A DNA stretch of 64,000 nt. Source: Mycobacteriales bacterium. Lineage in GTDB: Bacteria; Actinomycetota; Actinomycetes; JAFAQI01. Location of the stretch: positions 27,504 through 91,503 of the forward strand of contig DASSEX010000028.1 of the NCBI GenBank assembly GCA_035695045.1. The letters are read 5' to 3'. The notes under the pieces were generated by a model. It did not search any database. It had not been told where the DNA came from and saw only the letters and a list, made by a program, of their open reading frames with translations. Below are positions 1 to 64,000 of this stretch, in pieces. The position numbers and the translations under genes were made by a program. Numbering within the stretch: position 1 is the stretch's first letter; every line of letters starts with the position of its first letter.

Positions 1-527
<527 letters not shown>

Positions 528-632
528 CTAGGCGTTGCCCGGCCGCGGATCGAGCGCGATTGCCGCCGATCCGCAGCAGCGCGCGCTGCGAAGAACTCCT
601 CGGACCCAGCCCCTGACCCCGAAGGAGTTCTC

Positions 633-1088
633 ATGTCCAGCTACGCGGACCGCGGCGCCGGTGAGCACAGCGCCCTCCAGACCGCCGCGCTGCTCGTCGG
701 CGCCGTCTTCCTGGCCGTCGGCGTCCTCGGCTTCGTGCCCGGCATCACCACGCACTACGGCGACATGAGCGGCGCCGGCCGCGACTCGATGGCCAAGCTG
801 CTCGGCGTCTTCCAGGTATCCGTCCTCCACAACATCGTCCATCTGCTGTTCGGCTTCATCGGCATCGCCCTCTCGCGCACGAACGCCGCCGCCCGCTCCT
901 TCCTCGTCGGCGGCGGCATCGTCTACCTCGTGCTGTGGATCTACGGTCTTGCGATCGACCTGCACAGCTCCGCCAACTTCGTGCCGGTCAACACCGCCGA
1001 CAACTGGCTGCACTTCCTCCTCGGCGCCGGCATGGTCGCCCTCGGCGTTGCGCTCGGCAAGCGGTCAGCTGCAGCAGTGGCGGCCTGA
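633..1088 (+). CDS. DUF4383-type small integral membrane protein
   Basis: Last 151 codons of tracked ORF 75..1088. ATG at 633 is preceded by GAAGGAG (621-627). About 4 TM helices and the motif LLGVFQVSVLHNIVHLLFG. The 5' part of the tracked ORF is antisense to serC and was discarded. Confidence 0.7.
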   Translation: MSSYADRGAGEHSALQTAALLVGAVFLAVGVLGFVPGITTHYGDMSGAGRDSMAKLLGVFQVSVLHNIVHLLFGFIGIALSRTNAAARSFLVGGGIVYLVLWIYGLAIDLHSSANFVPVNTADNWLHFLLGAGMVALGVALGKRSAAAVAA

Positions 1089-1274
1089 GAGGAATTCAAG
1101 CGTCGTCCCATCGCGCGACGCGAAGTGCCGCCGACCAAGATCGTTGCGTTCTCTGCTGGCCGAACCGACCGAATGAGACCAGCCGAGTCCGCAATGATCA
1201 CCCGTCCCGGCCCACCGCACCAGGTCCGACGGGGACCGGAGGAGGGCGGGCTACCGCGCGAGACGAAGGAAGCC

Positions 1275-2387
1275 TCAGACCTTGGGGATCGAGCCGTAGC
1301 CCTCGACGGCATCGACCCCGCGGTTGGCCGGGCCGACGTACTTGGCGGACGGCCGGATGAGCCGGCCGGTGCGCTTCTGCTCGAGGATGTGCGCGCTCCA
1401 GCCCGCGACGCGCGCGCACGCGAACATCGACGTGAACATGTGCGCGGGAACCTCGGCGAAGTCGAGGACGACTGCCGACCAGAACTCGACGTTGGTGGCG
1501 AGCACGCGGTCGGGGTAGCGCTCCTTGAGCTCGGCGAGCGCCGCCTGCTCGAGTGCGTCCGCGATCTCGACGCGAGGCGATCCGAGCTCCTTCGCCGTAC
1601 GCCGCAGGACGCGGGCGCGTGGGTCCTCGGCGCGGTAGACGCGGTGACCGAAACCCATCAGCCGCTGCTTGGAGTCCAGGAGCCGCTTGACGTAGCGGCG
1701 GGCGTCGCCTTCCTCGGCAACCTCGTCGAGCATCCTCAGCACGCGGGAGGGCGCGCCGCCGTGCAGCGGGCCCGAGAGCGCACCGATCGCGCCGGAGAGG
1801 CAGGCCGCGACGTCGGCGCCGGTCGAGGCGATGACGCGCGCGGTGAACGTGGAGGCGTTCATGCCGTGCTCGGCCGCGGACACGAAGTAGGCGTCGACGG
1901 CCTTCACGTGCGCCGGGTCGGGCTCACCGCGCCAACGGACCATGAAGCGCTCGACGATCGTGTCGCTCTCGTCGATGCGCTTCTGGGGGACCATCGGCTG
2001 GCCGAGACCGCGAGCGGACTGCGCGACGAACGACATCGCCGTGACGGAGCACCGGGCCAGGTCGTCGCGCGCCTGCTGGTCGTCGATGTCGAGCAGCTGC
2101 TCGAGGCCCCATGCCGGGGCCAGCGTCGCGAGCGCGCTCTGCACGTCGACGCGGATGTCACCGGAGTGCACCGGGACCGGGAAGGGCTCGGCGGGCGGCA
2201 GGCCCGGGGCGAAACGACCGTCGACGAGAAGGCCCCAGACGTTGCCGTAGGACACGCGTCCGACGAGGTCCTCGATGTCGACGCCGCGGTAGCGAAGGGC
2301 CGAGCCCTCCTTGTCGGGTTCGGCGATCTCGGTCTCGAAGGCGATGACGCCTTCCAGACCGGGCTTGAACACAGTCTCGTCCGCCAT
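1275..2387 (-). CDS. citA: citrate synthase 2 (CitA-type)
   Basis: Start ATG at 2387 ([25 protein letters not shown]...), 370 aa. Citrate synthase signatures GPLHGGA and LMGFGHRVY are present. The longer tracked ORF (to 2729) is an unlikely extension. Confidence 0.9.
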
Positions 2388-2499
2388 TGCGAGTGCGTCT
2401 CCTCGTGCGGTGGCAGGGATCACTGCCCGTGGACCGCGGGTACTGGGCTGCGGTGACCTCATTGTCCCCCGCAACGGGGCGCCTGAGACAGTCAGGGTG

Positions 2500-3171
2500 A
2501 TGGATCGTCCCGCCGACCCCGCCCGGATCTCCCAGGCGGACCTCGCCGCGATGCGCAGCGAGTACGCGGATGCCGGACTCACCGAGGACGGCGTACCTCC
2601 CCACCCGGTGCTGCTCTGGCACGAGTGGCTCGCGGCCGCCCGGGACGCCGCGCTCGCCGAGGTCAACGCCATGGTGCTGTCGACCGTGGACGGCGCCGGT
2701 GCGCCGAGCAGCCGGATGGTGCTGTGCAAGTACGCCGACGAGGCGGGATTCGTCTTCTACACGAACTACGACTCGCGCAAGGCCGCCGAGATCGACGCCA
2801 ACCCGCAGGTGAGCCTGCTCTTTCCGTGGCACCCGCTCGGGCGGCAAGTGCGCGTCGAGGGGGTGGCTGCTCGCGTCGCCGAGGAGGAGTCGGCGTCGTA
2901 CTTCGCCACCCGCCCGCGCGGTGCCCAGATCGGCGCGTGGGCGAGTCACCAGTCGTCCGTCATCCAGTCGCGCGCGGATCTCGAGCGGGACGTCGCTGCC
3001 GTCGTCGAACGGTTCGGCGAGGGCGACGTGCCGCTGCCTCCGCACTGGGGCGGCTATCGCGTACGGCCCGAGCGGGTGGAGTTCTGGCAGGGCCGTCCGG
3101 ACCGGCTGCACGACCGGCTGCGCTACGTCCGCGCCCCCGACCGCTGGCGGATCGAGAGACTGTCGCCGTGA
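2500..3171 (+). CDS. pdxH: pyridoxamine 5'-phosphate oxidase
   Basis: ATG at 2500 ([19 protein letters not shown]...). Motifs [32 protein letters not shown] and [25 protein letters not shown] are typical of PdxH. Confidence 0.9.
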
Positions 3172-3180
3172 GCGACCGGC

Positions 3181-4467
3181 ATGGCTGAGGCGCCCACGGA
3201 GACGGTCGAGGCGCCGCCGGCGCGACTGTCGCGCTGGCGACGGATCGCCGCGGACACGACCCCGCTCCGGGAGAGTGCGGACTATCGCCGCTGGTGGGCG
3301 GGCTACTCGCTGTCGTTCACCGGCACCCAGCTCACGCAGTTCGCGATCCCGCTGCAGGTCTACGCGATCACGCACTCATCGCTGTACGTCGGCCTCGTCG
3401 GGCTGGTCGTCGTGGGGCCGCTCGTGGTCATGGGCCTGTTCGGCGGGGCGATCGCCGACGCGGTGGATCGCCGCCGGCTGACTCTCATCACCGGCAGTGT
3501 GCTCATGGCGCTGTCGACGCTGCTGGCTGTCCTGGCCGCGGCCGGCGTGCACCGTCTGTCGCTGCTCTACGTCATTGCCGGCGTACAGGGCGCGTTCAGT
3601 GCCACGGACTCTTCAGCTCGCGGTGCGATCCTCCCGAGGCTGGTGCGACGCGAGCTGCTGCCGTCGGCGAACGCGCTGGGACAGCTCGGCTTCCAGACCG
3701 GCCTCTCGGCCGGGCCCCTGCTCGGCGGCGTGCTCGTCGGCAGCCTCGGGTTCGCGTGGGCCTACGGACTCGATGCGCTGTCGTTCGTCGCGGTGCTCTA
3801 TGCGATCTGGCGGCTACCCGCGATGCCGCCCGAGGGCGGCGGCAGCCGGGCCGGCGTCGCGTCGGTGCTGGAAGGCCTGCGCTTCCTCGGTCCGCGCAAG
3901 AACCTGCTGATGACGTTCCTCGTCGACATCAACGCGATGGTCTTCGGCATGCCGCGGGCGCTCTTCCCGGCGATCGGGGTGACGTGGTTCCACGGTGGCG
4001 CGGGCACCGTCGGCCTGCTCGCCGCGGCACCCTCCCTGGGGGCGCTTCTCGGCGCGATGACGTCGGGGTGGGCGGCGCACGTCCGCCGGCAGGGTCTTGC
4101 GGTGCTGGTGTCGGTGGTGATCTGGGGCGGGTCGATCGCACTCTTCGGGTTCACCCGGACGTTGTGGGTCGCCCTCGTCCTGCTGGGCATCGCCGGCGCC
4201 GCCGACATGGTCAGCGCGATCTTCCGGAACACGATCCTGCAGGTCGCGACCCCGGACTCGCTGCGGGGTCGACTCCAGGGCGTCTTCATCGTGGTGGTGA
4301 CCGGCGGACCACGGATCGGGGACGTCGAGGCCGGCTCGGTGGCCGCGGCGTTCGGGACCCAGATCTCGGTCGTCACCGGCGGCCTGGCCTGCGTCGCGGG
4401 AGTGGGAATCCTGGCCGCGATGTTCCCGTCGTTCGCGCGCTACGACGGCGAGGATCCGGTGCCCTGA
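3181..4467 (+). CDS. MFS transporter (EntS/enterobactin-exporter-like family)
   Basis: 428 aa, about 12 TM helices. The N-terminal R/W-rich region (YRRWWAGYSLSFTG) followed by repeated hydrophobic helices is a typical MFS_3 pattern. Confidence 0.8.
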   Translation: MAEAPTETVEAPPARLSRWRRIAADTTPLRESADYRRWWAGYSLSFTGTQLTQFAIPLQVYAITHSSLYVGLVGLVVVGPLVVMGLFGGAIADAVDRRRLTLITGSVLMALSTLLAVLAAAGVHRLSLLYVIAGVQGAFSATDSSARGAILPRLVRRELLPSANALGQLGFQTGLSAGPLLGGVLVGSLGFAWAYGLDALSFVAVLYAIWRLPAMPPEGGGSRAGVASVLEGLRFLGPRKNLLMTFLVDINAMVFGMPRALFPAIGVTWFHGGAGTVGLLAAAPSLGALLGAMTSGWAAHVRRQGLAVLVSVVIWGGSIALFGFTRTLWVALVLLGIAGAADMVSAIFRNTILQVATPDSLRGRLQGVFIVVVTGGPRIGDVEAGSVAAAFGTQISVVTGGLACVAGVGILAAMFPSFARYDGEDPVP

Positions 4468-4488
4468 CCGACCTGCGAGAATTACCCC

Positions 4489-5772
4489 ATGTCCTCCTAT
4501 GAGCTCCGGTACGACGACGAGTCGCTGCCTCTCGAGACCGTCGACGGCACTGAGCCACCGTTCGGCGTACACATCGGCAAGCTGCTCTCCACGACCGGCC
4601 GGGTGACGTTCGACCCCGGCTACGGCAACACCGCGCCTTCGGTGTCGGCCATCACGTTCATCGACGGTGACGCCGGCATCCTGCGCTACCGCGGATATCC
4701 GATCGAGCAGCTGGCGGAGAGCTCGACGTTCCTCGAGACGTCGTACCTTCTGATCTGCGGCGAGCTGCCGACGAAGGAGCAGCTGGCGGACTTCGAGCAG
4801 CGGATCAAGACGCACACGCTCCTGCACGAGGAGTTCAAGAGCTTCTTCGCCGGGTTCCCGCGCGACGCGCACCCGATGCCGGTGCTCGCGTCGGCGGTGA
4901 GCGCGCTGTCGACCTTCTACCAGGACAGCCTCGACCCCTTCGACGAGGAGCACGTCGAGCAGTCGACCGTTCGTCTGCTCGCGAAGGTGCCGACGATCGC
5001 CGCCTACGCCTACAAGAAGGCGGTCGGCCAGCCGCTGCTCTATCCCGACAACTCGCTCGGGTACGTCGAGAACTTCCTGCGCATGTGCTTCGGCGTGCCG
5101 GCGGAGCCCTACGAGGTCGATCCCGAGGTCGCGAAGGTTCTCGACATGCTGTTCATCCTGCATGCCGACCACGAGCAGAACTGCTCGACGTCGACGGTGC
5201 GGATGGTCGGCTCGTCGCACGCCAACCTGTTCGCGTCGATCTCCGCCGGCGTCAACGCCCTGTTCGGTCCACTGCATGGTGGCGCCAACCAGGCCGTCCT
5301 GGAGATGCTCGAAGGCATCCAGGCCGACGGCGGCGATGTTGCGGCGTTCGTCCGGCGGGTCAAGGACAAGGAGCCGGGCGTCAAGCTCATGGGCTTCGGT
5401 CACCGTGTCTACAAGAGCTTCGACCCGCGCGCGGCCGTCGTGAAGAAGGCAGCCCGTGACGTGCTCGAGAAGATGAACAAGCCTGACCCGCTGCTCGACC
5501 TCGCGATGCAGCTCGAGGAGGTCGCGCTCGCCGACGACTACTTCGTCGAGCGCAAGCTCTACCCGAACGTCGACTTCTACACCGGCGTCATCTACAAGGC
5601 GATGGGCTTCCCGACGCGGATGTTCACGGTGCTGTTCGCGCTCGGCCGGTTGCCCGGCTGGATCGCCCAGTGGCGGGAGATGATGGCCGACCCGTCGACG
5701 AAGATCGGCCGGCCGCGCCAGGTCTACACCGGCCCCGGCGAGCGCAAGTACGTCGCCCTCAACGACCGCTGA
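4489..5772 (+). CDS. gltA: citrate synthase (type II, GltA)
   Basis: 427 aa. Contains ITFIDGDAGILRYRGYPIEQLAE, HADHEQNCSTSTVR, GPLHGGANQ and [10 protein letters not shown], which are canonical hexameric-type citrate synthase motifs. Confidence 0.95.
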   Translation: MSSYELRYDDESLPLETVDGTEPPFGVHIGKLLSTTGRVTFDPGYGNTAPSVSAITFIDGDAGILRYRGYPIEQLAESSTFLETSYLLICGELPTKEQLADFEQRIKTHTLLHEEFKSFFAGFPRDAHPMPVLASAVSALSTFYQDSLDPFDEEHVEQSTVRLLAKVPTIAAYAYKKAVGQPLLYPDNSLGYVENFLRMCFGVPAEPYEVDPEVAKVLDMLFILHADHEQNCSTSTVRMVGSSHANLFASISAGVNALFGPLHGGANQAVLEMLEGIQADGGDVAAFVRRVKDKEPGVKLMGFGHRVYKSFDPRAAVVKKAARDVLEKMNKPDPLLDLAMQLEEVALADDYFVERKLYPNVDFYTGVIYKAMGFPTRMFTVLFALGRLPGWIAQWREMMADPSTKIGRPRQVYTGPGERKYVALNDR

Positions 5773-5781
5773 GCCTGTGTT

Positions 5782-5837
5782 GAGTGCGACGTAATCCCCC
5801 TAAGTGGGCGTCGCCCAAGGGGGATTACGTCGCACTC
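5782..5837. terminator. 56-nt near-perfect palindrome between convergent genes (likely bidirectional intrinsic terminator)
   Basis: Arm gagtgcgacgtaatccccct (5782-5801) is the exact reverse complement of agggggattacgtcgcactc (5818-5837). The 16-nt centre contains a nested palindrome, tgggcg-t-cgccca. It lies between the gltA stop (5772) and the stop of the minus-strand gene at 5862. There is no U-tract. Confidence 0.6.
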
Positions 5838-5861
5838 GACCTGGCGTGCGCAGCGCTACGG

Positions 5862-7790
5862 CTACTGGACGATGAGCGTGCCCTTCATGCCTGGGTGAAG
5901 GGTGCACAGGAACGAGTAGGTCCCGGGCTTGAGTGAGCTGACGCCGAGCACCTCCTCTGTCTGGCTCAGACCGATCAGCGGCGAGTAGAACAGTGGGCAC
6001 TGGTGCTTGCGGAACTGCCGGCACCATTTCGCCTTGCCGCTCGTCAATGCCTTGTGGTCCGCGGCGACGTCCTGTACGACGTTGTGCCGTACGACGTCGA
6101 AGTTGGCGTACTGCAGCTTGCCGCCGCGCTGCACCACCATGAGCGGCGTCGCATAGCCGTAGGACTGTGCCTGCGGCAGCGAGACGACCGTGGACTCCGC
6201 GTTCGGTGCCGCCGACGTCGGCGACGCCGCCCGAGACCCCGGCAGCGCGATGCCCGGCCGGTAGGCGATGACGTAGCCGTTCGGCAGACCGGTCATGCCG
6301 ATCGCCGCGTAGACCGTGTGCCGGGCGATGGCGACCCCGCCCCAGCTCGCCGCGACGTCACCGGCGCCGACGTCGGCACCCATCCAGTGGTGCAGCAGCG
6401 GCACGCCGGTCGCGCTGTCGTAGGCGTCGAGGAAGCCGGTCAGACCCACCGTGTAGACGATGCCGGCGGCCGTGGACACCGGGTTGCCCCAGTGCGCACC
6501 GTCGCCGATCGGTGCCACCCAGCGCGGTGTGCCGCTCGCCCGGTCCAGCGACCAGAGGTAACCGCTGATCGTGATCGGCCCGTAGACGCTCTTGCCGTCG
6601 TACGCCGTCGAGCCGACGATGCCGCCGACTGCACTGGGCGGACCCACCGGGGTCTGCCAGACGCTCTTCATCGTGCGGCCGTCGATGAGGTGGTAGTAGC
6701 CGGACTTCTGCCCGGCGCCGACGAGCACCCGGTTACCCGTGCGGATCAGGTTGGGCGAAGCGCCGAAGTCCATGTCCATGTCGGCACAGGAACCCACGCC
6801 CGTCGGGTAGTAGGGCGCCGGGTTTCCAGGAATGTCGACGCACGGCGTGCCCTGAAACGCCGTCGTGTAGGTCTCGGGTGTGCCGTCGTAGGTGCCGATG
6901 ATGTCGCCGAAGGTGCGGCTGTGCCGGTCGAGATCGACCTTGATGACGGCGTCGGCGTTCCTCGCAGGCACGTTCTCGTGGAACGGGTTGCCGGTGCCGA
7001 CGTAGGCGACCTTGGCCCTGGTGTCCACGGCAGGGGTCGACCACACGGTCGCCCCGCCCTGCTTGGCGTTCTTCGCCGGCTTCTGGACGGTGTAGACCTT
7101 CTTCAGGACGCGGCCGGCCTGTGCGCCGCGGGTCTCGATCAGGACGTAGGCGCCCTGGAACGCGTAACGCTCCGACTCCGAAGCCAGCTCAGCCGAGCCG
7201 CCCGACACGCCCTCGAACAGCACACCGTCGAACACGACCGGGCTGCCGTAGGCGTCCGCACCGTTCTGCGAGTCGGTGATGGTCTCCCAGCGCACCTTGC
7301 CGGTGCGCTGGTCGAGCGCGGCGACGTACGGCTTGCCTATGCGTCCCACCGCGACGAAGACCTGGCCCTCGGCGACGGTCGGCGACGAGGTGATCTCGTT
7401 ACCGTCCTTGTCGACCTTCGTCGACCACACCTTCTGCCCGGTGTCGGCGTTGACCGCGAACACCCAACCGGTCGTCGAGCCGATGTACATGCACCCGCCG
7501 GCGATGACCGGCGTGCCGGTGAAGTCGCCGTCGCCGCCGCCGTCCTTCGCCGAGAACGCCCATGCCTTGGTCAGGGTCGGGACGACGGTGGTCGTCAGCG
7601 TCTTCTCCGCCGGCTGGGAGCGGGTGTTGGAGGAGTCATGCCCGTACGATGGCCAGTCGCCGCCGGGCTTCGCGGGGGAGGCGCATGAGGCGGGTCGCGC
7701 CGCCGCACCGGCTGACGTGAGAGCGCCGGCGGCAGGGGCGACGAGAGCGACCGCAGCCATGACCGGCAGTAGGCGGCGCGACCCGAGCAT
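5862..7790 (-). CDS. secreted PQQ-type beta-propeller repeat protein with C-terminal cupredoxin (type-1 copper) domain
   Basis: Start ATG at 7790 (MLGSRRLLPVMAAVALVAPAAGALTSAGAAA, a signal peptide). WPSYGHDSSNTRSQP is followed by repeated A-x-D/N-x-x-T-G-x-x-x-W blades (AVNADTGQKVWST, ALDQRTGKVRWET, LIDGRTMKSVWQT, SLDRASGTPRWVA). The C-terminus ...VVRHNVV...GTYSFLCTLHPGMKGTLIVQ carries a His/Cys/His/Met blue-copper ligand pattern. The tracked ORF (to 8303) overextends into the upstream gene. Confidence 0.8.
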   Translation of the reverse strand: MLGSRRLLPVMAAVALVAPAAGALTSAGAAARPASCASPAKPGGDWPSYGHDSSNTRSQPAEKTLTTTVVPTLTKAWAFSAKDGGGDGDFTGTPVIAGGCMYIGSTTGWVFAVNADTGQKVWSTKVDKDGNEITSSPTVAEGQVFVAVGRIGKPYVAALDQRTGKVRWETITDSQNGADAYGSPVVFDGVLFEGVSGGSAELASESERYAFQGAYVLIETRGAQAGRVLKKVYTVQKPAKNAKQGGATVWSTPAVDTRAKVAYVGTGNPFHENVPARNADAVIKVDLDRHSRTFGDIIGTYDGTPETYTTAFQGTPCVDIPGNPAPYYPTGVGSCADMDMDFGASPNLIRTGNRVLVGAGQKSGYYHLIDGRTMKSVWQTPVGPPSAVGGIVGSTAYDGKSVYGPITISGYLWSLDRASGTPRWVAPIGDGAHWGNPVSTAAGIVYTVGLTGFLDAYDSATGVPLLHHWMGADVGAGDVAASWGGVAIARHTVYAAIGMTGLPNGYVIAYRPGIALPGSRAASPTSAAPNAESTVVSLPQAQSYGYATPLMVVQRGGKLQYANFDVVRHNVVQDVAADHKALTSGKAKWCRQFRKHQCPLFYSPLIGLSQTEEVLGVSSLKPGTYSFLCTLHPGMKGTLIVQ

Positions 7791-8350
7791 CAGGACACCT
7801 CGATCTTGCTGAAGTGGATGGTTCCTACATCCGCGTTCGGACAGGCACTCGACTGCTGGAGACCGAACTCGACGACGAGGGTCTTCGGGAACGGTCCCTC
7901 CGGCATGTACGGCCTCAACCCGACAGTGCCCGAACCCGTGACCGCGCCACGGACGGTCTTCAGGCCGTACCAGTGGTGGTTGCCCTTCGCGGTGTCGCGC
8001 AGTCCGAGCTGCACGAAGGTGAACGGGTCGACCGCCGCCGAGTCGTACGTCGCCACGACCTTGTGCACCGCGCGCGTCGCACGGAACACGACGAGCAGCT
8101 TCGCGTAGGGCGCGCCCTTGGTGCAGTTGATGACTCCGGGGATCGGGTAGATCCGCCCGACCGTCACGGTGCCGTCCGAGGTGGCGGAGTGGTAGCTGAA
8201 GGAGTCGCCGCCGGATGGACCGAGCTTGAACGGCGCTCCGTAGCTCTTGCTCTTGGCCGGAGCGGCGCCCGCAGGCAGGGCGACGACGAGCGCGGCGGCA
8301 CAACCGGCTGAGGCGAGCAGACGTAGAACGCGCGGCATGCGGCTCCTCAT
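7790..8350 (-). CDS. small secreted protein of unknown function
   Basis: Start ATG at 8350 overlaps the stop of the upstream gene (ATGA at 8347-8350). Its own stop overlaps the downstream ATG (ATGA at 7788-7792). N-terminal signal peptide MRSRMPRVLRLLASAGCAAALVVALPAGAAPA. Two further Cys residues. I recognise no motif. Confidence 0.65.
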   Translation of the reverse strand: MRSRMPRVLRLLASAGCAAALVVALPAGAAPAKSKSYGAPFKLGPSGGDSFSYHSATSDGTVTVGRIYPIPGVINCTKGAPYAKLLVVFRATRAVHKVVATYDSAAVDPFTFVQLGLRDTAKGNHHWYGLKTVRGAVTGSGTVGLRPYMPEGPFPKTLVVEFGLQQSSACPNADVGTIHFSKIEVS

Positions 8351-10182
8351 GGCGTGAACGGCGCGTTGGGCCACGTGTTGGCGAGCATCGCGGCGCGGGT
8401 GCGGAAGGCGGGCATCTTGTTCGTCGCGAACGGCCGCACCTCGTTCGGCGTCGCCGGGTTGATCAGGTAGCCGTCGCGGATCTTCTGCACGTCGTCGCAG
8501 TGGATCAGCTTGCGCTGCGCATCCGGGTCGACCTTGTAGACCACGGCTGCGTTGCGTCCGAAGATGTGGTTGCGGATCGTCCGCTCAGGGTGCGCCTTGT
8601 GGTCCGTCGGCCAGTCCTTGATGTGCTTGTGCGGAGCGCGATAGTTGTGCGGGCTGAGCGCGTTGACCCGCGGGTCCCACGCGTCGCCGTCCAGACCGAA
8701 GGGCAGGTTGTAGAACTCCTTCGCGCGCTGGGTGAAGTGCAACGAGCGCAGGCCGGTGATGATCGGCTGCGGCGAGCCGAACCACAGGCTGTCCGTGCCC
8801 CACGCGATCCGACGCGGGCCGACGTACGTGATCAGCTTGCCGAGCAGGTGGGTCGCCTGGTCCGGGTCACCGAGCACCGACTTCATGGTCGAGCCGATCT
8901 CGGCGTAGACGTTCGGCACGTTGCCGTGCTCGAGGCCGTGCGGGATGAAGTGGGAGGCGTCCCAGGCGTTCTCGCGCAGGCTCTTGATGAAGCAGTCGAC
9001 GCCGCGGTCGGCGGAGTTGACCTTGTCGTCGCCGGGGTAGGCGGTCTGCGTCTCGCTGTCGAAGCCCGAGTGGTAGACGACGAAGTGGATGTCGGGGTTC
9101 TGCCGCGCGGCCGGGCCGATGTCGCGCGGTGAGGCCGCACGGTGGTCGAAGGCGGGCAGCGCGAAGCCCTTGTGGCAGGCGATGACCGGCGGGCCGCCGA
9201 TCTTCGTCAGCTTGCGCACCTGGTCGATGAACGCCATGCCGATCTCGTCGTCGAGGAACCAGCCGCTCGCGTACGGCACGTCGCCCCACGGGGTGTAGAC
9301 CTTCCAGCCCCGCAGCGCCTTGTGGAAGCTGCGGACGTGCTGCTCCATCAGGTCGAACTCGGCCTGCTGGTAGACCGGCCGCTGGTTCTTCGCATAGGGC
9401 TGGATGCCGTAGGAGCCGCGGTTCGGCATCGCGAACGCGTGCATCACAGCGCGCTGCGTCCCGCCGGCGAGGTGGTTGACGACGTTGACCGTGTCGTAGG
9501 CCTCGGGCGTCGGCAGCGGCTGTTGCGACTCTTCGGAGGGGACGCACGACAGCACGGTCATGTTGGTCGACGAGTCGAGGTAGAGCGTCTTGAGGTAGTG
9601 GTAGCGCGACAGGTTCTCGATCGGGTCGATCTCGCCGCCTTGCCCGAAGCCGTAGATGTGGCCGTCGGACCCGACGTGCGGCTCGCCGCCCAGCGGGCCG
9701 GACTGCGTCCACAGCGCCATGAAGGCCGCATGCACGCCTGGGTTGTTGATCCGCCAGGCGGCCGTGCTCGACGAGTCGACGTGGTGCGTCTGGACGTCGA
9801 AGATGAACTCGCCGGGCAGGTTGTTGAGCTGCGCCTCCGGATACTCCAGAGCGCACGCGTCATCACCGATGGGTCCGCCGCCGGCCGCCTCGCCGATGCC
9901 GGCGCCGGGCAGGTAGCGCCCCCACTTGCCTGGCATGACCTGGTTGATCGCCCAGAAGCCGACACCGATGGCGCTCGCGCTGCGCACGAACGTCCGGCGG
10001 GAGAGTCCCATCTTGTGCCGGACCTCTTCGGCGCGTTCGTCCTGCAGCCGCATCACCTGCAACTGCTGCTGAGTCGGCGGCGGCGGGATGAACTCGCCGT
10101 TCGACGCCGGGAGGACGTCGACCGGCATCCGCTCCGACAGCGTCGACCACCGGTCGAGGTGCCGACGTACCCAATCCGTCAT
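8347..10182 (-). CDS. Tat-exported amidohydrolase-family (TIM-barrel metal hydrolase-like) protein
   Basis: 611 aa. ATG at 10182 lies 7 nt after AGAGGAGA. Twin-arginine motif SRRTFVRSASAIGVGFWA at residues 61-78. Segments FDVQTHHVD, IACHKGF, VVYHSGF and IAWGTDSLW resemble amidohydrolase_2-type metal ligand positions. Confidence 0.6.
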   Translation of the reverse strand: MTDWVRRHLDRWSTLSERMPVDVLPASNGEFIPPPPTQQQLQVMRLQDERAEEVRHKMGLSRRTFVRSASAIGVGFWAINQVMPGKWGRYLPGAGIGEAAGGGPIGDDACALEYPEAQLNNLPGEFIFDVQTHHVDSSSTAAWRINNPGVHAAFMALWTQSGPLGGEPHVGSDGHIYGFGQGGEIDPIENLSRYHYLKTLYLDSSTNMTVLSCVPSEESQQPLPTPEAYDTVNVVNHLAGGTQRAVMHAFAMPNRGSYGIQPYAKNQRPVYQQAEFDLMEQHVRSFHKALRGWKVYTPWGDVPYASGWFLDDEIGMAFIDQVRKLTKIGGPPVIACHKGFALPAFDHRAASPRDIGPAARQNPDIHFVVYHSGFDSETQTAYPGDDKVNSADRGVDCFIKSLRENAWDASHFIPHGLEHGNVPNVYAEIGSTMKSVLGDPDQATHLLGKLITYVGPRRIAWGTDSLWFGSPQPIITGLRSLHFTQRAKEFYNLPFGLDGDAWDPRVNALSPHNYRAPHKHIKDWPTDHKAHPERTIRNHIFGRNAAVVYKVDPDAQRKLIHCDDVQKIRDGYLINPATPNEVRPFATNKMPAFRTRAAMLANTWPNAPFTP

Positions 10183-10209
10183 GCCACTGTCTCCTCTGGG
10201 ATCAACAGG

Positions 10210-12225
10210 TCAGCCGACGACCTTGAAGGCGCCACGCATGCCGGGGTGAATCCGGCAGAAGAACGTGTAGACGCCGTCGCGAGTCGGGGTGAACGTCCAG
10301 TAGATGCCGTTCTCCATCCACTGCTGGTCGTAGGGCTCGCTGCCGCCGACCTGCGACTTCGAGGGCTCGAAGAGCATGCCGAAGCCGATCTCCATCGACT
10401 CGAAGTTCATCGCGTCGCCGGCACTGCCGTTGCCACCGTCGGCCACCGGATAGTTGACCGACGTCGGGCCGCTGCAGGGATATCTGCACGCGGTGAACGT
10501 GTGGTAGACCTTCGAGCTCGCGTCGAGGTTCCAGAACCGGACCGGCGTTCCGCGCTGGACCGTCGGGATGCCGGTCGCTCCGATGACACCCTGGTCGGCC
10601 TGGCCGTAGGTGAAGCCGGCGGCATAGATGTCGGTGACCATCTGGCCGGTCTTGTTCGTCAGCGGCGGACAGGTCTGCTTCGTGCACGGCGGCGACGTGT
10701 CCTGGTTCTCCTTCAGCGCGCCGTGTGTGACCTGGCCGTGCAGGCACAGGACCTTGTGCGGGCCGGTCAGGCTGGGGTGGCACACCTTCGGCCGGTAGTT
10801 GAAGACGAACGGGCCCTTCGGCAGCTTCGCCTGCGCGGCAACACCGTCCACGATCTTCACGTGGTCGTTGAAGACGTCGACGCCGGGCGGGCCGTGCGGG
10901 TCCTTCGGCGCGATGTAGCCGACGACGATGCCCATGTTCTCGTACCAGGACGAGATCTGGTTGTCGTAGACCGCGTTGAGCCGGATGATGTCGCCGGCCT
11001 TGACCTTCACCTTCCAGTCGAGCGGCGCTCCTGTGACGGTCATGGAGAAGTCCCACGACGTCGGCGGGCCACCCGCCCGCGATGGGTTGGTGTGGCTCCA
11101 GTTGACGGCGTCGGAGTCGAAGATCGGCTTCTGCACACCGTGGCGCACCAGGCTCACCTCGTCGCGGATGCCGCCCGGGTGCAGATGGCCACCGAGGCCG
11201 ATGATCGTGCCGGCCATGTCCGGCGTGACCTTGTAGTCGGCGCCCGCGATGTCGGTGTGCAGCTTCTGTTCGGAGATGCCCTGCTGCGGTGACTTGTGGC
11301 CGTAGACGTCGAAGTTGGCGCAGTTCTCATCCGGCCAGGTGCACACGTGGTGATGTGTGAGCGGGTCGATGTGGCCGAAGCCGCGCTGCACGTTGAAGAC
11401 CGGGTTGGCGCCGGTGCTCGGCGCACCCTTGTAGATCGCCTGGCGCTGCACGTCGAGCCACAGGGGCTTGGCCTCGACGATGCCCTGCTTCTCGGCGGAT
11501 GCCTGCGGCACGAAGTCGATGTCGTAGGTCAGCCACACCGTGTCCGGGTTGGCCTCGGCGTCGTGAACCATGTAGAGCAGGCCCCACGCGTCGTTCTGAC
11601 CGACGTGCATGCCGTAGCCGGTCGGGAAGTCGGCGATCGTCTTCTCCTCGCCCGCGGCGAAGAACGGGCCGGACCCGTAGGACTGGCCGAGGTTGAGCCA
11701 TGTCGCGTGGTGGAGGTGGAGCTGCTCCACCGGCGGGACCGACCCGTCGCTCGCGCGCACGAGACCCGGCAGGAAGCGGACGATGAAGCCGTCGTACCGC
11801 GGCTGCTCGATCGTCGTCGGCCGCAGCATCGCGTCGTTCATGCCCGGCCGCACGTTGATCGGCCCGAACGCGAAGTGGATCCGCTTGCAGTCCTTGTAAC
11901 GATGCGCGTTGACGTAGCTGCCCTCGTAGGGGTTCGTCGGCGTGCATGCGTCGCCCGGCACCTGCTGGATGAACGCCGGGTCCGGGTGCGGTGGCGGTGC
12001 GGTCGGTGCGTTGTAGATCTGGTGGTCCGGCCCGATGATCACCGTGTGCGCTGGACCGGTCGTCGGCAGGAACGTGCCCCCCGTGGCGACGGGCTGGAAG
12101 TACTGACGCACACCGGGTGAAGCCGTCGCGGCTCCGACGACTCCCGTGCCGGCGACCACCATGAGGGCGCAGCCCCACATGAGCGCGCGGTGAGCGGTGC
12201 GGGCAGGCTGCGGCCACATCGACAT
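10210..12225 (-). CDS. secreted protein with PHM/DBH-like copper monooxygenase pattern, Cys-rich linker and C-terminal cupredoxin domain
   Basis: 671 aa. ATG at 12225 follows GGAGGA. Signal peptide present. Ordered ligand-like pattern LHLHHATW (H172/H173), LLYMVHD (H221), GGHLHPGG (H347/H349) and WYENMGIVVGY (M431). C-terminal VYHTFT ... YTFFCRIHPGMRGAFKV gives type-1 Cu ligands. Confidence 0.65.
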   Translation of the reverse strand: MSMWPQPARTAHRALMWGCALMVVAGTGVVGAATASPGVRQYFQPVATGGTFLPTTGPAHTVIIGPDHQIYNAPTAPPPHPDPAFIQQVPGDACTPTNPYEGSYVNAHRYKDCKRIHFAFGPINVRPGMNDAMLRPTTIEQPRYDGFIVRFLPGLVRASDGSVPPVEQLHLHHATWLNLGQSYGSGPFFAAGEEKTIADFPTGYGMHVGQNDAWGLLYMVHDAEANPDTVWLTYDIDFVPQASAEKQGIVEAKPLWLDVQRQAIYKGAPSTGANPVFNVQRGFGHIDPLTHHHVCTWPDENCANFDVYGHKSPQQGISEQKLHTDIAGADYKVTPDMAGTIIGLGGHLHPGGIRDEVSLVRHGVQKPIFDSDAVNWSHTNPSRAGGPPTSWDFSMTVTGAPLDWKVKVKAGDIIRLNAVYDNQISSWYENMGIVVGYIAPKDPHGPPGVDVFNDHVKIVDGVAAQAKLPKGPFVFNYRPKVCHPSLTGPHKVLCLHGQVTHGALKENQDTSPPCTKQTCPPLTNKTGQMVTDIYAAGFTYGQADQGVIGATGIPTVQRGTPVRFWNLDASSKVYHTFTACRYPCSGPTSVNYPVADGGNGSAGDAMNFESMEIGFGMLFEPSKSQVGGSEPYDQQWMENGIYWTFTPTRDGVYTFFCRIHPGMRGAFKVVG

Positions 12226-12316
12226 GCGGAGGTCCTCCGTCGGAACGGGACAGGGCTACGCAGGCGTCGTCTGGGGTCCGGCCTGTGGTGGAGGTTCGAT
12301 AGAAGCGGTAGCGATT

Positions 12317-12333
12317 CCTTCCGGCAAGGAAGG
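12317..12333 (-). terminator. small hairpin in the AT-richer copC / monooxygenase spacer
   Basis: ccttcc-ggcaa-ggaagg (6-bp stem) lies about 50 nt after the copC stop, in the only clearly lower-GC stretch of the cluster (12226-12382). It could be a terminator or an operator. Confidence 0.3.
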
Positions 12334-12382
12334 TTCGTCCGTAATTTCGGCAGAAACTCGTCGGAAAAGTTTGTGACGTCGT

Positions 12383-12994
12383 TCAGTGACGCATCAGAAC
12401 GTGCGCACGTGCTGACCCTGTGTCGACAGGCTCGGCGCGGTAGGGGTCGGTGGCGAGGGCGCGGACCGCGCCCAGACCTCGTACGGCGACCAGCGCAGCG
12501 CCGAGTACGGCGACGCCCGCCATCACTGCCGCGACGATGACCGGCCAGGTGGGCTGAGCCGGCGCGGGCAGGGCGGAAGCGAATCCGGTCAGAGCGGCCC
12601 CTGTAGATCCAGGGGCGCCGACGGCGAAGCCGAAGACGCCGCTCTCGACGTGCCCGTCGTCGGAGAGGATCCGCCAGCCGACGAAGTAGCGCCCGGCCGG
12701 GAGTCGCCCCGGCACGGACGCCTCGAGCGTCTTGCCGCCGACGACGCGCGGAGCACCGATGGGTTCCGGCGCACCCGTCGCGCCACTCACGACGAGGGAC
12801 CGCGGCACGAGCCGCACCGGGTCGTCGAACACGACGCTGACGACACTGATCCGGCCGCCGATCGTCGCGCCGTTCGCCGGCGTCGTACGGATGACACGCG
12901 CATGAGCCTGTGCCGGTCCGGCGGTGAGGACCACGGAGAAGAGCGCTCCACCTACGGCGAGAGCCGAGCGCGCGATGCGACCCACACGTGTCAT
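12383..12994 (-). CDS. copC: CopC-domain copper-binding protein with C-terminal membrane anchor
   Basis: Start ATG at 12994 overlaps the copD stop (ATGA). Signal peptide ends AQA, then HARVIRTTPANGATIG gives the N-terminal His of mature CopC. GRYFVGWRILSDDGHVESG is the typical CopC beta-sandwich end. A C-terminal TM helix follows. Confidence 0.85.
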   Translation of the reverse strand: MTRVGRIARSALAVGGALFSVVLTAGPAQAHARVIRTTPANGATIGGRISVVSVVFDDPVRLVPRSLVVSGATGAPEPIGAPRVVGGKTLEASVPGRLPAGRYFVGWRILSDDGHVESGVFGFAVGAPGSTGAALTGFASALPAPAQPTWPVIVAAVMAGVAVLGAALVAVRGLGAVRALATDPYRAEPVDTGSARAHVLMRH

Positions 12995-13971
12995 GCCGCA
13001 ACCGGGTTCTGTCGCAAGAGGACCTCCGTGACGACCAGGACAGCGATCAGCCCGATCTGCTCGATGGCGACGTTCATCCTCAACGCAGCAAGTGCTGAAA
13101 CGTCGCCGGCGGCCGCAGGGCGGACATGCCGAAAGTGATTGGTCGCGGACACCACGAGCATCGCTGCGACGAGACCGACCTTGATGATGAGCACCTGGCC
13201 GTACGCCGTCGACACCAACGCGTGCCAGGAGGAGACGTAGAGCGCGGCGAGCCCGACACCGCCGGCGAGCAGCATGACGATGACGCCGGTCATCAGCCCG
13301 GCGAACGTCACGAGCACGTGGGTGCGACGAGCCGGATCGACCGTGTGTCGATGCAGGGTCACACCCAGACCGGCGAGCCCGCCCACCCACGCGCACGCCG
13401 CAACGACGTGCGCGAACAGGCAGACCAGCACGACGAGTGTCGGACCGTGACTGCGTGCGTGGCCGGCCAGGAGGAAGCTGCCACTGACCAGAGCCCCGCC
13501 GCCGAACATCAACAGTCGCCGCGACGTCGGCGTGAGTCGCACGACGGAGAACGCTGCGGCCACCAGACAGAGGCCGGCGCATCGAGCCAGCGCGGTCTCG
13601 TATGCCGCGCCGCGCAGGACGGCGTCTCGCGCCAAGCCGCTGCCCAGGCCGCGCAGGCCCTCTCCTGCCACGTCCATGACGGAGAATGCGACGGTCAGCA
13701 ACGTTGCGGCGAAGCCGGCGATCGTGGCCTGCCGGACGGCGGCTCCCCACCACACCTGGCCGTCGGTCGGATCGCCGAGCAGCGCGGTGAAGAACGCCAG
13801 TCCGGCGGCAGCCACCGCGCAGACGAGAGCCACCCCCTCGACGGCGTACAGGCCGAAGGGCGGAACCGCCAGAGACGCGGCCAGCAACGACGTGGCGAGC
13901 AGCAGCCCGACATTGCGCAGCGCCGCCGGAGGCAACCGCAGCGCCGGCGCCTCGACGGGTAGCTCGGCCAT
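12991..13971 (-). CDS. copD: CopD-family copper transport membrane protein
   Basis: 326 aa, about 8 TM helices. His-containing helices (LAGHARSHGP, LFAHVVAACAW) are translationally coupled to copC, the classic copCD arrangement. Confidence 0.8.
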   Translation of the reverse strand: MAELPVEAPALRLPPAALRNVGLLLATSLLAASLAVPPFGLYAVEGVALVCAVAAAGLAFFTALLGDPTDGQVWWGAAVRQATIAGFAATLLTVAFSVMDVAGEGLRGLGSGLARDAVLRGAAYETALARCAGLCLVAAAFSVVRLTPTSRRLLMFGGGALVSGSFLLAGHARSHGPTLVVLVCLFAHVVAACAWVGGLAGLGVTLHRHTVDPARRTHVLVTFAGLMTGVIVMLLAGGVGLAALYVSSWHALVSTAYGQVLIIKVGLVAAMLVVSATNHFRHVRPAAAGDVSALAALRMNVAIEQIGLIAVLVVTEVLLRQNPVAA

Positions 13972-14033
13972 CGTCCGGATGATGCGCCTTTCGCCCGATT
14001 CCGGGCAAGGCAGGTACGTCGACTGCGCCGAGC

Positions 14034-14723
14034 ATGCGGGTGGGTACGTTGCCGCACGTGAGCGCTGCAGACTTCGTGCCGGAGGGCGTGGGACTGGACG
14101 GCTTGCGGGCGGCCGCGGAGAGCTGTCGGGGCTGCGACCTCTACCGCAACGCGACGCAGACGGTGTTCAGCAAGGGGCCGGTCTCCGCGCGCCTGGTTCT
14201 CGTCGGCGAGCAGCCCGGGGATGTGGAGGACCGGCGCGGCGAGCCGTTCGTCGGCCCGGCCGGCAAGCTGCTCGACCGGGCCATCGCCGATGCGGGCCTC
14301 GACCCGGCGCAGACCTACACGACGAACGCCGTCAAGCACTTCAAGTTCACCGAGGCACCCTCGGGCAAGCGCCGGATCCACGCCACACCGGACAGTGCGG
14401 AGATCGGCGCCTGCCGGCCCTGGCTCGTCGCCGAGTTCGCTGTGCTCGACCCGGAGGTGGTCGTGGCGCTGGGCGCGACCGCCGCGAAGGCGCTGTTCGG
14501 TCCGTCGTTCCGCGTCACCAAGTCCCGAGGCGTGCTGCTGCCCTGGCCCGACTCGGCCGCGGAGCCCGCCGACTTCACCCGAGACGACGAGGCCGCCCAC
14601 GGATCGGCGTTTGCCGTCGCCACGATCCATCCGTCGGCGGTCCTCCGGGCGCACAACCGCGACGAGGCGTATGCGGGCCTCGTCTCCGACCTTGGGGTCG
14701 CCGCTCGGGCGCTGGCCGGCTGA
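14034..14723 (+). CDS. udgX: UdgX-type family-4-like uracil-DNA glycosylase (Fe-S, covalent uracil-DNA crosslinking type)
   Basis: 229 aa. Has the CRGCDLY Fe-S cysteines, motif A GEQPGDVED, NAVKHFKFT, the UdgX-specific loop GKRRIHATP (His116) and motif B HPSAVLR. It is collinear with what I recall of M. smegmatis UdgX. Confidence 0.85.
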   Translation: MRVGTLPHVSAADFVPEGVGLDGLRAAAESCRGCDLYRNATQTVFSKGPVSARLVLVGEQPGDVEDRRGEPFVGPAGKLLDRAIADAGLDPAQTYTTNAVKHFKFTEAPSGKRRIHATPDSAEIGACRPWLVAEFAVLDPEVVVALGATAAKALFGPSFRVTKSRGVLLPWPDSAAEPADFTRDDEAAHGSAFAVATIHPSAVLRAHNRDEAYAGLVSDLGVAARALAG

Positions 14724-14873
14724 GGTCCTTCCCTCGGCCGTGGCACCATGGTCAAACCGGCAGGATTCAGGCGGAAGTCGGCGAACCCGTTCTTGATCAC
14801 TGCCGGTCGACCGTCACCCGGGCGTGGTCGGCTCGTTGGACCAATCGGGGGACCGACCGAGAGGAGCGAGGAC

Positions 14874-16106
14874 GTGCACGTGCGGCTCGCCTCGCTCGCT
14901 CCACGCCTGAAGGCGATCGCGCCGATCGCGATCACCACGGCCGCGGTCATGACGGCGGCGACCGGCGCCAGCGCGGTCACCGTCCGGCTTCACCCGCCGA
15001 CGCCCGCGGCCAAGGTGGCGGCCGCTCCGGCGAAGCCCGGCCAGGCCACCCTCTCTCTTCCCGCGCCTCCTGCTCCGGCCGCTGACCCGCCTTCGGCCGA
15101 GACCAGTGCCTCGCGGAGCACCGCCGGTCGCTCGGACGTGGTGCTGCGGCCCAAGCGGCTCATCGAGGCGAGCCTCCTGGTCACCAGTCCCATCCCGCTG
15201 ACCGCCCGCCAGCTGTCGCTCGTGCGCGCCACATCCGGCGTTCACCAGGTGCAGACGGTCACGACCGGACGCGCGCTCGTCGACGGTCACCACGCCAGCC
15301 TGCTCGGCGTCGACCCGTCACGTTTCCGCCCCTGGACGCCGAAGCTGACCGCGGCGTCGCAGCCGCTGTGGCAGAGCATCGCCCGCGGCGAGCTGACCGC
15401 GTCGTTCGACATGGGCCACCAGGCCAACCTGCCGCTGGGCAACACGGTGCCGTTGCGGGCCAACCACCGCGCCGTGCCGGTCCGGATCGGCGCGTTCGCC
15501 TCGGTCGGGATGGCGGGAGTCGACGCGGTCGTGTCGCGCAGCGTGGCTGCGTCGCTCGGTCTGCGCGACCGCACCGGTGTCGTCCTCAGCGCACCTCATG
15601 CCGACCCGTTGCAGCTGCGTCGCACGCTGCTCTCCGAGCTCGGCCCGCACGTGCACGCGGTGCTGCTGCGGCAGGTCATCGTCATCCGCGACTCGGGCGA
15701 GTTCCTTACCCGCGCCCAGATCAACACCGTGCTGCAGACCGCTGCGCATCAGGTCGGCAAGCCCTACGTCTGGGGCGCCGAGGGCCCCAACTCCTTCGAC
15801 TGTTCCGGTCTCGTGCAGTGGTCGTTCGCCGCAGCCGGCATCCGGATGCCGCGGGTGTCGCAGCAACAGTGGTTCGCCGGGCCGCACGTCGACTACTCAC
15901 ATGCGCTGCCGGGTGACCTGCTCTTCTGGCACTACGACCCGACCGACCCGACGGACATCGACCACGTCGCGATCTACGCGGGCAACGGCATGATGCTCGT
16001 CGCGCCGCACACAGGTGACTTCGTCAAGTACGTGCCGGTGCCGCTCACCAACCTCGCCGGTGTCGTCCGGGTCGACCCCGCCATGGCCGCCCAGATCGCC
16101 TGGTGA
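14874..16106 (+). CDS. NlpC/P60 family peptidoglycan endopeptidase (secreted)
   Basis: C-terminal KPYVWGAEGPNSFDCSGLVQWSFAAAGIRMPRVSQQQW...DIDHVAIYAGNGMMLVAPHTGD contains the catalytic Cys/His pattern. I prefer GTG at 14874 (after GAGAGGAGCGAGGAC), which gives the signal-like VHVRLASLAPRLKAIAPIAITTAAVMTAATGASA. The track start at 14748 remains possible. Confidence 0.8.
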   Translation: MHVRLASLAPRLKAIAPIAITTAAVMTAATGASAVTVRLHPPTPAAKVAAAPAKPGQATLSLPAPPAPAADPPSAETSASRSTAGRSDVVLRPKRLIEASLLVTSPIPLTARQLSLVRATSGVHQVQTVTTGRALVDGHHASLLGVDPSRFRPWTPKLTAASQPLWQSIARGELTASFDMGHQANLPLGNTVPLRANHRAVPVRIGAFASVGMAGVDAVVSRSVAASLGLRDRTGVVLSAPHADPLQLRRTLLSELGPHVHAVLLRQVIVIRDSGEFLTRAQINTVLQTAAHQVGKPYVWGAEGPNSFDCSGLVQWSFAAAGIRMPRVSQQQWFAGPHVDYSHALPGDLLFWHYDPTDPTDIDHVAIYAGNGMMLVAPHTGDFVKYVPVPLTNLAGVVRVDPAMAAQIAW

Positions 16107-16107
16107 G

Positions 16108-16983
16108 CTAGCGCGAGACGACGGTCCAGACCGCGGCCATGTCGTCGCGCCCGTGACCGGCCTCGGCGGCGTTCTTCATGTGCGTCGCAACCGCGTCGGC
16201 GACCCGCGCGTGCACACCGACGGCCGCGGCTGCCTCGACGATGAGCCGCGCGTCCTTGGCGGCGCCCTCGACCGGAAACGCCGGGGGGAACTCGCCACGC
16301 AGCATCGCGCCGCCCTTCACGTGGGCGTACTTCACGTCCAGTGGGCCGCCGTCGATGGTGTCGAGGAACAGCGTCGGGTCGACGCCGAGCCCGTCCGCCA
16401 GTGCGAGCGCTTCGGCCGTCGCGCTGGTCAGGGCGAGCACCCAGCTGTTGACGACGAGCTTCAGCCGGGTGCCCTGGCCGGCCTTGCCGAGCCACATGGT
16501 GCGCGAACCGACGGCGTCGAAGACGGGCTGCACCCGGTCCTTCAGCTCGTCGTCCCCGGACGCGAGTACGGTCAGCGCACCCTCCTCGGCGGGTTGCTTC
16601 GTGCCGAGCACGGGTGCGTCGACGTAGCGGATGCCGCGCTCCGCGGCGTACGACGCCAGCTTCTCGTTGCCCTCGAGGCCGACCGTTGACATCTGCAGCC
16701 AGATCGGCGACTCGTCGTCGGTGAACGGCCCTTCGTCACCCTCGACGACCGACGCGACGGCATCGACGTTCGCCAGCATCGTGATGACGACGTCGGCGCC
16801 CGCCGCGGCGTCGCGCGCCGACGTGCACACGGTCACCCCGTCGGCGGCGAGTGGCTGCGCCTTGTCGATCGTGCGGTTCCACGCGCGGACGTCGAAGCCC
16901 GCCTTCGCCAGGTTGCGCGCCATCGGCGCGCCCATGATCCCGGTTCCGAGCACCGCGATGGTCAGGGAGGTGTCGTCGCTCAT
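16108..16983 (-). CDS. NAD(P)-dependent beta-hydroxyacid dehydrogenase (3-hydroxyisobutyrate / 6-phosphogluconate dehydrogenase-like)
   Basis: 291 aa. Rossmann motif AVLGTGIMGAPMARNLAKAGFDV, then the DAPVLG...G and GQGTRLKLVVN family motifs. Confidence 0.85.
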   Translation of the reverse strand: MSDDTSLTIAVLGTGIMGAPMARNLAKAGFDVRAWNRTIDKAQPLAADGVTVCTSARDAAAGADVVITMLANVDAVASVVEGDEGPFTDDESPIWLQMSTVGLEGNEKLASYAAERGIRYVDAPVLGTKQPAEEGALTVLASGDDELKDRVQPVFDAVGSRTMWLGKAGQGTRLKLVVNSWVLALTSATAEALALADGLGVDPTLFLDTIDGGPLDVKYAHVKGGAMLRGEFPPAFPVEGAAKDARLIVEAAAAVGVHARVADAVATHMKNAAEAGHGRDDMAAVWTVVSR

Positions 16984-17041
16984 GTCTCTCTCTTACCGTC
17001 GGTGCGGCCGAGGCATGCGGGTCGATCAGTAAGGTCGCGCG

Positions 17042-17824
17042 ATGAGCGACTACCCCACCTCGATCGGCACGGCCGATGAGCACTCCATCACGCTGCTGGG
17101 CAAGGACCTGCCCGGTGAGCTGCTCGGTCAGATCGGTTTCGCCGAGCTCGCGTTCTGGCTCGTTGCGCTGCGTCGGCCCACTGCCAGGCAGCTGCGGATG
17201 TTCGAGGCCGTCCTCGTCGCGCTGGCCGACCACGGGTTCACGCCGACCGCGATCGCGGCGCGCCTGACGCTGCTCAGCGCCCCGGACTCGTTGCAGGGAG
17301 CGCTGGCGGCAGGCATCCTCGGCGGCGGCTCGCGCTTCCTCGGGGTGACGGAGGACGCCGGCATCTTCCTGGCCGGCGCGCTGATGCGTCGCGGCGATGC
17401 GCTCCCCGGCGATCCGGCCGGTTGGGACGACCTCGCTCGTGAGGTGGTGACCGAGACACGCGCGGCCGGCCGCTTCGTCCCGGGTCTGGGTCATCCGCTG
17501 CACAAGTCCGGTGACCCGCGGACGCCCGTGATCTACCGGATCGCCGACGAGGAGGGCGTGCGCGGCCCGCATCTCGAGCTGTTCGCTGCCATCGGCCGGG
17601 TGCATCCCGAGATCCTGGGTCGGACCCTTCCTCTCAATGGCGCCGGAGTCTGCGGCGCAGCCCTCGCCGACCTCGGCCTGCCACCGGAGCTCCTCCGGGG
17701 GTTCGCGCTGCTTGCGCGAACTGCCGGCCTGCTCGGTCATCTCGCGGAGGAGATGCGCCGGCCGATCGGCATGCAGGTCTACGACGCCGTGGACCGGTCG
17801 GCCCACTACCTCCCGCCGGGCTGA
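17042..17824 (+). CDS. short citrate-synthase-fold protein (citryl-CoA lyase-like)
   Basis: 260 aa. PGLGHPLHKSGDPR corresponds to the citrate synthase GFGHRVYK active-site segment. LADHGFTPTAIAAR and ARTAGLLGHLAEE match the C-terminal domain only. Confidence 0.7.
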   Translation: MSDYPTSIGTADEHSITLLGKDLPGELLGQIGFAELAFWLVALRRPTARQLRMFEAVLVALADHGFTPTAIAARLTLLSAPDSLQGALAAGILGGGSRFLGVTEDAGIFLAGALMRRGDALPGDPAGWDDLAREVVTETRAAGRFVPGLGHPLHKSGDPRTPVIYRIADEEGVRGPHLELFAAIGRVHPEILGRTLPLNGAGVCGAALADLGLPPELLRGFALLARTAGLLGHLAEEMRRPIGMQVYDAVDRSAHYLPPG

Positions 17825-17827
17825 CCG

Positions 17828-18601
17828 TCAGGTCGCGGTGCCGACCGCGACGACCTTGGTCGGTTGCGTCGGCACCTGGTCGGCCCGCTCGACGCTCATC
17901 GCGAAAGCGGCGGTGTCGTCGTAGGGGATCGCCAGTGACACAGAGCGGCCGGCCTTCGATGTTGCGATGTCGGGCAACGCCGTCACCGGCGTCGGCCTGC
18001 CGTCGCGTGGCATCTGCCAGAGCACATACACGTGCGACGCATCGAGTGCGGGCATCGCCGTCGGCACGACTGAGGCTGATCCGCCTCGGACGAGGACGTC
18101 TCCCGCTTCGACCTTGCCCTCGGCGAGCAGCCGGACGACATGGCATCCGGGGCTGCTCTTGCACGCCGCGACCGCGCTCGGCACGCCGCCGGAGCCGTGG
18201 GATCGGCTCGTGACCTGCCAGCCGGCGACTCCGATGCCGATGAGGCCGACGACCGCAGCCGCTGCCGCGAGCAGCCGGGCGTGTCGCCTCCGCATCTGCA
18301 GCACGACACCGTCCGCCGGCGGCGCAGGCGAGGGTTGCGGCTGTCGGGACTCGGAGCGGTCCGGCGCTGTCGCGATGACCGGGCGGATGCGTGACCACGG
18401 CGGCGCCGCCGTCGCCGCGTCGTCAGCGAGCGATGCGAGCTGGGCCGCCACGAGTGAGTGGTCGTCGAGGGTCTGCTGGCAGGTCTGGCAGCCGGCGAGG
18501 TGGCTCGTGAAGATGGCCTCGTCGTCGGGTTCGAGCGCGTGCAAGGCGTACCCCGCCGCCAGCTCCGCCCAGTGGGCGTCGTCGTGCGAAGCGCCGCTCA
18601 T
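17828..18601 (-). CDS. anti-sigma factor (zf-HC2 N-terminus, single TM, RskA-like extracytoplasmic domain)
   Basis: 257 aa. HLAGCQTCQQ (H-x3-C-x2-C), TM helix LLAAAAAVVGLIGIGVAGW, and a C-terminal YVLWQMPRDGRPTPV pattern. Its ATG overlaps the sigma gene stop (ATGA at 18598-18601). Confidence 0.8.
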   Translation of the reverse strand: MSGASHDDAHWAELAAGYALHALEPDDEAIFTSHLAGCQTCQQTLDDHSLVAAQLASLADDAATAAPPWSRIRPVIATAPDRSESRQPQPSPAPPADGVVLQMRRRHARLLAAAAAVVGLIGIGVAGWQVTSRSHGSGGVPSAVAACKSSPGCHVVRLLAEGKVEAGDVLVRGGSASVVPTAMPALDASHVYVLWQMPRDGRPTPVTALPDIATSKAGRSVSLAIPYDDTAAFAMSVERADQVPTQPTKVVAVGTAT

Positions 18602-19185
18602 GACCGCCCTCCTTCGGCAGGGTCGTCGCCTTCGATGCCGGCCAGCCGGTCGCGCATTCGTCGCATCGCGCCGAGGGTGCGGCTCTTGACCGTCCCGAGA
18701 GGCAGACCGGTCATGTCGGCGATCTCGCGCTGCGTGTAGCCGCCGTAGTAGGCGAGCAGCAGCACCTCACGCTGCTCGGCCGGCAGAGTGCGCAGCGCCT
18801 CGCGAGTGCGCTCAGCACGCCACCGGGCCCATGCCTCGTCGTCCGGCCCCGGTCCTGCGGCGGCCTTCTCGAGCAGGGCCTGGTCGCTGGCGATACGCCG
18901 CCGCCGGTTGCCCTCACGCCGGACCGAGTCGACGGCCTTGTGGTGCGTCATCGACAGCAGCCAGGTGCTGACGGCGCCACGGCGAGGGTCGTATCCGGTG
19001 CCCTGCCAGAGCGCGAGGAACACCTGCTGTACGACGTCCTCGGCGAGCTGGGCGTCGTCGATGATGCGTCGGGCGAGGCGGTAGCAGGCTCCGCCGTACC
19101 GCTCGTAGAGCGTCTCGATGGCAGATTCGTCGCCGGTGCCCACACGTTGCAGCAGCACGGCATCTTCGAGCGCCGCGGGGCTCAT
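18598..19185 (-). CDS. ECF RNA polymerase sigma factor (SigK-like)
   Basis: Start ATG at 19185 follows AAGGAGAGCG. It has region 2 (DVVQQVFLALWQ, STWLLSMTHHKAVD) and region 4 (LLLAYYGGYTQREIADMTGLPLGTVKSRTLGAMRRMR). Confidence 0.85.
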   Translation of the reverse strand: MSPAALEDAVLLQRVGTGDESAIETLYERYGGACYRLARRIIDDAQLAEDVVQQVFLALWQGTGYDPRRGAVSTWLLSMTHHKAVDSVRREGNRRRRIASDQALLEKAAAGPGPDDEAWARWRAERTREALRTLPAEQREVLLLAYYGGYTQREIADMTGLPLGTVKSRTLGAMRRMRDRLAGIEGDDPAEGGRS

Positions 19186-19228
19186 GGCGTCGCTCTCCTT
19201 CCGCATCGATCGGGTCCGCATGCAACAT

Positions 19229-19270
19229 GTTCGCCCCCGGAAGCGAAACGGATCGCTTCCGGGGGCGAAC
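19229..19270 (-). terminator. perfect 18-bp stem hairpin upstream of the sigma gene
   Basis: gttcgcccccggaagcga (19229-19246) pairs exactly with tcgcttccgggggcgaac (19253-19270), with a 6-nt loop. It lies 43 nt upstream of the sigma start codon and 95 nt after the lipoprotein stop. Confidence 0.55.
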
Positions 19271-19305
19271 GGTGGCGCATGGCGCCGGCGCGGGGGGCCG
19301 GCAGC

Positions 19306-19349
19306 CAATCGCCACATGTCGGCCATCTATGGCCGGGATATGGCGATTG
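19306..19349 (-). terminator. 44-nt imperfect palindrome just after the lipoprotein stop
   Basis: Structure is caatcgcca-catgt-cggccat-ct-atggccg-ggata-tggcgattg: a 9-bp outer stem, a 5x5 internal loop and a 7-bp inner palindrome. It starts 16 nt after the stop at 19365. Confidence 0.5.
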
Positions 19350-19364
19350 ACCGGGGCGCTGCGG

Positions 19365-20624
19365 TCAGGAGGAGAAGGTGCCGGGCTTCGCCGCCGCGAT
19401 CGCCTTCGCCAGTGCGGCAGCCGTTCCCGGCATGTGCATCTCCGCCATCGCGAGCTGGTGCGCTGCGTCGGCCTGGCCACCCACGATGGCGTCGATCGCC
19501 GCCTCGAGCGTCTGGACGTGGCCGACCAGCTCGGTCGCGACCTGGTCGGACGTCAGGCCGTTGTTCGTCGCGGCAGCGATGAAGTCACCGAAGTCGCGGC
19601 GGTAGCCGTCGAGCTCCTTGTTGGCCTTCGCCTTCAAAGCGGCGTCCTTGCCGACCACGCCCTTCGTGTAGTCGACGAAGAAGCCGATGTGCGCGTTCCA
19701 CAGGTCGAGGAACTTCTGCTGCGCGTCGGTGCCGTAGATCTGACCGATCGCCGCACCGAGGGCGTTCGTGTTGGCCGTGAGCGCCTTGATGGCGCCCTTC
19801 GTCTGCGGCGACGTGAGGCTGCCCGTCTGCACCACCGTCTCGATGACGATGCCGGTCTGCGCGACGTGCTGGGTGAGTAGGCCAGTGAGGCCGGCCCGCA
19901 GGCCGCTGCCTGCGCCGTCGGCCTTGCCCGGCAGGTTCTTCGCCGAGGCGATGCCGCCGGCAAGCGCGGCGGCGGTGCCGTCCATGTGGTCGGCGGCCAT
20001 AGAGATCTTCGTCGCCGCGTTCGGGCTCTTCGCCACGATTGCGTCGATCGCAGCCTCGAGGGTCTGGACGTGACCGGTGAGCTCCTGTGCGACGGCGTCC
20101 GCCGGGAGCTTGCCGCCGGTGGCCTTGTCGATGAAGGCGCCGAACTCGGTGCGGTAGCCGTCGAGCTGCTTGTTCGCCTTCGTCTTCAGAGCTGCGCTGT
20201 GGGTCAGGTCGCCCTTGATGTAGGTGACGAAGAAGCCGATGTGCGCGTTCCACAGGTCGAGGAACTGCTTCTTGGCCGCATCGCCGTAGAGCTGCCCGAT
20301 CGCGTCACCGAGGTCGTTGGTGTTCTGCTGCAAGGCGGCGACAGATCCCTTGACCTGCGGGTCGTCGAGGCTGCCCTTTGCCACCAGGTCCTGCACGACG
20401 AAGGCAGTGAGGTCGACGTGCTGGCGCAGGAGTGCGTCGAGTCCCGCTCGCAGCTGTGCGGCTGCAGTGTCCGTCACCGGGCTTGCAGGCGCGCTCGCAC
20501 TGCTCGGCGGTGCGTTCTTGGTGGTGGCGGTGTCGCCGCCCGAACTGCTGCCTCCGCAGGCCGTCGCGGCCAGCGCGACAGCCGTCAGGCCGAGTGCGCT
20601 CTTGGTGAGCAGGTTGAGCTTCAC
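19365..20624 (-). CDS. lipoprotein with two tandem ~180-aa helical repeats, unknown function
   Basis: 419 aa. Lipobox LAATAC. Two paralogous halves share FLDLWNAHIGFFV.Y.KG, ALK.KANK.LDGYR..FG.FI and EL.GHVQTLEAAIDAIV. A 39-nt stretch is identical at 19676-19714 and 20228-20266. Confidence 0.8.
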   Translation of the reverse strand: MKLNLLTKSALGLTAVALAATACGGSSSGGDTATTKNAPPSSASAPASPVTDTAAAQLRAGLDALLRQHVDLTAFVVQDLVAKGSLDDPQVKGSVAALQQNTNDLGDAIGQLYGDAAKKQFLDLWNAHIGFFVTYIKGDLTHSAALKTKANKQLDGYRTEFGAFIDKATGGKLPADAVAQELTGHVQTLEAAIDAIVAKSPNAATKISMAADHMDGTAAALAGGIASAKNLPGKADGAGSGLRAGLTGLLTQHVAQTGIVIETVVQTGSLTSPQTKGAIKALTANTNALGAAIGQIYGTDAQQKFLDLWNAHIGFFVDYTKGVVGKDAALKAKANKELDGYRRDFGDFIAAATNNGLTSDQVATELVGHVQTLEAAIDAIVGGQADAAHQLAMAEMHMPGTAAALAKAIAAAKPGTFSS

Positions 20625-20660
20625 GGTGCTTCCTTTCCGGGGCAGGGGAACGCGCGTCGC

Positions 20661-21080
20661 CTAGTGGACGACGAGCTCGCCGGTCATGCCGGCCTTGCTG
20701 TGGAACGTGCAGACAAAGCGGTAGACGCCGGGCCGTAGATCGTGCAGCCGCACCAAAGTCGTGGGTGCACTGCCGATCGATGTGCCGACAGTTCTCGACG
20801 TGACGTGCAGCTGCGGGAACGAGATGTTGTGCGGATAGGAACCGGATGCCACGAGACGCAACGTCACATCGCCGACTGTCGCGGTGACATGAGGCGGCGA
20901 GAAGCGGAAGGCATCGTTGGCGGTCACGGTGATGACGTGAGAGCTCGCCGCCGCCGGCGTGCGCTGGTTCGACGTGCTGTTCCCGCAACCGGCGGCGGCG
21001 AGGAGAAGCCCCACGAGGGCAAGGTGTCGCTTCACGGGCCGTTGTTCGTCGTTGCCGCGCAGCTGGATCGACCGAACCAA
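20661..21080 (-). CDS. cupredoxin (plastocyanin/amicyanin-like) lipoprotein
   Basis: Lipobox LLLAAAGC. Type-1 Cu ligand pattern YPHNISF ... YRFVCTFHSKAGMTGELVV. The start is uncertain: TTG at 21080 or GTG at 21035. Confidence 0.75.
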   Translation of the reverse strand: MVRSIQLRGNDEQRPVKRHLALVGLLLAAAGCGNSTSNQRTPAAASSHVITVTANDAFRFSPPHVTATVGDVTLRLVASGSYPHNISFPQLHVTSRTVGTSIGSAPTTLVRLHDLRPGVYRFVCTFHSKAGMTGELVVH

Positions 21081-21106
21081 AACGTGTTCTTCGTCGAACT
21101 GCTGTC

Positions 21107-21550
21107 ATGTCCCTGAACTCGGCAGCTCGCGCAACGCGAGCGCTCGCCGTGCTGACGATCGGTGCCGGGCTCGCGCACGTGCCGGTGACTGCCGAGCATC
21201 TTCGAGAGGCGCCGTACGTCGGCGTTTCCTTCGTCGTCTTCGCCGTCGTTGCCGTTGCGTTGGGCGGCTACCTGTGGTGGCGGCCCGCCAGTCGCCGCGG
21301 CGTCGACCTCGCCGCTGTGCTGTGTGCGGCTGCAGTTGTCACGTACGCCGCGACGCGCCTCGTTGCGTTTCCCCAGATCGCCGACGACGTCGGCAACTGG
21401 GCCGACCCATGGGGTGTCGTCTCGGTGACGCTGGAGGCGCTGGCAGTCGTCGCCTCGGCGGTCAGCCGCCGTGCCGTTGCGGTCGCTTCGCCGCGCGCGC
21501 GTGTGGTGCCGGCGGCGGACTCAGGAGTGCCGCGGCGCGCTGTCGCGTGA
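21107..21550 (+). CDS. small integral membrane protein, unknown function
   Basis: 147 aa, 4 predicted TM helices. It has a conserved-looking His pair (AHVPVTAEHL) and is divergent from the cupredoxin gene. Its tail overlaps the convergent gene by 89 nt, so the real 3' end and its coding status are less certain. Confidence 0.5.
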   Translation: MSLNSAARATRALAVLTIGAGLAHVPVTAEHLREAPYVGVSFVVFAVVAVALGGYLWWRPASRRGVDLAAVLCAAAVVTYAATRLVAFPQIADDVGNWADPWGVVSVTLEALAVVASAVSRRAVAVASPRARVVPAADSGVPRRAVA

Positions 21551-21848
21551 CGCCGAACAACTGGGCGATGCGCTCGTGGCTGAGCCCTTCGGCACGGAGC
21601 TGGTGCGCTTCGGCGCGGCGTACTTCGGCGGCGGCGTCGGACAGGGCGTCGAGCAGCTCGGTCATTCGCGTGATGATCAGCGGGCGCGGCTCGGCGGCGA
21701 CGAACTCCGACATCACGACTCCGCTCGCGACGCGGTCACGGGTCTGCTCGGCCCGCTCGGCCAGCGCCGTGATCTCCTCCTGGGCCTGGCGCAGGGACCG
21801 GACGAGAGCATCGAACGCCGCGACCGTGCGGGCCGTCTCTGCGTTCAC
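21462..21848 (-). CDS. small helix-turn-helix DNA-binding protein
   Basis: 128 aa. GTG at 21848 follows GGAGAG. The C-terminal LSHERIAQLFGVTRQRAAALL is a sigma-70 region-4 / HTH-like segment. Tandem palindromes lie upstream. Confidence 0.55.
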   Translation of the reverse strand: MNAETARTVAAFDALVRSLRQAQEEITALAERAEQTRDRVASGVVMSEFVAAEPRPLIITRMTELLDALSDAAAEVRRAEAHQLRAEGLSHERIAQLFGVTRQRAAALLSPPPAPHARAAKRPQRHGG

Positions 21849-21890
21849 CGGGGCTCTCCAGTCGAAGACCCGCGCCCGGGATCAGGAGAC

Positions 21891-21920
21891 GCAATCGCTA
21901 TTGCGGCAATCGCTATTGCG
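21891..21920. promoter_or_regulatory. two tandem copies of a 15-nt unit containing the palindrome GCAAT-N4-ATTGC
   Basis: gcaatcgctattgcg is repeated exactly at 21891-21905 and 21906-21920, 43-72 nt upstream of the HTH gene start. This looks like an operator. Confidence 0.5.
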
Positions 21921-21987
21921 TAGCCGCGGACTCCGACGGTAGCGGGTTGCGGGCCGGCGCTGCAGGAAAATGATCACACCCGTTCGG

Positions 21988-22060
21988 TGCCCCCGGCAGG
22001 ATTCGAACCTGCGGCACACGGTTTAGGAAACCGTTGCTCTATCCCCTGAGCTACGAGGGC
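21988..22060 (-). tRNA. tRNA-Arg (anticodon CCT)
   Basis: Reverse complement is GCCCTCGTAGCTCAGGGGATAGAGCAACGGTTTCCTAAACCGTGTGCCGCAGGTTCGAATCCTGCCGGGGGCA. It folds as a cloverleaf with a 7-bp acceptor stem, anticodon stem ACGGT/ACCGT, loop TTCCTAA and a GGTTCGAATCC T-arm. CCA is not encoded. Confidence 0.9.
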
Positions 22061-22249
22061 TATGGCCGGAAGAGATTCTCCCGGCCGCTGCCAGGCTACG
22101 GGTGCCCTGCACTTCCCGCCCGGGTCCGGGCGCCCCCGTCCCGTGCGGCGCGGGTCGGAGGAACCGCGACGTCGTGACGGCCGAACGGCTGCTTATGGCA
22201 GGGCCTAAGCCCCTGGTCTGCCGGGACTACTGCCGCCGACGATCCAGGG

Positions 22250-23365
22250 GTGACACGGGGTGTCGTGGACGTCGAGGGGCTGGGTGCACTCATCGCCCTG
22301 CTCTGCGCCGACGGCTACACCGTGATCGGCCCGGTGGTCCGCGACGGCACCGTGGTGCCGACGCCGGTGACGTCGCTGAGCGAGATGGCCCGCGGCGTGG
22401 TCGACCACCAGGGGCCGGGCACGTACCGGCTCCACGCGGACGGCGACCTCCTCTTCGGCTACGCGGCGGCCGCCACGGGTTGGAAGCGCTACCTGTTTCC
22501 TGCTCACCGGCCGTTGTGGCGCTACGACCGCAACGGCAGTCCAACCACGGCCGCCCAGCCCATCATCCGACAGGCGCTGTTCGGGGTGCGGTCCTGCGAC
22601 CTGCATGCCCTGCAGGTGCTGGACACGGTGCTGGCCGGTCGCCGCTATGTCGACGCCGACTACGCCGCGCGTCGCGCCGCCACGTTCGTCGTCGCCGTCA
22701 CGTGCGCGCATCCGGCTGCGACCTGCTTCTGCGCGTCGATGAGCACCGGGCCCGCGCCGCAGGACGGCTTCGACCTGCTGATCACCGAGCTCGTCGGCGA
22801 GCGCGGTCATCGGTTCCTCGTGGAGTCAGGTACGCCTCTCGGTCGGGCGGTGCTCGAGCGACTGCCGGCTGCCCCCGCTACGCCGGGGGACGACGCTGAT
22901 GTCGCCACGTGCGTGTCTGCGTCGGTCGCGACGATGGAACGTGTCGTCGACACCGAGGGGATCCGCGACCTGCTCTACGCGAGCGCCAACAGCCCGCGCT
23001 GGGACGACGTGGCGGCGCGATGCCTCAGCTGCACCAACTGCACGCTCGTCTGTCCGACGTGTTTCTGCTTCACCACCGAGGATGTCGTCGGACTCAGCGG
23101 CGCCGACGGGCGCGACCGTATGTGGGACTCGTGCTTCAACGCCGACCACTCGCTGCTGCACGGTGGCGCCGTACGCCGGTCGACCCGCGCCAGGTACCGG
23201 CAGTGGGTGACGCACAAGTTCGGCTCGTGGATCGACCAGTTCGGCGTCAGCGGCTGCGTCGGGTGTGGCCGCTGCATCGCCTGGTGTCCGGCCGGCATCG
23301 ACGTGACCGAGGAGCTCGCCGCGATCCGCGCGGCCGCAGAGCAGACAGCGGAGGACGCGCCATGA
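22250..23365 (+). CDS. hyhB: group 3b-type [NiFe] hydrogenase beta subunit (AsrA/HydB-like 4Fe-4S protein)
   Basis: 371 aa. Cys clusters CAHPAATCFC, CLSCTNCTLVCPTCFC and CVGCGRCIAWCP. The stop overlaps the next ATG (ATGA at 23362-23365). The exact start (GTG at 22250 or 22265) is uncertain. Confidence 0.75.
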   Translation: MTRGVVDVEGLGALIALLCADGYTVIGPVVRDGTVVPTPVTSLSEMARGVVDHQGPGTYRLHADGDLLFGYAAAATGWKRYLFPAHRPLWRYDRNGSPTTAAQPIIRQALFGVRSCDLHALQVLDTVLAGRRYVDADYAARRAATFVVAVTCAHPAATCFCASMSTGPAPQDGFDLLITELVGERGHRFLVESGTPLGRAVLERLPAAPATPGDDADVATCVSASVATMERVVDTEGIRDLLYASANSPRWDDVAARCLSCTNCTLVCPTCFCFTTEDVVGLSGADGRDRMWDSCFNADHSLLHGGAVRRSTRARYRQWVTHKFGSWIDQFGVSGCVGCGRCIAWCPAGIDVTEELAAIRAAAEQTAEDAP

Positions 23366-23829
23366 AACAGCTGGACGAGCTGCTCGCCGACCACCCGCTC
23401 TTCGCAGACCTGGGCGACGACATGCGCCGCGTCCTTGCCGGATGCGGCCGTAACGAGCATTTCGGCGCAGGCAACTATCTGTTCCGCACGGGCGACCCGG
23501 CCGCCCGCTGCTACGTCGTCAGGCATGGCAGGGTCGCCCTCGAGCTGGTCGACGCCGGCGGGCGACCTGTCGTCGTCGACACCGTCGACCCCGGTGGCAT
23601 CGCCGGTCTGTCCTGGCTGGTGCCGCCGTACCGGTGGTACCTCGACGCGCGAGCACTCGAGTCGACGAGCGCGATCGCGCTCGACGCGTCGTGCCTGCGC
23701 GCGAAATGTGACGCGGACCCGGCCATCGGCTATCTGCTGATGCAGCGGATCGCACGTGAGATGTACGGCCGCATGCAGTCGGCGCGGTTGCGGATGCTCG
23801 ACATCTACGGGGCCCCCGTTGACCACTGA
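23362..23829 (+). CDS. cyclic-nucleotide-binding domain protein (no DNA-binding domain)
   Basis: 155 aa. Crp/cNMP beta-roll pattern LFADL...YLFRTGDPAARCYVVRHGRVALELV...GGIAGLSWL...DARALESTSAIALD. It is embedded by overlaps between hyhB and hyhG. Confidence 0.7.
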   Translation: MKQLDELLADHPLFADLGDDMRRVLAGCGRNEHFGAGNYLFRTGDPAARCYVVRHGRVALELVDAGGRPVVVDTVDPGGIAGLSWLVPPYRWYLDARALESTSAIALDASCLRAKCDADPAIGYLLMQRIAREMYGRMQSARLRMLDIYGAPVDH

Positions 23830-24673
23830 CCTGTTGGACCGCTCGGCCGGCACCGACGCGCTGGTGCCGCGACCGTTCGTGGTTCGGCGCCGCATCCGCG
23901 AGACGTCGGACACGACGACCCTGCTCCTCGAGCCGGTGGACCGGACCGGACTGGAGTTCGAGCCGGGGCAGTTCACGATGATCGGCCGGCCCGGGTTCGG
24001 CGAGGTCCCCATCTCCATCTCCGGCGACTCGGCTCGGCCGGGGATGCTCGAGCACACCGTGCGCGCCGTCGGGGACGCCTCCGCCGCGATCGCGCGGACC
24101 CGTCGTGGCGACACGTTGCTCGTGCGGGGTCCCTACGGCCGCGGCTGGGACGTGGAAGCGGCGGCCGGGCACGACGTGCTCGTGGTCGCCGGCGGCATCG
24201 GCCTGGCTCCGCTGCGCCCGGTCGTGCTCGACGTGCTCGCCCGGCGCGATCTGTTCCGTCGCGCGTTTCTGGTCGTCGGGAGTAGGACCCCGGACCAGCT
24301 GCTCTATCCGCGGCAGATGGAGCAGTGGCGCGGCCGGTTCGACGTCGACGTCGACGTCACCGTCGATGCGGCTGATGCAGGGTGGCGCGGGCACGTCGGA
24401 GTCGTCACCGACAGGCTGCCGCGTCTCGACCTGGACCCGCTGTCGACGTTCGCGTTTCTCTGCGGCCCGGAGGTCATGATGCGCGTCACCGCCGACGCGC
24501 TGTGCGCGCTCGGTGTCCCGGCCGCGCAGGTGCGCGTGTCGATGGAGCGCAACATGAAGTGCGGCGTCGGCATGTGCGGGCACTGCCAGCTCCGCGAGCT
24601 GTTCGTCTGCCTCGACGGCCCGGTGTTCGGCTACGACGTCGTGCAGCGGCTGATGACGGAGCCCGAACTGTGA
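23819..24673 (+). CDS. hyhG: hydrogenase gamma subunit (FAD/NAD(P)-binding, 2Fe-2S; HydG/AsrB-like)
   Basis: Ferredoxin-reductase-type pattern [21 protein letters not shown] and FLCGPEVMM, with a C-terminal [11 protein letters not shown]...C cluster. The start is uncertain: TTG at 23819 or 23834, or GTG at 23864. Confidence 0.8.
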
Positions 24674-25470
24674 CCGCGTCCGCTCCCGCGCGCCGTCGCC
24701 GACAGCATCGCCGGCCGAAGCTGGCCGTCTGGAAGTTCGCCTCCTGTGACGGCTGCCAGCTGTCATTGCTCAACTGTGAGGACGAGCTGCTCTCGCTCGC
24801 GGGCGCCGTCGAGATCGCGCACTTCACGGAGGCGACGCGACGATCGGTGCGGGGTCCGTACGACGTGTCCCTCGTCGAAGGGTCGATCACCACTGCACAT
24901 GACGCGGACCGCATCAGGCAGGTGCGGGACGTGTCGCGGACGCTGGTCACCATCGGCGCGTGCGCGACCGCGGGCGGCGTCCAGGCGTTGCGCAACTTCG
25001 CAGACGTCAGTGCGTGGACCTCGCTCGTCTACGCCCGGCCCGACTACGTCAGCACGCTGGCCACGTCGACCCCGATCGCGGCGCACGTGCCCGTCGACTT
25101 CGAGCTGCACGGCTGCCCGATCGACCGCGGCCAGCTGCTCGGCGTGCTGGTGGCGCTGCTCGCTGGGCGACGCCCACGGATACAGGTGGAGACGGTGTGC
25201 GCGCAGTGCAAGCGGCGCGGCAACGTGTGTGTGCTCGTCGCGCGCGGGACACCGTGCCTCGGGCCGGTGACGCAGGCAGGCTGCGGTGCCCTGTACCCGG
25301 CGTACGACCGTGGCTGCTACGGCTGCTTCGGGCCCGTGGCCGGCGGCAACGTCGCGTCGCTGGTGGCGCGATTGCGCGCGGACGGGATGTCCGTCACCGA
25401 CGTCGACCGGATCCTGCACACCTTCAACGCCGACGCAGAGCCTTTCCGGACGGGAGGGCAGGCACTGTGA
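24670..25470 (+). CDS. hyhS: [NiFe] hydrogenase small (delta) subunit
   Basis: GTG at 24670 overlaps the upstream TGA (GTGA). Motifs [26 protein letters not shown] and [12 protein letters not shown]...[18 protein letters not shown] give the Fe-S cysteine pattern of group 3 small subunits. Confidence 0.85.
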
Positions 25471-26774
25471 CGCACAAGCTGGACGGCGAGGCCCTGCTGC
25501 GGGTGGACGAGCTCGCGCGAGTCGAGGGTGAAGGGGCGATGCGCGTCGTGGTCCGTGGCGGCGTGGTGCGCGACGTCGAGCTGCAGATCTACGAACCGCC
25601 GCGCTTGTTCGAGGCCTTGCTCCATGGTCGGTCATTCCGGGAGCCACCGGACATCACCGCACGCATCTGCGGCATCTGCCCGGTCGCCTACCAGATGAGC
25701 GCGTGTCAGGCGATCGAAGCCGCCTGCGGTGTCGTGGTGCCGGAGGAGATCCGCCTGCTGCGCCGTTTGCTCTACTGCGGCGAGTGGATCGAGAGCCATG
25801 CGCTGCACGTCTATCTGCTGCATGCACCGGACTTCCTCGGCTACGACAGCGCGATCGACCTCGCGCGCGACCACCACGACGTCGTCGAGCAAGGTCTGCG
25901 GCTGAAGAAGGCCGGCAACGCACTGATGACGCTCGTCGGCGGTCGCGCGGTGCACCCGGTGAACGTGCGGGTCGGCGGTTTCTACCGGCTGCCGACTCGC
26001 GAGGAGATGGTGCTGATCCGACCGCAGCTCGAGCAAGCGTTGCAGGACGCCCTTGCGACGGTCGCGCTCGTTGCCGGCTTCGACTTCCCCGACCTGGAGC
26101 AGCCGTACGAGTACGTCGCGCTGCGCGCGCCGGACGGCGACTACCCGCTCGAACGGGGCAGCGTCGTGACGAGCGGCGGCGGCGGCTTCGACGTCGACGC
26201 CTTTGAGGAACACGTCATCGAGGAGCACGTCGAACGGTCCAACGCCTTGCACGCGCGGCTTGCGGATGTCGGGACCTATGTCGTCGGCCCGCTGGCTCGC
26301 TACTCCCTCAACCACGACGCGCTGTCGCCGCTGGCGCGCGATGCCGCGGACAGCGCCGGGCTGGGCGCCACGTGCCGCAACCCGTTCCGCTCGATCGTCG
26401 TGCGGGCGGTCGAGCTGGTGGAGGCGTGCGAGGAAGCGCTGCGCATTGTCGACAGCTGGCAGGGCGCTGCGGCGCCGTACGTCGACGTGGCACCCGTCGC
26501 CGCGACCGGCCGTGGCGCGACCGAGGCGCCACGCGGAATCCTGTTCCACCGCTACACGATTGGCGCGGATGGCGCGATCGTCGATGCGCGAATCGTGCCG
26601 CCGACGTCGCAGAACCAGCCGAGCATCGAAGCCGACCTGCGACAGCTCGTGCAGGACAACCTCGACCTCGACCGCGTCCTGCTGTCGCGGCTGTGTGAGC
26701 AGGCCATCCGCAACTACGACCCCTGCATCTCGTGCGCGACGCATTTCCTCGACCTCACCGTGGAGCAGACGTGA
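25467..26774 (+). CDS. hyhL: [NiFe] hydrogenase large (alpha) subunit
   Basis: 435 aa. The N-terminal Ni-Fe ligand motif [10 protein letters not shown] and the C-terminal DPCISCATH are followed by a 9-aa tail (FLDLTVEQT), consistent with proteolytic maturation. GTGA overlaps occur at both ends. Confidence 0.9.
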
Positions 26775-27238
26775 GACCGCTCGTGGTCGGCGTCGGCCAC
26801 CCCGACCGCGGCGACGACGCCGTAGGCCCGCTTGTCGCCGATGCCGTACGACGCACGGGGGGCGACGTCGACGTGACGACGGTGATGGCACCGCTGCAGC
26901 TGCTCGATGCCTGGGCGGACCGCGAGGTAGTCGTGGTCGTCGACGCGGTCCGCTCCGGCCGCTCGGCCGGGGCGGTCACCGTCGTGCGGACGGATGCCCC
27001 ACTGCCGGTTCCGACCGGCGCCACGGGCAGCCACGGGTTCGGCGTGGCCGAAGCCGTGGAGCTGGCACGTGCGGTCGACCGGCTGCCGCCGCGGCTGACG
27101 GTGGTCGGAATCGAAGCGGCGACGTTCGACACCGGGGGTGGGATGTCACGGCCGGTACGGCGGGCCGTTGAAGAGGCGGCACGAGCCGTCGGTCGCGTGC
27201 TGGCAGAAGCGGGCGCTCGAGAGGCTGGTGCGGACTGA
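26771..27238 (+). CDS. hydrogenase maturation endopeptidase
   Basis: 155 aa. [16 protein letters not shown] and GSHGFG are HycI/HyaD-type protease motifs. It is coupled by a GTGA overlap to hyhL. Confidence 0.8.
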
Positions 27239-27462
27239 TGTGCCTTGCGTTGCCTGGCCGCGTCGTGAGCATCGACGGCCCGACTGCGGTCGTCGAACGC
27301 GGGGGCGCGGTCCTGACGGTGTCATTGCTCGCTGTCGGTGAACGCATCGCGCCGGGCGACTTCGTGCTGGTGCACTCCGAGCTGGTGCTCACGCGGCTCG
27401 CCGACGACGACATCGACCAGCTCGCGAAGCTGGTGGAAAGGGGGGGTCATGAACCGACGTGA
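27238..27462 (+). CDS. hypC: HypC/HybG family [NiFe] hydrogenase assembly chaperone
   Basis: 74 aa beginning [12 protein letters not shown], the invariant N-terminal Cys2 motif of HypC. Confidence 0.85.
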   Translation: MCLALPGRVVSIDGPTAVVERGGAVLTVSLLAVGERIAPGDFVLVHSELVLTRLADDDIDQLAKLVERGGHEPT

Positions 27463-28378
27463 GCGGACCGGCTTGAGGTTGGCGCTCGTGACGGCGTTCA
27501 TCAGCGGGGTCGCGGTGTTCGTCAACGGTTATGGCGTCGCGGCGGTCAAGGACGCGACGGCGTACACGACCGGCAAGAACCTCGTCGCCGCCCTCGTGCT
27601 CGCCGTTGTCGCCACGATCGTCTCGTCGCGGACGCGCGGCCGCGCGGCGGCGCGTCCGGTGACGCTGCGCCAACGGGCCGCGCTCGTCCTCGTCGGCGTG
27701 ATCGGCGGGAGCGTCCCGTTCGTGCTGTTCTTCGAAGGTCTCGCCCGCGAGTCGTCGACGACGGCGGCGTTCCTGCAGAAGACGCTGGTCGTGTGGGTGT
27801 CGCTGCTCGCGGTGCCCTTGCTCAGCGAGCGCGTGGGCGGCTTGCAGATTGCCGCGATCGCCTTGCTGGTCGTCGGCCAGGCGATGGCCGGCGGGTCGTT
27901 GGGTGCGGTGGTCCGCATGCCGCTCGGCAGCGGTGAGCTCATGATCCTGGCGGCGACACTGCTGTGGGCGGTCGAGGTGGTGATCGCGAAACGACTGCTG
28001 GGATCGCTGACGTCGTGGACCGTCGGTGTCGCGCGCATGACGATCGGCTCGTTGTTGCTGGTGGCGTGGCTCGCGGTCCGCGGTCGGCTGGATGCGCTTA
28101 CGTCGTTGGACGGGTCACAGTGGGCGTGGGTGCTCGTCACCGGCGTGATCCTTGCGGCGTACGTCGCAACGTGGTTCGCGGCGCTCGCTCGGGCGCAGGC
28201 GGTCGACGTGACGGCGATCCTGGTGGTCGCGGCCCCCGTGACGGCGCTGCTGTCGTCGTACGTGCACCACGTGCCGCTGGGACCGCAGATCGGTGGGCTC
28301 GTCCTGATCGCGGCCGGCGCGTCTGTCGTCGTCCTCGCACGGCTGCGGCGGCCGTCGCCGGTGAGGGTGCCGGGGTGA
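27449..28378 (+). CDS. EamA/DMT-family transporter
   Basis: ATG at 27449 overlaps the hypC end by 14 nt. It has about 10 TM helices in two similar halves. The tracked ORF start at 27338 is rejected. Confidence 0.7.
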   Translation: MNRRERTGLRLALVTAFISGVAVFVNGYGVAAVKDATAYTTGKNLVAALVLAVVATIVSSRTRGRAAARPVTLRQRAALVLVGVIGGSVPFVLFFEGLARESSTTAAFLQKTLVVWVSLLAVPLLSERVGGLQIAAIALLVVGQAMAGGSLGAVVRMPLGSGELMILAATLLWAVEVVIAKRLLGSLTSWTVGVARMTIGSLLLVAWLAVRGRLDALTSLDGSQWAWVLVTGVILAAYVATWFAALARAQAVDVTAILVVAAPVTALLSSYVHHVPLGPQIGGLVLIAAGASVVVLARLRRPSPVRVPG

Positions 28379-29130
28379 GCGCTCCCGCCGTCATCGACGA
28401 CGGTCCGCAGGTGTTCGCGGCGTTCGCCTATCCGCCGAACGCCCTGGGCTACTGCGGTCCCGACGATGCGGCGGCATTGCTCGAGCAGCGAGGGGCCGCG
28501 GGGGAGACCGCGGCGTTACGGTCCGCAGCCGCGCGGTTCGAGGGCGCGTGGCCGTATCTGCGCTTGATCGCCGCCGCCAACGCGATTGCCGACCCGCTGG
28601 ACCGGCGAGTCGTCGAGGCCTACTGGATCGGCAACGCGCTGCTCGAGCGAGTGGACGCCCGCATGCTCGGGCCCTCGTTGGAGGAGCGGTTCCGCCGCCG
28701 TGCCGGGCGGGCCTGGGAGCGGCTTGTTGCTCCGGTGCCGGAAGGCGCGCGGCCGCACCACAACTTCCATGTGTTCGGCGTCTACCCCTGGGTCGGGCTG
28801 ATCCGGTCGGGCGTCGTCGACGAGCCGCTGCGGGTCATCGACCGGTGCCGCATCCGCTGGGGGCGCGTCGAGGCCATCATCGACGACCTCGCCTTGGTCC
28901 GGACGCGGCCTCTCGTCTGGAACGGACGGAAGCTCGCGCTAGGGCCGGCTGCTGTCGAGCAGGCGCGCCTGCGACGCGGAGGAGCCTCGCTGGCGCCGGA
29001 TTTGCTGCCAGGCGATTGGTGCGCCATGCACTGGGACTGGGTCTGCGCGCGGCTCAGCCCATCGCAGGTCTCGCAGCTCCGGCGCTGGACCGGCCGCACG
29101 CTCGCAGTGTGCCAGCAGCTGCCGGGATAG
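28375..29130 (+). CDS. conserved-looking hypothetical protein coupled to the hydrogenase operon
   Basis: GTG at 28375 overlaps the DMT stop (GTGA). 251 aa, soluble. Motifs FAYPPNALGYCGPDD, VEAYWIGN, HHNFHVFGVYPW and GDWCAMHWDWVC. I recognise no family. Confidence 0.6.
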   Translation: MSAPAVIDDGPQVFAAFAYPPNALGYCGPDDAAALLEQRGAAGETAALRSAAARFEGAWPYLRLIAAANAIADPLDRRVVEAYWIGNALLERVDARMLGPSLEERFRRRAGRAWERLVAPVPEGARPHHNFHVFGVYPWVGLIRSGVVDEPLRVIDRCRIRWGRVEAIIDDLALVRTRPLVWNGRKLALGPAAVEQARLRRGGASLAPDLLPGDWCAMHWDWVCARLSPSQVSQLRRWTGRTLAVCQQLPG

Positions 29131-29244
29131 CGCTGAATTCACCTGCCGGTGGAAGTTCGGAGTTGGGTGATCGCCTGACGCGTGGAACCCACCCGGTTAC
29201 GGTCGGAAGCGTCCCGATATCGACGCGTGCGGAGGCCCCCCGCC

Positions 29245-29574
29245 ATGCTGGGAGAGCTGCTGGTGCAGCCGTCTGCCACGACGGTGCGCCTGCATGGCGA
29301 GCTCGATCTCGTGACCGTTGACGCGCTGCGAGCACTGCTCGCGGAGGCCGCCGCCGATGTTCCGTCGAAGGTCGTCATCGACATCACGGACGTGCCGTTC
29401 GTCGACGTCCTGTCGCTCTCGACGATCCTCGCTACGGCGGACTCCATGCGCGAGCGGGCGGCAGCGCTCGTTGTGGTGGGAGCAAGCCAGTCCGTGCGCC
29501 GGCTCTTCGAGGTGCTGAACGCCGAGGACGTGCTGGCGCCGGCCCTGCCGATGCCGCGGATCGCCGGCACCTGA
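29245..29574 (+). CDS. STAS-domain protein (anti-sigma-factor antagonist-like)
   Basis: ATG at 29245 follows GGAGG. MLGELLVQPSATTVRLHGELDLVTVDALRALL...VVIDITDVPFVDVLSLSTIL...RRLFEVL is a SpoIIAA/STAS pattern. Confidence 0.7.
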   Translation: MLGELLVQPSATTVRLHGELDLVTVDALRALLAEAAADVPSKVVIDITDVPFVDVLSLSTILATADSMRERAAALVVVGASQSVRRLFEVLNAEDVLAPALPMPRIAGT

Positions 29575-29644
29575 GCTGCGCCGGATACCGCGCCCGCTGC
29601 CCCCGGGTTCGTCAAGTCGTGCCCGGATTGGGCATCCTGGTCGG

Positions 29645-30799
29645 GTGACCGAGCCGACCCAGCCGTGGAGCACGCGTGTGCTCGACAACCGGTATCGGCT
29701 CGGCGACCGTCTGGGCGGAGGAGCCGCAGCGGAGGTCTACCGCGCGCTCGACGAGCGCCTGCAGCGCCCGGTCGCGGTCAAGCTGTTCCGCGGCGATGCG
29801 GCCGCCCAGCTGCAGCGTCACGAAGCCGAGATGCGCACCCTCGCGAGCCTCGACCACCCGTCACTCGTCGGTGTCTACGACGCCGGGACGGACGATGCCA
29901 CCGGCGCGCCGTTTCTCGTGATGCAGCTGGTCGAGGGGAGCACGCTGGCCGACGAGCTGCACCGCGGCCGGCTCGCTCCCGAGCGCGCCGCGACCTACGG
30001 GGCCGCGCTCGCGGATGCCCTCGCGTATGTCCACGAGCGCGGCTTCGTCCACCGCGACGTGAAGCCGGCCAACGTCCTGATCTCGGGTGACGGGCGGGTG
30101 CACCTCGCCGACTTCGGCATCGCACGACTGGTCGACTCCGCGCACGAGACCCGGACAGGTGACGTGCTCGGAACGCCGGGGTACTTCTCACCCGAACAGG
30201 TGACCGGTGATCCCGTCGGGCCGCCGACCGACGTCTACGCACTCGGCATCGTGCTGATCGAATGCCTGACCGGCCAGCGGCCGTTCGAGGGCGGCCCCAT
30301 GGAGGTCGCGCTCGCGCGGGTGAACCGTCAGCCGGACATCCCCACGTCGTACGGCGAACAGTGGCACGCCCTCCTCAACGCGATGACGCTGCGCGACCCG
30401 GCGCGGCGTCCGAGTGCTGCGACGGTCGCCGACTCGCTGCGCCGGATCAGCGCCGGCGAGGATCTCGATCGGACCGTGGCCATGACGCCGCCGGTCTCTC
30501 CCACGGCAACGCAGGTGCTGCCCGCGACGGCCGTCGCGACGCAGCTCGGCGCCACCACCGGTCCGGCCGGGGCGACGGCCGCCGGTCCGCTCGCGCCGTC
30601 GCAGCGCAGGAGCGGCCCGTCACCTGCCGTCATCGTCTTCATCCTCCTGCTCGTGGTCGCGGCGATCGCGGTCGCGCTGGTTGCGCTCCGCAACAACAGC
30701 TCCAACACGACGACCCACTTCACGCCGGGCAAGCCCAAGCTGCATCCGGCGAAGATCGAACGCGACATGCGCAACCTCGAGCGGCTGGTGCACCGATGA
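29645..30799 (+). CDS. Ser/Thr protein kinase with single TM helix
   Basis: Hanks motifs are present: GGGAAAEVY, VAVKLF, HRDVKPANVL, ADFGIA, GTPGYFSPE and DVYALG. TM helix AVIVFILLLVVAAIAVALVAL lies near the C-terminus. Confidence 0.9.
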   Translation: MTEPTQPWSTRVLDNRYRLGDRLGGGAAAEVYRALDERLQRPVAVKLFRGDAAAQLQRHEAEMRTLASLDHPSLVGVYDAGTDDATGAPFLVMQLVEGSTLADELHRGRLAPERAATYGAALADALAYVHERGFVHRDVKPANVLISGDGRVHLADFGIARLVDSAHETRTGDVLGTPGYFSPEQVTGDPVGPPTDVYALGIVLIECLTGQRPFEGGPMEVALARVNRQPDIPTSYGEQWHALLNAMTLRDPARRPSAATVADSLRRISAGEDLDRTVAMTPPVSPTATQVLPATAVATQLGATTGPAGATAAGPLAPSQRRSGPSPAVIVFILLLVVAAIAVALVALRNNSSNTTTHFTPGKPKLHPAKIERDMRNLERLVHR

Positions 30800-31272
30800 G
30801 CCGCAGATGGTGGCTCTCGGCCGTGCCGGTGCCGACGCTGCTCGCCGCTGTGCTGCTGGCGGGTTGCTCGTCAGGGACGCCCGGTGACATCACGCCTGCC
30901 GGCGAGCGTGTCCTCTCGCAGGCGGTTCAGCACGTCCGCGAGGTGGCGTCGACCCACAACTACCTGGAGCTGCGCGCCGCAGTCGCCCAGCTGAAGTCGC
31001 TCGTCCACCAGGAGCAGCGGAGCGGCAACGTGTCCGCGTCGCGGGCGGTCGCGATCGAGGACGCGGCGGACGTGCTGCTCGAGGATGCTTCGCCGTCACC
31101 CTCGCCGACGCCGTCTCCGACGACGACCTCGCCGACGCCGTCTCCGACCCCGACGACGACCTCGCCGACCCCAACTCCGACGCCGACCCCTTCGGTGACG
31201 ACGACGGTCCCGCCGTCGGCGACAGCCGGGCCGGGCAATGGCAACGGCGGCGGGATCATCCCGTCGGGATGA
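30796..31272 (+). CDS. lipoprotein with Pro/Thr/Ser-rich tail
   Basis: ATG overlaps the kinase stop (ATGA at 30796-30799). Lipobox LLAGCS. C-terminal tail SPSPSPTPSPTTTSPTPSPTPTTTSPTPTPTPTPS. Confidence 0.7.
   Translation: MSRRWWLSAVPVPTLLAAVLLAGCSSGTPGDITPAGERVLSQAVQHVREVASTHNYLELRAAVAQLKSLVHQEQRSGNVSASRAVAIEDAADVLLEDASPSPSPTPSPTTTSPTPSPTPTTTSPTPTPTPTPSVTTTVPPSATAGPGNGNGGGIIPSG
31090..31200 (+). repeat. imperfect tandem repeats encoding the PT/S-rich linker
   Basis: Units ctcgccgacgccgtctccgac... recur at about 31101, 31128 and 31161. Confidence 0.6.
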
Positions 31273-32863
31273 GCTTCCCGGGGTTCAGGATCCCGGCCGG
31301 ATCGAGCTGTCGCTTCAGCACCCGCAGGATCTCCACGCCGACCTCGCCGATCTCGGCGGCGAGATGCTCACGATGCGCCGTCCCGACCGCGTGGTGATGC
31401 GTGATCGTCGCGCCCGTCCGGACGATGGCGTCGTTGGCAGCGGTCTTGGCGGCGTTCCACTGCTCGACCTCCGCGCCGGTCCTCGCCGCGGCCAGAACGG
31501 TGAAGTAGAGCGACGCCCCGGTCTCGTAGAGATGCGAGACGTGGCAGCCGACGACAGCCTGACCGAGAGAGCCGTGCAGGGCCTCGCGCACGGCGTCGTA
31601 CGTCGCCGCGAGCCCGCTCCAGGTGTTGGCGGTCTCGAGCGTCTCGGCGAGCACGCCCGCGTCCAGCATGCTGTCGCGCATCCGCGGACCGCTGAACCGG
31701 CCGTGCTCCCAGGCGCTGCCGGCCCGGCGACCCAGTGAGACGCCACCAGCCGCGCGGAGCACGCGCTTCGTCACTCGCCGACGATGCTCGACGTCGTCGG
31801 CATCGCCCTCGAACCCCACGATGACGAGGCAGCCGTCGGCGACGTTCCGTCTGCGCAGGTACGCCGTCAGCAGCCGCTTGCTCAGCCGCCCCGACCCGCT
31901 CAGGGACAAGGAGATCTGCGTCTCGGTCGGGTCGGACAGCCGGGTGATGTCCGGATGGTCGCGACGCTGCGCGAGCGTCCGCAGCGCCCGCATCCCGTCC
32001 TCCCACGACGGCACCATCCAGCCCTCGTAGCGACGTTCGGCGGGACGCGGACGCACCCGGACCGTGACCTCCGTGACGACGCCGAGAGTTCCTTCGGATC
32101 CGAGGACCAGCCGGCGGAGATCCGGTCCGGCAGCACTGCCGGGAAGCGAGGGCAGGGCGAGCTCACCGACCGGCGTTGCCAGCCGGAGACCGACGACGAG
32201 ATCGTCGATCCGCCCGTAGCCGCTGGACGCCTGCCCCGTCGACCGGGTGACGACGTAGCCGCCGATCGATGCGCGCTCGAAGCTCTGCGGGACGTGGCCG
32301 AGCGTGAACCCGTGCCTGGCGAGTGCCGCCTCCGCATCCGGCGTGCGCATGCCGGGCTGGAACGTGGCGGTGTGGGACTCCGCGTCCACGGTCAGCAGGC
32401 TGTTCATTCGCCCCAGGTCGAGTGCTGCGACCGCGACGCAGTCGCCGCGGAGCGCTTCGAGGCCACCGACGACGCTCGTGCCGCCGCCCCAGGGCACGAC
32501 GGCGACGCGCTCCTCACTGCAGATCTCGAGCACGCGCGCGACCGCTGCCGCGTCGCGGGGCAGCAGGATGGCGTCGGGCGCGGTGGAGGTGTCACCGCGC
32601 CGGCGGCGGACGAGGTCGACGTACGACTGTCCGCCACTGTGCTCCGCCCGACTGCGGTCATCGACGAGCACCCCGTCCTCGCCGAGTGCCGCGACCAGCC
32701 GGGAGCGCGCCGCCGGGGGCAGCGCGGAAGGTTCGACCCGCGCGGTCTCGATCGCTGCCGCCGTGCTGGGCGTCAGCGGGCCGACCAGCGTCTCGAGCAT
32801 CGCAACCGTGGAGCTGCTGAGCTCCGGCTGGTCGTCCGCCCAGGTGGTCCACGTCTGCGTCAT
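31256..32863 (-). CDS. FAD-linked oxidase (alkyl-DHAP synthase / GlcD-like flavoprotein)
   Basis: 535 aa. FAD-binding PCMH pattern VAVVPWGGGTSVVGG and GSEGTLGVVTEVTVRV, with C-terminal HHHAVGT and LDPAGILNPGKL. Its 3' end overlaps the convergent lipoprotein gene by 17 nt. Confidence 0.85.
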   Translation of the reverse strand: MTQTWTTWADDQPELSSSTVAMLETLVGPLTPSTAAAIETARVEPSALPPAARSRLVAALGEDGVLVDDRSRAEHSGGQSYVDLVRRRRGDTSTAPDAILLPRDAAAVARVLEICSEERVAVVPWGGGTSVVGGLEALRGDCVAVAALDLGRMNSLLTVDAESHTATFQPGMRTPDAEAALARHGFTLGHVPQSFERASIGGYVVTRSTGQASSGYGRIDDLVVGLRLATPVGELALPSLPGSAAGPDLRRLVLGSEGTLGVVTEVTVRVRPRPAERRYEGWMVPSWEDGMRALRTLAQRRDHPDITRLSDPTETQISLSLSGSGRLSKRLLTAYLRRRNVADGCLVIVGFEGDADDVEHRRRVTKRVLRAAGGVSLGRRAGSAWEHGRFSGPRMRDSMLDAGVLAETLETANTWSGLAATYDAVREALHGSLGQAVVGCHVSHLYETGASLYFTVLAAARTGAEVEQWNAAKTAANDAIVRTGATITHHHAVGTAHREHLAAEIGEVGVEILRVLKRQLDPAGILNPGKLIPTG

Positions 32864-32880
32864 GCGGTACAGTGTGACAT

Positions 32881-33510
32881 ATGACGTCTAATCGTCACAG
32901 TGCTCCGAGTGGAGTGGCCACGCCGGCGAGTGCGGACGCCGCCGCGCGAGCGATCCCCTCGGAGGTGCTCGACGCCACCCGGGCCGCGGTCCTCGCCGTG
33001 GGCGTCCGGCGGACGACGCTGACCGACGTCGCACGGCGCGCGGGCGTCAGCCGCATGACGCTCTACCGCCTGGTGCCCGACGTCACGACGCTGATCCTCG
33101 CGGTCATGACGCGCGAGTTCGCCGCGGTGTTCCGCGAGGCCGAGCAGCAGGTCCGGCGGCGACGCACCGGTCGGGCGCGTGCCGTCGCCGCCATGGTCGA
33201 GGTGGTTCGACAGCTTCCGGAGGCCCAGCTCTTTCGCCGCGTGGTCGACGTCGACCCTGAGCTCTTGCTGCCCTACCTCACCGACCGGCTCGGCGCGACG
33301 CAGCGCCTCGCGGTCGGACAGGTGCGCCGCATGCTGAGCGAGGGCGTCGCAGACGGGTCGATCCGTCGCGCCGACCTCGACACACTTGCTGTCACGGCGG
33401 TGCTGACCGCGACGCCCTTCGTCGTCTCCGCCCGGCTTCTCGACACGGATGCTCGCGCCGCGGCTCTCGACGAGCTCGCGCGCATGCTCGACTGCTGGCT
33501 CGCGCCGTGA
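32881..33510 (+). CDS. TetR-family transcriptional regulator
   Basis: HTH segment TTLTDVARRAGVSRMTLYRLV. It is divergent from the FAD oxidase and overlaps the glpD start. An alternative GTG start exists at 32914. Confidence 0.8.
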   Translation: MTSNRHSAPSGVATPASADAAARAIPSEVLDATRAAVLAVGVRRTTLTDVARRAGVSRMTLYRLVPDVTTLILAVMTREFAAVFREAEQQVRRRRTGRARAVAAMVEVVRQLPEAQLFRRVVDVDPELLLPYLTDRLGATQRLAVGQVRRMLSEGVADGSIRRADLDTLAVTAVLTATPFVVSARLLDTDARAAALDELARMLDCWLAP

Positions 33511-35000
33511 GCAGCACGCTGCTGGACGCGGCGCGCCGCTCGCGCGGGCTGGCGGCGCTGCGCCCCGGCCGACCCGTCGACCTGCTGGTCGTGGGCGGCG
33601 GCGTCACGGGCGCCGGCGTGGCTCTGGACGCGGCATCGCGCGGGTTGCGCGTCGTGCTCGTCGAGCGCGGCGACCTCGCGAGCGGCACCAGCCGCTGGTC
33701 GAGCAAGCTGGCGCACGGCGGACTGCGTTACATCGCGGCCGGCCAGATCGGCGTCGCCTGGGAGTCCGCGGTCGAGCGCAACCGGCTGTTCCGCTCGATC
33801 GCCCCGCACCTCGTCCAGCCGATGACGTTCGTGATCCCCTCACCTCCCGCCGTGCGCTCGCGCGAGCGTCTCGTCGGGCGGATCGGCATGGGTATCGCCG
33901 ACACGCTGCGAGCCGCCAGCCGGACTCCGGCCGTGCTGCCGTCGACGCGTTGGATCAGCAGTGACGAGATGCGCACGATGCTTCCGGTCCTGCAGGACCG
34001 GCGCGAAGCGGTCCTTCACGTCGACGGCTCGCTCGAGGACGACGCGCGCCTCGTCGTCGCGATCGCGCGCACCGCGGCGTCGTACGGCGCCGAGATCCTC
34101 ACGCACTGCAGCGCGCGCGACGTGCGGGCGACGGGCGCGACGGTCGTCGACGAGCTGACCGGCGACACGACGGACGTCGATGCCCGTTGCGTCGTCGTCG
34201 CGGCCGGTGTGTGGTCAGGCGGCCTGGTTGCCGACGTGCCGCTCCAGCCCAGCAGGGGAGCGCATCTGCTGTTGCGCGCCGAGTCGCTGGGCAACCCGTC
34301 GTGCGCGTTCAACATCCTCGTGCCGGGAACGCGCAACCGCTACGTGTTCGCGGTGCCGCGGCCGGACGGGACGGTGCAGGTCGGCCTGACCGACGATGCG
34401 GTCGACGTCATCGAGGACGAGCCTGAAGTCACTGCGACGGACGAGACGTTCCTCTTGGAGACGCTGTCGAGCGGGTTGACCCGTGACGTCACGGCCGATG
34501 ACGTGGTCGGGCGTTTCGCGGGACTGCGTCCGCTGCTGCGCAGCTCGGATCCACGCAACCCCGCGGACCTCTCGCGTCGGCACGCACTGCTCGACCGCGA
34601 CGGAGTCCTCGTCATCGTCGGCGGCAAGCTGACGACCTACCGCGCCATGGCCGAGGACACGGTCGACCGCGTCGCGAAGCGGCTCGACGCCGCCGGTGGT
34701 TGCCTCACCCGGACGTTGCCGCTCGTCGGTGCCGGACGGGTGGCCGACGCGGCCGGCCTGCCGCCCCGGCTGGTACGCCGATTCGGTGCGGAAGCTGCCC
34801 GGGTCGCAGCATGCGGGCCGGTCGAGCCGATGGCGGAGGGACTGCCGATGCTGAAGTGCGAGGTCGGTTGGGCGCTCGCCGCAGAAGGAGCCGTCACCGC
34901 CGAGGACGTCGAGCGCAGACTGCGGCTCGATCTCGTTCCGGCCTGGCGCGACGCAGCCCGCGGTTACGTGGAGGAGGCCGTCGACCGCGCTCCCAGGTGA
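33507..35000 (+). CDS. glpD: FAD-dependent glycerol-3-phosphate dehydrogenase
   Basis: 497 aa. Motifs DLLVVGGGVTGAGVALDAASRGLRVVLVERGDLASGTSRWSSKLAHGGLRY. The TetR plus FAD-oxidase neighbourhood is as I recall it in mycobacteria. Confidence 0.85.
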   Translation: MSSTLLDAARRSRGLAALRPGRPVDLLVVGGGVTGAGVALDAASRGLRVVLVERGDLASGTSRWSSKLAHGGLRYIAAGQIGVAWESAVERNRLFRSIAPHLVQPMTFVIPSPPAVRSRERLVGRIGMGIADTLRAASRTPAVLPSTRWISSDEMRTMLPVLQDRREAVLHVDGSLEDDARLVVAIARTAASYGAEILTHCSARDVRATGATVVDELTGDTTDVDARCVVVAAGVWSGGLVADVPLQPSRGAHLLLRAESLGNPSCAFNILVPGTRNRYVFAVPRPDGTVQVGLTDDAVDVIEDEPEVTATDETFLLETLSSGLTRDVTADDVVGRFAGLRPLLRSSDPRNPADLSRRHALLDRDGVLVIVGGKLTTYRAMAEDTVDRVAKRLDAAGGCLTRTLPLVGAGRVADAAGLPPRLVRRFGAEAARVAACGPVEPMAEGLPMLKCEVGWALAAEGAVTAEDVERRLRLDLVPAWRDAARGYVEEAVDRAPR

Positions 35001-35452
35001 CGCCGGCGGATGCGCAGCGGGACGACGAAGAACCACGTCGTCCAGTAGGCCCCCATCGCGACGGCGAGAACCGCGCCGACGGCGTGGCCGTAGAGGTAGT
35101 CGCCGATGAGGAAGACGCTCGCAGCGACGGCGAGGATCAGCACGATCTGTCCGCCGAGGGTCACCCGCGTCGAGGTCTCGACCAGCTCCTTCTTCAAGCC
35201 GTGCCGGAACAGGATGCGGTGCATCGCAGCCGGGGCGATCAGCATGGCCGCAGACAGTCCGGCCAGCAGCAGCGCCGCGAAGTAGACGCCTCGCTGGAAC
35301 TCGCTGACCTTCTGGAAGCCGTTGCTGAACGGCACGGTCAGCAAGAATGCGAAGAGGATCTGGGTCCCGTTCTGCGAGACCCGCAGCTCCTGAAGGAGGT
35401 CATCGAAGTTGCGATCGAGCCGCTCGGCTTCGCTCTCTTCGCCGGACCCCAC
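34964..35452 (-). CDS. DUF6328-like membrane protein
   Basis: 162 aa. N-terminal ERLDRNFDDLLQELRVSQNGTQILFAFLLTVPF is followed by 3-4 TM helices. It overlaps the glpD end by 37 nt in convergent orientation. Confidence 0.6.
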   Translation of the reverse strand: MGSGEESEAERLDRNFDDLLQELRVSQNGTQILFAFLLTVPFSNGFQKVSEFQRGVYFAALLLAGLSAAMLIAPAAMHRILFRHGLKKELVETSTRVTLGGQIVLILAVAASVFLIGDYLYGHAVGAVLAVAMGAYWTTWFFVVPLRIRRRHLGARSTASST

Positions 35453-35467
35453 GGCCGCCCCTTAGCG

Positions 35468-35962
35468 TCAGCTGATGCCGGCGGTGTCCTCGACCGCTCG
35501 GGTCTGTCCGGGCCATCCTCGCAGCCGGGTCTGCACCGCGTGCATCGCCATCCGTAGCTCTTCGTCGTCGTCGCGCGTGATCGTGGCGACGGGACGAAGC
35601 CGCCGGCCGGACGCGTGCAGGGTGAGCGTCTCCGGGGAGAAGACGCCCCATACGAGTAGCCGCAAGGGCAGCCCGGACGGCGTACGGGAGATCTCGTCGA
35701 TGTCGAACCACGCGACGTCGGCCTCGTAGAGCACGCCGCGGATGTGCAGGCCGTCCTCGCTGACGACCACCTTGGCGGTGAGCAACCGGTAGGCCACCCA
35801 CGCCGAGATCGCGACACCGGCCGCCGCCACGAGCCGGAGCCACGTGGGCGGAGTGCCGATCGTCAGCAGCCGGACCGAGAGCACGACGACGATCGCCGGG
35901 ATGAGCGCCAGCACGCGTGCGCCGATGCGGTCGCGGATGACGATGTCGTCCATGCTGCTCAC
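35468..35962 (-). CDS. membrane-anchored bacterial PH-domain-like protein
   Basis: 164 aa. Two N-terminal TM helices are followed by a soluble domain (VVVSEDGLHIRGVLYEADVAWFDIDEI). Confidence 0.5.
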   Translation of the reverse strand: MSSMDDIVIRDRIGARVLALIPAIVVVLSVRLLTIGTPPTWLRLVAAAGVAISAWVAYRLLTAKVVVSEDGLHIRGVLYEADVAWFDIDEISRTPSGLPLRLLVWGVFSPETLTLHASGRRLRPVATITRDDDEELRMAMHAVQTRLRGWPGQTRAVEDTAGIS

Positions 35963-36046
35963 TCGGAGATGATCGGTGGGACAGACTCTGCGGCGAAGCG
36001 ATTCCGGGAGAATTGGGCCGAACGGCCGATGGGTTGCCGGCCCGAG

Positions 36047-37276
36047 CTAGCGGATGTAGACCCCGCTGATGGCCCGTGAGATGACCAGACGCTGGATCTC
36101 CGACGTGCCCTCGAAGATCGTGTAGATCTTCGCGTCGCGGTGCATCCGCTCGACGGGGTACTCGCGGGTGTAGCCGTTGCCGCCGAGGATCTGGATGGCC
36201 TGCTCGGTCACCCACACCGCCGTCTCGCCCGCGAACAGCTTGCACTGCGAGCCTTCGGCGGCCTCGAAAGTCTTTCCCTGCCGCGCCATCCAGGCCGCGC
36301 GCCAGACCAGCAGCCGCGACGCGTCGATGCGCGTCTTCATGTCGGCCAGCTTGAACGCGATGCCCTGGTTCTCGATGATCGGTCGGCCGAACTGCTCGCG
36401 GGTCTTCGCGTAGTCCAGGGCGACCTCGTAGGCAGCGCGCGCGATACCGACCGCCTGGGCGCCGACGGTCGGTCGGGTCCGCTCGAACGTCGCCATCGAC
36501 GGCTGCGACCGGCCGGTGCGCATGCCTTCGCGTGCGCGGTTGAGGCGGTCGTCGAGCTTCTCCTTGCCGCCCAGGAGGTACTTGCCGGGCAGCCGTACGT
36601 CGTCCAGGACGACCTCAGCCGTGTGGGAGGCGCGGATGCCGTGCTTCTTGAACTTCTGGCCCTGCTTGAGCCCCTTGCCCTTGAACTCCGGCGGCACGAC
36701 GAAGGATGCCTGGCCGCGGGTGCCGAGCGACGGGTCGACCGACGCGACGATGACGTGCCAGTCGGCGATGCCGCCGTTGGTCGCCCAGGTCTTGGTGCCG
36801 TTGAGCACCCACTCGTCCTTGGCCTCGTCGTAGATCGCGCGCGTCTTCATCGCGCCGACATCGCTGCCGGCGTCCGGCTCGGAGGAGCAGAACGCGCCGA
36901 GCTTCGGCTCCTCGGCGTCGCCGTACATCGGCGGGATGAACTCGCCGATCTGCTCGTTGGTGCCGTTGGCGCTGATGGCCGCGGCGGCGAGCCCGGTGCC
37001 CATGATGGCGAGGCCGATGCCGGCGTCACCCCAGAACAGCTCCTCCTGGGCGATGACCATGCCGAGGCCGCTCTCGTCGAACCACTGCGAAGCCATGAAG
37101 TCGAGCGAGTAGATGCCGGCCTTCGCGGCTTCCTTGATGACGGGCCACGGTGTCTCCTCCCGCTCGTCCCATTCATGAGCGGCGGGCCGGATGACCTCGG
37201 CGGCGAACTCGTGCAGCCACTTCTGCAGCTCGCGCTGGTCCTCGTTGAGATCGAGCGAGAAAAGGGTGTCGGCCAT
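36047..37276 (-). CDS. acyl-CoA dehydrogenase
   Basis: 409 aa. Motifs [25 protein letters not shown] and [34 protein letters not shown]. Confidence 0.9.
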
Positions 37277-37282
37277 CCGCTC

Positions 37283-37307
37283 ATGGTGTTACCGTCGGTA
37301 ACGTCAT
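37283..37307. promoter_or_regulatory. palindromic operator candidate in the fadE/TetR divergent spacer
   Basis: atggt-GTTACC-gtc-GGTAAC-gtcat. The core 6-bp arms are perfect (37288-37302). The spacer between divergent starts at 37276 and 37332 is 55 nt. Confidence 0.5.
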
Positions 37308-37331
37308 GTCAAGCGGGCCAGCGAGGTAGGC

Positions 37332-37937
37332 GTGGACAAGGGCGACGAGCCGCTGAACGTCAAGCGCGAGCAGCTGCTCGACGCCGCCGACCGCGTGGTC
37401 CAGCGCGAGGGTTCCGCGGCATCGATGAACCTGATCGCGGCAGAGGCCGGGATCACCAAGCCGATCCTCTACCGACACTTCGGCGACAAGGTCGGCCTCT
37501 ACCGCGCGCTCGCCGACCGGCACATCGACGAGCTCCTCGGCCGGCTCCGGGCCGCTCTCGCCACCCGGGGAGGGCTGCAGGCGCGGACCCGTGCGACGGT
37601 CGACGCCTATCTCACCGCGGTCGAGCAACAGCCACAGGTCTACCGGTTCCTCGTCGAGCGCGCCGCGGCTGAGGAGCCGGATGTCCGCGGCCAGGTGCAG
37701 GGCTTCGTGCGACGGTTCGGTGACGAGCTCGCCGCCGGCATCGCGAGCGAACCGCAGCTGCAGGGCCTCGAGCAGGAGCGCGCGCTCGTGTGGGCGCACG
37801 CGATCGCAGGAATGGTGCAGGCGACGGGCGACTGGTGGCTGGACCATCCGGAGGTCCCACGGGCCGTCGTCGTCGACCAGCTGACCGCGTTGCTCTGGCA
37901 GGGGTTCACCGGCGTCCCCGAGCGCGTGCAGCAGTAA
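37332..37937 (+). CDS. TetR-family transcriptional regulator
   Basis: 201 aa. HTH segment SMNLIAAEAGITKPILYRHFGDK. Confidence 0.85.
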   Translation: MDKGDEPLNVKREQLLDAADRVVQREGSAASMNLIAAEAGITKPILYRHFGDKVGLYRALADRHIDELLGRLRAALATRGGLQARTRATVDAYLTAVEQQPQVYRFLVERAAAEEPDVRGQVQGFVRRFGDELAAGIASEPQLQGLEQERALVWAHAIAGMVQATGDWWLDHPEVPRAVVVDQLTALLWQGFTGVPERVQQ

Positions 37938-37966
37938 GTCTCCCCGCGAGGGGTACGTTCTCGCGC

Positions 37967-39433
37967 ATGCTCCAGCGGCTCGCCGATCGACTACGTGCCG
38001 CGGATGTGCAGTTGTTCACGCAAGCGGCGACGACTCACAACGACGCGCTTGACGCCGTACTGCCGAGGCTGACCCGGGCGGCCGACCACGGCATCCTCTG
38101 GCTCGGTGTCGCCGCAGCGCTCGCCGCGTCGGGACGCACCGGCCGCCGTGCGGCGGCTCGCGGGCTCACGTCGCTGGCCGTCTCGAGCGCGGTCGTCAAC
38201 GGCCCGGCGAAGTGGGTGTTCCGCCGGAGTCGACCGGACCACACGCTGGTGCCCGCGTTGCGACAGCTGCGGCGCCAGCCCCGCACCACGTCGTTCCCGA
38301 GCGGCCACTCCGCATCGGCGGCGGCTTTCGCGACGGGCGTCGCGCTGCAGGCTCCGGCCATCGGTGTGCCGATCGCGGTGGTGGCGGCCGCGGTCGCCTA
38401 CAGCCGGGTGCACACCGGTGTTCATTACCCGTCCGACGTCGTTGTCGGCGCGGCGATGGGCGCCGGCGCGGCGGTTGCGCTCCGCCGCGCGTGGCCGGTC
38501 GCGCCGGAACGACCGGCGACGACACAGGCGTCGACCCGCGCCATCCCCGACCTCGGCGACGGCGACGGACTGGTCCTGGTCGTCAACGAAGGGGCCGGTC
38601 GAGGGAGTGCCCGCCCGGTCAGCGAGATCGTGTCCGAGCGGCTGCCTGCAGCCGAGATCGTCGTCACCGAGGAGACCGACGACGTCACCAAGTGTCTGCA
38701 CGAGGCCGCACGTCGGGCGCGGGTGCTTGGCGTCGCCGGTGGCGATGGCACGGTCGCCGCCGCGGCCACGGTCGCGGTGGAGGAGGACGTGCCGCTGGCC
38801 GTGTTCCCGGCGGGCACCCTCAACCACTTCGCGCACGAGCTCGGCATCGAGTCGCCGGAGGACACGATCGAGGCGCTCAGGACCAGGTCAGCAGGCGAAG
38901 TCGTCCTTGCCAGCGCCGACGAGACCGGCGAGGACCTGCTCTTCCTCAACACGTTCTCGCTGGGGGTCTATCCCGAGCTCGTCGAGCGCCGCGAGCGCCG
39001 CGAGCGGTGGCTCGGCAAGTGGGTCGCGCTCGCGGCCGCTCTCGTCGAGGTCCTCCAGCGCGCCGAGCCGCTCGAGCTTGAGATCGACGGGCAGGGCCGC
39101 TCGGTCTGGCTGCTCTTCGCCGGGAACGGCCGCTATCACCCGCCCGGCTTCGCGCCGTCCTGGCGGGAACGTCTCGACGACGACTGCGTCGACGTCCGCA
39201 TCGTGGACGCCGACAAGCGGCTCGGCCGCTCTCGGCTGGTGTTCGCGGTCATGTCCGGGACACTCGGCCGCTGTCGCGTCTACGAGGAGCGTCTCGTCGA
39301 CCGGATGCGGATCCGGCTGGACGGCGAAGAGAGGCGGATGGCGCGCGACGGTGAGACGCATCCGGCGCCGGCCGAGCTGGTGCTTCGGCCCGCTGCGCGC
39401 CGGCTCGTCGTCTTCCGACCGGCGCCGGAGTAG
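37967..39433 (+). CDS. fusion protein: PAP2 phosphatase domain plus diacylglycerol/lipid kinase catalytic domain
   Basis: ATG at 37967. The PAP2 motifs are KWVFRRSRP, PSGHSA and SRVHTGVHYPSDV. The DAGK_cat pattern follows: LVVNEGAGRGS, GGDGTV and FPAGTLNHFA. The tracked ORF start at 37790 is rejected. Confidence 0.8.
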   Translation: MLQRLADRLRAADVQLFTQAATTHNDALDAVLPRLTRAADHGILWLGVAAALAASGRTGRRAAARGLTSLAVSSAVVNGPAKWVFRRSRPDHTLVPALRQLRRQPRTTSFPSGHSASAAAFATGVALQAPAIGVPIAVVAAAVAYSRVHTGVHYPSDVVVGAAMGAGAAVALRRAWPVAPERPATTQASTRAIPDLGDGDGLVLVVNEGAGRGSARPVSEIVSERLPAAEIVVTEETDDVTKCLHEAARRARVLGVAGGDGTVAAAATVAVEEDVPLAVFPAGTLNHFAHELGIESPEDTIEALRTRSAGEVVLASADETGEDLLFLNTFSLGVYPELVERRERRERWLGKWVALAAALVEVLQRAEPLELEIDGQGRSVWLLFAGNGRYHPPGFAPSWRERLDDDCVDVRIVDADKRLGRSRLVFAVMSGTLGRCRVYEERLVDRMRIRLDGEERRMARDGETHPAPAELVLRPAARRLVVFRPAPE

Positions 39434-39435
39434 CA

Positions 39436-39945
39436 GTGGACGGCCGGATCGAGCGCGCGATCCACACGTTCGTCCTGCATCACAGATGGATCGTCGATCT
39501 CGCCAGGATCCTGACCCATCTCGGGGACCCGGTCGTCGTGACCGTGCTGACCGTCGCTCTCGCCCTGCTGCTGTGGTGGCGCGGGGACCGACGAGGGGCC
39601 GTGTTCGTCGCGGCCACCAGGCTCCTGGCCGTCGTGGTGAGCAGTGTGGTCAAGGCGCTCGTACGGCGACACCGACCGGTGCTCGCCCACCCGCTGGCGC
39701 ACGCCCACGGGTACTCGTTCCCCTCCGGTCACGCGTTGGGCTCGGCCGCGCTCTGGGCATCAGTGGCCTTCGTCGCCGCCGCGCGCGGCCTCTCCCGCGG
39801 CCGCGCCGTGGCTCTCGCGGTGACGGTTCCGGTGGTGGTGGCCGCGACACGAGTGTTACTGGGTGTCCACTACGTGACGGATGTGATCGGCGGCCTGGTG
39901 CTGGGATGGGCCTGCGCTGCCATCTGCCGACGCCTCACCCCCTAG
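39436..39945 (+). CDS. PAP2-family membrane phosphatase
   Basis: 169 aa. Motifs KALVRRHRP, PSGHA and TRVLLGVHYVTDV. GTG lies 3 nt after the upstream stop. Confidence 0.8.
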   Translation: MDGRIERAIHTFVLHHRWIVDLARILTHLGDPVVVTVLTVALALLLWWRGDRRGAVFVAATRLLAVVVSSVVKALVRRHRPVLAHPLAHAHGYSFPSGHALGSAALWASVAFVAAARGLSRGRAVALAVTVPVVVAATRVLLGVHYVTDVIGGLVLGWACAAICRRLTP

Positions 39946-39996
39946 CATGGCGCCCGACCCCGCCGGGCTGACGCGCACACAGACAGGGACTCATTC

Positions 39997-40617
39997 ATGC
40001 GCTTGCGTCTCTCGCCGCAGGAGAACGTCTTCTACGAGCTGTTCACCTCCTCCGCGAACAACCTGCTCGACGGCGCGCACACGTTGCACGCCCTCATCAC
40101 CGGGCCGCGTGAACAGCGCGACGAGCTCAACTCGACGCTGCGCGACGAGGAGCACCGTGGGGACGACAAGACCCACAGCATCCTGCGCGAGGTCAACTCG
40201 ACGTTCGTCACGCCGATCGACCGCGAGGACATCTATCGGCTGGCGAGCCGCCTCGACGACGTCATGGACTTCTTCGAGGCCGCGGGCGACCTGATCGTCC
40301 TGTACGACCTCGACACGTTGCCGCAGGAGATGCACCAGCTTGCGGAGATCCTGGTCCGCGCAGCGGAGCTCACGGCGCAGGCGATGCCGCGTCTCAAGTC
40401 GCTGAAGAACCTGAGTGACTACTGGATCGAGATCAACCGGCTCGAGAACGAGGCCGACAAGCTCTACCGCCGCTTCGTCGCCCGTCTGTTCGGCGGTGAC
40501 TTCGACGCACTGACCGTCCTCAAGCTCAAGGAGGTCGCTGAGCAGCTCGAGGCAGCCGCGGACGCGTTCGAAAACGTCGCGGACACCGTCGAGACGATCG
40601 CCGTCAAGGAGTCCTGA
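39997..40617 (+). CDS. DUF47 / PhoU-like phosphate transport regulator (Pit accessory protein)
   Basis: 206 aa. Motifs VFYELF, REDIYRLASRLDDVMD and ENEADKLYRR. It lies directly upstream of pit. Confidence 0.85.
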   Translation: MRLRLSPQENVFYELFTSSANNLLDGAHTLHALITGPREQRDELNSTLRDEEHRGDDKTHSILREVNSTFVTPIDREDIYRLASRLDDVMDFFEAAGDLIVLYDLDTLPQEMHQLAEILVRAAELTAQAMPRLKSLKNLSDYWIEINRLENEADKLYRRFVARLFGGDFDALTVLKLKEVAEQLEAAADAFENVADTVETIAVKES

Positions 40618-40624
40618 GCAAGGC

Positions 40625-41629
40625 GTGGAGACACTCGGACTCGTCGTCCTCATCGTCGTTGCGCTGGGGTTCGACTTCACCAATGGCTTCCACGACGCCG
40701 CGAACGCGATCGCGACGTCGGTCTCGACACGCGCGCTCACCCCACGAGCGGCACTGGCACTGGCGGCGGTGTTCAACCTCGCCGGGTCTCTGGTGTCCGT
40801 GAAGGTCGCGAACACGGTGGGCAGCATCATCGACGCCCCCGAGACCAGTCATGGTCTCGTCGTCGTGTTCGCAGCCGTCGTCGGCGCGATCGTCTGGAAC
40901 CTGATCACGTGGTACTTCGGCCTGCCCTCCTCGTCGTCGCACGCACTGATCGGCGGCCTGGTGGGCGCTGCGCTCGCATCCGGCTCGGTTGTGCACTGGG
41001 CGAAGATCATCCAGAAGGTCGTCATCCCGATGATCGTCTCGCCGGTGGTCGGCTTCATCGGTGCGTTCCTCTTGATGCTCATCATCCTGTGGCTGTTCCG
41101 CCGCGCCAACCCGAGCCGGGCAAGCCGCGGATTCAAGTACGGGCAGTGGGTCTCGTCCGCGGCCATGGCGTGGGGTCACGGCCTTCAGGACGCGCAGAAG
41201 ACGATGGGCGTCATCACCCTTGCGCTGCTCATCACGCACCACGTCTCACCGAGCGGCGAGTTCGCGGTCGTGCCGTTGTGGGTGAAGCTTGCCTGCGCCG
41301 TCGCCATCGCGGCCGGCACCTACAGCGGCGGCTGGCGCATCATGCGCACGCTGGGCCGCCGGGTGTTCAAGCTCGACAACAGCGCCGGGTTCACCGCGCA
41401 GGCAGTGGCATCCAGCGTCCTGATGACCACGGCGTACGTCTATGCCGCGCCGATCTCGACGACGCACGTCATCACCTCGTCGGTGATGGGAGTCGGCGCA
41501 ACCCGTAAGTTCTCGGCGGTGCGGTGGGGCGTTGCCGGCAACATCCTCGTCGCGTGGGTGCTGACGCTTCCGGCGGCCGGCCTGGTGGCGGCCGCGGCGT
41601 ACGCCGTCATCCATCCCTTTGTCGGCTGA
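40625..41629 (+). CDS. pit: inorganic phosphate transporter, PiT family
   Basis: 334 aa. Motifs GFDFTNGFHDAANAIATSV and PISTTHVITSSVMGVG, the PHO4 signature repeated at the N- and C-termini. Confidence 0.9.
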   Translation: METLGLVVLIVVALGFDFTNGFHDAANAIATSVSTRALTPRAALALAAVFNLAGSLVSVKVANTVGSIIDAPETSHGLVVVFAAVVGAIVWNLITWYFGLPSSSSHALIGGLVGAALASGSVVHWAKIIQKVVIPMIVSPVVGFIGAFLLMLIILWLFRRANPSRASRGFKYGQWVSSAAMAWGHGLQDAQKTMGVITLALLITHHVSPSGEFAVVPLWVKLACAVAIAAGTYSGGWRIMRTLGRRVFKLDNSAGFTAQAVASSVLMTTAYVYAAPISTTHVITSSVMGVGATRKFSAVRWGVAGNILVAWVLTLPAAGLVAAAAYAVIHPFVG

Positions 41630-41950
41630 TCAGCCTCGACGGCTCGGCGGAAGCTCCCGCGGTGGTTCGGCGGCGTACAGCGACGCCGCCTGGGGGGAGC
41701 GTTTTGGCGCTGCATTGGCCGCGACCACCGCGACCCACGGCAGGACGAGGGAGCCGGCGGCCGCGACGAAACCCGCCCACCGTGGGCCGACGGCGAAGAG
41801 GATGATCGCGGCGATGAAGCACAGCACGCGCAGGCCCATGGTCAGCAGATAGCGCCGTTCTCGTTCGCGCCTCTCCTGGCTGGCGCTCTTGCCCGCGGTG
41901 GTGACGAGCACGGGTTCGGATCTGCTCGCCATCGCTCCAGCATCCGCCAT
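41630..41950 (-). CDS. DUF3099-like small membrane protein
   Basis: 106 aa. ERRERERRYLLTMGLRVLCFIAAIILF is followed by a second TM helix and LPWVAVVAANA. Confidence 0.6.
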   Translation of the reverse strand: MADAGAMASRSEPVLVTTAGKSASQERRERERRYLLTMGLRVLCFIAAIILFAVGPRWAGFVAAAGSLVLPWVAVVAANAAPKRSPQAASLYAAEPPRELPPSRRG

Positions 41951-41986
41951 CGGGCGGAAGCGGCTCGTGGTCGGGTGCCGGTGCGC

Positions 41987-42763
41987 TCAGCCGAAGCGGC
42001 CCGTGATGTAGTCCTCGGTCCGCTTCTCGGCGGGATTCGTGAAGATCTTCTCGGTGCTGTCGACCTCGATGAGGCTTCCCGGTTCGCCCGGCCCCCGCAG
42101 CGTGAAGAAGGCCGTGACGTCCGACACCCGGGCCGCCTGCTGCATGTTGTGCGTGACGATGACGATGGTGTAGCGATCCTTGAGCTGGAAGATCAGGTCC
42201 TCGATGGCCAGCGTCGAGATGGGGTCGAGCGCGCTGCACGGCTCGTCCATCAGCAGCACCTGTGGCTCGACGGCGATCGCGCGGGCGATGCACAGCCTTT
42301 GCTGCTGGCCACCGGACAGCCCGGCGCCGGGCTTCTTCAAGCGGCCACGGACCTCGTCCCAGAGGTTGGCGTTGCGCAGGGAGCGCTCGACCGCGTCGTC
42401 CAGCTCGGACCGTCGCTTCATGCCGTTGAGGCGCAGTCCGGCGGCGACGTTGTCGTAGATGGACATCGTCGGGAAGGGGTTGGGCCGCTGGAAGACCATG
42501 CCGATCGTGCGTCGTACCGCCGACGGGTCGACGGCGGGGGCGTAGATGTCCTCGCCGTCGAGCAGCACCTTGCCCTGGATGTGCGCCCCGGGGATGACCT
42601 CGTGCATGCGGTTCAGCGCACGGAGGAAGGTCGACTTGCCGCAGCCCGACGGCCCGATGAAGGCCGTCACGGTCTTGGGCTCGATGGTGAGCGTGACGTC
42701 GTCCACCGCCTTGGCCGACCCGTAGAAGCACGAAAGCCCTACCGTCTCGATTCGCTTCGCCAT
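41987..42763 (-). CDS. pstB: phosphate ABC transporter ATP-binding protein
   Basis: 258 aa. Walker [10 protein letters not shown], signature LSGGQQQRL, Walker B LLMDEP, and the PstB-typical NRMHEVIPG. Confidence 0.95.
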
Positions 42764-42772
42764 GGCTTCGGA

Positions 42773-43819
42773 CTACCTCCTCGCGAGCGCGCTGCGCCCG
42801 GTGAGCAGACGCGCGGCGATGAAGAGCACCGCCACGATGGTGATCAGAGTCAGCGACGCGGCCCACGCGCGGTCGACGTCGAAGTTGCTGGACGACTTGG
42901 CGCCCTGGAAGATGAACAGCGGCAACGAGGCCTGGCCGCCGTGGAACGGGTCAGTGTTGATGAACGAGTTGTTGCCCGCGACGAGGAGCACGGGGGCTGT
43001 CTCGCCGGTCACCCGGGCGACCGCGAGCATGATGCCGGTCACGATGCCCGTCGACGCCGTCGGCAGCACGATGCGCAGGATGGTCCGCCACTTGGCGACG
43101 CCCAGTGCGTACGACGCCTCTCGCAAGGCGGCCGGGACCAGGCGCAGCATCTCCTCCGCCGAGCGGACCACGATCGGGAGCTCGAGGATGGCCAACGCCA
43201 TCGCCGCGGCGAAGCCGCTGAAGCCCTTGCCCAGCGCCAGCACCCAGAACGCGAGGACGAACAGGCCGGCGACGATCGAAGGGATGCCGGTCATCACGTC
43301 GATGAGGAAGCGGATCGCGGTGCCGAAGGCGCCGCGGCCGTACTCCGTGAGGTAGATGGCGACCAGCAGGCCCACCGGTACGGCCATCAGGCTGGCCAGC
43401 AGCACCTGCTCGGCGGTGCCGACGATGGCGTGGTAGATGCCGCCACCAGGAGATAGCGGCGTGACGCCGGCCATGGAGTGGGTGAGGAACGTGCCGCTGA
43501 TGCGCTTGAGCCCGCGCGAGATGGTGTAGCCGAAGGTCGTCCCCAGCGGAATGAGCGTCAGGACCAGCGCGAGGGTGACCGCGGTCGTGGCCAGGCGGTC
43601 GACCGCGCGGCGACGGCCTTCGACCAGCCACGTCGCGACCGTCAACGTCACCGTGCAGGCCAACGCCGTGACGACCAGGAGATCTGCGACTCCGGAGAGC
43701 GGGGTCACCGCGAAGGTCGCGACCGACAGTGCGGCGGCCCCCACCACCACCGCGAGCGGTGCCCATCGAGGCAGCCGTCGGCTGCTCAACGCCCCCTGCA
43801 TCGCTCCGCTGGTGCTCAT
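42773..43819 (-). CDS. pstA: phosphate ABC transporter permease PstA
   Basis: ATG at 43819 overlaps the pstC stop (ATGA). 348 aa. EAA-loop-like REASYALGVAKWRTILRIVLP. Confidence 0.9.
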   Translation of the reverse strand: MSTSGAMQGALSSRRLPRWAPLAVVVGAAALSVATFAVTPLSGVADLLVVTALACTVTLTVATWLVEGRRRAVDRLATTAVTLALVLTLIPLGTTFGYTISRGLKRISGTFLTHSMAGVTPLSPGGGIYHAIVGTAEQVLLASLMAVPVGLLVAIYLTEYGRGAFGTAIRFLIDVMTGIPSIVAGLFVLAFWVLALGKGFSGFAAAMALAILELPIVVRSAEEMLRLVPAALREASYALGVAKWRTILRIVLPTASTGIVTGIMLAVARVTGETAPVLLVAGNNSFINTDPFHGGQASLPLFIFQGAKSSSNFDVDRAWAASLTLITIVAVLFIAARLLTGRSALARR

Positions 43820-44799
43820 ACCGACGACCTCTCGTGGGTGCCGGACCGGTAGATGACCCATCGGGCGATCAGGTTGACCGCCAGCGTCAGCGCGAACAGC
43901 ACGAGACCACTTGCGATCAGGGCACTCCGGCCGAGAGCGCCCGACTCGCCGAACCTGTTCGCGATGTTCGCGGCGATCGTGTTCCCTCCCGGCGGCAGCA
44001 CCTTCCACGACGTGGAGAACACGTTGCCGATGACGAGGGCGACAGCGATGGTCTCGCCGAGCGCCCGCCCGAGTCCGAGCATGATCCCGCTCACGATCCC
44101 GGGCCGGCTGGGCGGCAGCACTGCGGTGCGGATCATCTCCCAGCGGGTTGCGCCGAGGGCGAGAGCGGCTTCGCGTTGCGCCGGGTCCACCTGCCGCAAC
44201 ACCTCGCGAGCGATCGCTGCGACGATTGGCAGGATCATGATGGCCAGGATCACTGCGGCACCGAGGATCGACTTGCTGTAGCCGTTGATCTCGCCTTTGT
44301 CGCCGGCGAAGAGCGGGATCCAGCCGAGGTAGTGGTGCAGGAACAGCTGCAAACCGATGAGGTGCGGCAGCAGGAAGAGCAGCCCCCAGAGCCCGTAGAT
44401 CACGCTTGGAACGGCGGCGAGCATGTCCGTTGTATAGGCCAGCAGAGCCGAGAGTCGGCGCGGGGCGTACTGCGTGATGTAGATCGCCACTCCGAGCGCC
44501 ACCGGCACCGCCATGACGAGTGCCAGTGCACTCGACAGAACCGTCCCGAAGAGGAGTGCCGCGACACCGAACACCTTGGTGCCGTCCGGGTTCCACGTCT
44601 TCGTCGTCCAGAAGCTTGCGTTGTCTTCGTGGAAGGCCGGTAGCGCCTTGACGACGAGAAACACCGCGATGGCGCCGAGGATGACGAAGACGAGAACGCC
44701 GGCAAGCCGCGTTCCCCAACGGAACGCGGCCTCGGCGCGGCGGGTACTTCTTCGCCCCGTCAGCGGGACGACATCAGAGCTGCCGACTGCTGCTGACAT
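43816..44799 (-). CDS. pstC: phosphate ABC transporter permease PstC
   Basis: Preferred ATG at 44799 follows GGGAGAGAGG. Contains REAALALGATRWEMIRTAVLP. The track start at 44823 remains possible. Confidence 0.9.
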   Translation of the reverse strand: MSAAVGSSDVVPLTGRRSTRRAEAAFRWGTRLAGVLVFVILGAIAVFLVVKALPAFHEDNASFWTTKTWNPDGTKVFGVAALLFGTVLSSALALVMAVPVALGVAIYITQYAPRRLSALLAYTTDMLAAVPSVIYGLWGLLFLLPHLIGLQLFLHHYLGWIPLFAGDKGEINGYSKSILGAAVILAIMILPIVAAIAREVLRQVDPAQREAALALGATRWEMIRTAVLPPSRPGIVSGIMLGLGRALGETIAVALVIGNVFSTSWKVLPPGGNTIAANIANRFGESGALGRSALIASGLVLFALTLAVNLIARWVIYRSGTHERSSV

Positions 44800-44886
44800 G
44801 CCACCTCTCTCCCGGCCTGCCACCCGTGTGAAGGTGTGCCGAAGGGCCGCGGATGGCGTCCGCGGCCCTTCGGCGTGTCCACCGGA

Positions 44887-45984
44887 TCAGCTGATGGAGG
44901 CAATGCTGGTCTTCGCCTTGTCGGCGAGGCTCGAGGGCAGCGGCGCGAAGCCGAGCGCATCCGCCTTCGCCTGCCCGTCCGTCACCGCGTAGGTGAGGTA
45001 GTCCTTGACCAGCGTGCCCTTCGCCGCGTCCTTGTACTTGCTGCACGCGATGGCGTAGGACACCGTCGAGATCGGGTAGCCCTGCATCTTCGTGAAGTCC
45101 AGCGCGCCGGCGAGGTCGTTACCCGTACCCGTCACGGAGAAGCCGGAGCCGATCGCCTGCGACACGGTGCTTCCGCTGATCTCCGTGAAGTCGCCCGTGG
45201 CACCCTTCACCTTCGCCGTAGGAAGGTTGTTCTGCTTCGCGTACGAGACCTCGGCGTACGTGATGCCGCCCTCGGTCTGCTTCACGCCCTGCGTCACACC
45301 GTCCGATCCGGTTGCACCCTGGCCGGACGGCCACGAGATCTGCTTGTCGGAGCCGAGCGTCCAGACCGACTTCGCGTCGGCGTTCAGGAACGCGCTGAAG
45401 ACAGCCGTCGTACCGGAACCGTCGGCGCGGTGGAAGGTCTTGATGGCCTCGCTCGGCAGGCTCACGCCCGAGTTGTCTGCCTTGATCGCGGGGTCGTTCC
45501 ACGTCTTGATCTGGCCGGTGAAGATGCCGGCCAGAGTCTTCGCGGAGAGGTTCAGCCTGCTGACGCCCTTGATGTTGTAGATGATGGCGACGCCGCCCGC
45601 TGTGACGGGGATGGCGATCGCCTTGCTGCCACAGGCTTTGTCCGCCGCGGCCTGCTCGTCACTCTTCATCGTCACATCTGAGCCGGCGAAGTCGGTGGTG
45701 CCGTTGCCGAACTGCTGGATCCCGGCGCTGGAGCCCACGCCCGTGTAGGTGACCTGAGCGCCCGAGCACTTACCGGCGAACTCCGCCGCCCACTGCTGCT
45801 CGATCGCCTGTTGGAACGTCGAGCCCTGGCCCGTGAGACTGCCGCTCGCGCAACCCTGCGCACTGTTGCCCGACCCTCCGCCGGATCCACTGTTCGCCGT
45901 GTTGTTGTCACTGCCACATGCCGCGAGACCGACAGCGAGCACCGCGCTGACTCCGGCTGCTCGAACGACGAGCGAGACCTTCAC
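44887..45984 (-). CDS. pstS: phosphate-binding lipoprotein PstS
   Basis: 365 aa. GTG at 45984 follows GGAGGG. Lipobox GLAACG. Contains GQGSTFQ and GSGTT phosphate-binding motifs. Confidence 0.9.
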   Translation of the reverse strand: MKVSLVVRAAGVSAVLAVGLAACGSDNNTANSGSGGGSGNSAQGCASGSLTGQGSTFQQAIEQQWAAEFAGKCSGAQVTYTGVGSSAGIQQFGNGTTDFAGSDVTMKSDEQAAADKACGSKAIAIPVTAGGVAIIYNIKGVSRLNLSAKTLAGIFTGQIKTWNDPAIKADNSGVSLPSEAIKTFHRADGSGTTAVFSAFLNADAKSVWTLGSDKQISWPSGQGATGSDGVTQGVKQTEGGITYAEVSYAKQNNLPTAKVKGATGDFTEISGSTVSQAIGSGFSVTGTGNDLAGALDFTKMQGYPISTVSYAIACSKYKDAAKGTLVKDYLTYAVTDGQAKADALGFAPLPSSLADKAKTSIASIS

Positions 45985-46066
45985 TCTGAACCCTCCAGGT
46001 CGCCGTCCGGGCGTCTCCCGGCGGGCAAACCCGACGCTACGAAGGCAACTTGACCGGCCGTTCGCG

Positions 46067-46088
46067 AGAAGGTGAACGTCGGGTGAAC
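46067..46088 (-). promoter_or_regulatory. PHO box (two 11-nt direct repeat units) upstream of pstS
   Basis: Minus strand reads GTTCACCCGAC GTTCACCTTCT, with GTTCACC repeated at exactly 11-nt spacing. It lies 83-104 nt upstream of the pstS start, just after the phoU stop. Confidence 0.65.
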
Positions 46089-46108
46089 AGCCTGCGGCTG
46101 TTCGGCGG

Positions 46109-46768
46109 TCAGACCTCGGCGGAGGCGGCAGCGCGCTCGCCGGTCACCAGGAAGATGACCCGCCGCGCCACGGACACGGCGTGGTCGCAGAACCGCTCGT
46201 AGTAGCGACCGCAGAGGGTGACGTCGATGGCGCCCTCGATGCCGCCTTCCCACGAGGGGTCGAGCAGTACGCCGAACAAGCGTTTGTGCAGGTCGTCCAT
46301 CACATCGTCGTCGCGTTCCAGCTCGGCCGCCGCGGTGACGTTCTGGCTCATGATGACGCTCGAGCACTTGGTGACGATGCGGTGCGCGACCTGGCCCATC
46401 TCGAGCACCGGTGCCTGCAGCTGAGGTGGAACGGCCGATGCGGGATAGCGCCGCCGAGCCACCTTGGCGATGTGAACGGCCATGTCACCCATGCGCTCGA
46501 TGTCGGCCACCATGCGCAGGCTGGTGATGATCGCGCGCAAGTCGCGGGCGACCGGCTGCTGCCGCGCAAGAAGCTCCAACGCACGGTTCTCGATGTCGGC
46601 GTACAGCTCGTCGATCGCGGCGTCGCCGGAGATGACCGACTCGGCGGCCTGAAGGTCAGCGTCGAGTAGCGCCTGTGTCGCCTGGTTGATGGCGCGCCCG
46701 GCCAGGCGGGTGATGTCCACGAGCGACGCCGTGATGGCGTCGAGATCGTCGTGATACTGGTCGCGCAC
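46109..46768 (-). CDS. phoU: phosphate signalling regulator PhoU
   Basis: Two PhoU repeats (D..VD.L...I......L, and RMVADIERMGDMAVHIAK / RYYERFCDHAVSVARR). I prefer GTG at 46768 (after GGGAGG), giving VRDQYHDDLD.... The track start at 46840 would bury the PHO box inside the CDS. Confidence 0.85.
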   Translation of the reverse strand: MRDQYHDDLDAITASLVDITRLAGRAINQATQALLDADLQAAESVISGDAAIDELYADIENRALELLARQQPVARDLRAIITSLRMVADIERMGDMAVHIAKVARRRYPASAVPPQLQAPVLEMGQVAHRIVTKCSSVIMSQNVTAAAELERDDDVMDDLHKRLFGVLLDPSWEGGIEGAIDVTLCGRYYERFCDHAVSVARRVIFLVTGERAAASAEV

Positions 46769-46827
46769 CGGACCTCCCAGGTGTCGTCGACGCAGCGTAA
46801 CTTTTTCGGTCCGCCTGCTCGCCGCCG

Positions 46828-46860
46828 CGAACGTGAACATTGCGTGATGAAGCGGTGAAC
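46828..46860 (-). promoter_or_regulatory. PHO box (three 11-nt units) in the phoU / senX3 divergent spacer
   Basis: Minus strand reads GTTCACCGCTT CATCACGCAAT GTTCACGTTCG. On the plus strand, GTGAAC / GTGATG / GTGAAC occur at 46833, 46844 and 46855, exactly 11 nt apart. Confidence 0.6.
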
Positions 46861-46909
46861 GCTCCGCTGCTCAACGGCTGGAACGACCGCGGATACCTAT
46901 CATGAACGC

Positions 46910-48079
46910 GTGGCGGTGACCGCCGCGCTGGTCGCGGGCTTCGTGCTCGGAACGGCCGTGACCGTCCTCTTCGTACGAAGTCGCCGGTCTCGTCCGGCGA
47001 GCGTGCCCCTTGTCGCCGAGCCTCGCTCGCCGTCGCTGCCGGACCCGCTGCTGCAGCTGCTGACGTCTGCCGTCGTGCAAGTCGACGTCAACGGTGACGT
47101 CCGGACCGCCAACGCGGCCGCAAGGTCGTTGGGGCTGGTCCGTGGTCTACGACTGTGCGGAGACGTGCTCGAGCATCTGACCCGGGATGCGCGGCTCCAG
47201 CAGACGGAGCTGACGCGCGAGCTCACCATCGAGGTGGGTGAACCGCCGCGTCGCGGCGTCAAGGTCCGCGCACGTGCTCGTCCCATGGGTGATGGGCTGG
47301 TCGGACTCCTCGTCGACGACCTCAGCGAGGCGACGAGGGTCGAGAACATGCGCCGGGACTTCGTCGCGAACGTGGGGCACGAGATCAAGACGCCGGTGGG
47401 CGCACTCACGCTTCTTGCCGAAGCGGCGCTCGACGCCGCCGACGACCCGGTCGCGACGAAGCGGTTCCTCGGCCGGATCCAGCACGAGGCGAGCCGTCTA
47501 GCGAGGCTCGTCCAGGAGCTTCTCGACCTCTCCAGGGTGCAGGGAGGCGAGCCGCTTGCCGCCGACCCCGTGGCCGTCGACGGGGTGATCGAGGAGGCGG
47601 TCGACCGCAGCCACGCTGCCGCGGAGGCGAAACAGATCAGCATCGTCCGCAGTGGGGATGCCGGCGTTGTCGTGTCCGGCGACGGCTCACAGCTCGTGAC
47701 GGCGCTGGTCAATCTGCTGGACAACGCCGTCTCCTACAGCCATCCGGCGACGAGGATCACCGTGACCGTGCACGAACGCGACGGCTGGGTCGACATCGCC
47801 GTGAAGGACGAGGGGATCGGCATCGCGGACAGCGACAGAGATCGGATCTTCGAGCGGTTCTACCGCGTCGACCCCGCACGCTCGCGCGAGACCGGCGGCA
47901 CGGGGTTGGGCCTGTCCATCGTCAAGCACGTCGTGAGCAACCACGGTGGCGTGGTGTCCGTCTGGAGTGAAGTCGGGACCGGCAGCACGTTCACGATCTC
48001 GCTGCCGACGTCGACCCGTCCTTCGGTGTCGTCGGGCGCAGACTCCGATCCGCGACCGGTCGGGGTGGCCAGCTCGTGA
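46910..48079 (+). CDS. senX3: phosphate-responsive sensor histidine kinase (SenX3/PhoR-type)
   Basis: 389 aa. N-terminal TM helix, PAS-like segment, H-box FVANVGHEIKTP, N-box LLDNAVSY, and G-boxes DEGIGI and GGTGLGLSIVKH. Confidence 0.9.
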   Translation: MAVTAALVAGFVLGTAVTVLFVRSRRSRPASVPLVAEPRSPSLPDPLLQLLTSAVVQVDVNGDVRTANAAARSLGLVRGLRLCGDVLEHLTRDARLQQTELTRELTIEVGEPPRRGVKVRARARPMGDGLVGLLVDDLSEATRVENMRRDFVANVGHEIKTPVGALTLLAEAALDAADDPVATKRFLGRIQHEASRLARLVQELLDLSRVQGGEPLAADPVAVDGVIEEAVDRSHAAAEAKQISIVRSGDAGVVVSGDGSQLVTALVNLLDNAVSYSHPATRITVTVHERDGWVDIAVKDEGIGIADSDRDRIFERFYRVDPARSRETGGTGLGLSIVKHVVSNHGGVVSVWSEVGTGSTFTISLPTSTRPSVSSGADSDPRPVGVASS

Positions 48080-48756
48080 CGCGCATCCTCGTGGTCGAGG
48101 ACGAGGAGTCCTTCTCCGACGCGCTTTCCTACATGCTCCGCAAGGAGGGCTTCGAGGTCACGGTGGCGGGCAACGGCCCGGACGGACTCGCCGAGTTCGG
48201 CCGGAGCGGCGCCGACCTGGTCCTGCTCGACCTGATGCTGCCGGGGCTGTCGGGCGTCGAGGTCTGCCGTGAGCTGCGGCTGAGCTCGGACGTACCGGTC
48301 ATCATGCTCACCGCGAAGGACTCGGAGGTCGACAAGGTGGTCGGGCTCGAGATCGGCGCGGACGACTACGTCACCAAGCCTTTCTCCACACGCGAACTGG
48401 TGGCCCGGATTCGCGCCGTGCTCCGCCGTCGCTCCCAGCCGGACGAGTCGACGGACGACGTACTCGAAGCAGGGCCGGTGCGCATGGACGTCGAGCGACA
48501 CGTCGTGACCGTCGCCGGTGAAGTGACGGCGATGCCGCTCAAGGAGTTCGAGCTGCTCGAGTTCCTGCTCCGCAACGCAGGGCGAGTCCTCACGAGGAGC
48601 CAGCTCATCGACCGGATCTGGGGCACCGACTACGTCGGCGACACCAAGACGCTCGACGTGCACGTGAAACGGCTGCGGGCCAAGATCGAACCCGTGCCCG
48701 CAGAGCCGAAACATCTGCTCACGGTTCGTGGACTCGGCTACAAGTTCGAAGCATGA
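48076..48756 (+). CDS. regX3: OmpR-family response regulator (RegX3/PhoP-type)
   Basis: 226 aa. GTGA overlap with the kinase gene. Contains ILVVEDEESFSDALSYMLRKEGFEV, LLDLMLPG, DDYVTKPF and a winged-helix C-terminus LLTVRGLGYKFE. Confidence 0.9.
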   Translation: MTRILVVEDEESFSDALSYMLRKEGFEVTVAGNGPDGLAEFGRSGADLVLLDLMLPGLSGVEVCRELRLSSDVPVIMLTAKDSEVDKVVGLEIGADDYVTKPFSTRELVARIRAVLRRRSQPDESTDDVLEAGPVRMDVERHVVTVAGEVTAMPLKEFELLEFLLRNAGRVLTRSQLIDRIWGTDYVGDTKTLDVHVKRLRAKIEPVPAEPKHLLTVRGLGYKFEA

Positions 48757-48893
48757 GCACGCCCGACGAGCCCGTCCTCCCCGACGTCACCGGCGACGAG
48801 CGGGAGACCGGCTGGGGCGACGACGTCCCGAACGAGGACGACGACATCCGGCGACTCAACGACGAGCGGCCGCCTCATCACGACCGCGACTGA
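48753..48893 (+). CDS. 46-aa acidic protein, unannotated in the ORF track
   Basis: ATG at 48753 overlaps the regX3 stop (ATGA). It translates to MSTPDEPVLPDVTGDERETGWGDDVPNEDDDIRRLNDERPPHHDRD. 43 of 46 codons end in G/C. The TGA at 48891-48893 abuts the mscL stop. Confidence 0.55.
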   Translation: MSTPDEPVLPDVTGDERETGWGDDVPNEDDDIRRLNDERPPHHDRD

Positions 48894-49295
48894 TCAGGCG
48901 GCTTGCGGTGATGCGCAGAACGCGCACTTGCGCGCGGCGGCGGGAATCGACGACAGGCACTCCGGGCAGTCCTTGACCGGCGCCGGCTCATCGGCAGAGG
49001 GCTTGAAGCGCTCCATCAACCGGTTGATCGGCACGACGACGAAGAAGTAGACGACCGCCGCCAGGATGAGGAACGCGATCAACGCGTTGAGGAACTTTCC
49101 GTAGGTGAAGTGCGACTTGTTGACGGTGAAGTAGAGAGCGCTGAAGTCGGGCTTGCCTCCGATCGCCGCGAGCAACGGCGTGATGAAGCTCGTGGTGAAG
49201 GCGGTCACGAGTGCTCCGAACGCGGCGCCAATGATGACGGCGACCGCCAGGTCGACGACGTTGCCGCGGAGCAGGAACTTGCGGAAGCCGCTCAT
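48894..49295 (-). CDS. mscL: large-conductance mechanosensitive channel with C-terminal CxxC...CxxC tail
   Basis: ATG at 49295. MSGFRKFLLRGNVVDLAVAVIIGAAFGALV is the MscL TM1 signature. 133 aa, ending KDCPECLSSIPAAARKCAFCASPQAA. Confidence 0.9.
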   Translation of the reverse strand: MSGFRKFLLRGNVVDLAVAVIIGAAFGALVTAFTTSFITPLLAAIGGKPDFSALYFTVNKSHFTYGKFLNALIAFLILAAVVYFFVVVPINRLMERFKPSADEPAPVKDCPECLSSIPAAARKCAFCASPQAA

Positions 49296-49353
49296 GGCGC
49301 AGACCTCTCGTCCGGAGATGTTGCTCGCATCCTGGCGCGAAACCCACGCTCGG

Positions 49354-50940
49354 TCAGGCAACAGGGAGCAAAACTCCGGGGTTGAGCACTCCGGCCGGGT
49401 CGAGGGCTGCCTTCGCAGCCGCGAACGCCTGGGCGAACGGGTCCGGCCGCTGGTCGACGTACCACTGGACGTGGTCACGACCGACGGCGTGGTGATGCGT
49501 GATGGTGCCGCCGGCCGACAGGATCGCCTCGCTCGCCGCTGCCTTGACCTCGTGCCACTGCGCGAGCTCACTGCCGCGGCGGGCCGGCGCCATGACCGTG
49601 AAGTACGGCGCCGCTCCGTCGGCATAGACGTGAGTGAGACGACAGGTGACGCGGCCCCCACCGCACACGGCCCGCAGCGCGCCTTCGGTCGCTTCGGTGA
49701 CGCGCAGCACGAACTCGTCGAAACGGTCCCACGTGATCGCCGTCTCGAACGTCTCCACCAGCAGACCGAGGAGCACGAGCTGCTCGCGCACATAAGGTGC
49801 GCGGACGAACGACGACCTCCAGGCCTCGCCCGAGCCGCCACGATCGCCGGCCTCGACGACCTGAAGGCCGGCATCGCGAGCAAGGTCCAGAGCGCGGACC
49901 GCCGACGCTTCGACCGGTCCGCCGTAGGACTCGAGACCCAGCACCAGGGCGGCCTGGCCGGTCGCGAGGGTGCCGGTCGTCGCGGACTCCTGGGCGTCGA
50001 TGAGCCGACAGGTCGCAGGCAGCAGACCGTCGTGCATCAGCATGCGGACGGCGCGTCCTCCGTCGGCGAAGGTGTCGGCGGCAAGGGTCGCCGACCATCG
50101 ATGCGCGGGTCGCGGCTGTACCCGGAGCCACGCTTCCGTGACGATGCCGAGGGTGCCCTCGCTGCCGAGCAACAATCGGTCGGGGCTGGGCCCGGCGCCG
50201 GAACCCGGCAGCCGCCGCGACTCCCAGATCCCGGCGGAGGTGACCGCGCGCACCGACTCGGTGATGTCGTCGATGTGGGTGAGCCGACTGGAGAAGTGAC
50301 CCGCGGCTCTCGTGGCCACCCACCCGCCGACGGTCGACCGCTCGAACGACTGCGGGAAGAAGCGCGCGGTCAGCTCATGCGGCCGCAGCTCGTCCTCAAG
50401 GCGTGGCCCAGGCGTGCCGGCCGCGACTCGCGCGGCGCGTGAGACCGGATCGACCTCGATGACCCCTGACAGCAGCTCGAGGTCGACAGACACGACGCCG
50501 GAGTAGCTCGCGCCGACTGCCGGCTCGACACCCCCGACGACGCTCGTGCCGCCGGAGTAGGGGACAACCGCGACCGCGGCGTCGGCGCACCAGTCGAGGA
50601 CCGCCGCGACGTCGCTCTCGTCGCGCGGTCGCAGCACCACGTCGGGCGGCGACGCGATCTGGCCGCGGATGCCGCGCACCACGTCGCGATAGGAACGGCC
50701 CAGTGCATGGCGCGCCCGGTCGAGCGGAGCCGTCGACGCGAGGCCATGGAGCGACGCGGGCAACCTCGCACTCACCCGGTCGTCCGGCAGCGTCGGCAGC
50801 GGAGCGGGTTGCTCCGGCGCTTGCACCGGCAGGCCGAGATGCTCCGCGACGATCGGCGCCATCGCCTCCAGGTCGGACCGTCGGGGCTCGTCGGCGGGGT
50901 CGCGCGACCAGCCCCAGACGGGATAGGTGGACTCGGTCAT
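49354..50940 (-). CDS. FAD-linked oxidase (paralog of 31256..32863)
   Basis: 528 aa. Contains VAVVPYSGGTSVVGG, GSEGTLGIVTEAWLRV, HHHAVG and LDPAGVLNPG. Its ATG overlaps the upstream stop (ATGA at 50937-50940). Confidence 0.85.
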   Translation of the reverse strand: MTESTYPVWGWSRDPADEPRRSDLEAMAPIVAEHLGLPVQAPEQPAPLPTLPDDRVSARLPASLHGLASTAPLDRARHALGRSYRDVVRGIRGQIASPPDVVLRPRDESDVAAVLDWCADAAVAVVPYSGGTSVVGGVEPAVGASYSGVVSVDLELLSGVIEVDPVSRAARVAAGTPGPRLEDELRPHELTARFFPQSFERSTVGGWVATRAAGHFSSRLTHIDDITESVRAVTSAGIWESRRLPGSGAGPSPDRLLLGSEGTLGIVTEAWLRVQPRPAHRWSATLAADTFADGGRAVRMLMHDGLLPATCRLIDAQESATTGTLATGQAALVLGLESYGGPVEASAVRALDLARDAGLQVVEAGDRGGSGEAWRSSFVRAPYVREQLVLLGLLVETFETAITWDRFDEFVLRVTEATEGALRAVCGGGRVTCRLTHVYADGAAPYFTVMAPARRGSELAQWHEVKAAASEAILSAGGTITHHHAVGRDHVQWYVDQRPDPFAQAFAAAKAALDPAGVLNPGVLLPVA

Positions 50941-51590
50941 GGCCGCAGCAACGCCAGGCTCAGCCGCGTGCCCACCGAAGCGGCGGCCAACGCGGCGGCC
51001 TGGGCACGGTCGGCGGCCACCACCACCAGCCCGCCACCGTCGCCGGCAACGCTTGCCCGCGCGGGCACCGCGACGACCCGCACTGCCGATGCGACGGTCA
51101 CCGGTCGCGAGCCCGCCCGGCCCGACACGGGGTCACCCACGGACAGCACGTCGACGACGTCCCCGGGATGCACCAGGGCGGCGGCCGCAGATCCGTCGGC
51201 CACCCGAACCGGTACGGCGACCAGGCCCGGCTCGGGTAGCGCTGTCAGCAGTGTGGGACCCAGCAGCCGCACGTCGGTCAGCGGCTCGCCGCGCCGCATC
51301 GGCGCGGCGAGCAACCGGCCGACGACCTGGATCTGCGCGCGCAGAGCGCCGGCCGGAACGGTCGCGACGGGAAGAGCGACCGTCCGCAGGTCGTGAGGAG
51401 TCAGCGGGCTGCCACCGGACAGGTCGTGGGCAGCGACCCACACGGCGACGGTCCGCTCCGCAGGTGGCGCGACCGCCTTGACAGCGGCGAGCACCGCGAC
51501 GCCCGCGCAGAGAGCGGCCAGCAGCCGTCGCGGCCCACCGGTCGCGATCAGGATGCGGTCCGTGAGATCCCGCAGCCGGGAGTCGTCCAT
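50937..51590 (-). CDS. SAF-domain / CpaB-like membrane-anchored protein
   Basis: 217 aa. N-terminal TM helix LLAALCAGVAVLAAV, then a SAF-like VAAHDLSGGSPLTPHDL and a repeated beta-rich domain. Confidence 0.6.
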   Translation of the reverse strand: MDDSRLRDLTDRILIATGGPRRLLAALCAGVAVLAAVKAVAPPAERTVAVWVAAHDLSGGSPLTPHDLRTVALPVATVPAGALRAQIQVVGRLLAAPMRRGEPLTDVRLLGPTLLTALPEPGLVAVPVRVADGSAAAALVHPGDVVDVLSVGDPVSGRAGSRPVTVASAVRVVAVPARASVAGDGGGLVVVAADRAQAAALAAASVGTRLSLALLRP

Positions 51591-51673
51591 CGGCTCACCC
51601 CCAAGACGTGGGCGACCCTAGTGCGCGGTCGGCGACCGGCGTCCCGCCCCGGCGGCGGCTGTGGACGAGGAGG

Positions 51674-52006
51674 TCAGGCGACCTTGTCCGAGCTGCCCGA
51701 CTTCTTGTCTCCCGAGCCACCGGTGGTCGGGGTGCTGTCGGAGGAGCCGCTCGAGGAGCCGGCCGGGCTGCTGTCGGACTTCGCCGAGGACGAGGACGAC
51801 GAGGACGACGAGGACGACGAGGTGCTCGTGCTGCGGCTGTCGGTCTTGTAGAAGCCCGACCCCTTGAACACGACGCCGACCGGCGAGAACACCTTGCGGA
51901 GTGCGCCGCCACAGCTGGGGCACTCGGTCAGTGGGTCGTCGGAGAACTTCTGCACGGCCTCCAGGCGCTCACCGCAGCTCGTGCAGGCGTACTGGTAGGT
52001 CGGCAT
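51674..52006 (-). CDS. FmdB-family zinc-ribbon protein with poly-Ser tail
   Basis: Preferred ATG at 52006 gives MPTYQYACTSCGERLEAVQKFSDDPLTECPSCGGALRKVFS, the FmdB CxxC...CxxC signature. The tail contains 13 consecutive Ser. Confidence 0.85.
   Translation of the reverse strand: MPTYQYACTSCGERLEAVQKFSDDPLTECPSCGGALRKVFSPVGVVFKGSGFYKTDSRSTSTSSSSSSSSSSSSAKSDSSPAGSSSGSSDSTPTTGGSGDKKSGSSDKVA
51786..51823. repeat. trinucleotide / 9-nt tandem repeat encoding the poly-Ser tract
   Basis: Plus strand reads gaggacgaggacgacgaggacgacgaggacgacgagg, a gaggacgac-type unit repeated. Confidence 0.7.
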
Positions 52007-52089
52007 CCGTCCCCTCCGGTGGGCGCTGGCACTCAAAGGTATCGACTGCTAATGATGCGCCCTGAAGAGGCTTTGGGCAACTTCCGGAC

Positions 52090-52443
52090 TCAGCAGCCGG
52101 CGACGACCGACAGCAGGTCGGTCATGTCACCGGACTTGAGCACCGTGCGGTCGGCACCGAGCTCGTCGGCGAGCTCGAGATGGCTCGGCGACGCCGAGTA
52201 GGCGACGACACACGGCCGTTCCTCGGCGTCGCAGTCGCTCAGCGCGCGCAGCACGTCGGCGCCGTTGGTGCCCGGCATCATCATGTCGAGCACGAGCACG
52301 TCGGGATGGCACTGGCAGGTCATCTCCAGGGCCTCGCCACCGTCCGCCGCCTCGCCGACGACGCGATGGCCCTCGAGCTCGAGGTTGAAGCGCAGGAGAG
52401 TGCGCACGCCGTCGTCGTCGTCCGCGACGACTACCTGCTTCAT
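52090..52443 (-). CDS. single-domain (CheY-like) response regulator
   Basis: ATG at 52443. MKQVVVADDDDGVRTLL...DVLVLDMMMPGTNG...VLKSGD carries the acidic pocket, the phospho-Asp and the conserved Lys. 117 aa, with no output domain. Confidence 0.75.
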   Translation of the reverse strand: MKQVVVADDDDGVRTLLRFNLELEGHRVVGEAADGGEALEMTCQCHPDVLVLDMMMPGTNGADVLRALSDCDAEERPCVVAYSASPSHLELADELGADRTVLKSGDMTDLLSVVAGC

Positions 52444-52526
52444 CCGCCCCGCCCCCAAGCAACCCGTGATCATTTCCACGGTACCGCCGCCGACGGTGGC
52501 GGTATCCGCACTGACACGATTCCCCG

Positions 52527-53750
52527 GTGACGACCTCGACGAATCCGGACACCCGGCCGACCAACAGGGTGACCGCACTGCGGTTCGTCGTCGGCTTCGG
52601 CGTCGTGTCCGCGCTGGGCGACGTGGTCTACGAGGGCGCGCGGTCCGTGATCGGCCCCTTCCTGCGCGATCGCGGCGCGACCGCGGCCGTCGTCGGTCTC
52701 GTCACCGGCATCGGCGAAGCAGTCGCCCTCGTCTTCCGTCTCGGGACCGGGCATCTAGCCGACCGCACCGGCCGGCCGTGGCCGCAGACGATCCTCGGCT
52801 ACGGGCTGACCATGGTCTGCGTCCCGTTGATGGCGCTGCCGGGTGGCCTCGCGCTGGCCGCGAGCCTCTACAACGGCGAGCGGTTCGGCAAGGCGCTCCG
52901 CAGCCCCGCCCGCGACATGATGCTCGCCCATGCATCCGCGAAGCTGGGCACCGGCTACACGTTCGGTCTGCACGAGGCGCTGGACCAGACGGGAGCACTG
53001 GCCGGGCCGCTCGCGATCGCGGCCTTTCTCGGTCTCGGCGGCTCGCTGCGCATGTCCTTCGCGCTGCTCGCCGTGCCCGGGGCCATCGCGATGTTCGTCC
53101 TCGTGCGGCTCCGGCTCGCGGCGCCCGACCCGGCGGCCTACGACCCGACGGCAGCGGTCAGCGAGGCGAAGCGGCTGCGCCTCGGCGGCGGCTTGTCCCG
53201 GTCCTTCTGGCTCTACGCCGCGTTCTCAGCGGCGACGATGTTCGGGTTCGCGACGTGGGGCCTGCTCGCGTTCCACCTGGTCGCGAAGCACGTCGTCAGC
53301 GCCGGCTTCGTGCCCGTGCTGTACGCCGCCGCCATGGGCGCGGCCGCGTTGACAGCTGTCGCGTCCGGCAGGGTCTACGACCGCGTCGGGTTCCGCGGGC
53401 TGATCGCCCTTCCCCTGCTCGGAGTCCTCGTCCCGCTCCTCTCATTCCGGACGTCGGTGGCCGCTGTCGTGGCCGGCGCGATCGTCTGGGGCGCAGGCAT
53501 GGGCATCCACGACTCGACGATGCGCGCCGCGGTGACGGACCTCGTCCCCCGGCACCGGCGCGGCTCCGGTTACGGCACGTTCACCGCCGTCTACGGTCTC
53601 GCGTGGCTCGCCGGCGCGGCTCTGATCGGCCTGCTCTACGACCAAGGCGCGGCGGCGGCGACCTGGTTCATGGTCGCCGTACAGGCGGTTGCTGCCGTTT
53701 TGCTGCTTCCGCTCCTGACCCACCGGCCACATTTGACTAGCGGGAAATGA
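52527..53750 (+). CDS. MFS transporter
   Basis: 407 aa, about 12 TM helices. Contains an MFS loop-like motif GHLADRTGRPW. Confidence 0.75.
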   Translation: MTTSTNPDTRPTNRVTALRFVVGFGVVSALGDVVYEGARSVIGPFLRDRGATAAVVGLVTGIGEAVALVFRLGTGHLADRTGRPWPQTILGYGLTMVCVPLMALPGGLALAASLYNGERFGKALRSPARDMMLAHASAKLGTGYTFGLHEALDQTGALAGPLAIAAFLGLGGSLRMSFALLAVPGAIAMFVLVRLRLAAPDPAAYDPTAAVSEAKRLRLGGGLSRSFWLYAAFSAATMFGFATWGLLAFHLVAKHVVSAGFVPVLYAAAMGAAALTAVASGRVYDRVGFRGLIALPLLGVLVPLLSFRTSVAAVVAGAIVWGAGMGIHDSTMRAAVTDLVPRHRRGSGYGTFTAVYGLAWLAGAALIGLLYDQGAAAATWFMVAVQAVAAVLLLPLLTHRPHLTSGK

Positions 53751-53816
53751 TCCGGTCGGATCAGATTGCGGGCCCGGCCGCCGGGTACGCGGGCCGAGGA
53801 CCGTGTGGAGGTGGCC

Positions 53817-54065
53817 GTGGAGTGGTCGAACCGGGCAGCATGCCTGACCGCCGAACCTGAGGTGTTCTTCCCCGTTGGCAGCGGTGGCGGTGCGCTCGAC
53901 GAGATCAGCGCGGCGAAGGCGATCTGCGCCTCGTGCGCCGTGCTCAGCGAGTGCCGCGACTACGCGCTCAGCAGCCGGCAGCCGTTCGGGGTGTGGGGCG
54001 GCCTCGACGAGGAGCAGCGCCGGGCCGTCTGGGCCGGTCACAAGATCCCCGCGCTCACTCACTGA
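53817..54065 (+). CDS. WhiB-family Fe-S transcription factor
   Basis: Four Cys (AAC...CASCAVLSEC), the GVWGG turn and a basic tail. The start is uncertain: GTG at 53805, 53811 or 53817. I chose 53817, which follows GGAGG. Confidence 0.85.
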   Translation: MEWSNRAACLTAEPEVFFPVGSGGGALDEISAAKAICASCAVLSECRDYALSSRQPFGVWGGLDEEQRRAVWAGHKIPALTH

Positions 54066-54077
54066 GGACCGCGGAGT

Positions 54078-54101
54078 CGCCGGACAACCGGCGGGGATCT
54101 T
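54078..54101 (+). terminator. short hairpin after whiB
   Basis: cgccgg-acaa-ccggcg is followed by gggatctt. It is 13 nt after the stop and has only a weak T-tract. Confidence 0.35.
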
Positions 54102-54186
54102 CACGCGTCAGGTAAAGAGGGGCGAGAGCACCGCCCTGCGCGCTGCACAATGGAGCGTCGCGTCCTGACGAAGGGGAGCCCGCACC

Positions 54187-55551
54187 ATGCCGCGCCTACG
54201 TGCACCGTCCCGCACGGTCGTGGCCGCGCTGGCCGCCGTCGCGGTCGTGGGCGTGACCGGTGGGGTGGTCGCCGCGACCAGGACCGGTTCATCGACCCAC
54301 CACGCCCACCAGGGCACCGCACCGGGTGTCGACCCGTCTGCCAACGCGACCATCGAGCTGCTCGGTCTTCGGCACGGGCTGCTCCGGTGGGACCGGCCGG
54401 CCAGGCTCGTCGTCAGCACCGGCCACCTGAGCGCGGTCACCGTCACGTCCTCGGACGGCAACCCGGTCGATGGTGTGCTCTCCGCCGATGGCAGGGAGTG
54501 GTCCAGCACCGGTCGGCTCATCCCCCGCACGCGGTACGTCGCCCGCGCCGTGCTGAGCGATGACGCCGTACGGACGTTGCGCTTTCACACCACGGACTCG
54601 AGCAAGCACCTGACGGCGCTGCTGAGTCCGGGAGACGGCGACACCGTCGGCGTCGGATCGCCGATCGTGGTCAGCTTCAGCCGGCCGGTGCCGGATGCGA
54701 AGCGCGCGATGGTCGAGCGAGGGCTGGCTGTCTCCACCACCCCGGCCGTCGTCGGTGCCTGGCACTGGATGAACGCGCAGGAGGTGCACTGGCGGCCGCC
54801 GACGTACTGGAAGAGCGGCACCCGTGTCACGGTCAGCTCGGACCTGGACAAGCTCTACTTCGGTGGCGGCGTATGGGGCAGCGGCAAGCACCAGACGTCG
54901 TTCCGGATCGGCCACTCGCACATCAGCCGCGTCGACGGTGCCCGGCACGAGATGTACGTCTACGACAACGGGCACCTCGTCAAGACGTTCCCGATCAGCG
55001 CCGGTCGCACCCAGTACCCGACGAAGAGCGGCGTGCACATCACGTTCGAGAAGTCACAGGTCGTGACGATGGACAGCGCGACCGTCGGCATTCCTCGCAA
55101 CTCGCCGGACGGGTACTACGAGAAGGTCTACTGGGACGTCCGCATCTCCTACGGCGGCGCCTTCGTGCACGCGGCGCCGTGGTCGGTCGCCGAGCAAGGC
55201 ATCGCGAACGTCTCGCACGGCTGCGTCAACATCAGCACTGACAACGCGATCTGGTTCTACAACTTCTCGTTGCGCGGCGACATCGTGGACGTCTACAACA
55301 CCGGGGCCCCGCCCGACACCTACGACCCGGGCATGGCCGACTGGAACATGTCGTGGAAGCAGTGGCTGGCCGGTGACGCCGCACCGACGGCGGCGGCGAA
55401 GGCGCTGCGACCGCCGTGGCCGCGCAGCGTCGAGCCGCCGGCGCCGGGCACCACCACGACCAGGAAGTCCAGCCCGCCGCATCACCACACGTCGCCCAGC
55501 CCGACGCCCAGCCCGAGCGCCTCGCCGTCACCGCGTCGCGCGACCCACTGA
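54187..55551 (+). CDS. L,D-transpeptidase (YkuD domain) with N-terminal Ig-like domains and PS-rich tail
   Basis: 454 aa. N-terminal anchor or signal. Catalytic segment VHAAPWSV...ANVSHGCVNIS. Confidence 0.9.
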   Translation: MPRLRAPSRTVVAALAAVAVVGVTGGVVAATRTGSSTHHAHQGTAPGVDPSANATIELLGLRHGLLRWDRPARLVVSTGHLSAVTVTSSDGNPVDGVLSADGREWSSTGRLIPRTRYVARAVLSDDAVRTLRFHTTDSSKHLTALLSPGDGDTVGVGSPIVVSFSRPVPDAKRAMVERGLAVSTTPAVVGAWHWMNAQEVHWRPPTYWKSGTRVTVSSDLDKLYFGGGVWGSGKHQTSFRIGHSHISRVDGARHEMYVYDNGHLVKTFPISAGRTQYPTKSGVHITFEKSQVVTMDSATVGIPRNSPDGYYEKVYWDVRISYGGAFVHAAPWSVAEQGIANVSHGCVNISTDNAIWFYNFSLRGDIVDVYNTGAPPDTYDPGMADWNMSWKQWLAGDAAPTAAAKALRPPWPRSVEPPAPGTTTTRKSSPPHHHTSPSPTPSPSASPSPRRATH

Positions 55552-55556
55552 CCGAC

Positions 55557-56114
55557 TCAGCCGCCGAGCCGCCGCAGCCCGCTCGGCGTCAGGACCGCAC
55601 CGACCGGCCGGTCGTGCGGTTCGACGGGTATCTCGTCGAGCACCTCGTCGTCGAACACGACCGCGACGACCCGCGACGGCTCGACGTCCACGAGAGCGCG
55701 GTCGAAGTGCGCCTTGCCCCAGCCGAGGCGGTTGCCGTGCACGTCCACGGCCAGCGCAGGGGCGAAGACCAGGTCGACCGAGGCGAGCGCGTCCGGTTGG
55801 ACCGGCCCATCGGGCTGAAGCAGCCCGAAGGGCCCGGGCACGAGCCGCTCCCACCCGTCGTACGGCGCCCACAGCAGCCGTGGCTCCGCGACGATGGGCA
55901 CGAGGACATGGACGCCGGCGTCGCGGAGCCGGTCGAGAAGCTCGCGTGTCGGCGGCTCGGTCCCGACGCCGGCGAAGGCGGCGACCCTGGACAAACGTCC
56001 AGCGACGACGATCCCGTGCTCGGCGAGCGGCGTCTGCGCACGGGCGATCTCGACGGCCGGCCGCGCGCCGCGCGCGGCAATGAGCCGCGATCGGAGCAAC
56101 CGCTTGGCGTCCAT
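55557..56114 (-). CDS. 5-formyltetrahydrofolate cyclo-ligase
   Basis: Contains AAFAGVGTEPPT and VFAPALAVDVHGNRLGWGKAHFDR. Start ATG at 56114 (MDAKRLLRSRL) is preferred over 56132. Confidence 0.8.
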   Translation of the reverse strand: MDAKRLLRSRLIAARGARPAVEIARAQTPLAEHGIVVAGRLSRVAAFAGVGTEPPTRELLDRLRDAGVHVLVPIVAEPRLLWAPYDGWERLVPGPFGLLQPDGPVQPDALASVDLVFAPALAVDVHGNRLGWGKAHFDRALVDVEPSRVVAVVFDDEVLDEIPVEPHDRPVGAVLTPSGLRRLGG

Positions 56115-56179
56115 GGCGTGCGAGCATCGCACTCGAACGCGATCGACGGCAGCGGGCCGACGTCGGGAAGGAGGCAGCC

Positions 56180-58159
56180 GTGACCTTGCGCCTGCGGCTG
56201 TCGCTCGCCTTCCTGCTCGTGGTGATCGTCCCGCTCGTCGTCGCCGCGATCGTCGTCGGACGCGGCGTCCCGCACGCTCTCGACACGGCCGCGGAGAACC
56301 GCCTGGCGGCCTCGCGCGCAGGTGCCGTGGCGCTGGTGCAGGAGGTGTGCACCGAGGCCCGGATGACCGCGGAGGTCCTCGGCCGCGAAGCGGTCAGCAC
56401 GTCCGCGTCGCGAGCGACCGCAGACGTCGTGGGGCGCGGCCTGGCGGCGTACGCGGTGGTCACGTCGAAGAACGGCACGATCACCGGCCGGGCCGGCAGC
56501 CTTCCGGTCGGTGGACAGCTGCGTCCCCAGGACCTCGGCTCGTGCAGCCGCCGTCAGGCCCCCGTGACCAGCGTCGCCGCGATCGCCGACTCCGTGGACA
56601 TCCGCTCGACGACGGGTGCGACCCTCGGCCAGGCCGCGGTGGCGGTGCCCCTCGACCGCAGTGCAGTGTCACGGATCGCGGCGGCATCCAACGCCGAGGT
56701 GACGCTCCTCGCGGGGCGTCGGGTCATCGCCTCGACGTTGCCCTCCGCCGCCGCGGCACAGGTGGCCAGGGTCGCGGCGGCTCATCCTGCCTCGACGGAC
56801 TCCCGGCATGCAGGAAGCCGGCTCATCACCGTCGCGTCGGTCGGCGAGGGCCAGGCCGAAATGGTCCTCAGCGTCGACCGGCCGCAGGTCAACGGTCTCG
56901 AAGCGCTCGTCGTCGCCGTCCTCATCGCGGCACTCATTCTCTCGGCGCTGATCGGCTGGCTGCTGGCGCGGGTCACGACCCGGCCGCTCGCCGACCTGTC
57001 GGAGGCGGCCGCCCGCGTGGCCGGCGGTGACCTCGACACCCGCATCGTGGTGCGCAGCCGCGACGAGGTCGGGCAGCTCGCGACCGCGTTCAACGAGATG
57101 ACCGACGAGCTGCGCAGCTACATCAACGAGCTGGAGACCAACCGTGACGAGCTGCGCCGCAACCTCGCGCGGCTCGGCGACACCCTGTCGGGCACTCATG
57201 ACCTCGGCCGGATCCTGACCGTCATCCTCGACACGGCGATCGCGAGCACGAGGGCGTCGGCCGGCGCCGTCTACGTCACACAGCCCAGCCGCGAGGAGCT
57301 GCAGCTGAAGGCGAGCCGGGGGCTGGCCGTCGAGACCGCGTCGTCGACGTCACGAATCCGGCTCGGTGACGGCGTCACCGGTCGCGTCGCCTCCACGGGA
57401 GAGGCGGTGCGCGGTCGGGTCGGCAGCGAGGGCCTCGAGCTGTCGCCGAGCGAACCGACGGCGACCGAGCTGATCAGCGTGCCGCTGCGCGCCAGCGAAG
57501 GCATCATCGGCGTGCTGAACCTTTATGACCGCTCGGACGACAAGCCCTTCGACGACCGTGACCTGGAGACGATCCGCACGTTCGCCGGTCAGGCGTCGGT
57601 CGCACTGGACAACGTCCTGCTCCACCAGGAGGCGCAGCGGCTGTCGGTGACCGACGGCCTCACCGGCCTGGGCAACTACCGCTTCTTCCAGAGCACTCTC
57701 GCCCGTGAGGTCGAGCGCGCCAGCCGGTTCCACCGGTCGCTCGCCGTGTGCATGCTCGACCTCGACCTGTTCAAGCAGGTCAACGACGCGCACGGCCATC
57801 AGGTCGGCGACGCGGTGATGGTCGAGGTCGCCGACCGCATTCGCGACGAGATCCGAGAGGTCGACGTCGTCGCGCGTTACGGCGGTGAGGAGTTCGTCGT
57901 CGTCCTTCCCGAGACCGGGCGGGAAGGCGCGGGATACACCGCCGAGCGGATCTGCAACGCGATCCGCCGGCGTCCCATCGTCGTCGGCGGCCTGCAGCTG
58001 CGCATCACCGTCTCTGCCGGCGTCGCCGTGTTCCCGATGCACGGGGACACGCCGGCGTCGATCGTGCGCGCCGCCGACGAGGCGCTGTACGCCGCCAAAG
58101 CCGGTGGCCGCGACCGCTGGCGGATGGCGCCGGACCCGGTCGTCGCGCAACCTCGTTAG
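56180..58159 (+). CDS. membrane sensor diguanylate cyclase (TM - periplasmic region - TM - HAMP - GAF - GGDEF)
   Basis: 659 aa. GTG follows GGAAGGAGG. HAMP segment LADLSEAAARVAGGDLDTRI...VGQLATAFNEM. GAF-like region. An RxxD I-site (REVD) lies 5 residues before GGEEF. Confidence 0.9.
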   Translation: MTLRLRLSLAFLLVVIVPLVVAAIVVGRGVPHALDTAAENRLAASRAGAVALVQEVCTEARMTAEVLGREAVSTSASRATADVVGRGLAAYAVVTSKNGTITGRAGSLPVGGQLRPQDLGSCSRRQAPVTSVAAIADSVDIRSTTGATLGQAAVAVPLDRSAVSRIAAASNAEVTLLAGRRVIASTLPSAAAAQVARVAAAHPASTDSRHAGSRLITVASVGEGQAEMVLSVDRPQVNGLEALVVAVLIAALILSALIGWLLARVTTRPLADLSEAAARVAGGDLDTRIVVRSRDEVGQLATAFNEMTDELRSYINELETNRDELRRNLARLGDTLSGTHDLGRILTVILDTAIASTRASAGAVYVTQPSREELQLKASRGLAVETASSTSRIRLGDGVTGRVASTGEAVRGRVGSEGLELSPSEPTATELISVPLRASEGIIGVLNLYDRSDDKPFDDRDLETIRTFAGQASVALDNVLLHQEAQRLSVTDGLTGLGNYRFFQSTLAREVERASRFHRSLAVCMLDLDLFKQVNDAHGHQVGDAVMVEVADRIRDEIREVDVVARYGGEEFVVVLPETGREGAGYTAERICNAIRRRPIVVGGLQLRITVSAGVAVFPMHGDTPASIVRAADEALYAAKAGGRDRWRMAPDPVVAQPR

Positions 58160-58169
58160 GGTTGCGGAC

Positions 58170-59096
58170 ATGAGCCAGCGGGTCACGAAGGCAGTCATCC
58201 CGGCTGCCGGGCTCGGCACGAGATTCCTTCCGGCGACGAAGTCGACCCCGAAGGAGATGCTGCCGGTCGTCGACAAACCGGCTATCCAGTACGTCGTCGA
58301 GGAGTGCGCTCGGGCCGGTCTCGACGACGTCCTCGTGGTGATCGGCCGCAACAAGTCCTCACTCGAGGACCACTTCGACCGGGCCTACGAGCTCGAGCAC
58401 AAGCTCGAGGGCGACGACGGCAAGCGCGACCTGCTCGACCGGGTTCGCGACTCCACGGACATCGCGACGCTGCACTTCGTCCGGCAGAAGGATCCGCGCG
58501 GTCTCGGACACGCGGTCTCGGTCGCGGAGGCGCACGTCGGTCGCGAACCGTTCGCCGTCCTGCTCGGTGACGACCTGATCGACGAGCGCGACGAGCTGCT
58601 CACGCGGATGATCGACGTGCAGGCCAGGCTCGGTGGCTGTGTGCTCGCGCTCATGGAGGTGCCGCGAGAGTCGATCTCGCTGTACGGCTGCGCCGTCGCC
58701 GAACCGACAGGCGAAGAGGACGTCGTACGAGTGACGGGGCTGGTCGAGAAGCCGTCGGTCCAGGAGGCGCCGAGCAACCTCGCGCTCATCGGCCGCTACG
58801 TCCTGACTCCGGAGATCTTCGACGCGCTCGCCGAGACGAAGCCCGGCCGGGGAGGCGAGATCCAGGTCACGGACGCGATCGCGAGCCTCGTCGGCGACGT
58901 GCCGGGCGGTCCGGTGCACGGCGTGGTGTTCCGCGGGCGGCGTTACGACACCGGTGACAAGGCCGACTACCTGCGCTCGATCGTGCAGATCGCGTGCGAC
59001 CGCGAGGATCTCGGTCCGGACTTCCGCGCCTGGCTCGCCGACTTCGCGGCGCAGCGGTTGCCGCTCGGCGACCCCGCGCAGCCGCTGCGCCCGTGA
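58170..59096 (+). CDS. galU: UTP--glucose-1-phosphate uridylyltransferase
   Basis: ATG at 58170. Contains KAVIPAAGLGTRFLPATKSTPKEMLPVVDKPAIQYVVEE and VEKP. Confidence 0.95.
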   Translation: MSQRVTKAVIPAAGLGTRFLPATKSTPKEMLPVVDKPAIQYVVEECARAGLDDVLVVIGRNKSSLEDHFDRAYELEHKLEGDDGKRDLLDRVRDSTDIATLHFVRQKDPRGLGHAVSVAEAHVGREPFAVLLGDDLIDERDELLTRMIDVQARLGGCVLALMEVPRESISLYGCAVAEPTGEEDVVRVTGLVEKPSVQEAPSNLALIGRYVLTPEIFDALAETKPGRGGEIQVTDAIASLVGDVPGGPVHGVVFRGRRYDTGDKADYLRSIVQIACDREDLGPDFRAWLADFAAQRLPLGDPAQPLRP

Positions 59097-60340
59097 CCGC
59101 CGCCGGGGGCAGCGAGCTGAAGCCGGTCGACGCGCACCTCGAGGATGTCCTGCGTGTCGTCTCGCCGTTGAGCTCGCTCGAGCTCACGCTCCCGGACGCG
59201 CACGGATGCGTGTTGGCCGAAGACGTGACGTCGACATTTCCGTTGCCGCCGTTCGACAACTCCGCGATGGACGGCTACGCCGTCCGGTCGGCAGACCTCG
59301 CCAGCGCGAGCGAATCGTCGCCGGTGGCGCTGCCCGTCGTCGGTGACATCGCCGCCGGCTCGACCGGTGCCTACAACGTGCAGCCGGGCTTGTGCGTCCG
59401 GATCATGACCGGCGCCCCGATGCCCGCAGGGGCCGATGCCGTCGTGCCGCTTGAGTGGACCGACGGTGGCATCGCCCAGGTGCGGATCTCGCGAGCGCCG
59501 CAACCGGGTGCGCACATCCGGCGGGCCGGGGAGGACCTCACGCCCGGGTCGGTCGTGCTTTCGGCGGGGACGCATCTCGGCGCCACCCAGATCGGCCTGC
59601 TCGCGGCCGTCGGACGAGAGCGCGTGCTGGCCCGGCCGCGCCCGCGGGTCGTCGTCCTCTCCACCGGCAGCGAGCTCGTCGATCCCGGCACCCCGCTCAG
59701 CACGGGCAAGATCCCGGACTCCAACAGCACGCTGCTCACGGCCGCGGCGCGGGAAGCCGGCGCCATCGCCTTCCGCGTCGGCATCGTGCCGGATGACCCG
59801 CGGGTGCTGCTGGACACGCTGGAGGACCAGCTGATCCGGGCCGACCTCGTGCTGACGAGCGGCGGCGTCAGCGTCGGCGCCTACGACGTCGTCAAGGAAG
59901 CGATCGGCCGCCTCGGTGACGTGCGCTTCGACAAGGTCGCGATGCAGCCCGGGATGCCTCAGGGCTTCGGCGTGATCGGTCCGGACCGCACGCCGTTCTT
60001 CGGCCTGCCGGGCAACCCGGTCAGTGCGTACGTCTCCTTCGAGGTGTTCGTGCGCCCCGCGCTGCGCCGCATGTTGGGTGTCGAGCCCATCAACCGGCCG
60101 ACGGTGCGGGCGCGGCTGACCTCGCCGCTCACGTCTCCGCCGGGCAAGCGCACCTTCGCGCGTGCACGGATGACAGTGGAGGACGGCACCTACGTCGTCA
60201 GCCCTGTCGGCGGCAGCGGCTCGCATCTCATCGCATCGCTGGCGCAGGCCAACGCGTTCGCCGTCGTGCCCGAGTCAGTGACATCGGTCGACGCCGGTGA
60301 GGCCATCGCGACGATGCTGCTCGAACGGCGCCAGACATGA
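59093..60340 (+). CDS. moeA: molybdopterin molybdotransferase
   Basis: GTGA overlap with galU. Contains PPFDNSAMDGYAV, TGAPMPAGADAVV, SGGVSVGAYD, MQPGMPQGFG and FGLPGNPVS. Confidence 0.9.
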   Translation: MTAAGGSELKPVDAHLEDVLRVVSPLSSLELTLPDAHGCVLAEDVTSTFPLPPFDNSAMDGYAVRSADLASASESSPVALPVVGDIAAGSTGAYNVQPGLCVRIMTGAPMPAGADAVVPLEWTDGGIAQVRISRAPQPGAHIRRAGEDLTPGSVVLSAGTHLGATQIGLLAAVGRERVLARPRPRVVVLSTGSELVDPGTPLSTGKIPDSNSTLLTAAAREAGAIAFRVGIVPDDPRVLLDTLEDQLIRADLVLTSGGVSVGAYDVVKEAIGRLGDVRFDKVAMQPGMPQGFGVIGPDRTPFFGLPGNPVSAYVSFEVFVRPALRRMLGVEPINRPTVRARLTSPLTSPPGKRTFARARMTVEDGTYVVSPVGGSGSHLIASLAQANAFAVVPESVTSVDAGEAIATMLLERRQT

Positions 60341-60807
60341 GCGAGTTCACCCATCTCGACGACACCGGCGCCGCGCGCATGGTGGACGTGTCCGCCAAGG
60401 ACGTGACCGCCCGTACGGCGACCGCGACCGGACGCGTCGTCGTCAGCGCCGAGGTCGTCGAACTGCTGCGCGGCGGTGGCCTGCCGAAAGGCGACGCACT
60501 GGCCGTCGCGCGAATCGCCGGCATCATGGCCGCGAAGCGCACTCCCGACCTGGTGCCGCTGTGTCATCCGATCGCGATCCATGGAGTGACCGTCGACCTG
60601 GACGTGCTGGATGACGCGGTGACGATCCAGGCGACCGTCCGCACCGCCGACCGCACCGGAGTGGAGATGGAAGCGCTCACCTGTGTCGTCGTCGCCGGGC
60701 TCGCTCTCGTCGACATGGTCAAGGCGGTGGACCCGGCGGCGGCCATCACGGACGTGCTGGTCGTCGAGAAGACCGGGGGCAAGACCGGCACCTGGCGGCG
60801 GTCATGA
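60337..60807 (+). CDS. moaC: cyclic pyranopterin monophosphate synthase
   Basis: 156 aa. Contains MVDVSAKDVT, KGDALAVARIAGIMAAKRTPDLVPLCHP and GVEMEALT. Confidence 0.95.
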   Translation: MSEFTHLDDTGAARMVDVSAKDVTARTATATGRVVVSAEVVELLRGGGLPKGDALAVARIAGIMAAKRTPDLVPLCHPIAIHGVTVDLDVLDDAVTIQATVRTADRTGVEMEALTCVVVAGLALVDMVKAVDPAAAITDVLVVEKTGGKTGTWRRS

Positions 60808-61301
60808 GCGCCGAGGCGTTGCCGGCCGACGCGCGGGCCCGGGTGATCACCGTCTCCGACCGGTCACACGGGGGTCTTCGACACGACACGTCGGGCCCGT
60901 TGCTGTCACAGCTGTTGCAGGAGCTCGGCTTCGCCGAGGCCGAGGTCGTGGTCGTGCCGGACGAGGTCGACGAGATCCGGGCTGCGCTGCGTGCGGCGAT
61001 CGACGCCGGTGTCGACCTCGTCGCCACCACGGGTGGCACCGGCTTCGCGCCGCGCGACGTCACGCCGGAGGCGACGCGCGACGTGATCGAGCGGGAGGCG
61101 CCGGGGCTGGCCGAGGCGTTGCGCTTGTTCAACCGCGAGACGGTGCCGACGACCATCCTGTCCCGTGCGGTGGCCGGCATCGCCGCCTCGACGATCATCG
61201 TCAACCTGCCCGGATCGACCGGTGGCGTCCGCGACGGAGTCGCGGTGCTCGGTCCGGTGATCGGGCATGCCGTCGTGCAGCTGCGCGGCGGCGATCACTG
61301 A
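60804..61301 (+). CDS. moaB: MoaB/MogA-family molybdenum cofactor biosynthesis protein
   Basis: 165 aa. Contains VITVSDR, TTGGTGFAPRDVTPEAT and VNLPGS. Confidence 0.85.
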   Translation: MSAEALPADARARVITVSDRSHGGLRHDTSGPLLSQLLQELGFAEAEVVVVPDEVDEIRAALRAAIDAGVDLVATTGGTGFAPRDVTPEATRDVIEREAPGLAEALRLFNRETVPTTILSRAVAGIAASTIIVNLPGSTGGVRDGVAVLGPVIGHAVVQLRGGDH

Positions 61302-61303
61302 CG

Positions 61304-61924
61304 ATGCCGGCGCGCGCCCCGGGCTGGCCGGCGACGCTCACCGAGGACCGCGTCATGTTGCGGCCGTTGCGCTTGCGCGACGGACCGGCATGGGTCGAGG
61401 TGCGCAAGGCGAACATCGACTGGCTGCGTCCGTGGGAGGCGACTCCTCCGGGCGGCCCGGTCGTGGTGTCGACGTCGTACGCCGTCTTCTGGGCGATGGT
61501 GCGCGGCCAACGGCGACAGGCACGACGTGGCGGTGGTCTGCCCTTCGCCGTCCTCTACGACGGCCGGCTCGTCGGCCAGCTCAACATCGGTGGCATCGTG
61601 CGCGGGTCGCTGCACAGCTGCCACATCGGCTACTGGATCGACTCGCGCGTCGCCGGTCGCGGAATCATGACCACAGCGGTGGCGATGGCCACGGACCACG
61701 CGTTCTGGGCCGTCGGCCTGCACCGCGTCGAGATCAACATCCGGCCGGAGAATGCGGCGAGCCGCCGCGTCGTGGAGAAGCTGGGTTTCCGTGAAGAGTC
61801 GCTGCGACGACGTTTCCTGCACATCGACGGCGAGTGGCGCGACCACCTTTCCTATGCGCTGGTGCGGGAAGAAGTGTCCGGCGGGCTCCTGGCGAGGTGG
61901 CGACGCAACCGCGGCAGTGCATGA
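61304..61924 (+). CDS. rimJ: GNAT-family (RimJ/RimL-like) N-acetyltransferase
   Basis: ATG at 61304. Contains LRPLRLRDGPAW and GYWIDSRVAGRGIMTTAV...LHRVEINIRPENAASRRVVEKLGFREE. Confidence 0.8.
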   Translation: MPARAPGWPATLTEDRVMLRPLRLRDGPAWVEVRKANIDWLRPWEATPPGGPVVVSTSYAVFWAMVRGQRRQARRGGGLPFAVLYDGRLVGQLNIGGIVRGSLHSCHIGYWIDSRVAGRGIMTTAVAMATDHAFWAVGLHRVEINIRPENAASRRVVEKLGFREESLRRRFLHIDGEWRDHLSYALVREEVSGGLLARWRRNRGSA

Positions 61925-62027
61925 GCCTTTACGGTCGACTTGACGACACACCGCCGTAGGTGCGTGCTCCGTGGCGATGACGTGGCTAGCGTGACGCGGC
62001 AATGAACATGCGTCGGAGGAGCCGGGC

Positions 62028-62831
62028 GTGAGCGCCGTCATCTACGCCGCGATCGTCGTGATGTGGGCCGTGGTCCTGGTGCCGATGTGGTTGCGCCGGC
62101 ACGACGCGGCGACCGAGTCACGGTCGGTCGAGCGCTTCTCGACCGCGATGCGCACGCTGTCGCGCCGCACTCACGCGACTCCAGGTCGGCGTTACGTCGT
62201 CATGCCGCGACGTCAGGCCGGCACGGTGTCCGTCCACGTGACCGGTGCGGCGGTGGCCGCGAGCGGTTCCGCTCGTCCGAGCCGCCCGGCGGCGTCGAAC
62301 GCGCGCGTGACGATGGTCCGCCGTCGGCGGCGCACCACATTCGCGCTCCTCGGCCTGGTGACCCTGACCGCGTTGCTCGCGGTCGCGGGCGCCTTCCCGT
62401 GGCTTCTGCAGGTCGTCTTCGACCTGCTGCTCGTCGCTTTCCTGGCGCACCTGCGGACGCAGGCCCGACGCGCTGCAGCCGTGGCCCGTCCCCGTCGCCA
62501 GGCCCCGGTTGCAGCCGCTGCACCTGCCCGGCCGGTCCGCCGCGCGCCGGCCGCCCCGGTTGCCGAGCCTGCGCTTGTCGCGCCCGCAGCCGACGTGTCC
62601 TGGACCGAGGAGCTGCGCGCGGGTTCGGGGTTCGCCGTCGAGGTCGAGGTCGAGGACACCTGGCAGCCGGTTCCCGTGCCGCCGCCGACCTACACGCTCA
62701 AGCCGCCGGCTCCGGCGCCCGCTTCGGCGGCGTACGACGCGGCCGGCACCGAGGCGACGCAGCGGGTCTCCGACGAGGCGCCGACCGAGCTCGACGAGAT
62801 CCTCGAGCGGCGCTGGGCCGTCAACGACTGA
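62028..62831 (+). CDS. SepX/GlpR-like membrane protein (putative divisome-associated)
   Basis: GTG follows GGAGGAG. N-terminal TM helix IYAAIVVMWAVVLVPMWLRRHD, a second TM helix and an Ala/Pro-rich tail. Its position directly after rimJ is as I recall it in other actinobacteria. The family call is from memory. Confidence 0.5.
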   Translation: MSAVIYAAIVVMWAVVLVPMWLRRHDAATESRSVERFSTAMRTLSRRTHATPGRRYVVMPRRQAGTVSVHVTGAAVAASGSARPSRPAASNARVTMVRRRRRTTFALLGLVTLTALLAVAGAFPWLLQVVFDLLLVAFLAHLRTQARRAAAVARPRRQAPVAAAAPARPVRRAPAAPVAEPALVAPAADVSWTEELRAGSGFAVEVEVEDTWQPVPVPPPTYTLKPPAPAPASAAYDAAGTEATQRVSDEAPTELDEILERRWAVND

Positions 62832-62872
62832 GCCTCCGCCCGCGGCAATCGGCTAGGCTGGTCCGCGCACTT

Positions 62873-62948
62873 GGGGCTGTAGCGCAGTTGGTAGCGCGCT
62901 TCGTTCGCATCGAAGAGGTCCGGGGTTCGACTCCCCGCAGCTCCACCA
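62873..62948 (+). tRNA. tRNA-Ala (anticodon CGC), CCA encoded
   Basis: Sequence is GGGGCTGTAGCGCAGTTGGTAGCGCGCTTCGTTCGCATCGAAGAGGTCCGGGGTTCGACTCCCCGCAGCTCCACCA. It has the G3:U70 identity pair, anticodon loop TTCGCAT and T-loop GGTTCGA. Confidence 0.9.
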
Positions 62949-63047
62949 CATGCCGGGCGGATTCGGACGCCTCTCAGCGATCCTTCATCTAAGCCGCCGT
63001 ACATTGACCTCTCGCTGACCCGCGGGAGCGCGTTCTTGCACACCCAT

Positions 63048-64000
63048 GTGACCTCGCATGCGGTCAGCGGTTTCCGGCGAGCACGCACGTGGTGCCGGGC
63101 CCACCTCTTGTTCGTTTCGCTCGCGGGGTTGGGCCTCGTCCTGCGGATGCTGTGCGAGTTCGCGTACTACCCGGCTGTCCATTTCCCCGATACGGCGGCC
63201 TATCTGCGTGCAGGCGCACACCTGACGCCTCCCCTGTGGCACCCGATCGGTTACTCGTTGCTCGTCGACCTGGTCGGAAGGTCGACTCCTTTGATCACCG
63301 GTGTGCAGCACCTCGTCGGCATCGCGATGGCACTGCTGCTCGTCGTCCTGCTGGAGCACACCGGACTGTCGCGGAGGATGAGCGCGCTCGCGGTGGTGCC
63401 GATCCTGCTCGATCCGATGCAGATCTACCTCGAGCAGTTCGTGCTGAGCGACGTCGTGTTCACCTTCCTGGTCGTATGCGCGATCGTTCTCTCCTTCCGG
63501 GCGCGACTGACCGAGCGGACGGCAGCGGCGGTTGGCCTGCTGATCGCTCTGGCGACACTGGTCCGGACGCTCGCGCTCCTTCTCGCCGTGCCGCTCGCTG
63601 CTGTGTGGGTGTGGCGGCGGGTCGGCTGGCGACGGATCGCGGCCGGCGCAGCATTCGTCGCGGTCCCGCTGCTCGCGTACGCCGGACTGTTCGAAGCAGC
63701 GAACGGTTCGTTCGCGCTTCAGGGCTATACGGGCCGCTGGCTCTACGGGCGGGTCGCGCCCATCGCCGAGTGCTCGCGCCTTCACCTCAGTCCGCCGCAG
63801 CGCGTATGGTGCCCGGCCTTCTCGCCGGAGCAGCGTGTGGGACCCAGCCAGTTCGTCTGGGACCCGACGCTCAACTTCTATGGCCCCGGCCTGCCCACGT
63901 ACGCGTTGCGCAGGAGCCAGAGCGCCGGTGTCTTCGCCCGCGACGTGATCCTGCATCAGCCGACGCGCTACGCGGGAGCCGTGTTGCACGATGTGGGAAC
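63048..64000 (+). CDS. polytopic membrane protein (possibly a GT-C / ArnT-PMT-like glycosyltransferase), 3'-truncated by the window edge
   Basis: An open frame from GTG at 63048 (or TTG at 63036) runs to the window end with strong G/C third-position bias. It translates to VTSHAVSGFRRARTWCRAHLLFVSLAGLGLVLRMLCEFAYYPAVHFPDTAAYL...LVRTLALLLAVPLAAVWVWRR.... It is absent from the ORF track because no stop lies in the window. Confidence 0.6.
   Translation, partial: MTSHAVSGFRRARTWCRAHLLFVSLAGLGLVLRMLCEFAYYPAVHFPDTAAYLRAGAHLTPPLWHPIGYSLLVDLVGRSTPLITGVQHLVGIAMALLLVVLLEHTGLSRRMSALAVVPILLDPMQIYLEQFVLSDVVFTFLVVCAIVLSFRARLTERTAAAVGLLIALATLVRTLALLLAVPLAAVWVWRRVGWRRIAAGAAFVAVPLLAYAGLFEAANGSFALQGYTGRWLYGRVAPIAECSRLHLSPPQRVWCPAFSPEQRVGPSQFVWDPTLNFYGPGLPTYALRRSQSAGVFARDVILHQPTRYAGAVLHDVG

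Follow-up and report, generated by a model that had tools for sequence, protein, structure and literature searches.

A conserved Actinomycetota gene cluster encoding a predicted PHM/DBH-fold protein with a fused cupredoxin and a beta-propeller-cupredoxin partner

Six co-directional ORFs were present on the minus strand at positions 5862-13971 of the window (the whole 64,000-nt stretch of DNA analysed), where the first-pass annotation had placed them. They encode CopD, CopC and four proteins designated G3 to G6 (Table 1). The ATGA overlap of copD and copC (12991-12994) and the 27-nt gap between the stop of G3 (10210) and the start of G4 (10182) were as claimed. The last three genes had also been described as linked by ATGA overlaps. 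This holds for G4/G5 (8347-8350), whereas the G5/G6 junction (7788-7792) is TGATG, a 1-nt overlap. G5 is translationally coupled at both ends. No regulator or cytochrome gene lies inside the six-gene unit, in agreement with the earlier reading, and the flanking genes encode UDG, NlpC/P60, citrate synthases and an MFS transporter.

Table 1. Coordinates and main characteristics of the genes and features of the locus
Feature	Position	Strand	Description
copD	12991..13971	-	326-aa polytopic membrane protein; PF05425 E 1.3e-14; several hydrophobic segments
copC	12383..12994	-	203 aa; PF04234 E 8.7e-17; Sec signal (..AQA|H), C-terminal TM anchor
Spacer 5' of G3	12226..12382	-	157 nt, between copC and G3
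G3	10210..12225	-	671 aa; PHM/DBH fold match (AF2 model and Foldseek)
G3 PHM-like catalytic core	10792..11952	-	Putative CuH and CuM ligands conserved
G3 cupredoxin domain	10210..10590	-	Type-1 Cu ligands H575, C657, H660, M663
G4	8347..10182	-	611 aa; twin-arginine motif, ACMSD-type amidohydrolase-superfamily TIM barrel
G5	7790..8350	-	186-aa secreted protein; GPSGGD motif, Cys76/Cys170 pair
G6	5862..7790	-	642 aa; signal peptide, PQQ-ADH-like beta-propeller, linker, type-1 cupredoxin
Hairpin	5782..5837	.	Perfect 19-bp stem, where G6 and the citrate synthase gene converge

Members of the Frankiaceae-like clade share sequence blocks in the spacer upstream of G3, which also has a GGAGGA ribosome-binding site; a sigma-70 consensus was not found in it. 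The spacer is probably the promoter or operator of the G3-G6 unit itself. The hairpin downstream of G6 (-57.4 kcal/mol, z = -8.5; 0/200 shuffles equally stable) is unique in the window. It has no U-tract; its probable role is to end transcription of the operon as a bidirectional terminator. The overlapping or closely spaced genes and the strong terminal hairpin argue for a single module.

The Pfam matches of CopD and CopC agreed with their earlier identification, and CopD also matched NF033808 (E 1.3e-17) under the cut-off of that model. CopCD had been counted as part of the system, but they are a lineage-specific accessory outside the conserved core. They stand beside the module in 3/78 genome loci, and adjoin it only in L004, L005, L007 and the near-identical contigs L082-84. 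A cop/pco-like copper homeostasis or resistance system, in which CopCD and periplasmic copper binders buffer, oxidise or traffic copper, would account for copD and copC sitting just upstream on the same strand, and for four products that bind or plausibly bind copper. Such a system is very improbable: the other 75 genome loci have the module without CopCD, and in locus L002 the same UDG neighbour directly adjoins G3. In addition, CopA/CopB, CsoR/CopY and a P-type ATPase were not found nearby, and known cop systems have no PHM-type active site or amidohydrolase barrel.

Hydropathy and motifs, from which the export calls were made, gave signal or TM features for each of the six products, as had been proposed. 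N-terminal hydrophobic segments were found in G3, G5, G6 and CopC, and multiple TM segments in CopD. The mature N-terminus of CopC is predicted to be the His after AQA, and a TM helix lies at its C-terminus. The twin-arginine motif of G4 is S61-R-R-T-F-V-R67 (nt 9982-10002), and SRRTFVR is invariant in 55 homologues.

From its N-terminus, G3 has a signal or anchor segment (aa 14-36) and a Pro-rich linker. A two-domain core of PHM/DBH fold (aa ~92-478) comes next and is joined to the type-1 cupredoxin (aa ~546-671) by a Cys/His-rich connector (aa ~479-545). G3 matched no family in Pfam or NCBIfam. The AlphaFold (AF2) model of G3 had a pLDDT of 80.8 and a pTM of 0.81. The best 31 Foldseek matches of this model in the PDB were all PHM/DBH (probability 1.0, E 1e-9 to 1e-6). 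The target-normalised TM-score (TMt) was 0.41-0.54 for PHM entries and 0.27-0.30 for the larger DBH chains. Seven residues (H170, H172, H173, H221, H347, H349 and M431) were 100% conserved in 78 orthologues of 36-95% identity, and the ligand residues were also invariant in alignments A1 and A3. The CuH ligands of PHM are H107, H108 and H172 (PMC6123673), and the family formula is CuM(His)2/CuH(His)3 (PMC2988203). By this pattern, H172, H173 and H221 (plus H170) are the putative CuH ligands of G3, and H347, H349 and M431 the putative CuM ligands.

The first-pass annotation had recognised a PHM/DBH-like His/Met pattern in G3. The fold and the full HH..H / HxH..M set bear this out, but Pfam does not. 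Cu2_monooxygen and Cu2_monoox_C matched 0/63 G3 family members even at E <= 10, so the result for a copper monooxygenase is negative at the HMM level and positive at the structure level. PDB sequence-profile searches with the family did not reach PHM either, and the homology of G3 to PHM therefore rests on the predicted structure. Together, the model and the ligand set support G3 as a putative exported copper enzyme with the fold and candidate copper ligands of the animal peptide-amidating monooxygenase.

The type-1 Cu site reported to be fused to G3 was confirmed. Its ligands form a C-x2-H-x2-M, amicyanin-type loop and are kept in 72/75 complete orthologues. The sequence profile matches amicyanins (E 0.014-0.08), and weak matches to Copper-bind and Cupredoxin_1 were found in 25 and 21 of the 63 G3 family members, respectively. 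The fold search with G3 and the sequence profile also picked up a copper nitrite reductase (NirK, 6hbe) and a multicopper oxidase (9cck) that end in a cupredoxin, a precedent for the fused domain. The G6 cupredoxin (aa ~544-642, nt 5865-6161) has the pattern H-N-V ... C-T-L-H-P-G-M, and C-x2-H-x2-M is present in 62/65 partner cupredoxins.

G6 had been described as a PQQ-type propeller fused to a cupredoxin. The two domains stand: the propeller (aa ~37-515, nt 6246-7682) matched PF01011 (63 bits, E 2.9e-17) and PF13360 (E 9.6e-15), and PF00127 (Copper-bind) was matched above its 21.2 cut-off (23.8 bits, E 6e-5). PQQ dependence does not follow. G6 scored 97.6 bits against TIGR03075 of NCBIfam, far below the cut-off of 480, only the N-terminal half of the propeller aligns to quinoproteins (PQQ-ADH, XoxF, ~E 1e-20), and the vicinal Cys pair of quinoproteins is absent. 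A conserved His cluster was not found in the propeller. Among natural proteins in the PDB, tetrathionate hydrolase was the closest full-length relative of the propeller profile (E 2e-23), with only designed repeat proteins ahead, and BamB gave the strongest matches in the single-sequence search. The predicted dehydrogenase activity of G6 is unproven, because the quinoprotein alignment is half-length, the Cys-Cys pair is lacking and the propeller is equally near the non-quinoprotein tetrathionate hydrolase and BamB.

The BamB matches would suit a structural or binding complex, in which the G3 core is a non-catalytic double jelly roll, akin to PNGase F or carbohydrate-binding domains, that presents a cupredoxin, and the propeller is a BamB-like scaffold. 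PHM and PNGase F belong to one clan and share a fold (PMC8812541), and HMMs give no support for a monooxygenase in the G3 family. We consider this complex highly unlikely, since the 50 Foldseek matches listed for G3 are led by the 31 PHM/DBH entries and include no PNGase F. The six His and one Met, an exact PHM pattern, are invariant at all identities covered, and two conserved type-1 Cu sites point to electron transfer rather than binding.

In G4, a conserved 58-aa N-terminal peptide precedes the twin-arginine motif and the ACMSD-type TIM barrel. The only family match of G4 was PF04909 (Amidohydro_2; 21.5 bits, below the 26.4 cut-off), and most orthologues have precomputed matches to it. H133, H134, H248, H337, H371 and D464 are invariant. 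The AF2 model (pLDDT 71.9) was closest in Foldseek to IDCase 4lak (E 2.6e-5, TMt ~0.45), gamma-resorcylate decarboxylase 2dvu and LigJ hydratase 6dwv. By this model, G4 appears to resemble ACMSD-branch decarboxylases (C-C lyases) and a hydratase and not amide hydrolases, with weak scores. Thus, of the proposed Tat amidohydrolase, the twin-arginine motif stood, and the nearest structures are decarboxylases and a hydratase. G4 is dispensable in some loci, being absent from these and from the locus of a natural G3-G6 fusion. G5 matched no family in Pfam or NCBIfam. Its GPSGGD motif is conserved, and no conserved His or Met was found in the alignment of 22 orthologues.

The 50 loci in which 6.5 kb or more follow G3 were used to count gene order. 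Of these, 42 keep the arrangement G3-G4-(G5)-propeller-cupredoxin, which confirms the conservation of the neighbourhood; because these loci are distant, the arrangement is far beyond chance. Downstream of G3, G4 was found in 45/50 loci, a cupredoxin in 45/50 and a propeller in 43/50 (plus 5 elsewhere in the locus), so that G3 and the G6 propeller co-occur in 48/50; G5 was found in 18/50 (about a third). Propeller and cupredoxin form one fused gene in 32 loci and separate genes in 8. In a 1211-aa metagenomic protein (P0247), G3 and G6 are both complete and fused into one chain (41% and 46% identity, respectively), and its gene stands alone with no G4 nearby. The co-occurrence, the fused or split propeller-cupredoxin and this fusion support functional coupling of G3 and G6, as judged from sequence. 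G3 and G6 make up the conserved core. G4 usually accompanies them, G5 does so in some loci, and CopCD are added only in this clade. The carriers are uncultured soil Actinomycetota, represented by metagenome-assembled genomes (MAGs) of Actinomycetes, Acidimicrobiia and Thermoleophilia, and no cultured carrier was found. The conserved neighbours gave no substrate clue. The cluster is conserved and undescribed: no family model or paper describes it, as the first-pass annotation had supposed for this assembly of fusions.

We judge it just on the probable side that the module is an ascorbate-independent extracytoplasmic copper monooxygenase, connected by way of the cupredoxin domains to a redox protein that acts as its partner. 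G3 would be either tethered to the membrane or secreted, and in its PHM/DBH-type core CuH would accept electrons and CuM would bind O2 and substrate. Its type-1 cupredoxin would supply two electrons per turnover, the role of ascorbate in animal PHM/DBH. G6 would be the dedicated redox partner, whose propeller oxidises a substrate and whose cupredoxin passes electrons to that of G3. In the simplest closed scheme, G3 would hydroxylate a C-H bond and G6 would then dehydrogenate the resulting alcohol or carbinol and return the electrons (net: R-CH2-R' + O2 -> R-CO-R' + H2O). Tat-exported G4, with its metal presumably pre-bound, may act further on the oxidised product as a hydrolase, decarboxylase or hydratase, and CopCD may improve copper provisioning in this lineage.

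The same coupling evidence fits a terminal oxidase. Here G6 would take electrons from a compound outside the cytoplasm, such as an alcohol, aldehyde, sugar or sulfur compound, and the binuclear copper of G3 would only reduce O2 to H2O2/H2O. Nothing organic would be hydroxylated, and the substrate of G4 would be the product of G6. Tetrathionate hydrolase as the best natural relative of the propeller agrees with this, and a glyoxal-oxidase-like copper radical oxidase just upstream in five loci hints at H2O2-linked chemistry. PHM-type enzymes can also run uncoupled and release H2O2. We regard a terminal oxidase as unlikely, since the CuM Met and many core-lining residues are strictly conserved, which suggests a specific substrate site, and O2 reduction to water is usually done by multicopper oxidases.

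Compared with known systems, G3 shares the two-domain jelly-roll fold of the non-coupled binuclear copper enzymes PHM, DBH and tyramine beta-monooxygenase (PF01082/PF03712), and, like PHM, has HH and H in the N-subdomain and HxH and M in the C-subdomain (PMC6123673, PMC2988203). It is also predicted to be extracytoplasmic, as they are. PAM relies on a second enzyme, PAL, to complete the reaction, a loose parallel to G4. G3 has no detectable sequence or HMM similarity to PHM/DBH. It has an extra His two residues before HH, its core is followed by a Cys/His-rich connector and then by the fused type-1 cupredoxin, and it would use a protein redox partner in place of ascorbate. PHM is regarded as eukaryotic (PMC8812541), whereas the G3 family is bacterial and comes from Actinomycetota MAGs. 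A type-1 cupredoxin tethered to a copper core as a built-in donor is also found in Thermus scotoductus NirK (6hbe) and a Nitrosopumilus MCO (9cck), but their cores are cupredoxin domains with T1/T2 or trinuclear sites, and the core of G3 has a PHM fold.

G4 has the TIM barrel and invariant His/Asp set of ACMSD-branch amidohydrolases (IDCase, gamma-resorcylate decarboxylase, LigJ; PF04909). It differs in length (~250 residues more), in its Tat targeting and in the conserved peptide that precedes the signal, and its structural scores are weak. Read from the sequence, Gln seems to take the place of the first His in the usual HxH motif (DVQ-x-HH). G6 has the domain order of NosZ, beta-propeller and then cupredoxin. 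NosZ binds CuZ in its propeller via seven His and carries a CuA cupredoxin, whereas the propeller of G6 lacks a conserved His cluster and is followed by a type-1 cupredoxin.

In methylamine dehydrogenase-amicyanin and in PQQ-ADH/XoxF with cytochrome or azurin, a propeller scaffold hands electrons to a small carrier, as would G6 to its cupredoxin, and the G3 and G6 cupredoxins both have the short C-x2-H-x2-M loop of amicyanin. Unlike in quinoprotein dehydrogenases, the acceptor is usually fused to the G6 propeller, the C-terminal half is unaligned and there is no vicinal disulfide; the proposed electron sink of G6 is a monooxygenase and not the respiratory chain. The fungal LPMO partners (cellobiose dehydrogenase and the AA12 PQQ pyranose dehydrogenase) parallel the proposed G6-G3 pair: a copper mono-oxygenase outside the cell receives its electrons from a dehydrogenase that is also extracellular, which makes a small-molecule reductant unnecessary. 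Unlike G3, LPMOs have a mononuclear histidine-brace site. They are served by a cytochrome b domain and not by a cupredoxin, and the components are not operon-linked, unlike G3-G6.

The cluster comprises six co-directional minus-strand genes, at the positions proposed in the first-pass annotation. The GC content of the window is about 0.69. The ATGA overlaps described for copD/copC and G4/G5 were found again, but the G5/G6 junction, also thought to be ATGA, is TGATG with a one-base overlap. The gap between G3 and G4 is 27 nt, and the spacer upstream of G3 is 157 nt. All six products carry export features: G4 has a twin-arginine motif, and each of the others has an N-terminal hydrophobic segment or several transmembrane segments. 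CopC and CopD matched PF04234 (62.4 bits) and PF05425 (54.9 bits), both above the Pfam cut-off; neither attained the NCBIfam equivalog cut-offs.

Coordinates of the cluster genes and other features in the window
Feature	Position	Strand	Description
copD	12991-13971	-	326 aa
copC	12383-12994	-	203 aa
G3	10210-12225	-	671 aa; PHM/DBH-like core (predicted), C-terminal cupredoxin
G4	8347-10182	-	611 aa; amidohydrolase-like
G5	7790-8350	-	186 aa; secreted protein
G6	5862-7790	-	642 aa; beta-propeller (predicted), C-terminal type-1 cupredoxin
copC-G3 spacer	12226-12382		candidate promoter/operator
G3 connector, residues ~441-534	10624-10905
G4 residues 1-58	10009-10182		ahead of twin-arginine motif
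Hairpin	5782-5837		perfect 19-bp stem, nested GC stem; -57.4 kcal/mol, z = -8.5
Citrate-synthase-family gene	1275-2729
Citrate-synthase-family gene	4489-5772
Citrate-synthase-like ORF, truncated	17042-17824		260 aa
ECF sigma factor and RskA-type anti-sigma-K factor	17828-19326		242 aa and 257 aa; coupled
tRNA-Arg(CCT)	21986-22060	-
tRNA-Ala(CGC)	62873-62948	+

The hairpin sits between G6 and a convergent citrate synthase gene. It is the only such structure in the window and lacks a U-tract. The spacer between copC and G3 contains the clade-conserved blocks CACAAA, ACCTyCCTTGCsGG and CCCAG, and a short inverted repeat, TTCCTTGCCGGAAGGAA, which occurs in the window and in the loci L004 and L082 and is truncated in L005 and L007. 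Judging from its sequence, this spacer is a candidate promoter/operator for G3-G6 that would be independent of copCD. A scan for consensus promoters and terminators gave nothing useful, and neither a riboswitch nor any other RNA was picked up by Rfam near the cluster. The two tRNA genes were the only Rfam/ARAGORN hits in the window.

The flanking genes encode UDG, NlpC/P60, citrate synthases and an MFS transporter, and at a distance of 4 kb there is an ECF sigma/anti-sigma pair; none of these accompanies the cluster beyond its nearest relatives. Three citrate-synthase-family genes are present in the window, of which the truncated one adjoins the ECF pair. The pair, UDG, NlpC/P60 and citrate synthase were rejected as parts of the system because their synteny is limited to the close clade. 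All-against-all clustering of the ORFs from 81 loci revealed no extra neighbor (such as a regulator, cytochrome or chaperone) conserved beyond the core in more than about 10 loci.

A scan with one genome per species gave 78 loci, all from MAGs. The hosts belong to Mycobacteriales/Frankiaceae, unclassified Actinomycetota, Acidimicrobiales and Thermoleophilia/Solirubrobacterales, and one locus was binned as Burkholderiales. The closest locus, L004, comes from a Mycobacteriales MAG (95% identity). Gene order was counted in the 50 loci where 6.5 kb or more of sequence was available downstream of G3. G4 and a cupredoxin each followed G3 in 45 of these, and a propeller did so in 43, with 5 more loci carrying it elsewhere in the locus. 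All three occurred together in 42/50 loci, and G5 was present in 18/50. The propeller and cupredoxin form one fused gene in 32 loci and separate adjacent genes in 8. Some loci (L037 and L052) lack G4, and G6 directly follows G3. In the metagenomic protein P0247 (1211 aa), G3 and G6 are both complete (41% and 46% identity, respectively) and joined in one chain that keeps both type-1 sites; no amidohydrolase is present nearby. P0247 is a single ORF at 3394-7029 of L087, a 20-kb Logan contig, and its neighbors are a phage-type integrase and an RHS-repeat gene.

The copCD pair was confined to the clade of the window (L004, L005, L007 and near-identical contigs) and was absent from 75/78 genome loci. 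It is therefore not, as had been supposed, integral to the module, and for the same reason it is unlikely that the cluster is a copper-homeostasis locus. The locus counts, the P0247 fusion and the restriction of CopCD indicate that G3, the propeller and the cupredoxin are the evolutionary core. G4 often joins it as an accessory, G5 does so in a clade-specific way, and CopCD is a local addition. The proposed coupling of G3 and G6 was upheld by the conserved type-1 Cu domain in each of these predicted exported proteins, the putative PHM-type binuclear site in G3, their obligate co-occurrence, the fusion and fission of the cupredoxin, and one full G3-G6 fusion, which together are a classical genomic signature of physical and functional interaction.

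In five distant loci, the co-oriented gene just upstream of G3 encodes a glyoxal-oxidase-like copper radical oxidase of 600-679 aa with the domains Glyoxal_oxid_N and GO-like_E_set. Examples are L003 (5785-9841) and L085 (5781-9636), with a further two genes (about 355 and 320 aa) alongside that have no annotation. These loci may represent an extended system with an H2O2-producing enzyme.

G3 had no Pfam or NCBIfam match. At 90% identity its family falls into at least 1433 clusters, none of which has a Pfam domain; the best annotation among them is 'plastocyanin'. The AlphaFold2 model of G3, built from 63 input sequences, reached a pLDDT of 80.8 and a pTM of 0.81. The best 31 Foldseek matches of the model in the PDB were all PHM or DBH (probability 1.0, E 1e-9 to 1e-6), in agreement with the PHM/DBH likeness suggested by the first-pass annotation. 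The TMt values were 0.41-0.54 for the PHM entries and 0.27-0.30 for DBH. The PHM/DBH entries were followed in the list by NirK and a multicopper oxidase, each bearing a C-terminal cupredoxin. The core of the modeled protein consists of two jelly-roll subdomains arranged as in PHM.

Seven residues of G3 (H170, H172, H173, H221, H347, H349 and M431) were 100% conserved in 78 orthologues of 36-95% identity, and M395 was conserved at 95%. H172, H173 and H221 lie on adjacent strands in the model, and this HH pair with a distal H resembles H107/H108/H172 of PHM (PMC6123673). We propose H172/H173/H221 as putative ligands of the CuH site, and H347-x-H349 with M431 as putative ligands of the CuM site. 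PHM has been assigned to eukaryotes and PNGase F to bacteria at review level (PMC8812541). A non-catalytic jelly-roll is an unlikely identity for the G3 core, because the ligand pattern is invariant and PNGase F is absent among the 50 fold hits listed.

The HMM check on PF01082/PF03712 turned out negative: Cu2_monooxygen and Cu2_monoox_C had no match in the window G3 or any of its 63 relatives at E <= 10. A PDB profile search with G3 did not reach PHM, and the sequence profiles gave nothing but C-terminal matches at the level of amicyanin and spurious hits to DARPins. Since sequence methods never link G3 to the PHM Pfam models, G3 is not in the curated PHM family. The structural model suggests that G3 is probably a very distant PHM homologue with a PHM-like mode of working. 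SURNod19 (PF07712) was also considered and rejected; it matched weakly in 5/63 relatives (best E 0.0098), and the inspected alignment covered 38 residues (E 0.23). Plant Nod19 itself has no known function (PMC3882225). The profile of the PHM-like domain alone retrieved 1149 representative clusters at E <= 1e-3 from 1.84 billion proteins searched, and all ten of those looked up were metagenomic. An exact look-up of the window G3 in the contig collection returned no record.

The expected cupredoxin domains were found in both proteins. The one in G3 has the type-1 ligand set H575, C657, H660 and M663 with a short amicyanin-type loop, present in 72/75 complete orthologues; its HMM matches were sub-threshold (25/63 members), and its amicyanin matches had an E of 0.014. 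The one in G6 matched PF00127 at 23.8 bits (cut-off 21.2) and carries H-N-V and C-x2-H-x2-M. The partner cupredoxin of L059 (26-349) reads C-F-Q-H-A-I-Q, with Gln at the axial-Met position as in stellacyanin, and that of L062 (6466-6831) reads C-E-P-H-K-T-A-M, with a longer loop. These deviations from C-x2-H-x2-M hint at redox-potential tuning across the family. The connector that links the PHM-like core of G3 to its cupredoxin contains invariant C482, C494, H501, C514 and C519 and a GQVTHG motif, and had no fold or family match. It may serve as a spacer stabilised by disulfides, or as an extra metal or electron-relay site.

The G6 propeller matched PF01011 (63 bits) and PF13360 (55 bits), and its profile reached PQQ-ADH and XoxF in the PDB at about E 1e-20. 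G6 is accordingly predicted to be an eight-bladed propeller with PQQ-type repeats. The vicinal Cys-Cys disulfide beside PQQ is required in the methanol/ethanol dehydrogenase type. The G6 sequence has no CC dipeptide; C100, C317 and C335 are invariant and C36 almost so. The alignment to quinoproteins was limited to the N-terminal half (profile positions ~15-250), and G6 scored 97.6 bits against TIGR03075, the PQQ alcohol dehydrogenase model, with a cut-off of 480. The assumed PQQ dependence of G6 is thus not established. The propeller lacks a His cluster, and no pqq genes were found in any inspected flank of the module loci. A PDB search with residues 251-440 only returned no quinoprotein. The invariant D339-x-D341..N347 was rejected as the catalytic/lanthanide Asp motif of XoxF, because this segment matched only YncE and surface-layer propellers (E 0.03). 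Among the PDB matches of the propeller profile, designed 'Cake' repeat proteins and BamB predominated, and the search is therefore useless for mapping cofactor residues.

G4 of the window scored 21.5 bits against PF04909 (Amidohydro_2; cut-off 26.4), but most orthologues do carry this domain; NCBIfam gave no match. The best Foldseek matches of the G4 model (pLDDT 71.9) were isoorotate decarboxylase (IDCase), gamma-resorcylate decarboxylase (gamma-RSD) and LigJ hydratase, with E from 2.6e-5 to 2.6e-4. H133, H134, H248, H337, H371 and D464 are invariant. Members of the ACMSD branch cleave or hydrate C-C bonds, not amides. The amide-hydrolase role first given to G4 is therefore not established, as its nearest folds are ACMSD-branch decarboxylases and the LigJ hydratase. 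The motif S61-R-R-T-F-V-R67, in which R62, R63, F65 and R67 are invariant among 55 homologues, marks G4 as a predicted Tat substrate. It fits the Tat pattern S/T-R-R-x-F-L-K with a mildly hydrophobic h-region behind it. Residues 1-58, ahead of this motif, are strongly conserved, which is odd for a Tat n-region. D22, P25, S27, N28, G29, E30 and M44 are invariant in the 55 homologues (consensus LPVDVLPxSNGEFxPxxPT), and the AlphaFold pLDDT of this segment is 76-92. One possibility is that this segment binds a chaperone, another that it forms the cytoplasmic tail of a signal anchor that is not cleaved.

G5 had no Pfam or NCBIfam match. Its conserved features include a Cys pair and a GPSGGD motif, and from its sequence it is not obviously a copper protein. 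A role as copper chaperone was rejected, as no His, Met or free Cys is conserved in G5.

The best overall explanation, which we favor with moderate confidence, is that G3 is an exported monooxygenase wired to its redox partner G6 by cupredoxins. The G3 cupredoxin would reduce CuH in place of ascorbate, and G6 would be the source of the electrons. It is rather improbable that G3 merely reduces O2 as an electron sink for G6, which is the main rival to a monooxygenase. For the monooxygenase, the most economical scheme is that G3 hydroxylates the substrate and G6 dehydrogenates the hydroxylated product, which would return exactly the two electrons needed. G4 would next convert the carbonyl product.

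We also put forward, tentatively and with some doubt, that G3 and G6 form a new extracellular C-H oxidation machine, in which a prokaryotic PHM-type binuclear copper monooxygenase and a propeller dehydrogenase would share a closed electron loop. Electrons would reach G3 through a protein wire of two cupredoxins as G6 re-oxidises G3's own hydroxylated product, without ascorbate, NAD(P)H or a cytochrome. The users would be abundant uncultured soil Actinomycetota. Possible extracellular substrates are glycine-terminated or N-acyl peptides, or lignin- or humic-derived aromatics, which would be attacked at their benzylic positions; the exported ACMSD-type G4 would then cleave the product.

The textbook members of the non-coupled binuclear copper monooxygenases are PHM, DBH and TBM, which are treated as eukaryotic and ascorbate-dependent. 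The gap between CuH and CuM is roughly 11 Å, and the route of electrons to and over it has long been debated. The G3 family would be a large bacterial family with the PHM fold and ligand set, in which a blue-copper electron donor is covalently attached and the redox partner is genetically fixed. If so, it would offer a natural system for protein-mediated electron delivery to CuH, which could be tracked by spectroscopy and bears on this debate. It would also imply an unrecognised extracellular oxidative capability in widespread uncultured soil Actinomycetota. The module would supply a handle for predicting the function of G3 and G5, families without a Pfam or NCBIfam model.

A full-text literature search found no account of the cluster, and its presumed novelty held in the literature searched, with no family model for G3 or G5. 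The nearest kinds among known systems differ from part to part. The catalytic core of G3 is closest to PHM/DBH/TBM, and its tethered donor to cupredoxin-fused NirK and multicopper oxidases. The step from propeller to blue copper is closest to methylamine dehydrogenase-amicyanin and PQQ-ADH systems, and the overall logic of G3-G6 has a parallel in the fungal dehydrogenase-LPMO pairs.

Follow-up and report, generated by a model that had tools for sequence, protein, structure and literature searches.

A gene for a secreted protein of 671 amino acids from a Mycobacteriales bacterium joins a core with the fold of peptidylglycine alpha-hydroxylating monooxygenase (PHM) and dopamine beta-monooxygenase (DBH) to a blue-copper (cupredoxin) domain of its own. 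The candidate copper ligands are conserved throughout the family, the fusion is near-universal, and the order of the surrounding genes is maintained. We consider it fairly probable that the protein is a secreted three-copper monooxygenase in which a tethered type-1 copper feeds a CuH/CuM pair of the PHM type. The gene lies within a stretch of 64,000 nucleotides (GCA_035695045.1, DASSEX010000028.1:27504-91503; hereafter the window), across which a second copy of the catalytic domain was sought and none was found; Rfam and tRNA scans of the window returned two tRNAs only, both far from the locus.

The reading frame starts with ATG on the minus strand and has a GC3 of 0.92. It contains all of the motifs named in the initial annotation, and every residue number given there was correct on translation. 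Gene and protein are organized as follows:

10210..12225, minus strand: whole target gene, 671 aa (open reading frame and translation), stop codon at 10210-10212
12233..12238, minus strand: Shine-Dalgarno sequence GGAGGA, 7 nt 5' of the ATG, read directly
12121..12225, minus strand: probable Sec signal peptide, residues 1-35 (…VVGAATA/SP), read from the sequence
11974..12120, minus strand: N-terminal extension, residues 36-84, poorly conserved, pLDDT 38-66
11476..11973, minus strand: N-subdomain beta-sandwich, residues 85-250, corresponding to the PHM CuH subdomain (Foldseek, hhalign)
10816..11475, minus strand: C-subdomain, residues 251-470, corresponding to the PHM CuM subdomain (Foldseek, pLDDT profile, hhalign anchor)
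10651..10815, minus strand: linker, residues 471-525, with conserved C482/C494 and a T500-H501-G motif
10213..10650, minus strand: amicyanin-like type-1 cupredoxin domain, residues 526-671 (Foldseek, profile match)

The N-terminus is a hydrophobic stretch (residues about 1-35) that ends in A-T-A/S and appears in the model as a lone helix of low pLDDT. Most homologues align to the target only from residue ~75-113 onwards. Within the C-subdomain, an insertion of ~55 residues at about 260-335 is modelled with lower confidence.

Two template-free AlphaFold (AF2) models were compared with the PDB using Foldseek, one of the full-length protein (pLDDT 76) and one of the catalytic domain alone (pLDDT 87.4, pTM 0.87). 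For the domain model the best 31 matches were all PHM or DBH (E 3e-9 to 7e-7, probability 1.00), with moderate TMt values of 0.42-0.57 over ~360 aligned columns that cover both subdomains. The best 25 matches of the full-length model were exclusively PHM and human DBH, with E-values down to 1e-7. The first other fold matched by the domain model came at E 1.7e-5, about 10^4 weaker, and double-jelly-roll capsid proteins are also among its matches. The two-subdomain, all-beta sandwich core of the PHM/DBH/TBH class is thus present in both models, and the structural match to the Cu2 monooxygenase fold that had been anticipated was obtained. The anticipated profile-HMM match was not: neither PF01082 (Cu2_monooxygen) nor PF03712 (Cu2_monoox_C) matches the target, and 0/55 diverse relatives match them at E<=0.1, while true PHMs in the same sequence database carry both. 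Pfam and NCBIfam scans of the target gave zero matches even at E<=10. Searches of PDB sequences with phmmer and with a family profile (hmmsearch) found no match for the catalytic part and did not reach PHM. Identity to PHM and DBH is only 11-14%.

The empty Pfam and NCBIfam scans, the moderate TM-scores and the capsid proteins in the Foldseek list would all fit a likeness to PHM that goes no deeper than a shared beta-sandwich (jelly-roll) architecture, as when a cupredoxin is fused to a binding module or to a domain resembling PNGase F. We regard this as highly improbable, because the E-values of PHM and DBH are about 10^4 times lower than those of any other fold, and because the PHM-equivalent ligands and the alignment register described below point the same way.

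Six residues of the core were proposed as copper ligands:

11707..11718, minus strand: proposed CuH ligands H172/H173 in H170-L-H172-H173, corresponding to PHM H107/H108 (conservation, hhalign)
11563..11565, minus strand: proposed third CuH ligand H221, corresponding to PHM H172 (339/340; hhalign)
11179..11187, minus strand: proposed CuM ligands H347-L-H349, corresponding to PHM H242/H244 (both 340/340)
10933..10935, minus strand: proposed CuM methionine M431 in Y-E-x-M-G, corresponding to PHM M314 (340/340)

They lie in the motifs LHLHHATW (from residue 169), LLYMVHD (216), GGHLHPGG (345) and WYENMGIVVGY (427), as originally reported. Conservation was determined in 340 catalytic domains of 31-97% identity and in a second set of 64 genome-derived orthologues reaching down to 38% identity. 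H173 is found in 340/340 catalytic domains and H172 in 339/340, and all six residues are invariant (64/64) in the second set; the expectation that the candidate His and Met would be conserved among homologues was thus borne out, every one of them being invariant or present in 339 of 340 sequences in an alignment that extends to 31% identity. It is this near-invariance of six PHM-equivalent ligands over 340 sequences that a merely shared architecture would not explain. Residues 85-470 contain 19 His, six of which reach at least 95% conservation across the 340 homologues, and M431 is one of only two conserved among 7 Met. The six conserved His include all five that had been picked, so that the pattern exceeds chance expectation (hypergeometric p about 5e-4). 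The proposal that the N-subdomain supplies HH…H and the C-subdomain HxH…M, in the order of PHM and DBH, is therefore supported by both structure matches and conservation. In the AF2 model H347/H349 sit at the end of a beta-strand. Copper would presumably be bound at both core sites.

Spacing and surroundings differ from PHM in several respects. The interval from H221 to H347 is 126 residues versus 70 in PHM (H172-H242), i.e. 56 longer, close to the ~55 noted previously; this reflects the insertion between the third His and the HxH. H349 and M431 are 82 residues apart versus 70 in PHM, and the Met motif is E-x-M in the target family but E-M in PHM. The disulfide pattern is unlike that of PHM and DBH and is not conserved family-wide. 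The CuH site is flanked by two additional conserved residues that set the family apart from PHM, H170 (335/340, with Met instead in 5/340) and M219, two residues before H221 (340/340). As further candidate ligands, these raise the possibility of a CuH site other than plain His3.

The conformation of the model raises a related question. Closed conformers of PHM and DBH (status according to PMC6123673) fit it best (6ALA, TMt 0.57; 4ZEL_A, TMq 0.47), whereas the open forms reach 0.42-0.50 and 0.38, so the sites could behave unlike an 11-Å non-coupled pair. Both this closed-like superposition and the presence of H170 and M219, which hint at a site unlike that of PHM, would suit a protein with the same fold and the same copper sites but another chemistry or another direction of electron flow: an oxidase, a peroxygenase, a coupled-binuclear (closed-state) catalyst or a dehydrogenase. 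We judge such a protein unlikely, though well worth considering. The state of the hinge can hardly be read from an apo AF2 model, and the combination of His3 with His2Met is precisely the ligand set of the non-coupled monooxygenases PHM, DBH and TBH.

Sequence comparison with PHM, for which we used a PHM sequence identical to PDB 1OPM and a genuine PHM alignment, gave a consistent register in the N-subdomain. Three different family profiles produced the same collinear hhalign alignment (E 0.11, 0.055/0.056 and 0.034), placing target residues 117-211 on PHM 63-161 (PAM numbering). At these marginal E-values (0.03-0.11) the HH pair falls on PHM H107/H108 and H221 on PHM H172, with LLYMVHD paired with PHM VLQVHYG; the collinear flanking segments FAAGEEKTIADFPTGYGMHV and YAWARNAPPTRLPKGVGFRV, which had been paired in the initial annotation, were recovered independently in the same range; a second pair named there, TYDIDFVP and PHM SVHLTRVP, is a candidate equivalence. 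In the C-subdomain the segment GDIIRLNAVYD was anchored on PHM GDILAARCVFT just before the Met (E 0.011), at 20 residues from M431 compared with 28 over the corresponding distance in PHM. Target and PHM are thus collinear at the HH pair, at the 'PxGxG' strand, at the third His and at the GD strand that precedes the Met. When the C-subdomain was aligned alone, hhalign did not align its HxH with that of PHM, and the equivalence of H347/H349 with H242/H244 is proposed from fold and motif order; run globally, hhalign gave no meaningful alignment with PHM (E 0.9). Weak as these alignments are, their falling into the ligand-matching register three times independently also counts against a likeness of general architecture.

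The core is joined to its cupredoxin by a conserved linker, in which C482, C494, T500 and H501 are each present in 63/64 orthologues and whose THG motif recurs in distant subfamilies. Its earlier description as Cys-rich applies to one conserved pair, C482/C494, but not to C514/C519, which are variable. The ligands of the C-terminal domain are:

10501..10503, minus strand: first type-1 Cu ligand H575 (64/64), followed by an invariant C580-x3-C584
10237..10257, minus strand: type-1 Cu ligand loop C657-R-I-H660-P-G-M663 (63/64 each), C-x2-H-x2-M with amicyanin-length spacing

Foldseek matches this domain to amicyanin (1id2_A, 1sf3; TMt 0.60, probability 1.00), and its fold is the Greek-key beta-barrel of cupredoxins. 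A family profile aligned over the ligand loop with amicyanin, plastocyanin and 9cck at E 0.006-0.09, the loop falling on amicyanin C-T-P-H-P-F-M. Fold match, loop match and conserved ligands together uphold the assignment of a cupredoxin with H575/C657/H660/M663, even though the Pfam cupredoxin models do not match the target at E<=10; among 55 relatives, PF13473 matches 5/55 and PF00127 2/55. Fold and H…C-x2-H-x2-M ligand set are those of amicyanin and plastocyanin (PF00127, PF13473), but the invariant C-x3-C after the first His ligand sets the domain apart from that type, and amicyanin is free-standing whereas the target cupredoxin sits at the C-terminus of an enzyme. The survey proposed earlier to determine how widespread the fusion is found the C-x2-H-x2-M loop alongside the catalytic domain in 333/340 family members, the 7 exceptions appearing truncated. 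The fusion is thus near-universal.

The same logic is seen in tethered-domain versions of copper nitrite reductase and multicopper oxidase (such as 6HBE and 9CCK): there too, a copper enzyme carries an extra domain for electron transfer, which makes the path from donor to catalytic copper intramolecular. The C-terminal cupredoxin of 9CCK is the best sequence match to that of the target (E 0.006), but the catalytic domains are unrelated, being cupredoxin trimers in the 6HBE/9CCK type and a PHM-type sandwich in the target. An identity of the target as NirK or multicopper oxidase was rejected: the matches to 6HBE and 9CCK had TM-scores of 0.11-0.19 and disappeared once the cupredoxin was removed.

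More than 1,433 homologues of the target were found. The family has thousands of members, in about 800 clusters at 50% identity, and current database labels are limited to 'plastocyanin', 'cupredoxin domain-containing' or 'hypothetical'. We found no description in the literature of a prokaryotic PHM-like enzyme, or of a PHM-like enzyme fused to a cupredoxin. The only named sequence family touched is the uncharacterised SURNod19 (PF07712), which matches 4/55 diverged relatives but neither the target nor most other relatives. Just one relative, P0282, exceeds the PF07712 gathering score (E 6e-6, 25.7 bits versus 25), with a match at profile positions 276-368 of 377, in the HxH-to-Met region; in matching relatives only the C-terminal ~100 of the 377 profile positions align. 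A homologue search from P0282 for plant and fungal SURNod19 proteins retrieved another bacterial subfamily only. These profile matches suggest a distant relationship to SURNod19, not membership. The plant and fungal Nod19 proteins are ~400 aa long and are described without a cupredoxin and without known function (PMC9632046); expression of Nod19 is copper-responsive, following copper supply through miR398 (PMC3882225). We found no structural assignment for Nod19 in the literature.

The target is encoded among genes for further secreted and copper-related proteins:

8347..10182, minus strand: partner 1, amidohydrolase-superfamily-like protein of 611 aa, weak PF04909 match
7790..8374, minus strand: partner 2 (p194), secreted protein of roughly 190 aa with a signal-peptide-like N-terminus, start codon uncertain
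5862..7811, minus strand: partner 3, quinoprotein-like 8-bladed propeller with a C-terminal cupredoxin (…YSFLCTLHPGMKGTLIVQ), matching PF01011, PF13360 and PF00127
12383..12994, minus strand: CopC-like copper chaperone, directly upstream of the target (PF04234 E 9e-17; NF033814)
12991..13971, minus strand: CopD-like membrane protein (PF05425 E 1.3e-14), its stop codon overlapping the CopC start

The order target, amidohydrolase-like protein, propeller, cupredoxin is maintained in the majority of the 80 loci long enough to show it, and spans three actinobacterial classes (Mycobacteriales/Frankiaceae, Acidimicrobiales and Thermoleophilia); we found no account of this operon in the literature. 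Partner 1, which bears an SRRTFV twin-arginine motif, directly follows the target in most of these 80 loci and also in L001 and L002. It has no NCBIfam match, and neither its single sequence nor a 20-sequence profile found a relative in the PDB. Partner 2 gave no match in family scans and is detectable in the closer loci only. Partner 3 matches TIGR03075 and TIGR04528 below their cut-offs and is kept in synteny, its cupredoxin usually being a separate gene. In one relative, P0246, catalytic domain, cupredoxin, propeller and cupredoxin form a single chain of 1,211 aa. A shorter subfamily lacks the operon partners altogether and occurs in tandem arrays of 4-5 paralogues.

The CopC-like protein has a signal peptide, a mature N-terminal His and a C-terminal TM helix; its gene is found in the three closest loci only. 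A further lipoprotein cupredoxin is encoded ~8 kb away from the target. With CopD and CopC directly upstream on the same strand, this lipoprotein nearby, and a copper-responsive miR398 target as the only named relative (PMC3882225), the target might be an envelope protein of copper handling (sequestration, chaperoning, cuprous oxidation or resistance) whose His and Met serve copper binding only. We consider this improbable. CopC is restricted to those three loci whereas the conserved partners are enzyme-like, and the ligands follow the arrangement of two separate sites of the PHM type, on the fold of that enzyme, with no His/Met-rich tracts. The tandem arrays of the short subfamily, moreover, look like substrate diversification.

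The preferred reading, a three-copper monooxygenase, would operate as follows. Residues 85-470 would provide a His3 'CuH-like' site (H172, H173, H221) and an O2-activating His2Met 'CuM-like' site (H347, H349, M431), to which the blue-copper domain (residues 526-671) would be permanently tethered through the conserved linker. An external protein donor would reduce the blue copper one electron at a time, and the electrons would move on to CuH and from there to CuM; CuM would bind O2 and hydroxylate a C-H bond of a putative extracytoplasmic substrate. The tethered cupredoxin would thereby take over the role that ascorbate plays for PHM and DBH in animals; DBH itself has a DOMON domain. Like PHM (PAM core; 1PHM, 1OPM, 6ALA) and DBH (4ZEL), the target is predicted to act outside the cytoplasm, but it is bacterial (Actinomycetota) where they are eukaryotic, and it has no PAL partner.

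In the clade of the target, the electrons probably come from the quinoprotein-like propeller of the operon, which has its own cupredoxin, and the amidohydrolase-like protein probably processes substrate or product. Supply of an extracytoplasmic copper oxygenase by a co-secreted quinoprotein-type dehydrogenase has functional analogies in LPMO with PQQ- or flavin-dependent dehydrogenases and in the proposed coupling of pMMO to methanol dehydrogenase. Both the P0246 fusion and the conservation of the operon suggest a similar supply for the target, although the folds and copper sites of LPMO and pMMO differ from those of the target, and both partners in the target operon carry cupredoxins as the presumed interface. 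Two cupredoxins per operon would fit an electron chain running either way, and in the converse variant, part of the unlikely reading with another chemistry or direction, electrons would leave through the type-1 copper to the partner cupredoxin and a respiratory chain, following the logic of NirK and multicopper oxidases. No electron acceptor of the haem, flavin or membrane type, however, is encoded in the conserved operon.

Textbooks present PHM, DBH and TBH as the standard non-coupled binuclear copper monooxygenases, and to our knowledge these have been studied almost exclusively in animals; debate continues on how electrons enter at CuH and travel on to CuM. With a type-1 copper that is covalently attached and can be told apart spectroscopically, a bacterial relative would lend itself naturally to timing the entry of electrons and their transfer between coppers, and should be expressible in bacteria. 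More broadly, and only tentatively, the family may represent a widespread bacterial class of three-copper monooxygenases in which a PHM/DBH core is obligatorily wired to its own blue copper. In soil Actinomycetota these might join a metal hydrolase and a quinoprotein-like dehydrogenase-cupredoxin in a self-contained extracytoplasmic oxidation module that recycles electrons from substrate or product into O2 activation, with SURNod19/MtN19 proteins as copper monooxygenases of the same superfamily. A bacterial relative of this kind would bring prokaryotes, and a new architecture with three coppers, into the PHM/DBH enzyme class, and a testable function would be available for thousands of proteins that now bear uninformative cupredoxin-type or hypothetical labels. 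The four conserved genes would become recognizable as an operon for extracytoplasmic oxidation in soil Actinomycetota that are abundant and uncultured, and the copper-regulated SURNod19 family of plants would gain a first biochemical hypothesis.

A single long ORF fills positions 10210..12225 on the minus strand, opening with ATG and encoding 671 aa. Its GC3 of 0.92 matches the coding signature of a ~70% GC genome, a ribosome-binding site, GGAGGA, precedes the ATG by 7 nt, and the N-terminus, by direct reading of the sequence, resembles a Sec signal peptide. The initial annotation had proposed that this protein carries the copper-ligand pattern of peptidylglycine alpha-hydroxylating monooxygenase (PHM) and dopamine beta-monooxygenase (DBH), joined to a blue-copper domain. 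Its motifs LHLHHATW (H172/H173), LLYMVHD (H221), GGHLHPGG (H347/H349) and WYENMGIVVGY (M431) are exact in the translated protein, and the cupredoxin residues H575, C657, H660 and M663 stand at the numbers given. The first three His residues would form a CuH-type His3 site, and H347, H349 and M431 a CuM-type His2Met site.

The Pfam profile-HMM search suggested as a check gave zero matches even at E≤10, as did NCBIfam, and phmmer against all PDB chain sequences returned nothing relevant. The homologues number at least 1,433 and are nearly all metagenomic; none carries a precomputed Pfam domain, and in their sources they go only by “plastocyanin”, “cupredoxin domain-containing protein” or “hypothetical”. 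Residues 85-470, searched exhaustively, yielded ~800 clusters (50% identity) at E≤1e-3 and 373 at E≤1e-10.

The proposed fold was recovered by two template-free models. A full-length AlphaFold2 model (40-sequence alignment, mean pLDDT 76) had 25 PHM and DBH entries as its best matches in a Foldseek search of the PDB (E ~1e-7, probability 1.00), and its C-terminal domain matched amicyanin (TMt 0.60). For a second model, restricted to residues 85-470 and built from 70 sequences including a ~35%-identical subfamily (pLDDT 87.4, pTM 0.87), the best 31 Foldseek matches all belonged to PHM or human DBH (E 3e-9 to 7e-7); TMt was 0.42-0.57, and the alignments ran across both subdomains in ~360 columns. 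A double-jelly-roll capsid protein followed as the next fold, at E 1.7e-5. Part of the reason for the moderate whole-core TM-scores is that PHM subdomains hinge by ~18 degrees. The closed conformers 6ALA, 5WJA_D and DBH chain 4ZEL_A (PMC6123673) gave the highest TM-scores, and the predicted hinge state differs from PHM in being closed-like.

The candidate ligands are conserved throughout. Among 64 orthologues from GTDB species genomes (38-95% identity), H170, H172, H173, H221, H347, H349 and M431 are each present in 64/64. Across 340 complete catalytic domains (31-97% identity), H173, H347, H349 and M431 are each found in 340/340, and H172 and H221 in 339/340. Only 6 of the 19 His residues in the 85-470 region are at least 95% conserved, and these include all five originally chosen (hypergeometric p ~5e-4). 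Alongside such conservation, a fold resemblance to PHM with no metal function is highly improbable.

The register with PHM was examined by hhalign, using three profiles of the target superfamily (40, 64/340 and, for a short subfamily, 129 sequences) against a PHM family alignment. All three gave an identical collinear alignment of the N-subdomain, at weak but consistent E-values of 0.11, 0.055/0.056 and 0.034, in which FIVRFLPGLV…HLHH falls on FVIDFKPRASMDTVHH and LLYMVHD on PHM VLQVHYG. The pairing of FAAGEEKTIADFPTGYGMHV with LYAWARNAPPTRLPKGVGFRV, proposed in the initial annotation, was reproduced exactly (E 0.034-0.11). In the C-subdomain, the one stretch aligned with some confidence is the strand ahead of the Met (KVKVKAGDIIRLNAVYD with PVDVTFGDILAARCVFT, E 0.011); for HxH, the register is thus based on the fold and on the order of the motifs.

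The core departs from PHM in several respects of possible consequence. The interval H221-H347 spans 126 residues, versus 70 for H172-H242 of rat PHM (core sequence identical to PDB 1OPM chain A), reflecting a large insertion of ~55 residues, and the Met motif is E-x-M where PHM has E-M. Beside the proposed CuH site lie two further potential copper ligands. H170 (11716-11718, minus strand) occurs in 335/340 sequences, with Met the sole replacement in the other 5 (e.g., the relative P0361, “MFHH”). M219 (11569-11571, minus strand), invariant in 340/340 and placed by hhalign at PHM Q170, is two residues N-terminal of H221 and so shares its face of the strand. With these two residues nearby, the CuH-like site may be unlike the His3 site of PHM. 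That the same scaffold performs a different chemistry, or passes electrons in reverse, is possible but unlikely; these flanking residues may set the CuH-like site apart from PHM, and the core ligands retain the PHM pattern.

In the cupredoxin domain, H575 is conserved in 64/64 GTDB orthologues and C657, H660 and M663 each in 63/64. The family profile aligns the C-R-I-H-P-G-M-R-G loop with C-T-P-H-P-F-M-R-G of amicyanin, and also with the C-terminal cupredoxin of 9CCK (E 0.006-0.09). Of the 340 proteins whose catalytic domain is complete, 333 carry the C-x2-H-x2-M loop; the 7 others stop abruptly and look truncated. The fusion therefore counts as an ancient trait that defines the superfamily, rather than an isolated case. 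The Cys-rich linker noted initially is upheld for the conserved C482/C494 pair, but not for C514/C519. A linker T500-H501-G502 motif (10720-10728, minus strand) persists even in the distant short subfamily, and an invariant C580-x3-C584 (10474-10488, minus strand) directly follows H575; these could be, respectively, an electron-relay or interface residue and a disulfide staple.

All 78 genome loci are MAGs assigned to Actinomycetota (one bin is labelled Burkholderiales), comprising Mycobacteriales/Frankiaceae, Acidimicrobiales and Thermoleophilia, including Solirubrobacterales and Conexibacteraceae. The nearest relative, at 95% identity, is from a soil MAG, “Mycobacteriales bacterium”. The shorter subfamily (~490-530 aa, >2,100 members) has the same motifs and cupredoxin without the ~55-residue insertion, and its genes are solitary or in tandem arrays of 4-5 paralogues. 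One such array, of at least 4 or 5 paralogues (~515 aa; locus L082:54-9578), suggests diversification of specificity. A few distant members match PF07712 (SURNod19) over the HxH-to-Met region, one just over the gathering score. SURNod19/MtN19 has no known function (PMC9632046); in bean it is a miR398 target that responds to copper (PMC3882225).

The minus-strand gene order is CopD, CopC, target, amidohydrolase-like protein, a secreted ~190-aa protein (p194) and a propeller-cupredoxin.

Genes flanking the target
12991-13971, minus strand: CopD; stop codon overlaps the CopC start
12383-12994, minus strand: CopC, directly upstream of the target
8347-10182, minus strand: amidohydrolase-like protein, 611 aa, with SRRTFV twin-arginine motif
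7790-8374, minus strand: p194, ~190 aa, secreted, beta-rich, between the amidohydrolase-like and propeller genes
5862-7811, minus strand: quinoprotein-like propeller fused to a cupredoxin

In CopC, cleavage of the signal peptide would leave a His at the N-terminus, and a TM helix lies at the C-terminus. Next to such genes a copper-handling role for the target might be considered; we judge it improbable, and in tblastn searches of the operon proteins against 80 loci the CopD-CopC pair was confined to the three closest (L003, L004 and L006). Most loci long enough to show it preserve the order target, amidohydrolase-like protein, propeller, cupredoxin, in all three classes. The amidohydrolase-like protein, often more conserved than the target, has conserved amidohydrolase-type motifs (FDVQxHH, HKG, YHSG, WGTDS), with no Pfam match over cut-off, no NCBIfam match and no PDB relative. 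About 58 well-conserved residues (P20, D22, P25, S27, N28, E30, P33, M44 …) precede SRRTFV, which is unusual for a Tat signal; a cytoplasmic N-domain and, after it, a membrane anchor would be an alternative reading. p194 matches no family model and is detectable in Actinomycetia-like and closer loci only, the corresponding gap being missing from Thermoleophilia loci. The propeller scores far under the cut-offs of the PQQ alcohol dehydrogenase and “empty quinoprotein” models. A direct functional link between oxygenase and propeller is supported by the relative P0246 (1,211 aa; L081:3394-7029), a single natural chain that joins a PHM-like core to a cupredoxin, a quinoprotein-like propeller and a second cupredoxin, in that order. 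Its gene stands without operon partners, adjoining phage-type integrase and MobL-like genes, and so may sit on a mobile element.

The best-supported reading is that the target is a secreted three-copper monooxygenase. The analysis shows the fold, the conserved ligands, the near-universal fusion, the synteny and the P0246 (Rosetta-stone) fusion, while bound copper, hydroxylation as the chemistry, the direction in which electrons travel, the substrate and the roles of the partners are inferred. Animal PHM/DBH-type enzymes use ascorbate as reductant; here the tethered type-1 copper would take its place as electron entry point, passing electrons to the CuH-type His3 site and thence to the CuM-type His2Met site, which would activate O2. 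In the target's clade the propeller-cupredoxin would be the likely physiological reductant.

Elsewhere in the window, what looks like a second copper-related pair lies at 19365-21080 (minus strand): a lipoprotein cupredoxin (20661-21080, minus strand; PF13473, E 2.5e-11; loop CTFHSKAGM) and a 419-aa alpha-helical lipoprotein with two ~190-aa internal repeats (LDLWNAHIGFFV.Y.KG twice) and no Pfam match. The pair adjoins genes for a sigma factor of the ECF type (18598-19326) and an anti-sigma factor of the RskA type (17828-18601). Three citrate-synthase-family genes fall within 17 kb (1275-2729, minus; 4489-5772, plus; 17042-17824, plus), the last short (260 aa) and covering only the C-terminal half of the domain. 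Rfam and ARAGORN found only tRNA-Arg(CCT) (21986-22060, minus) and tRNA-Ala(CGC) (62873-62948, plus).

Full-text searches of the accessible literature, with few subscription papers among it, turned up no description of a prokaryotic PHM/DBH-like enzyme or a cupredoxin-fused one, no structural assignment for Nod19 and no account of this operon; a structure-based superfamily annotation may already exist somewhere. We regard as new the kingdom in which this PHM-type core occurs, its obligatory domain architecture and its operon, which are of relevance to copper enzymology and to the annotation of soil Actinomycetota.
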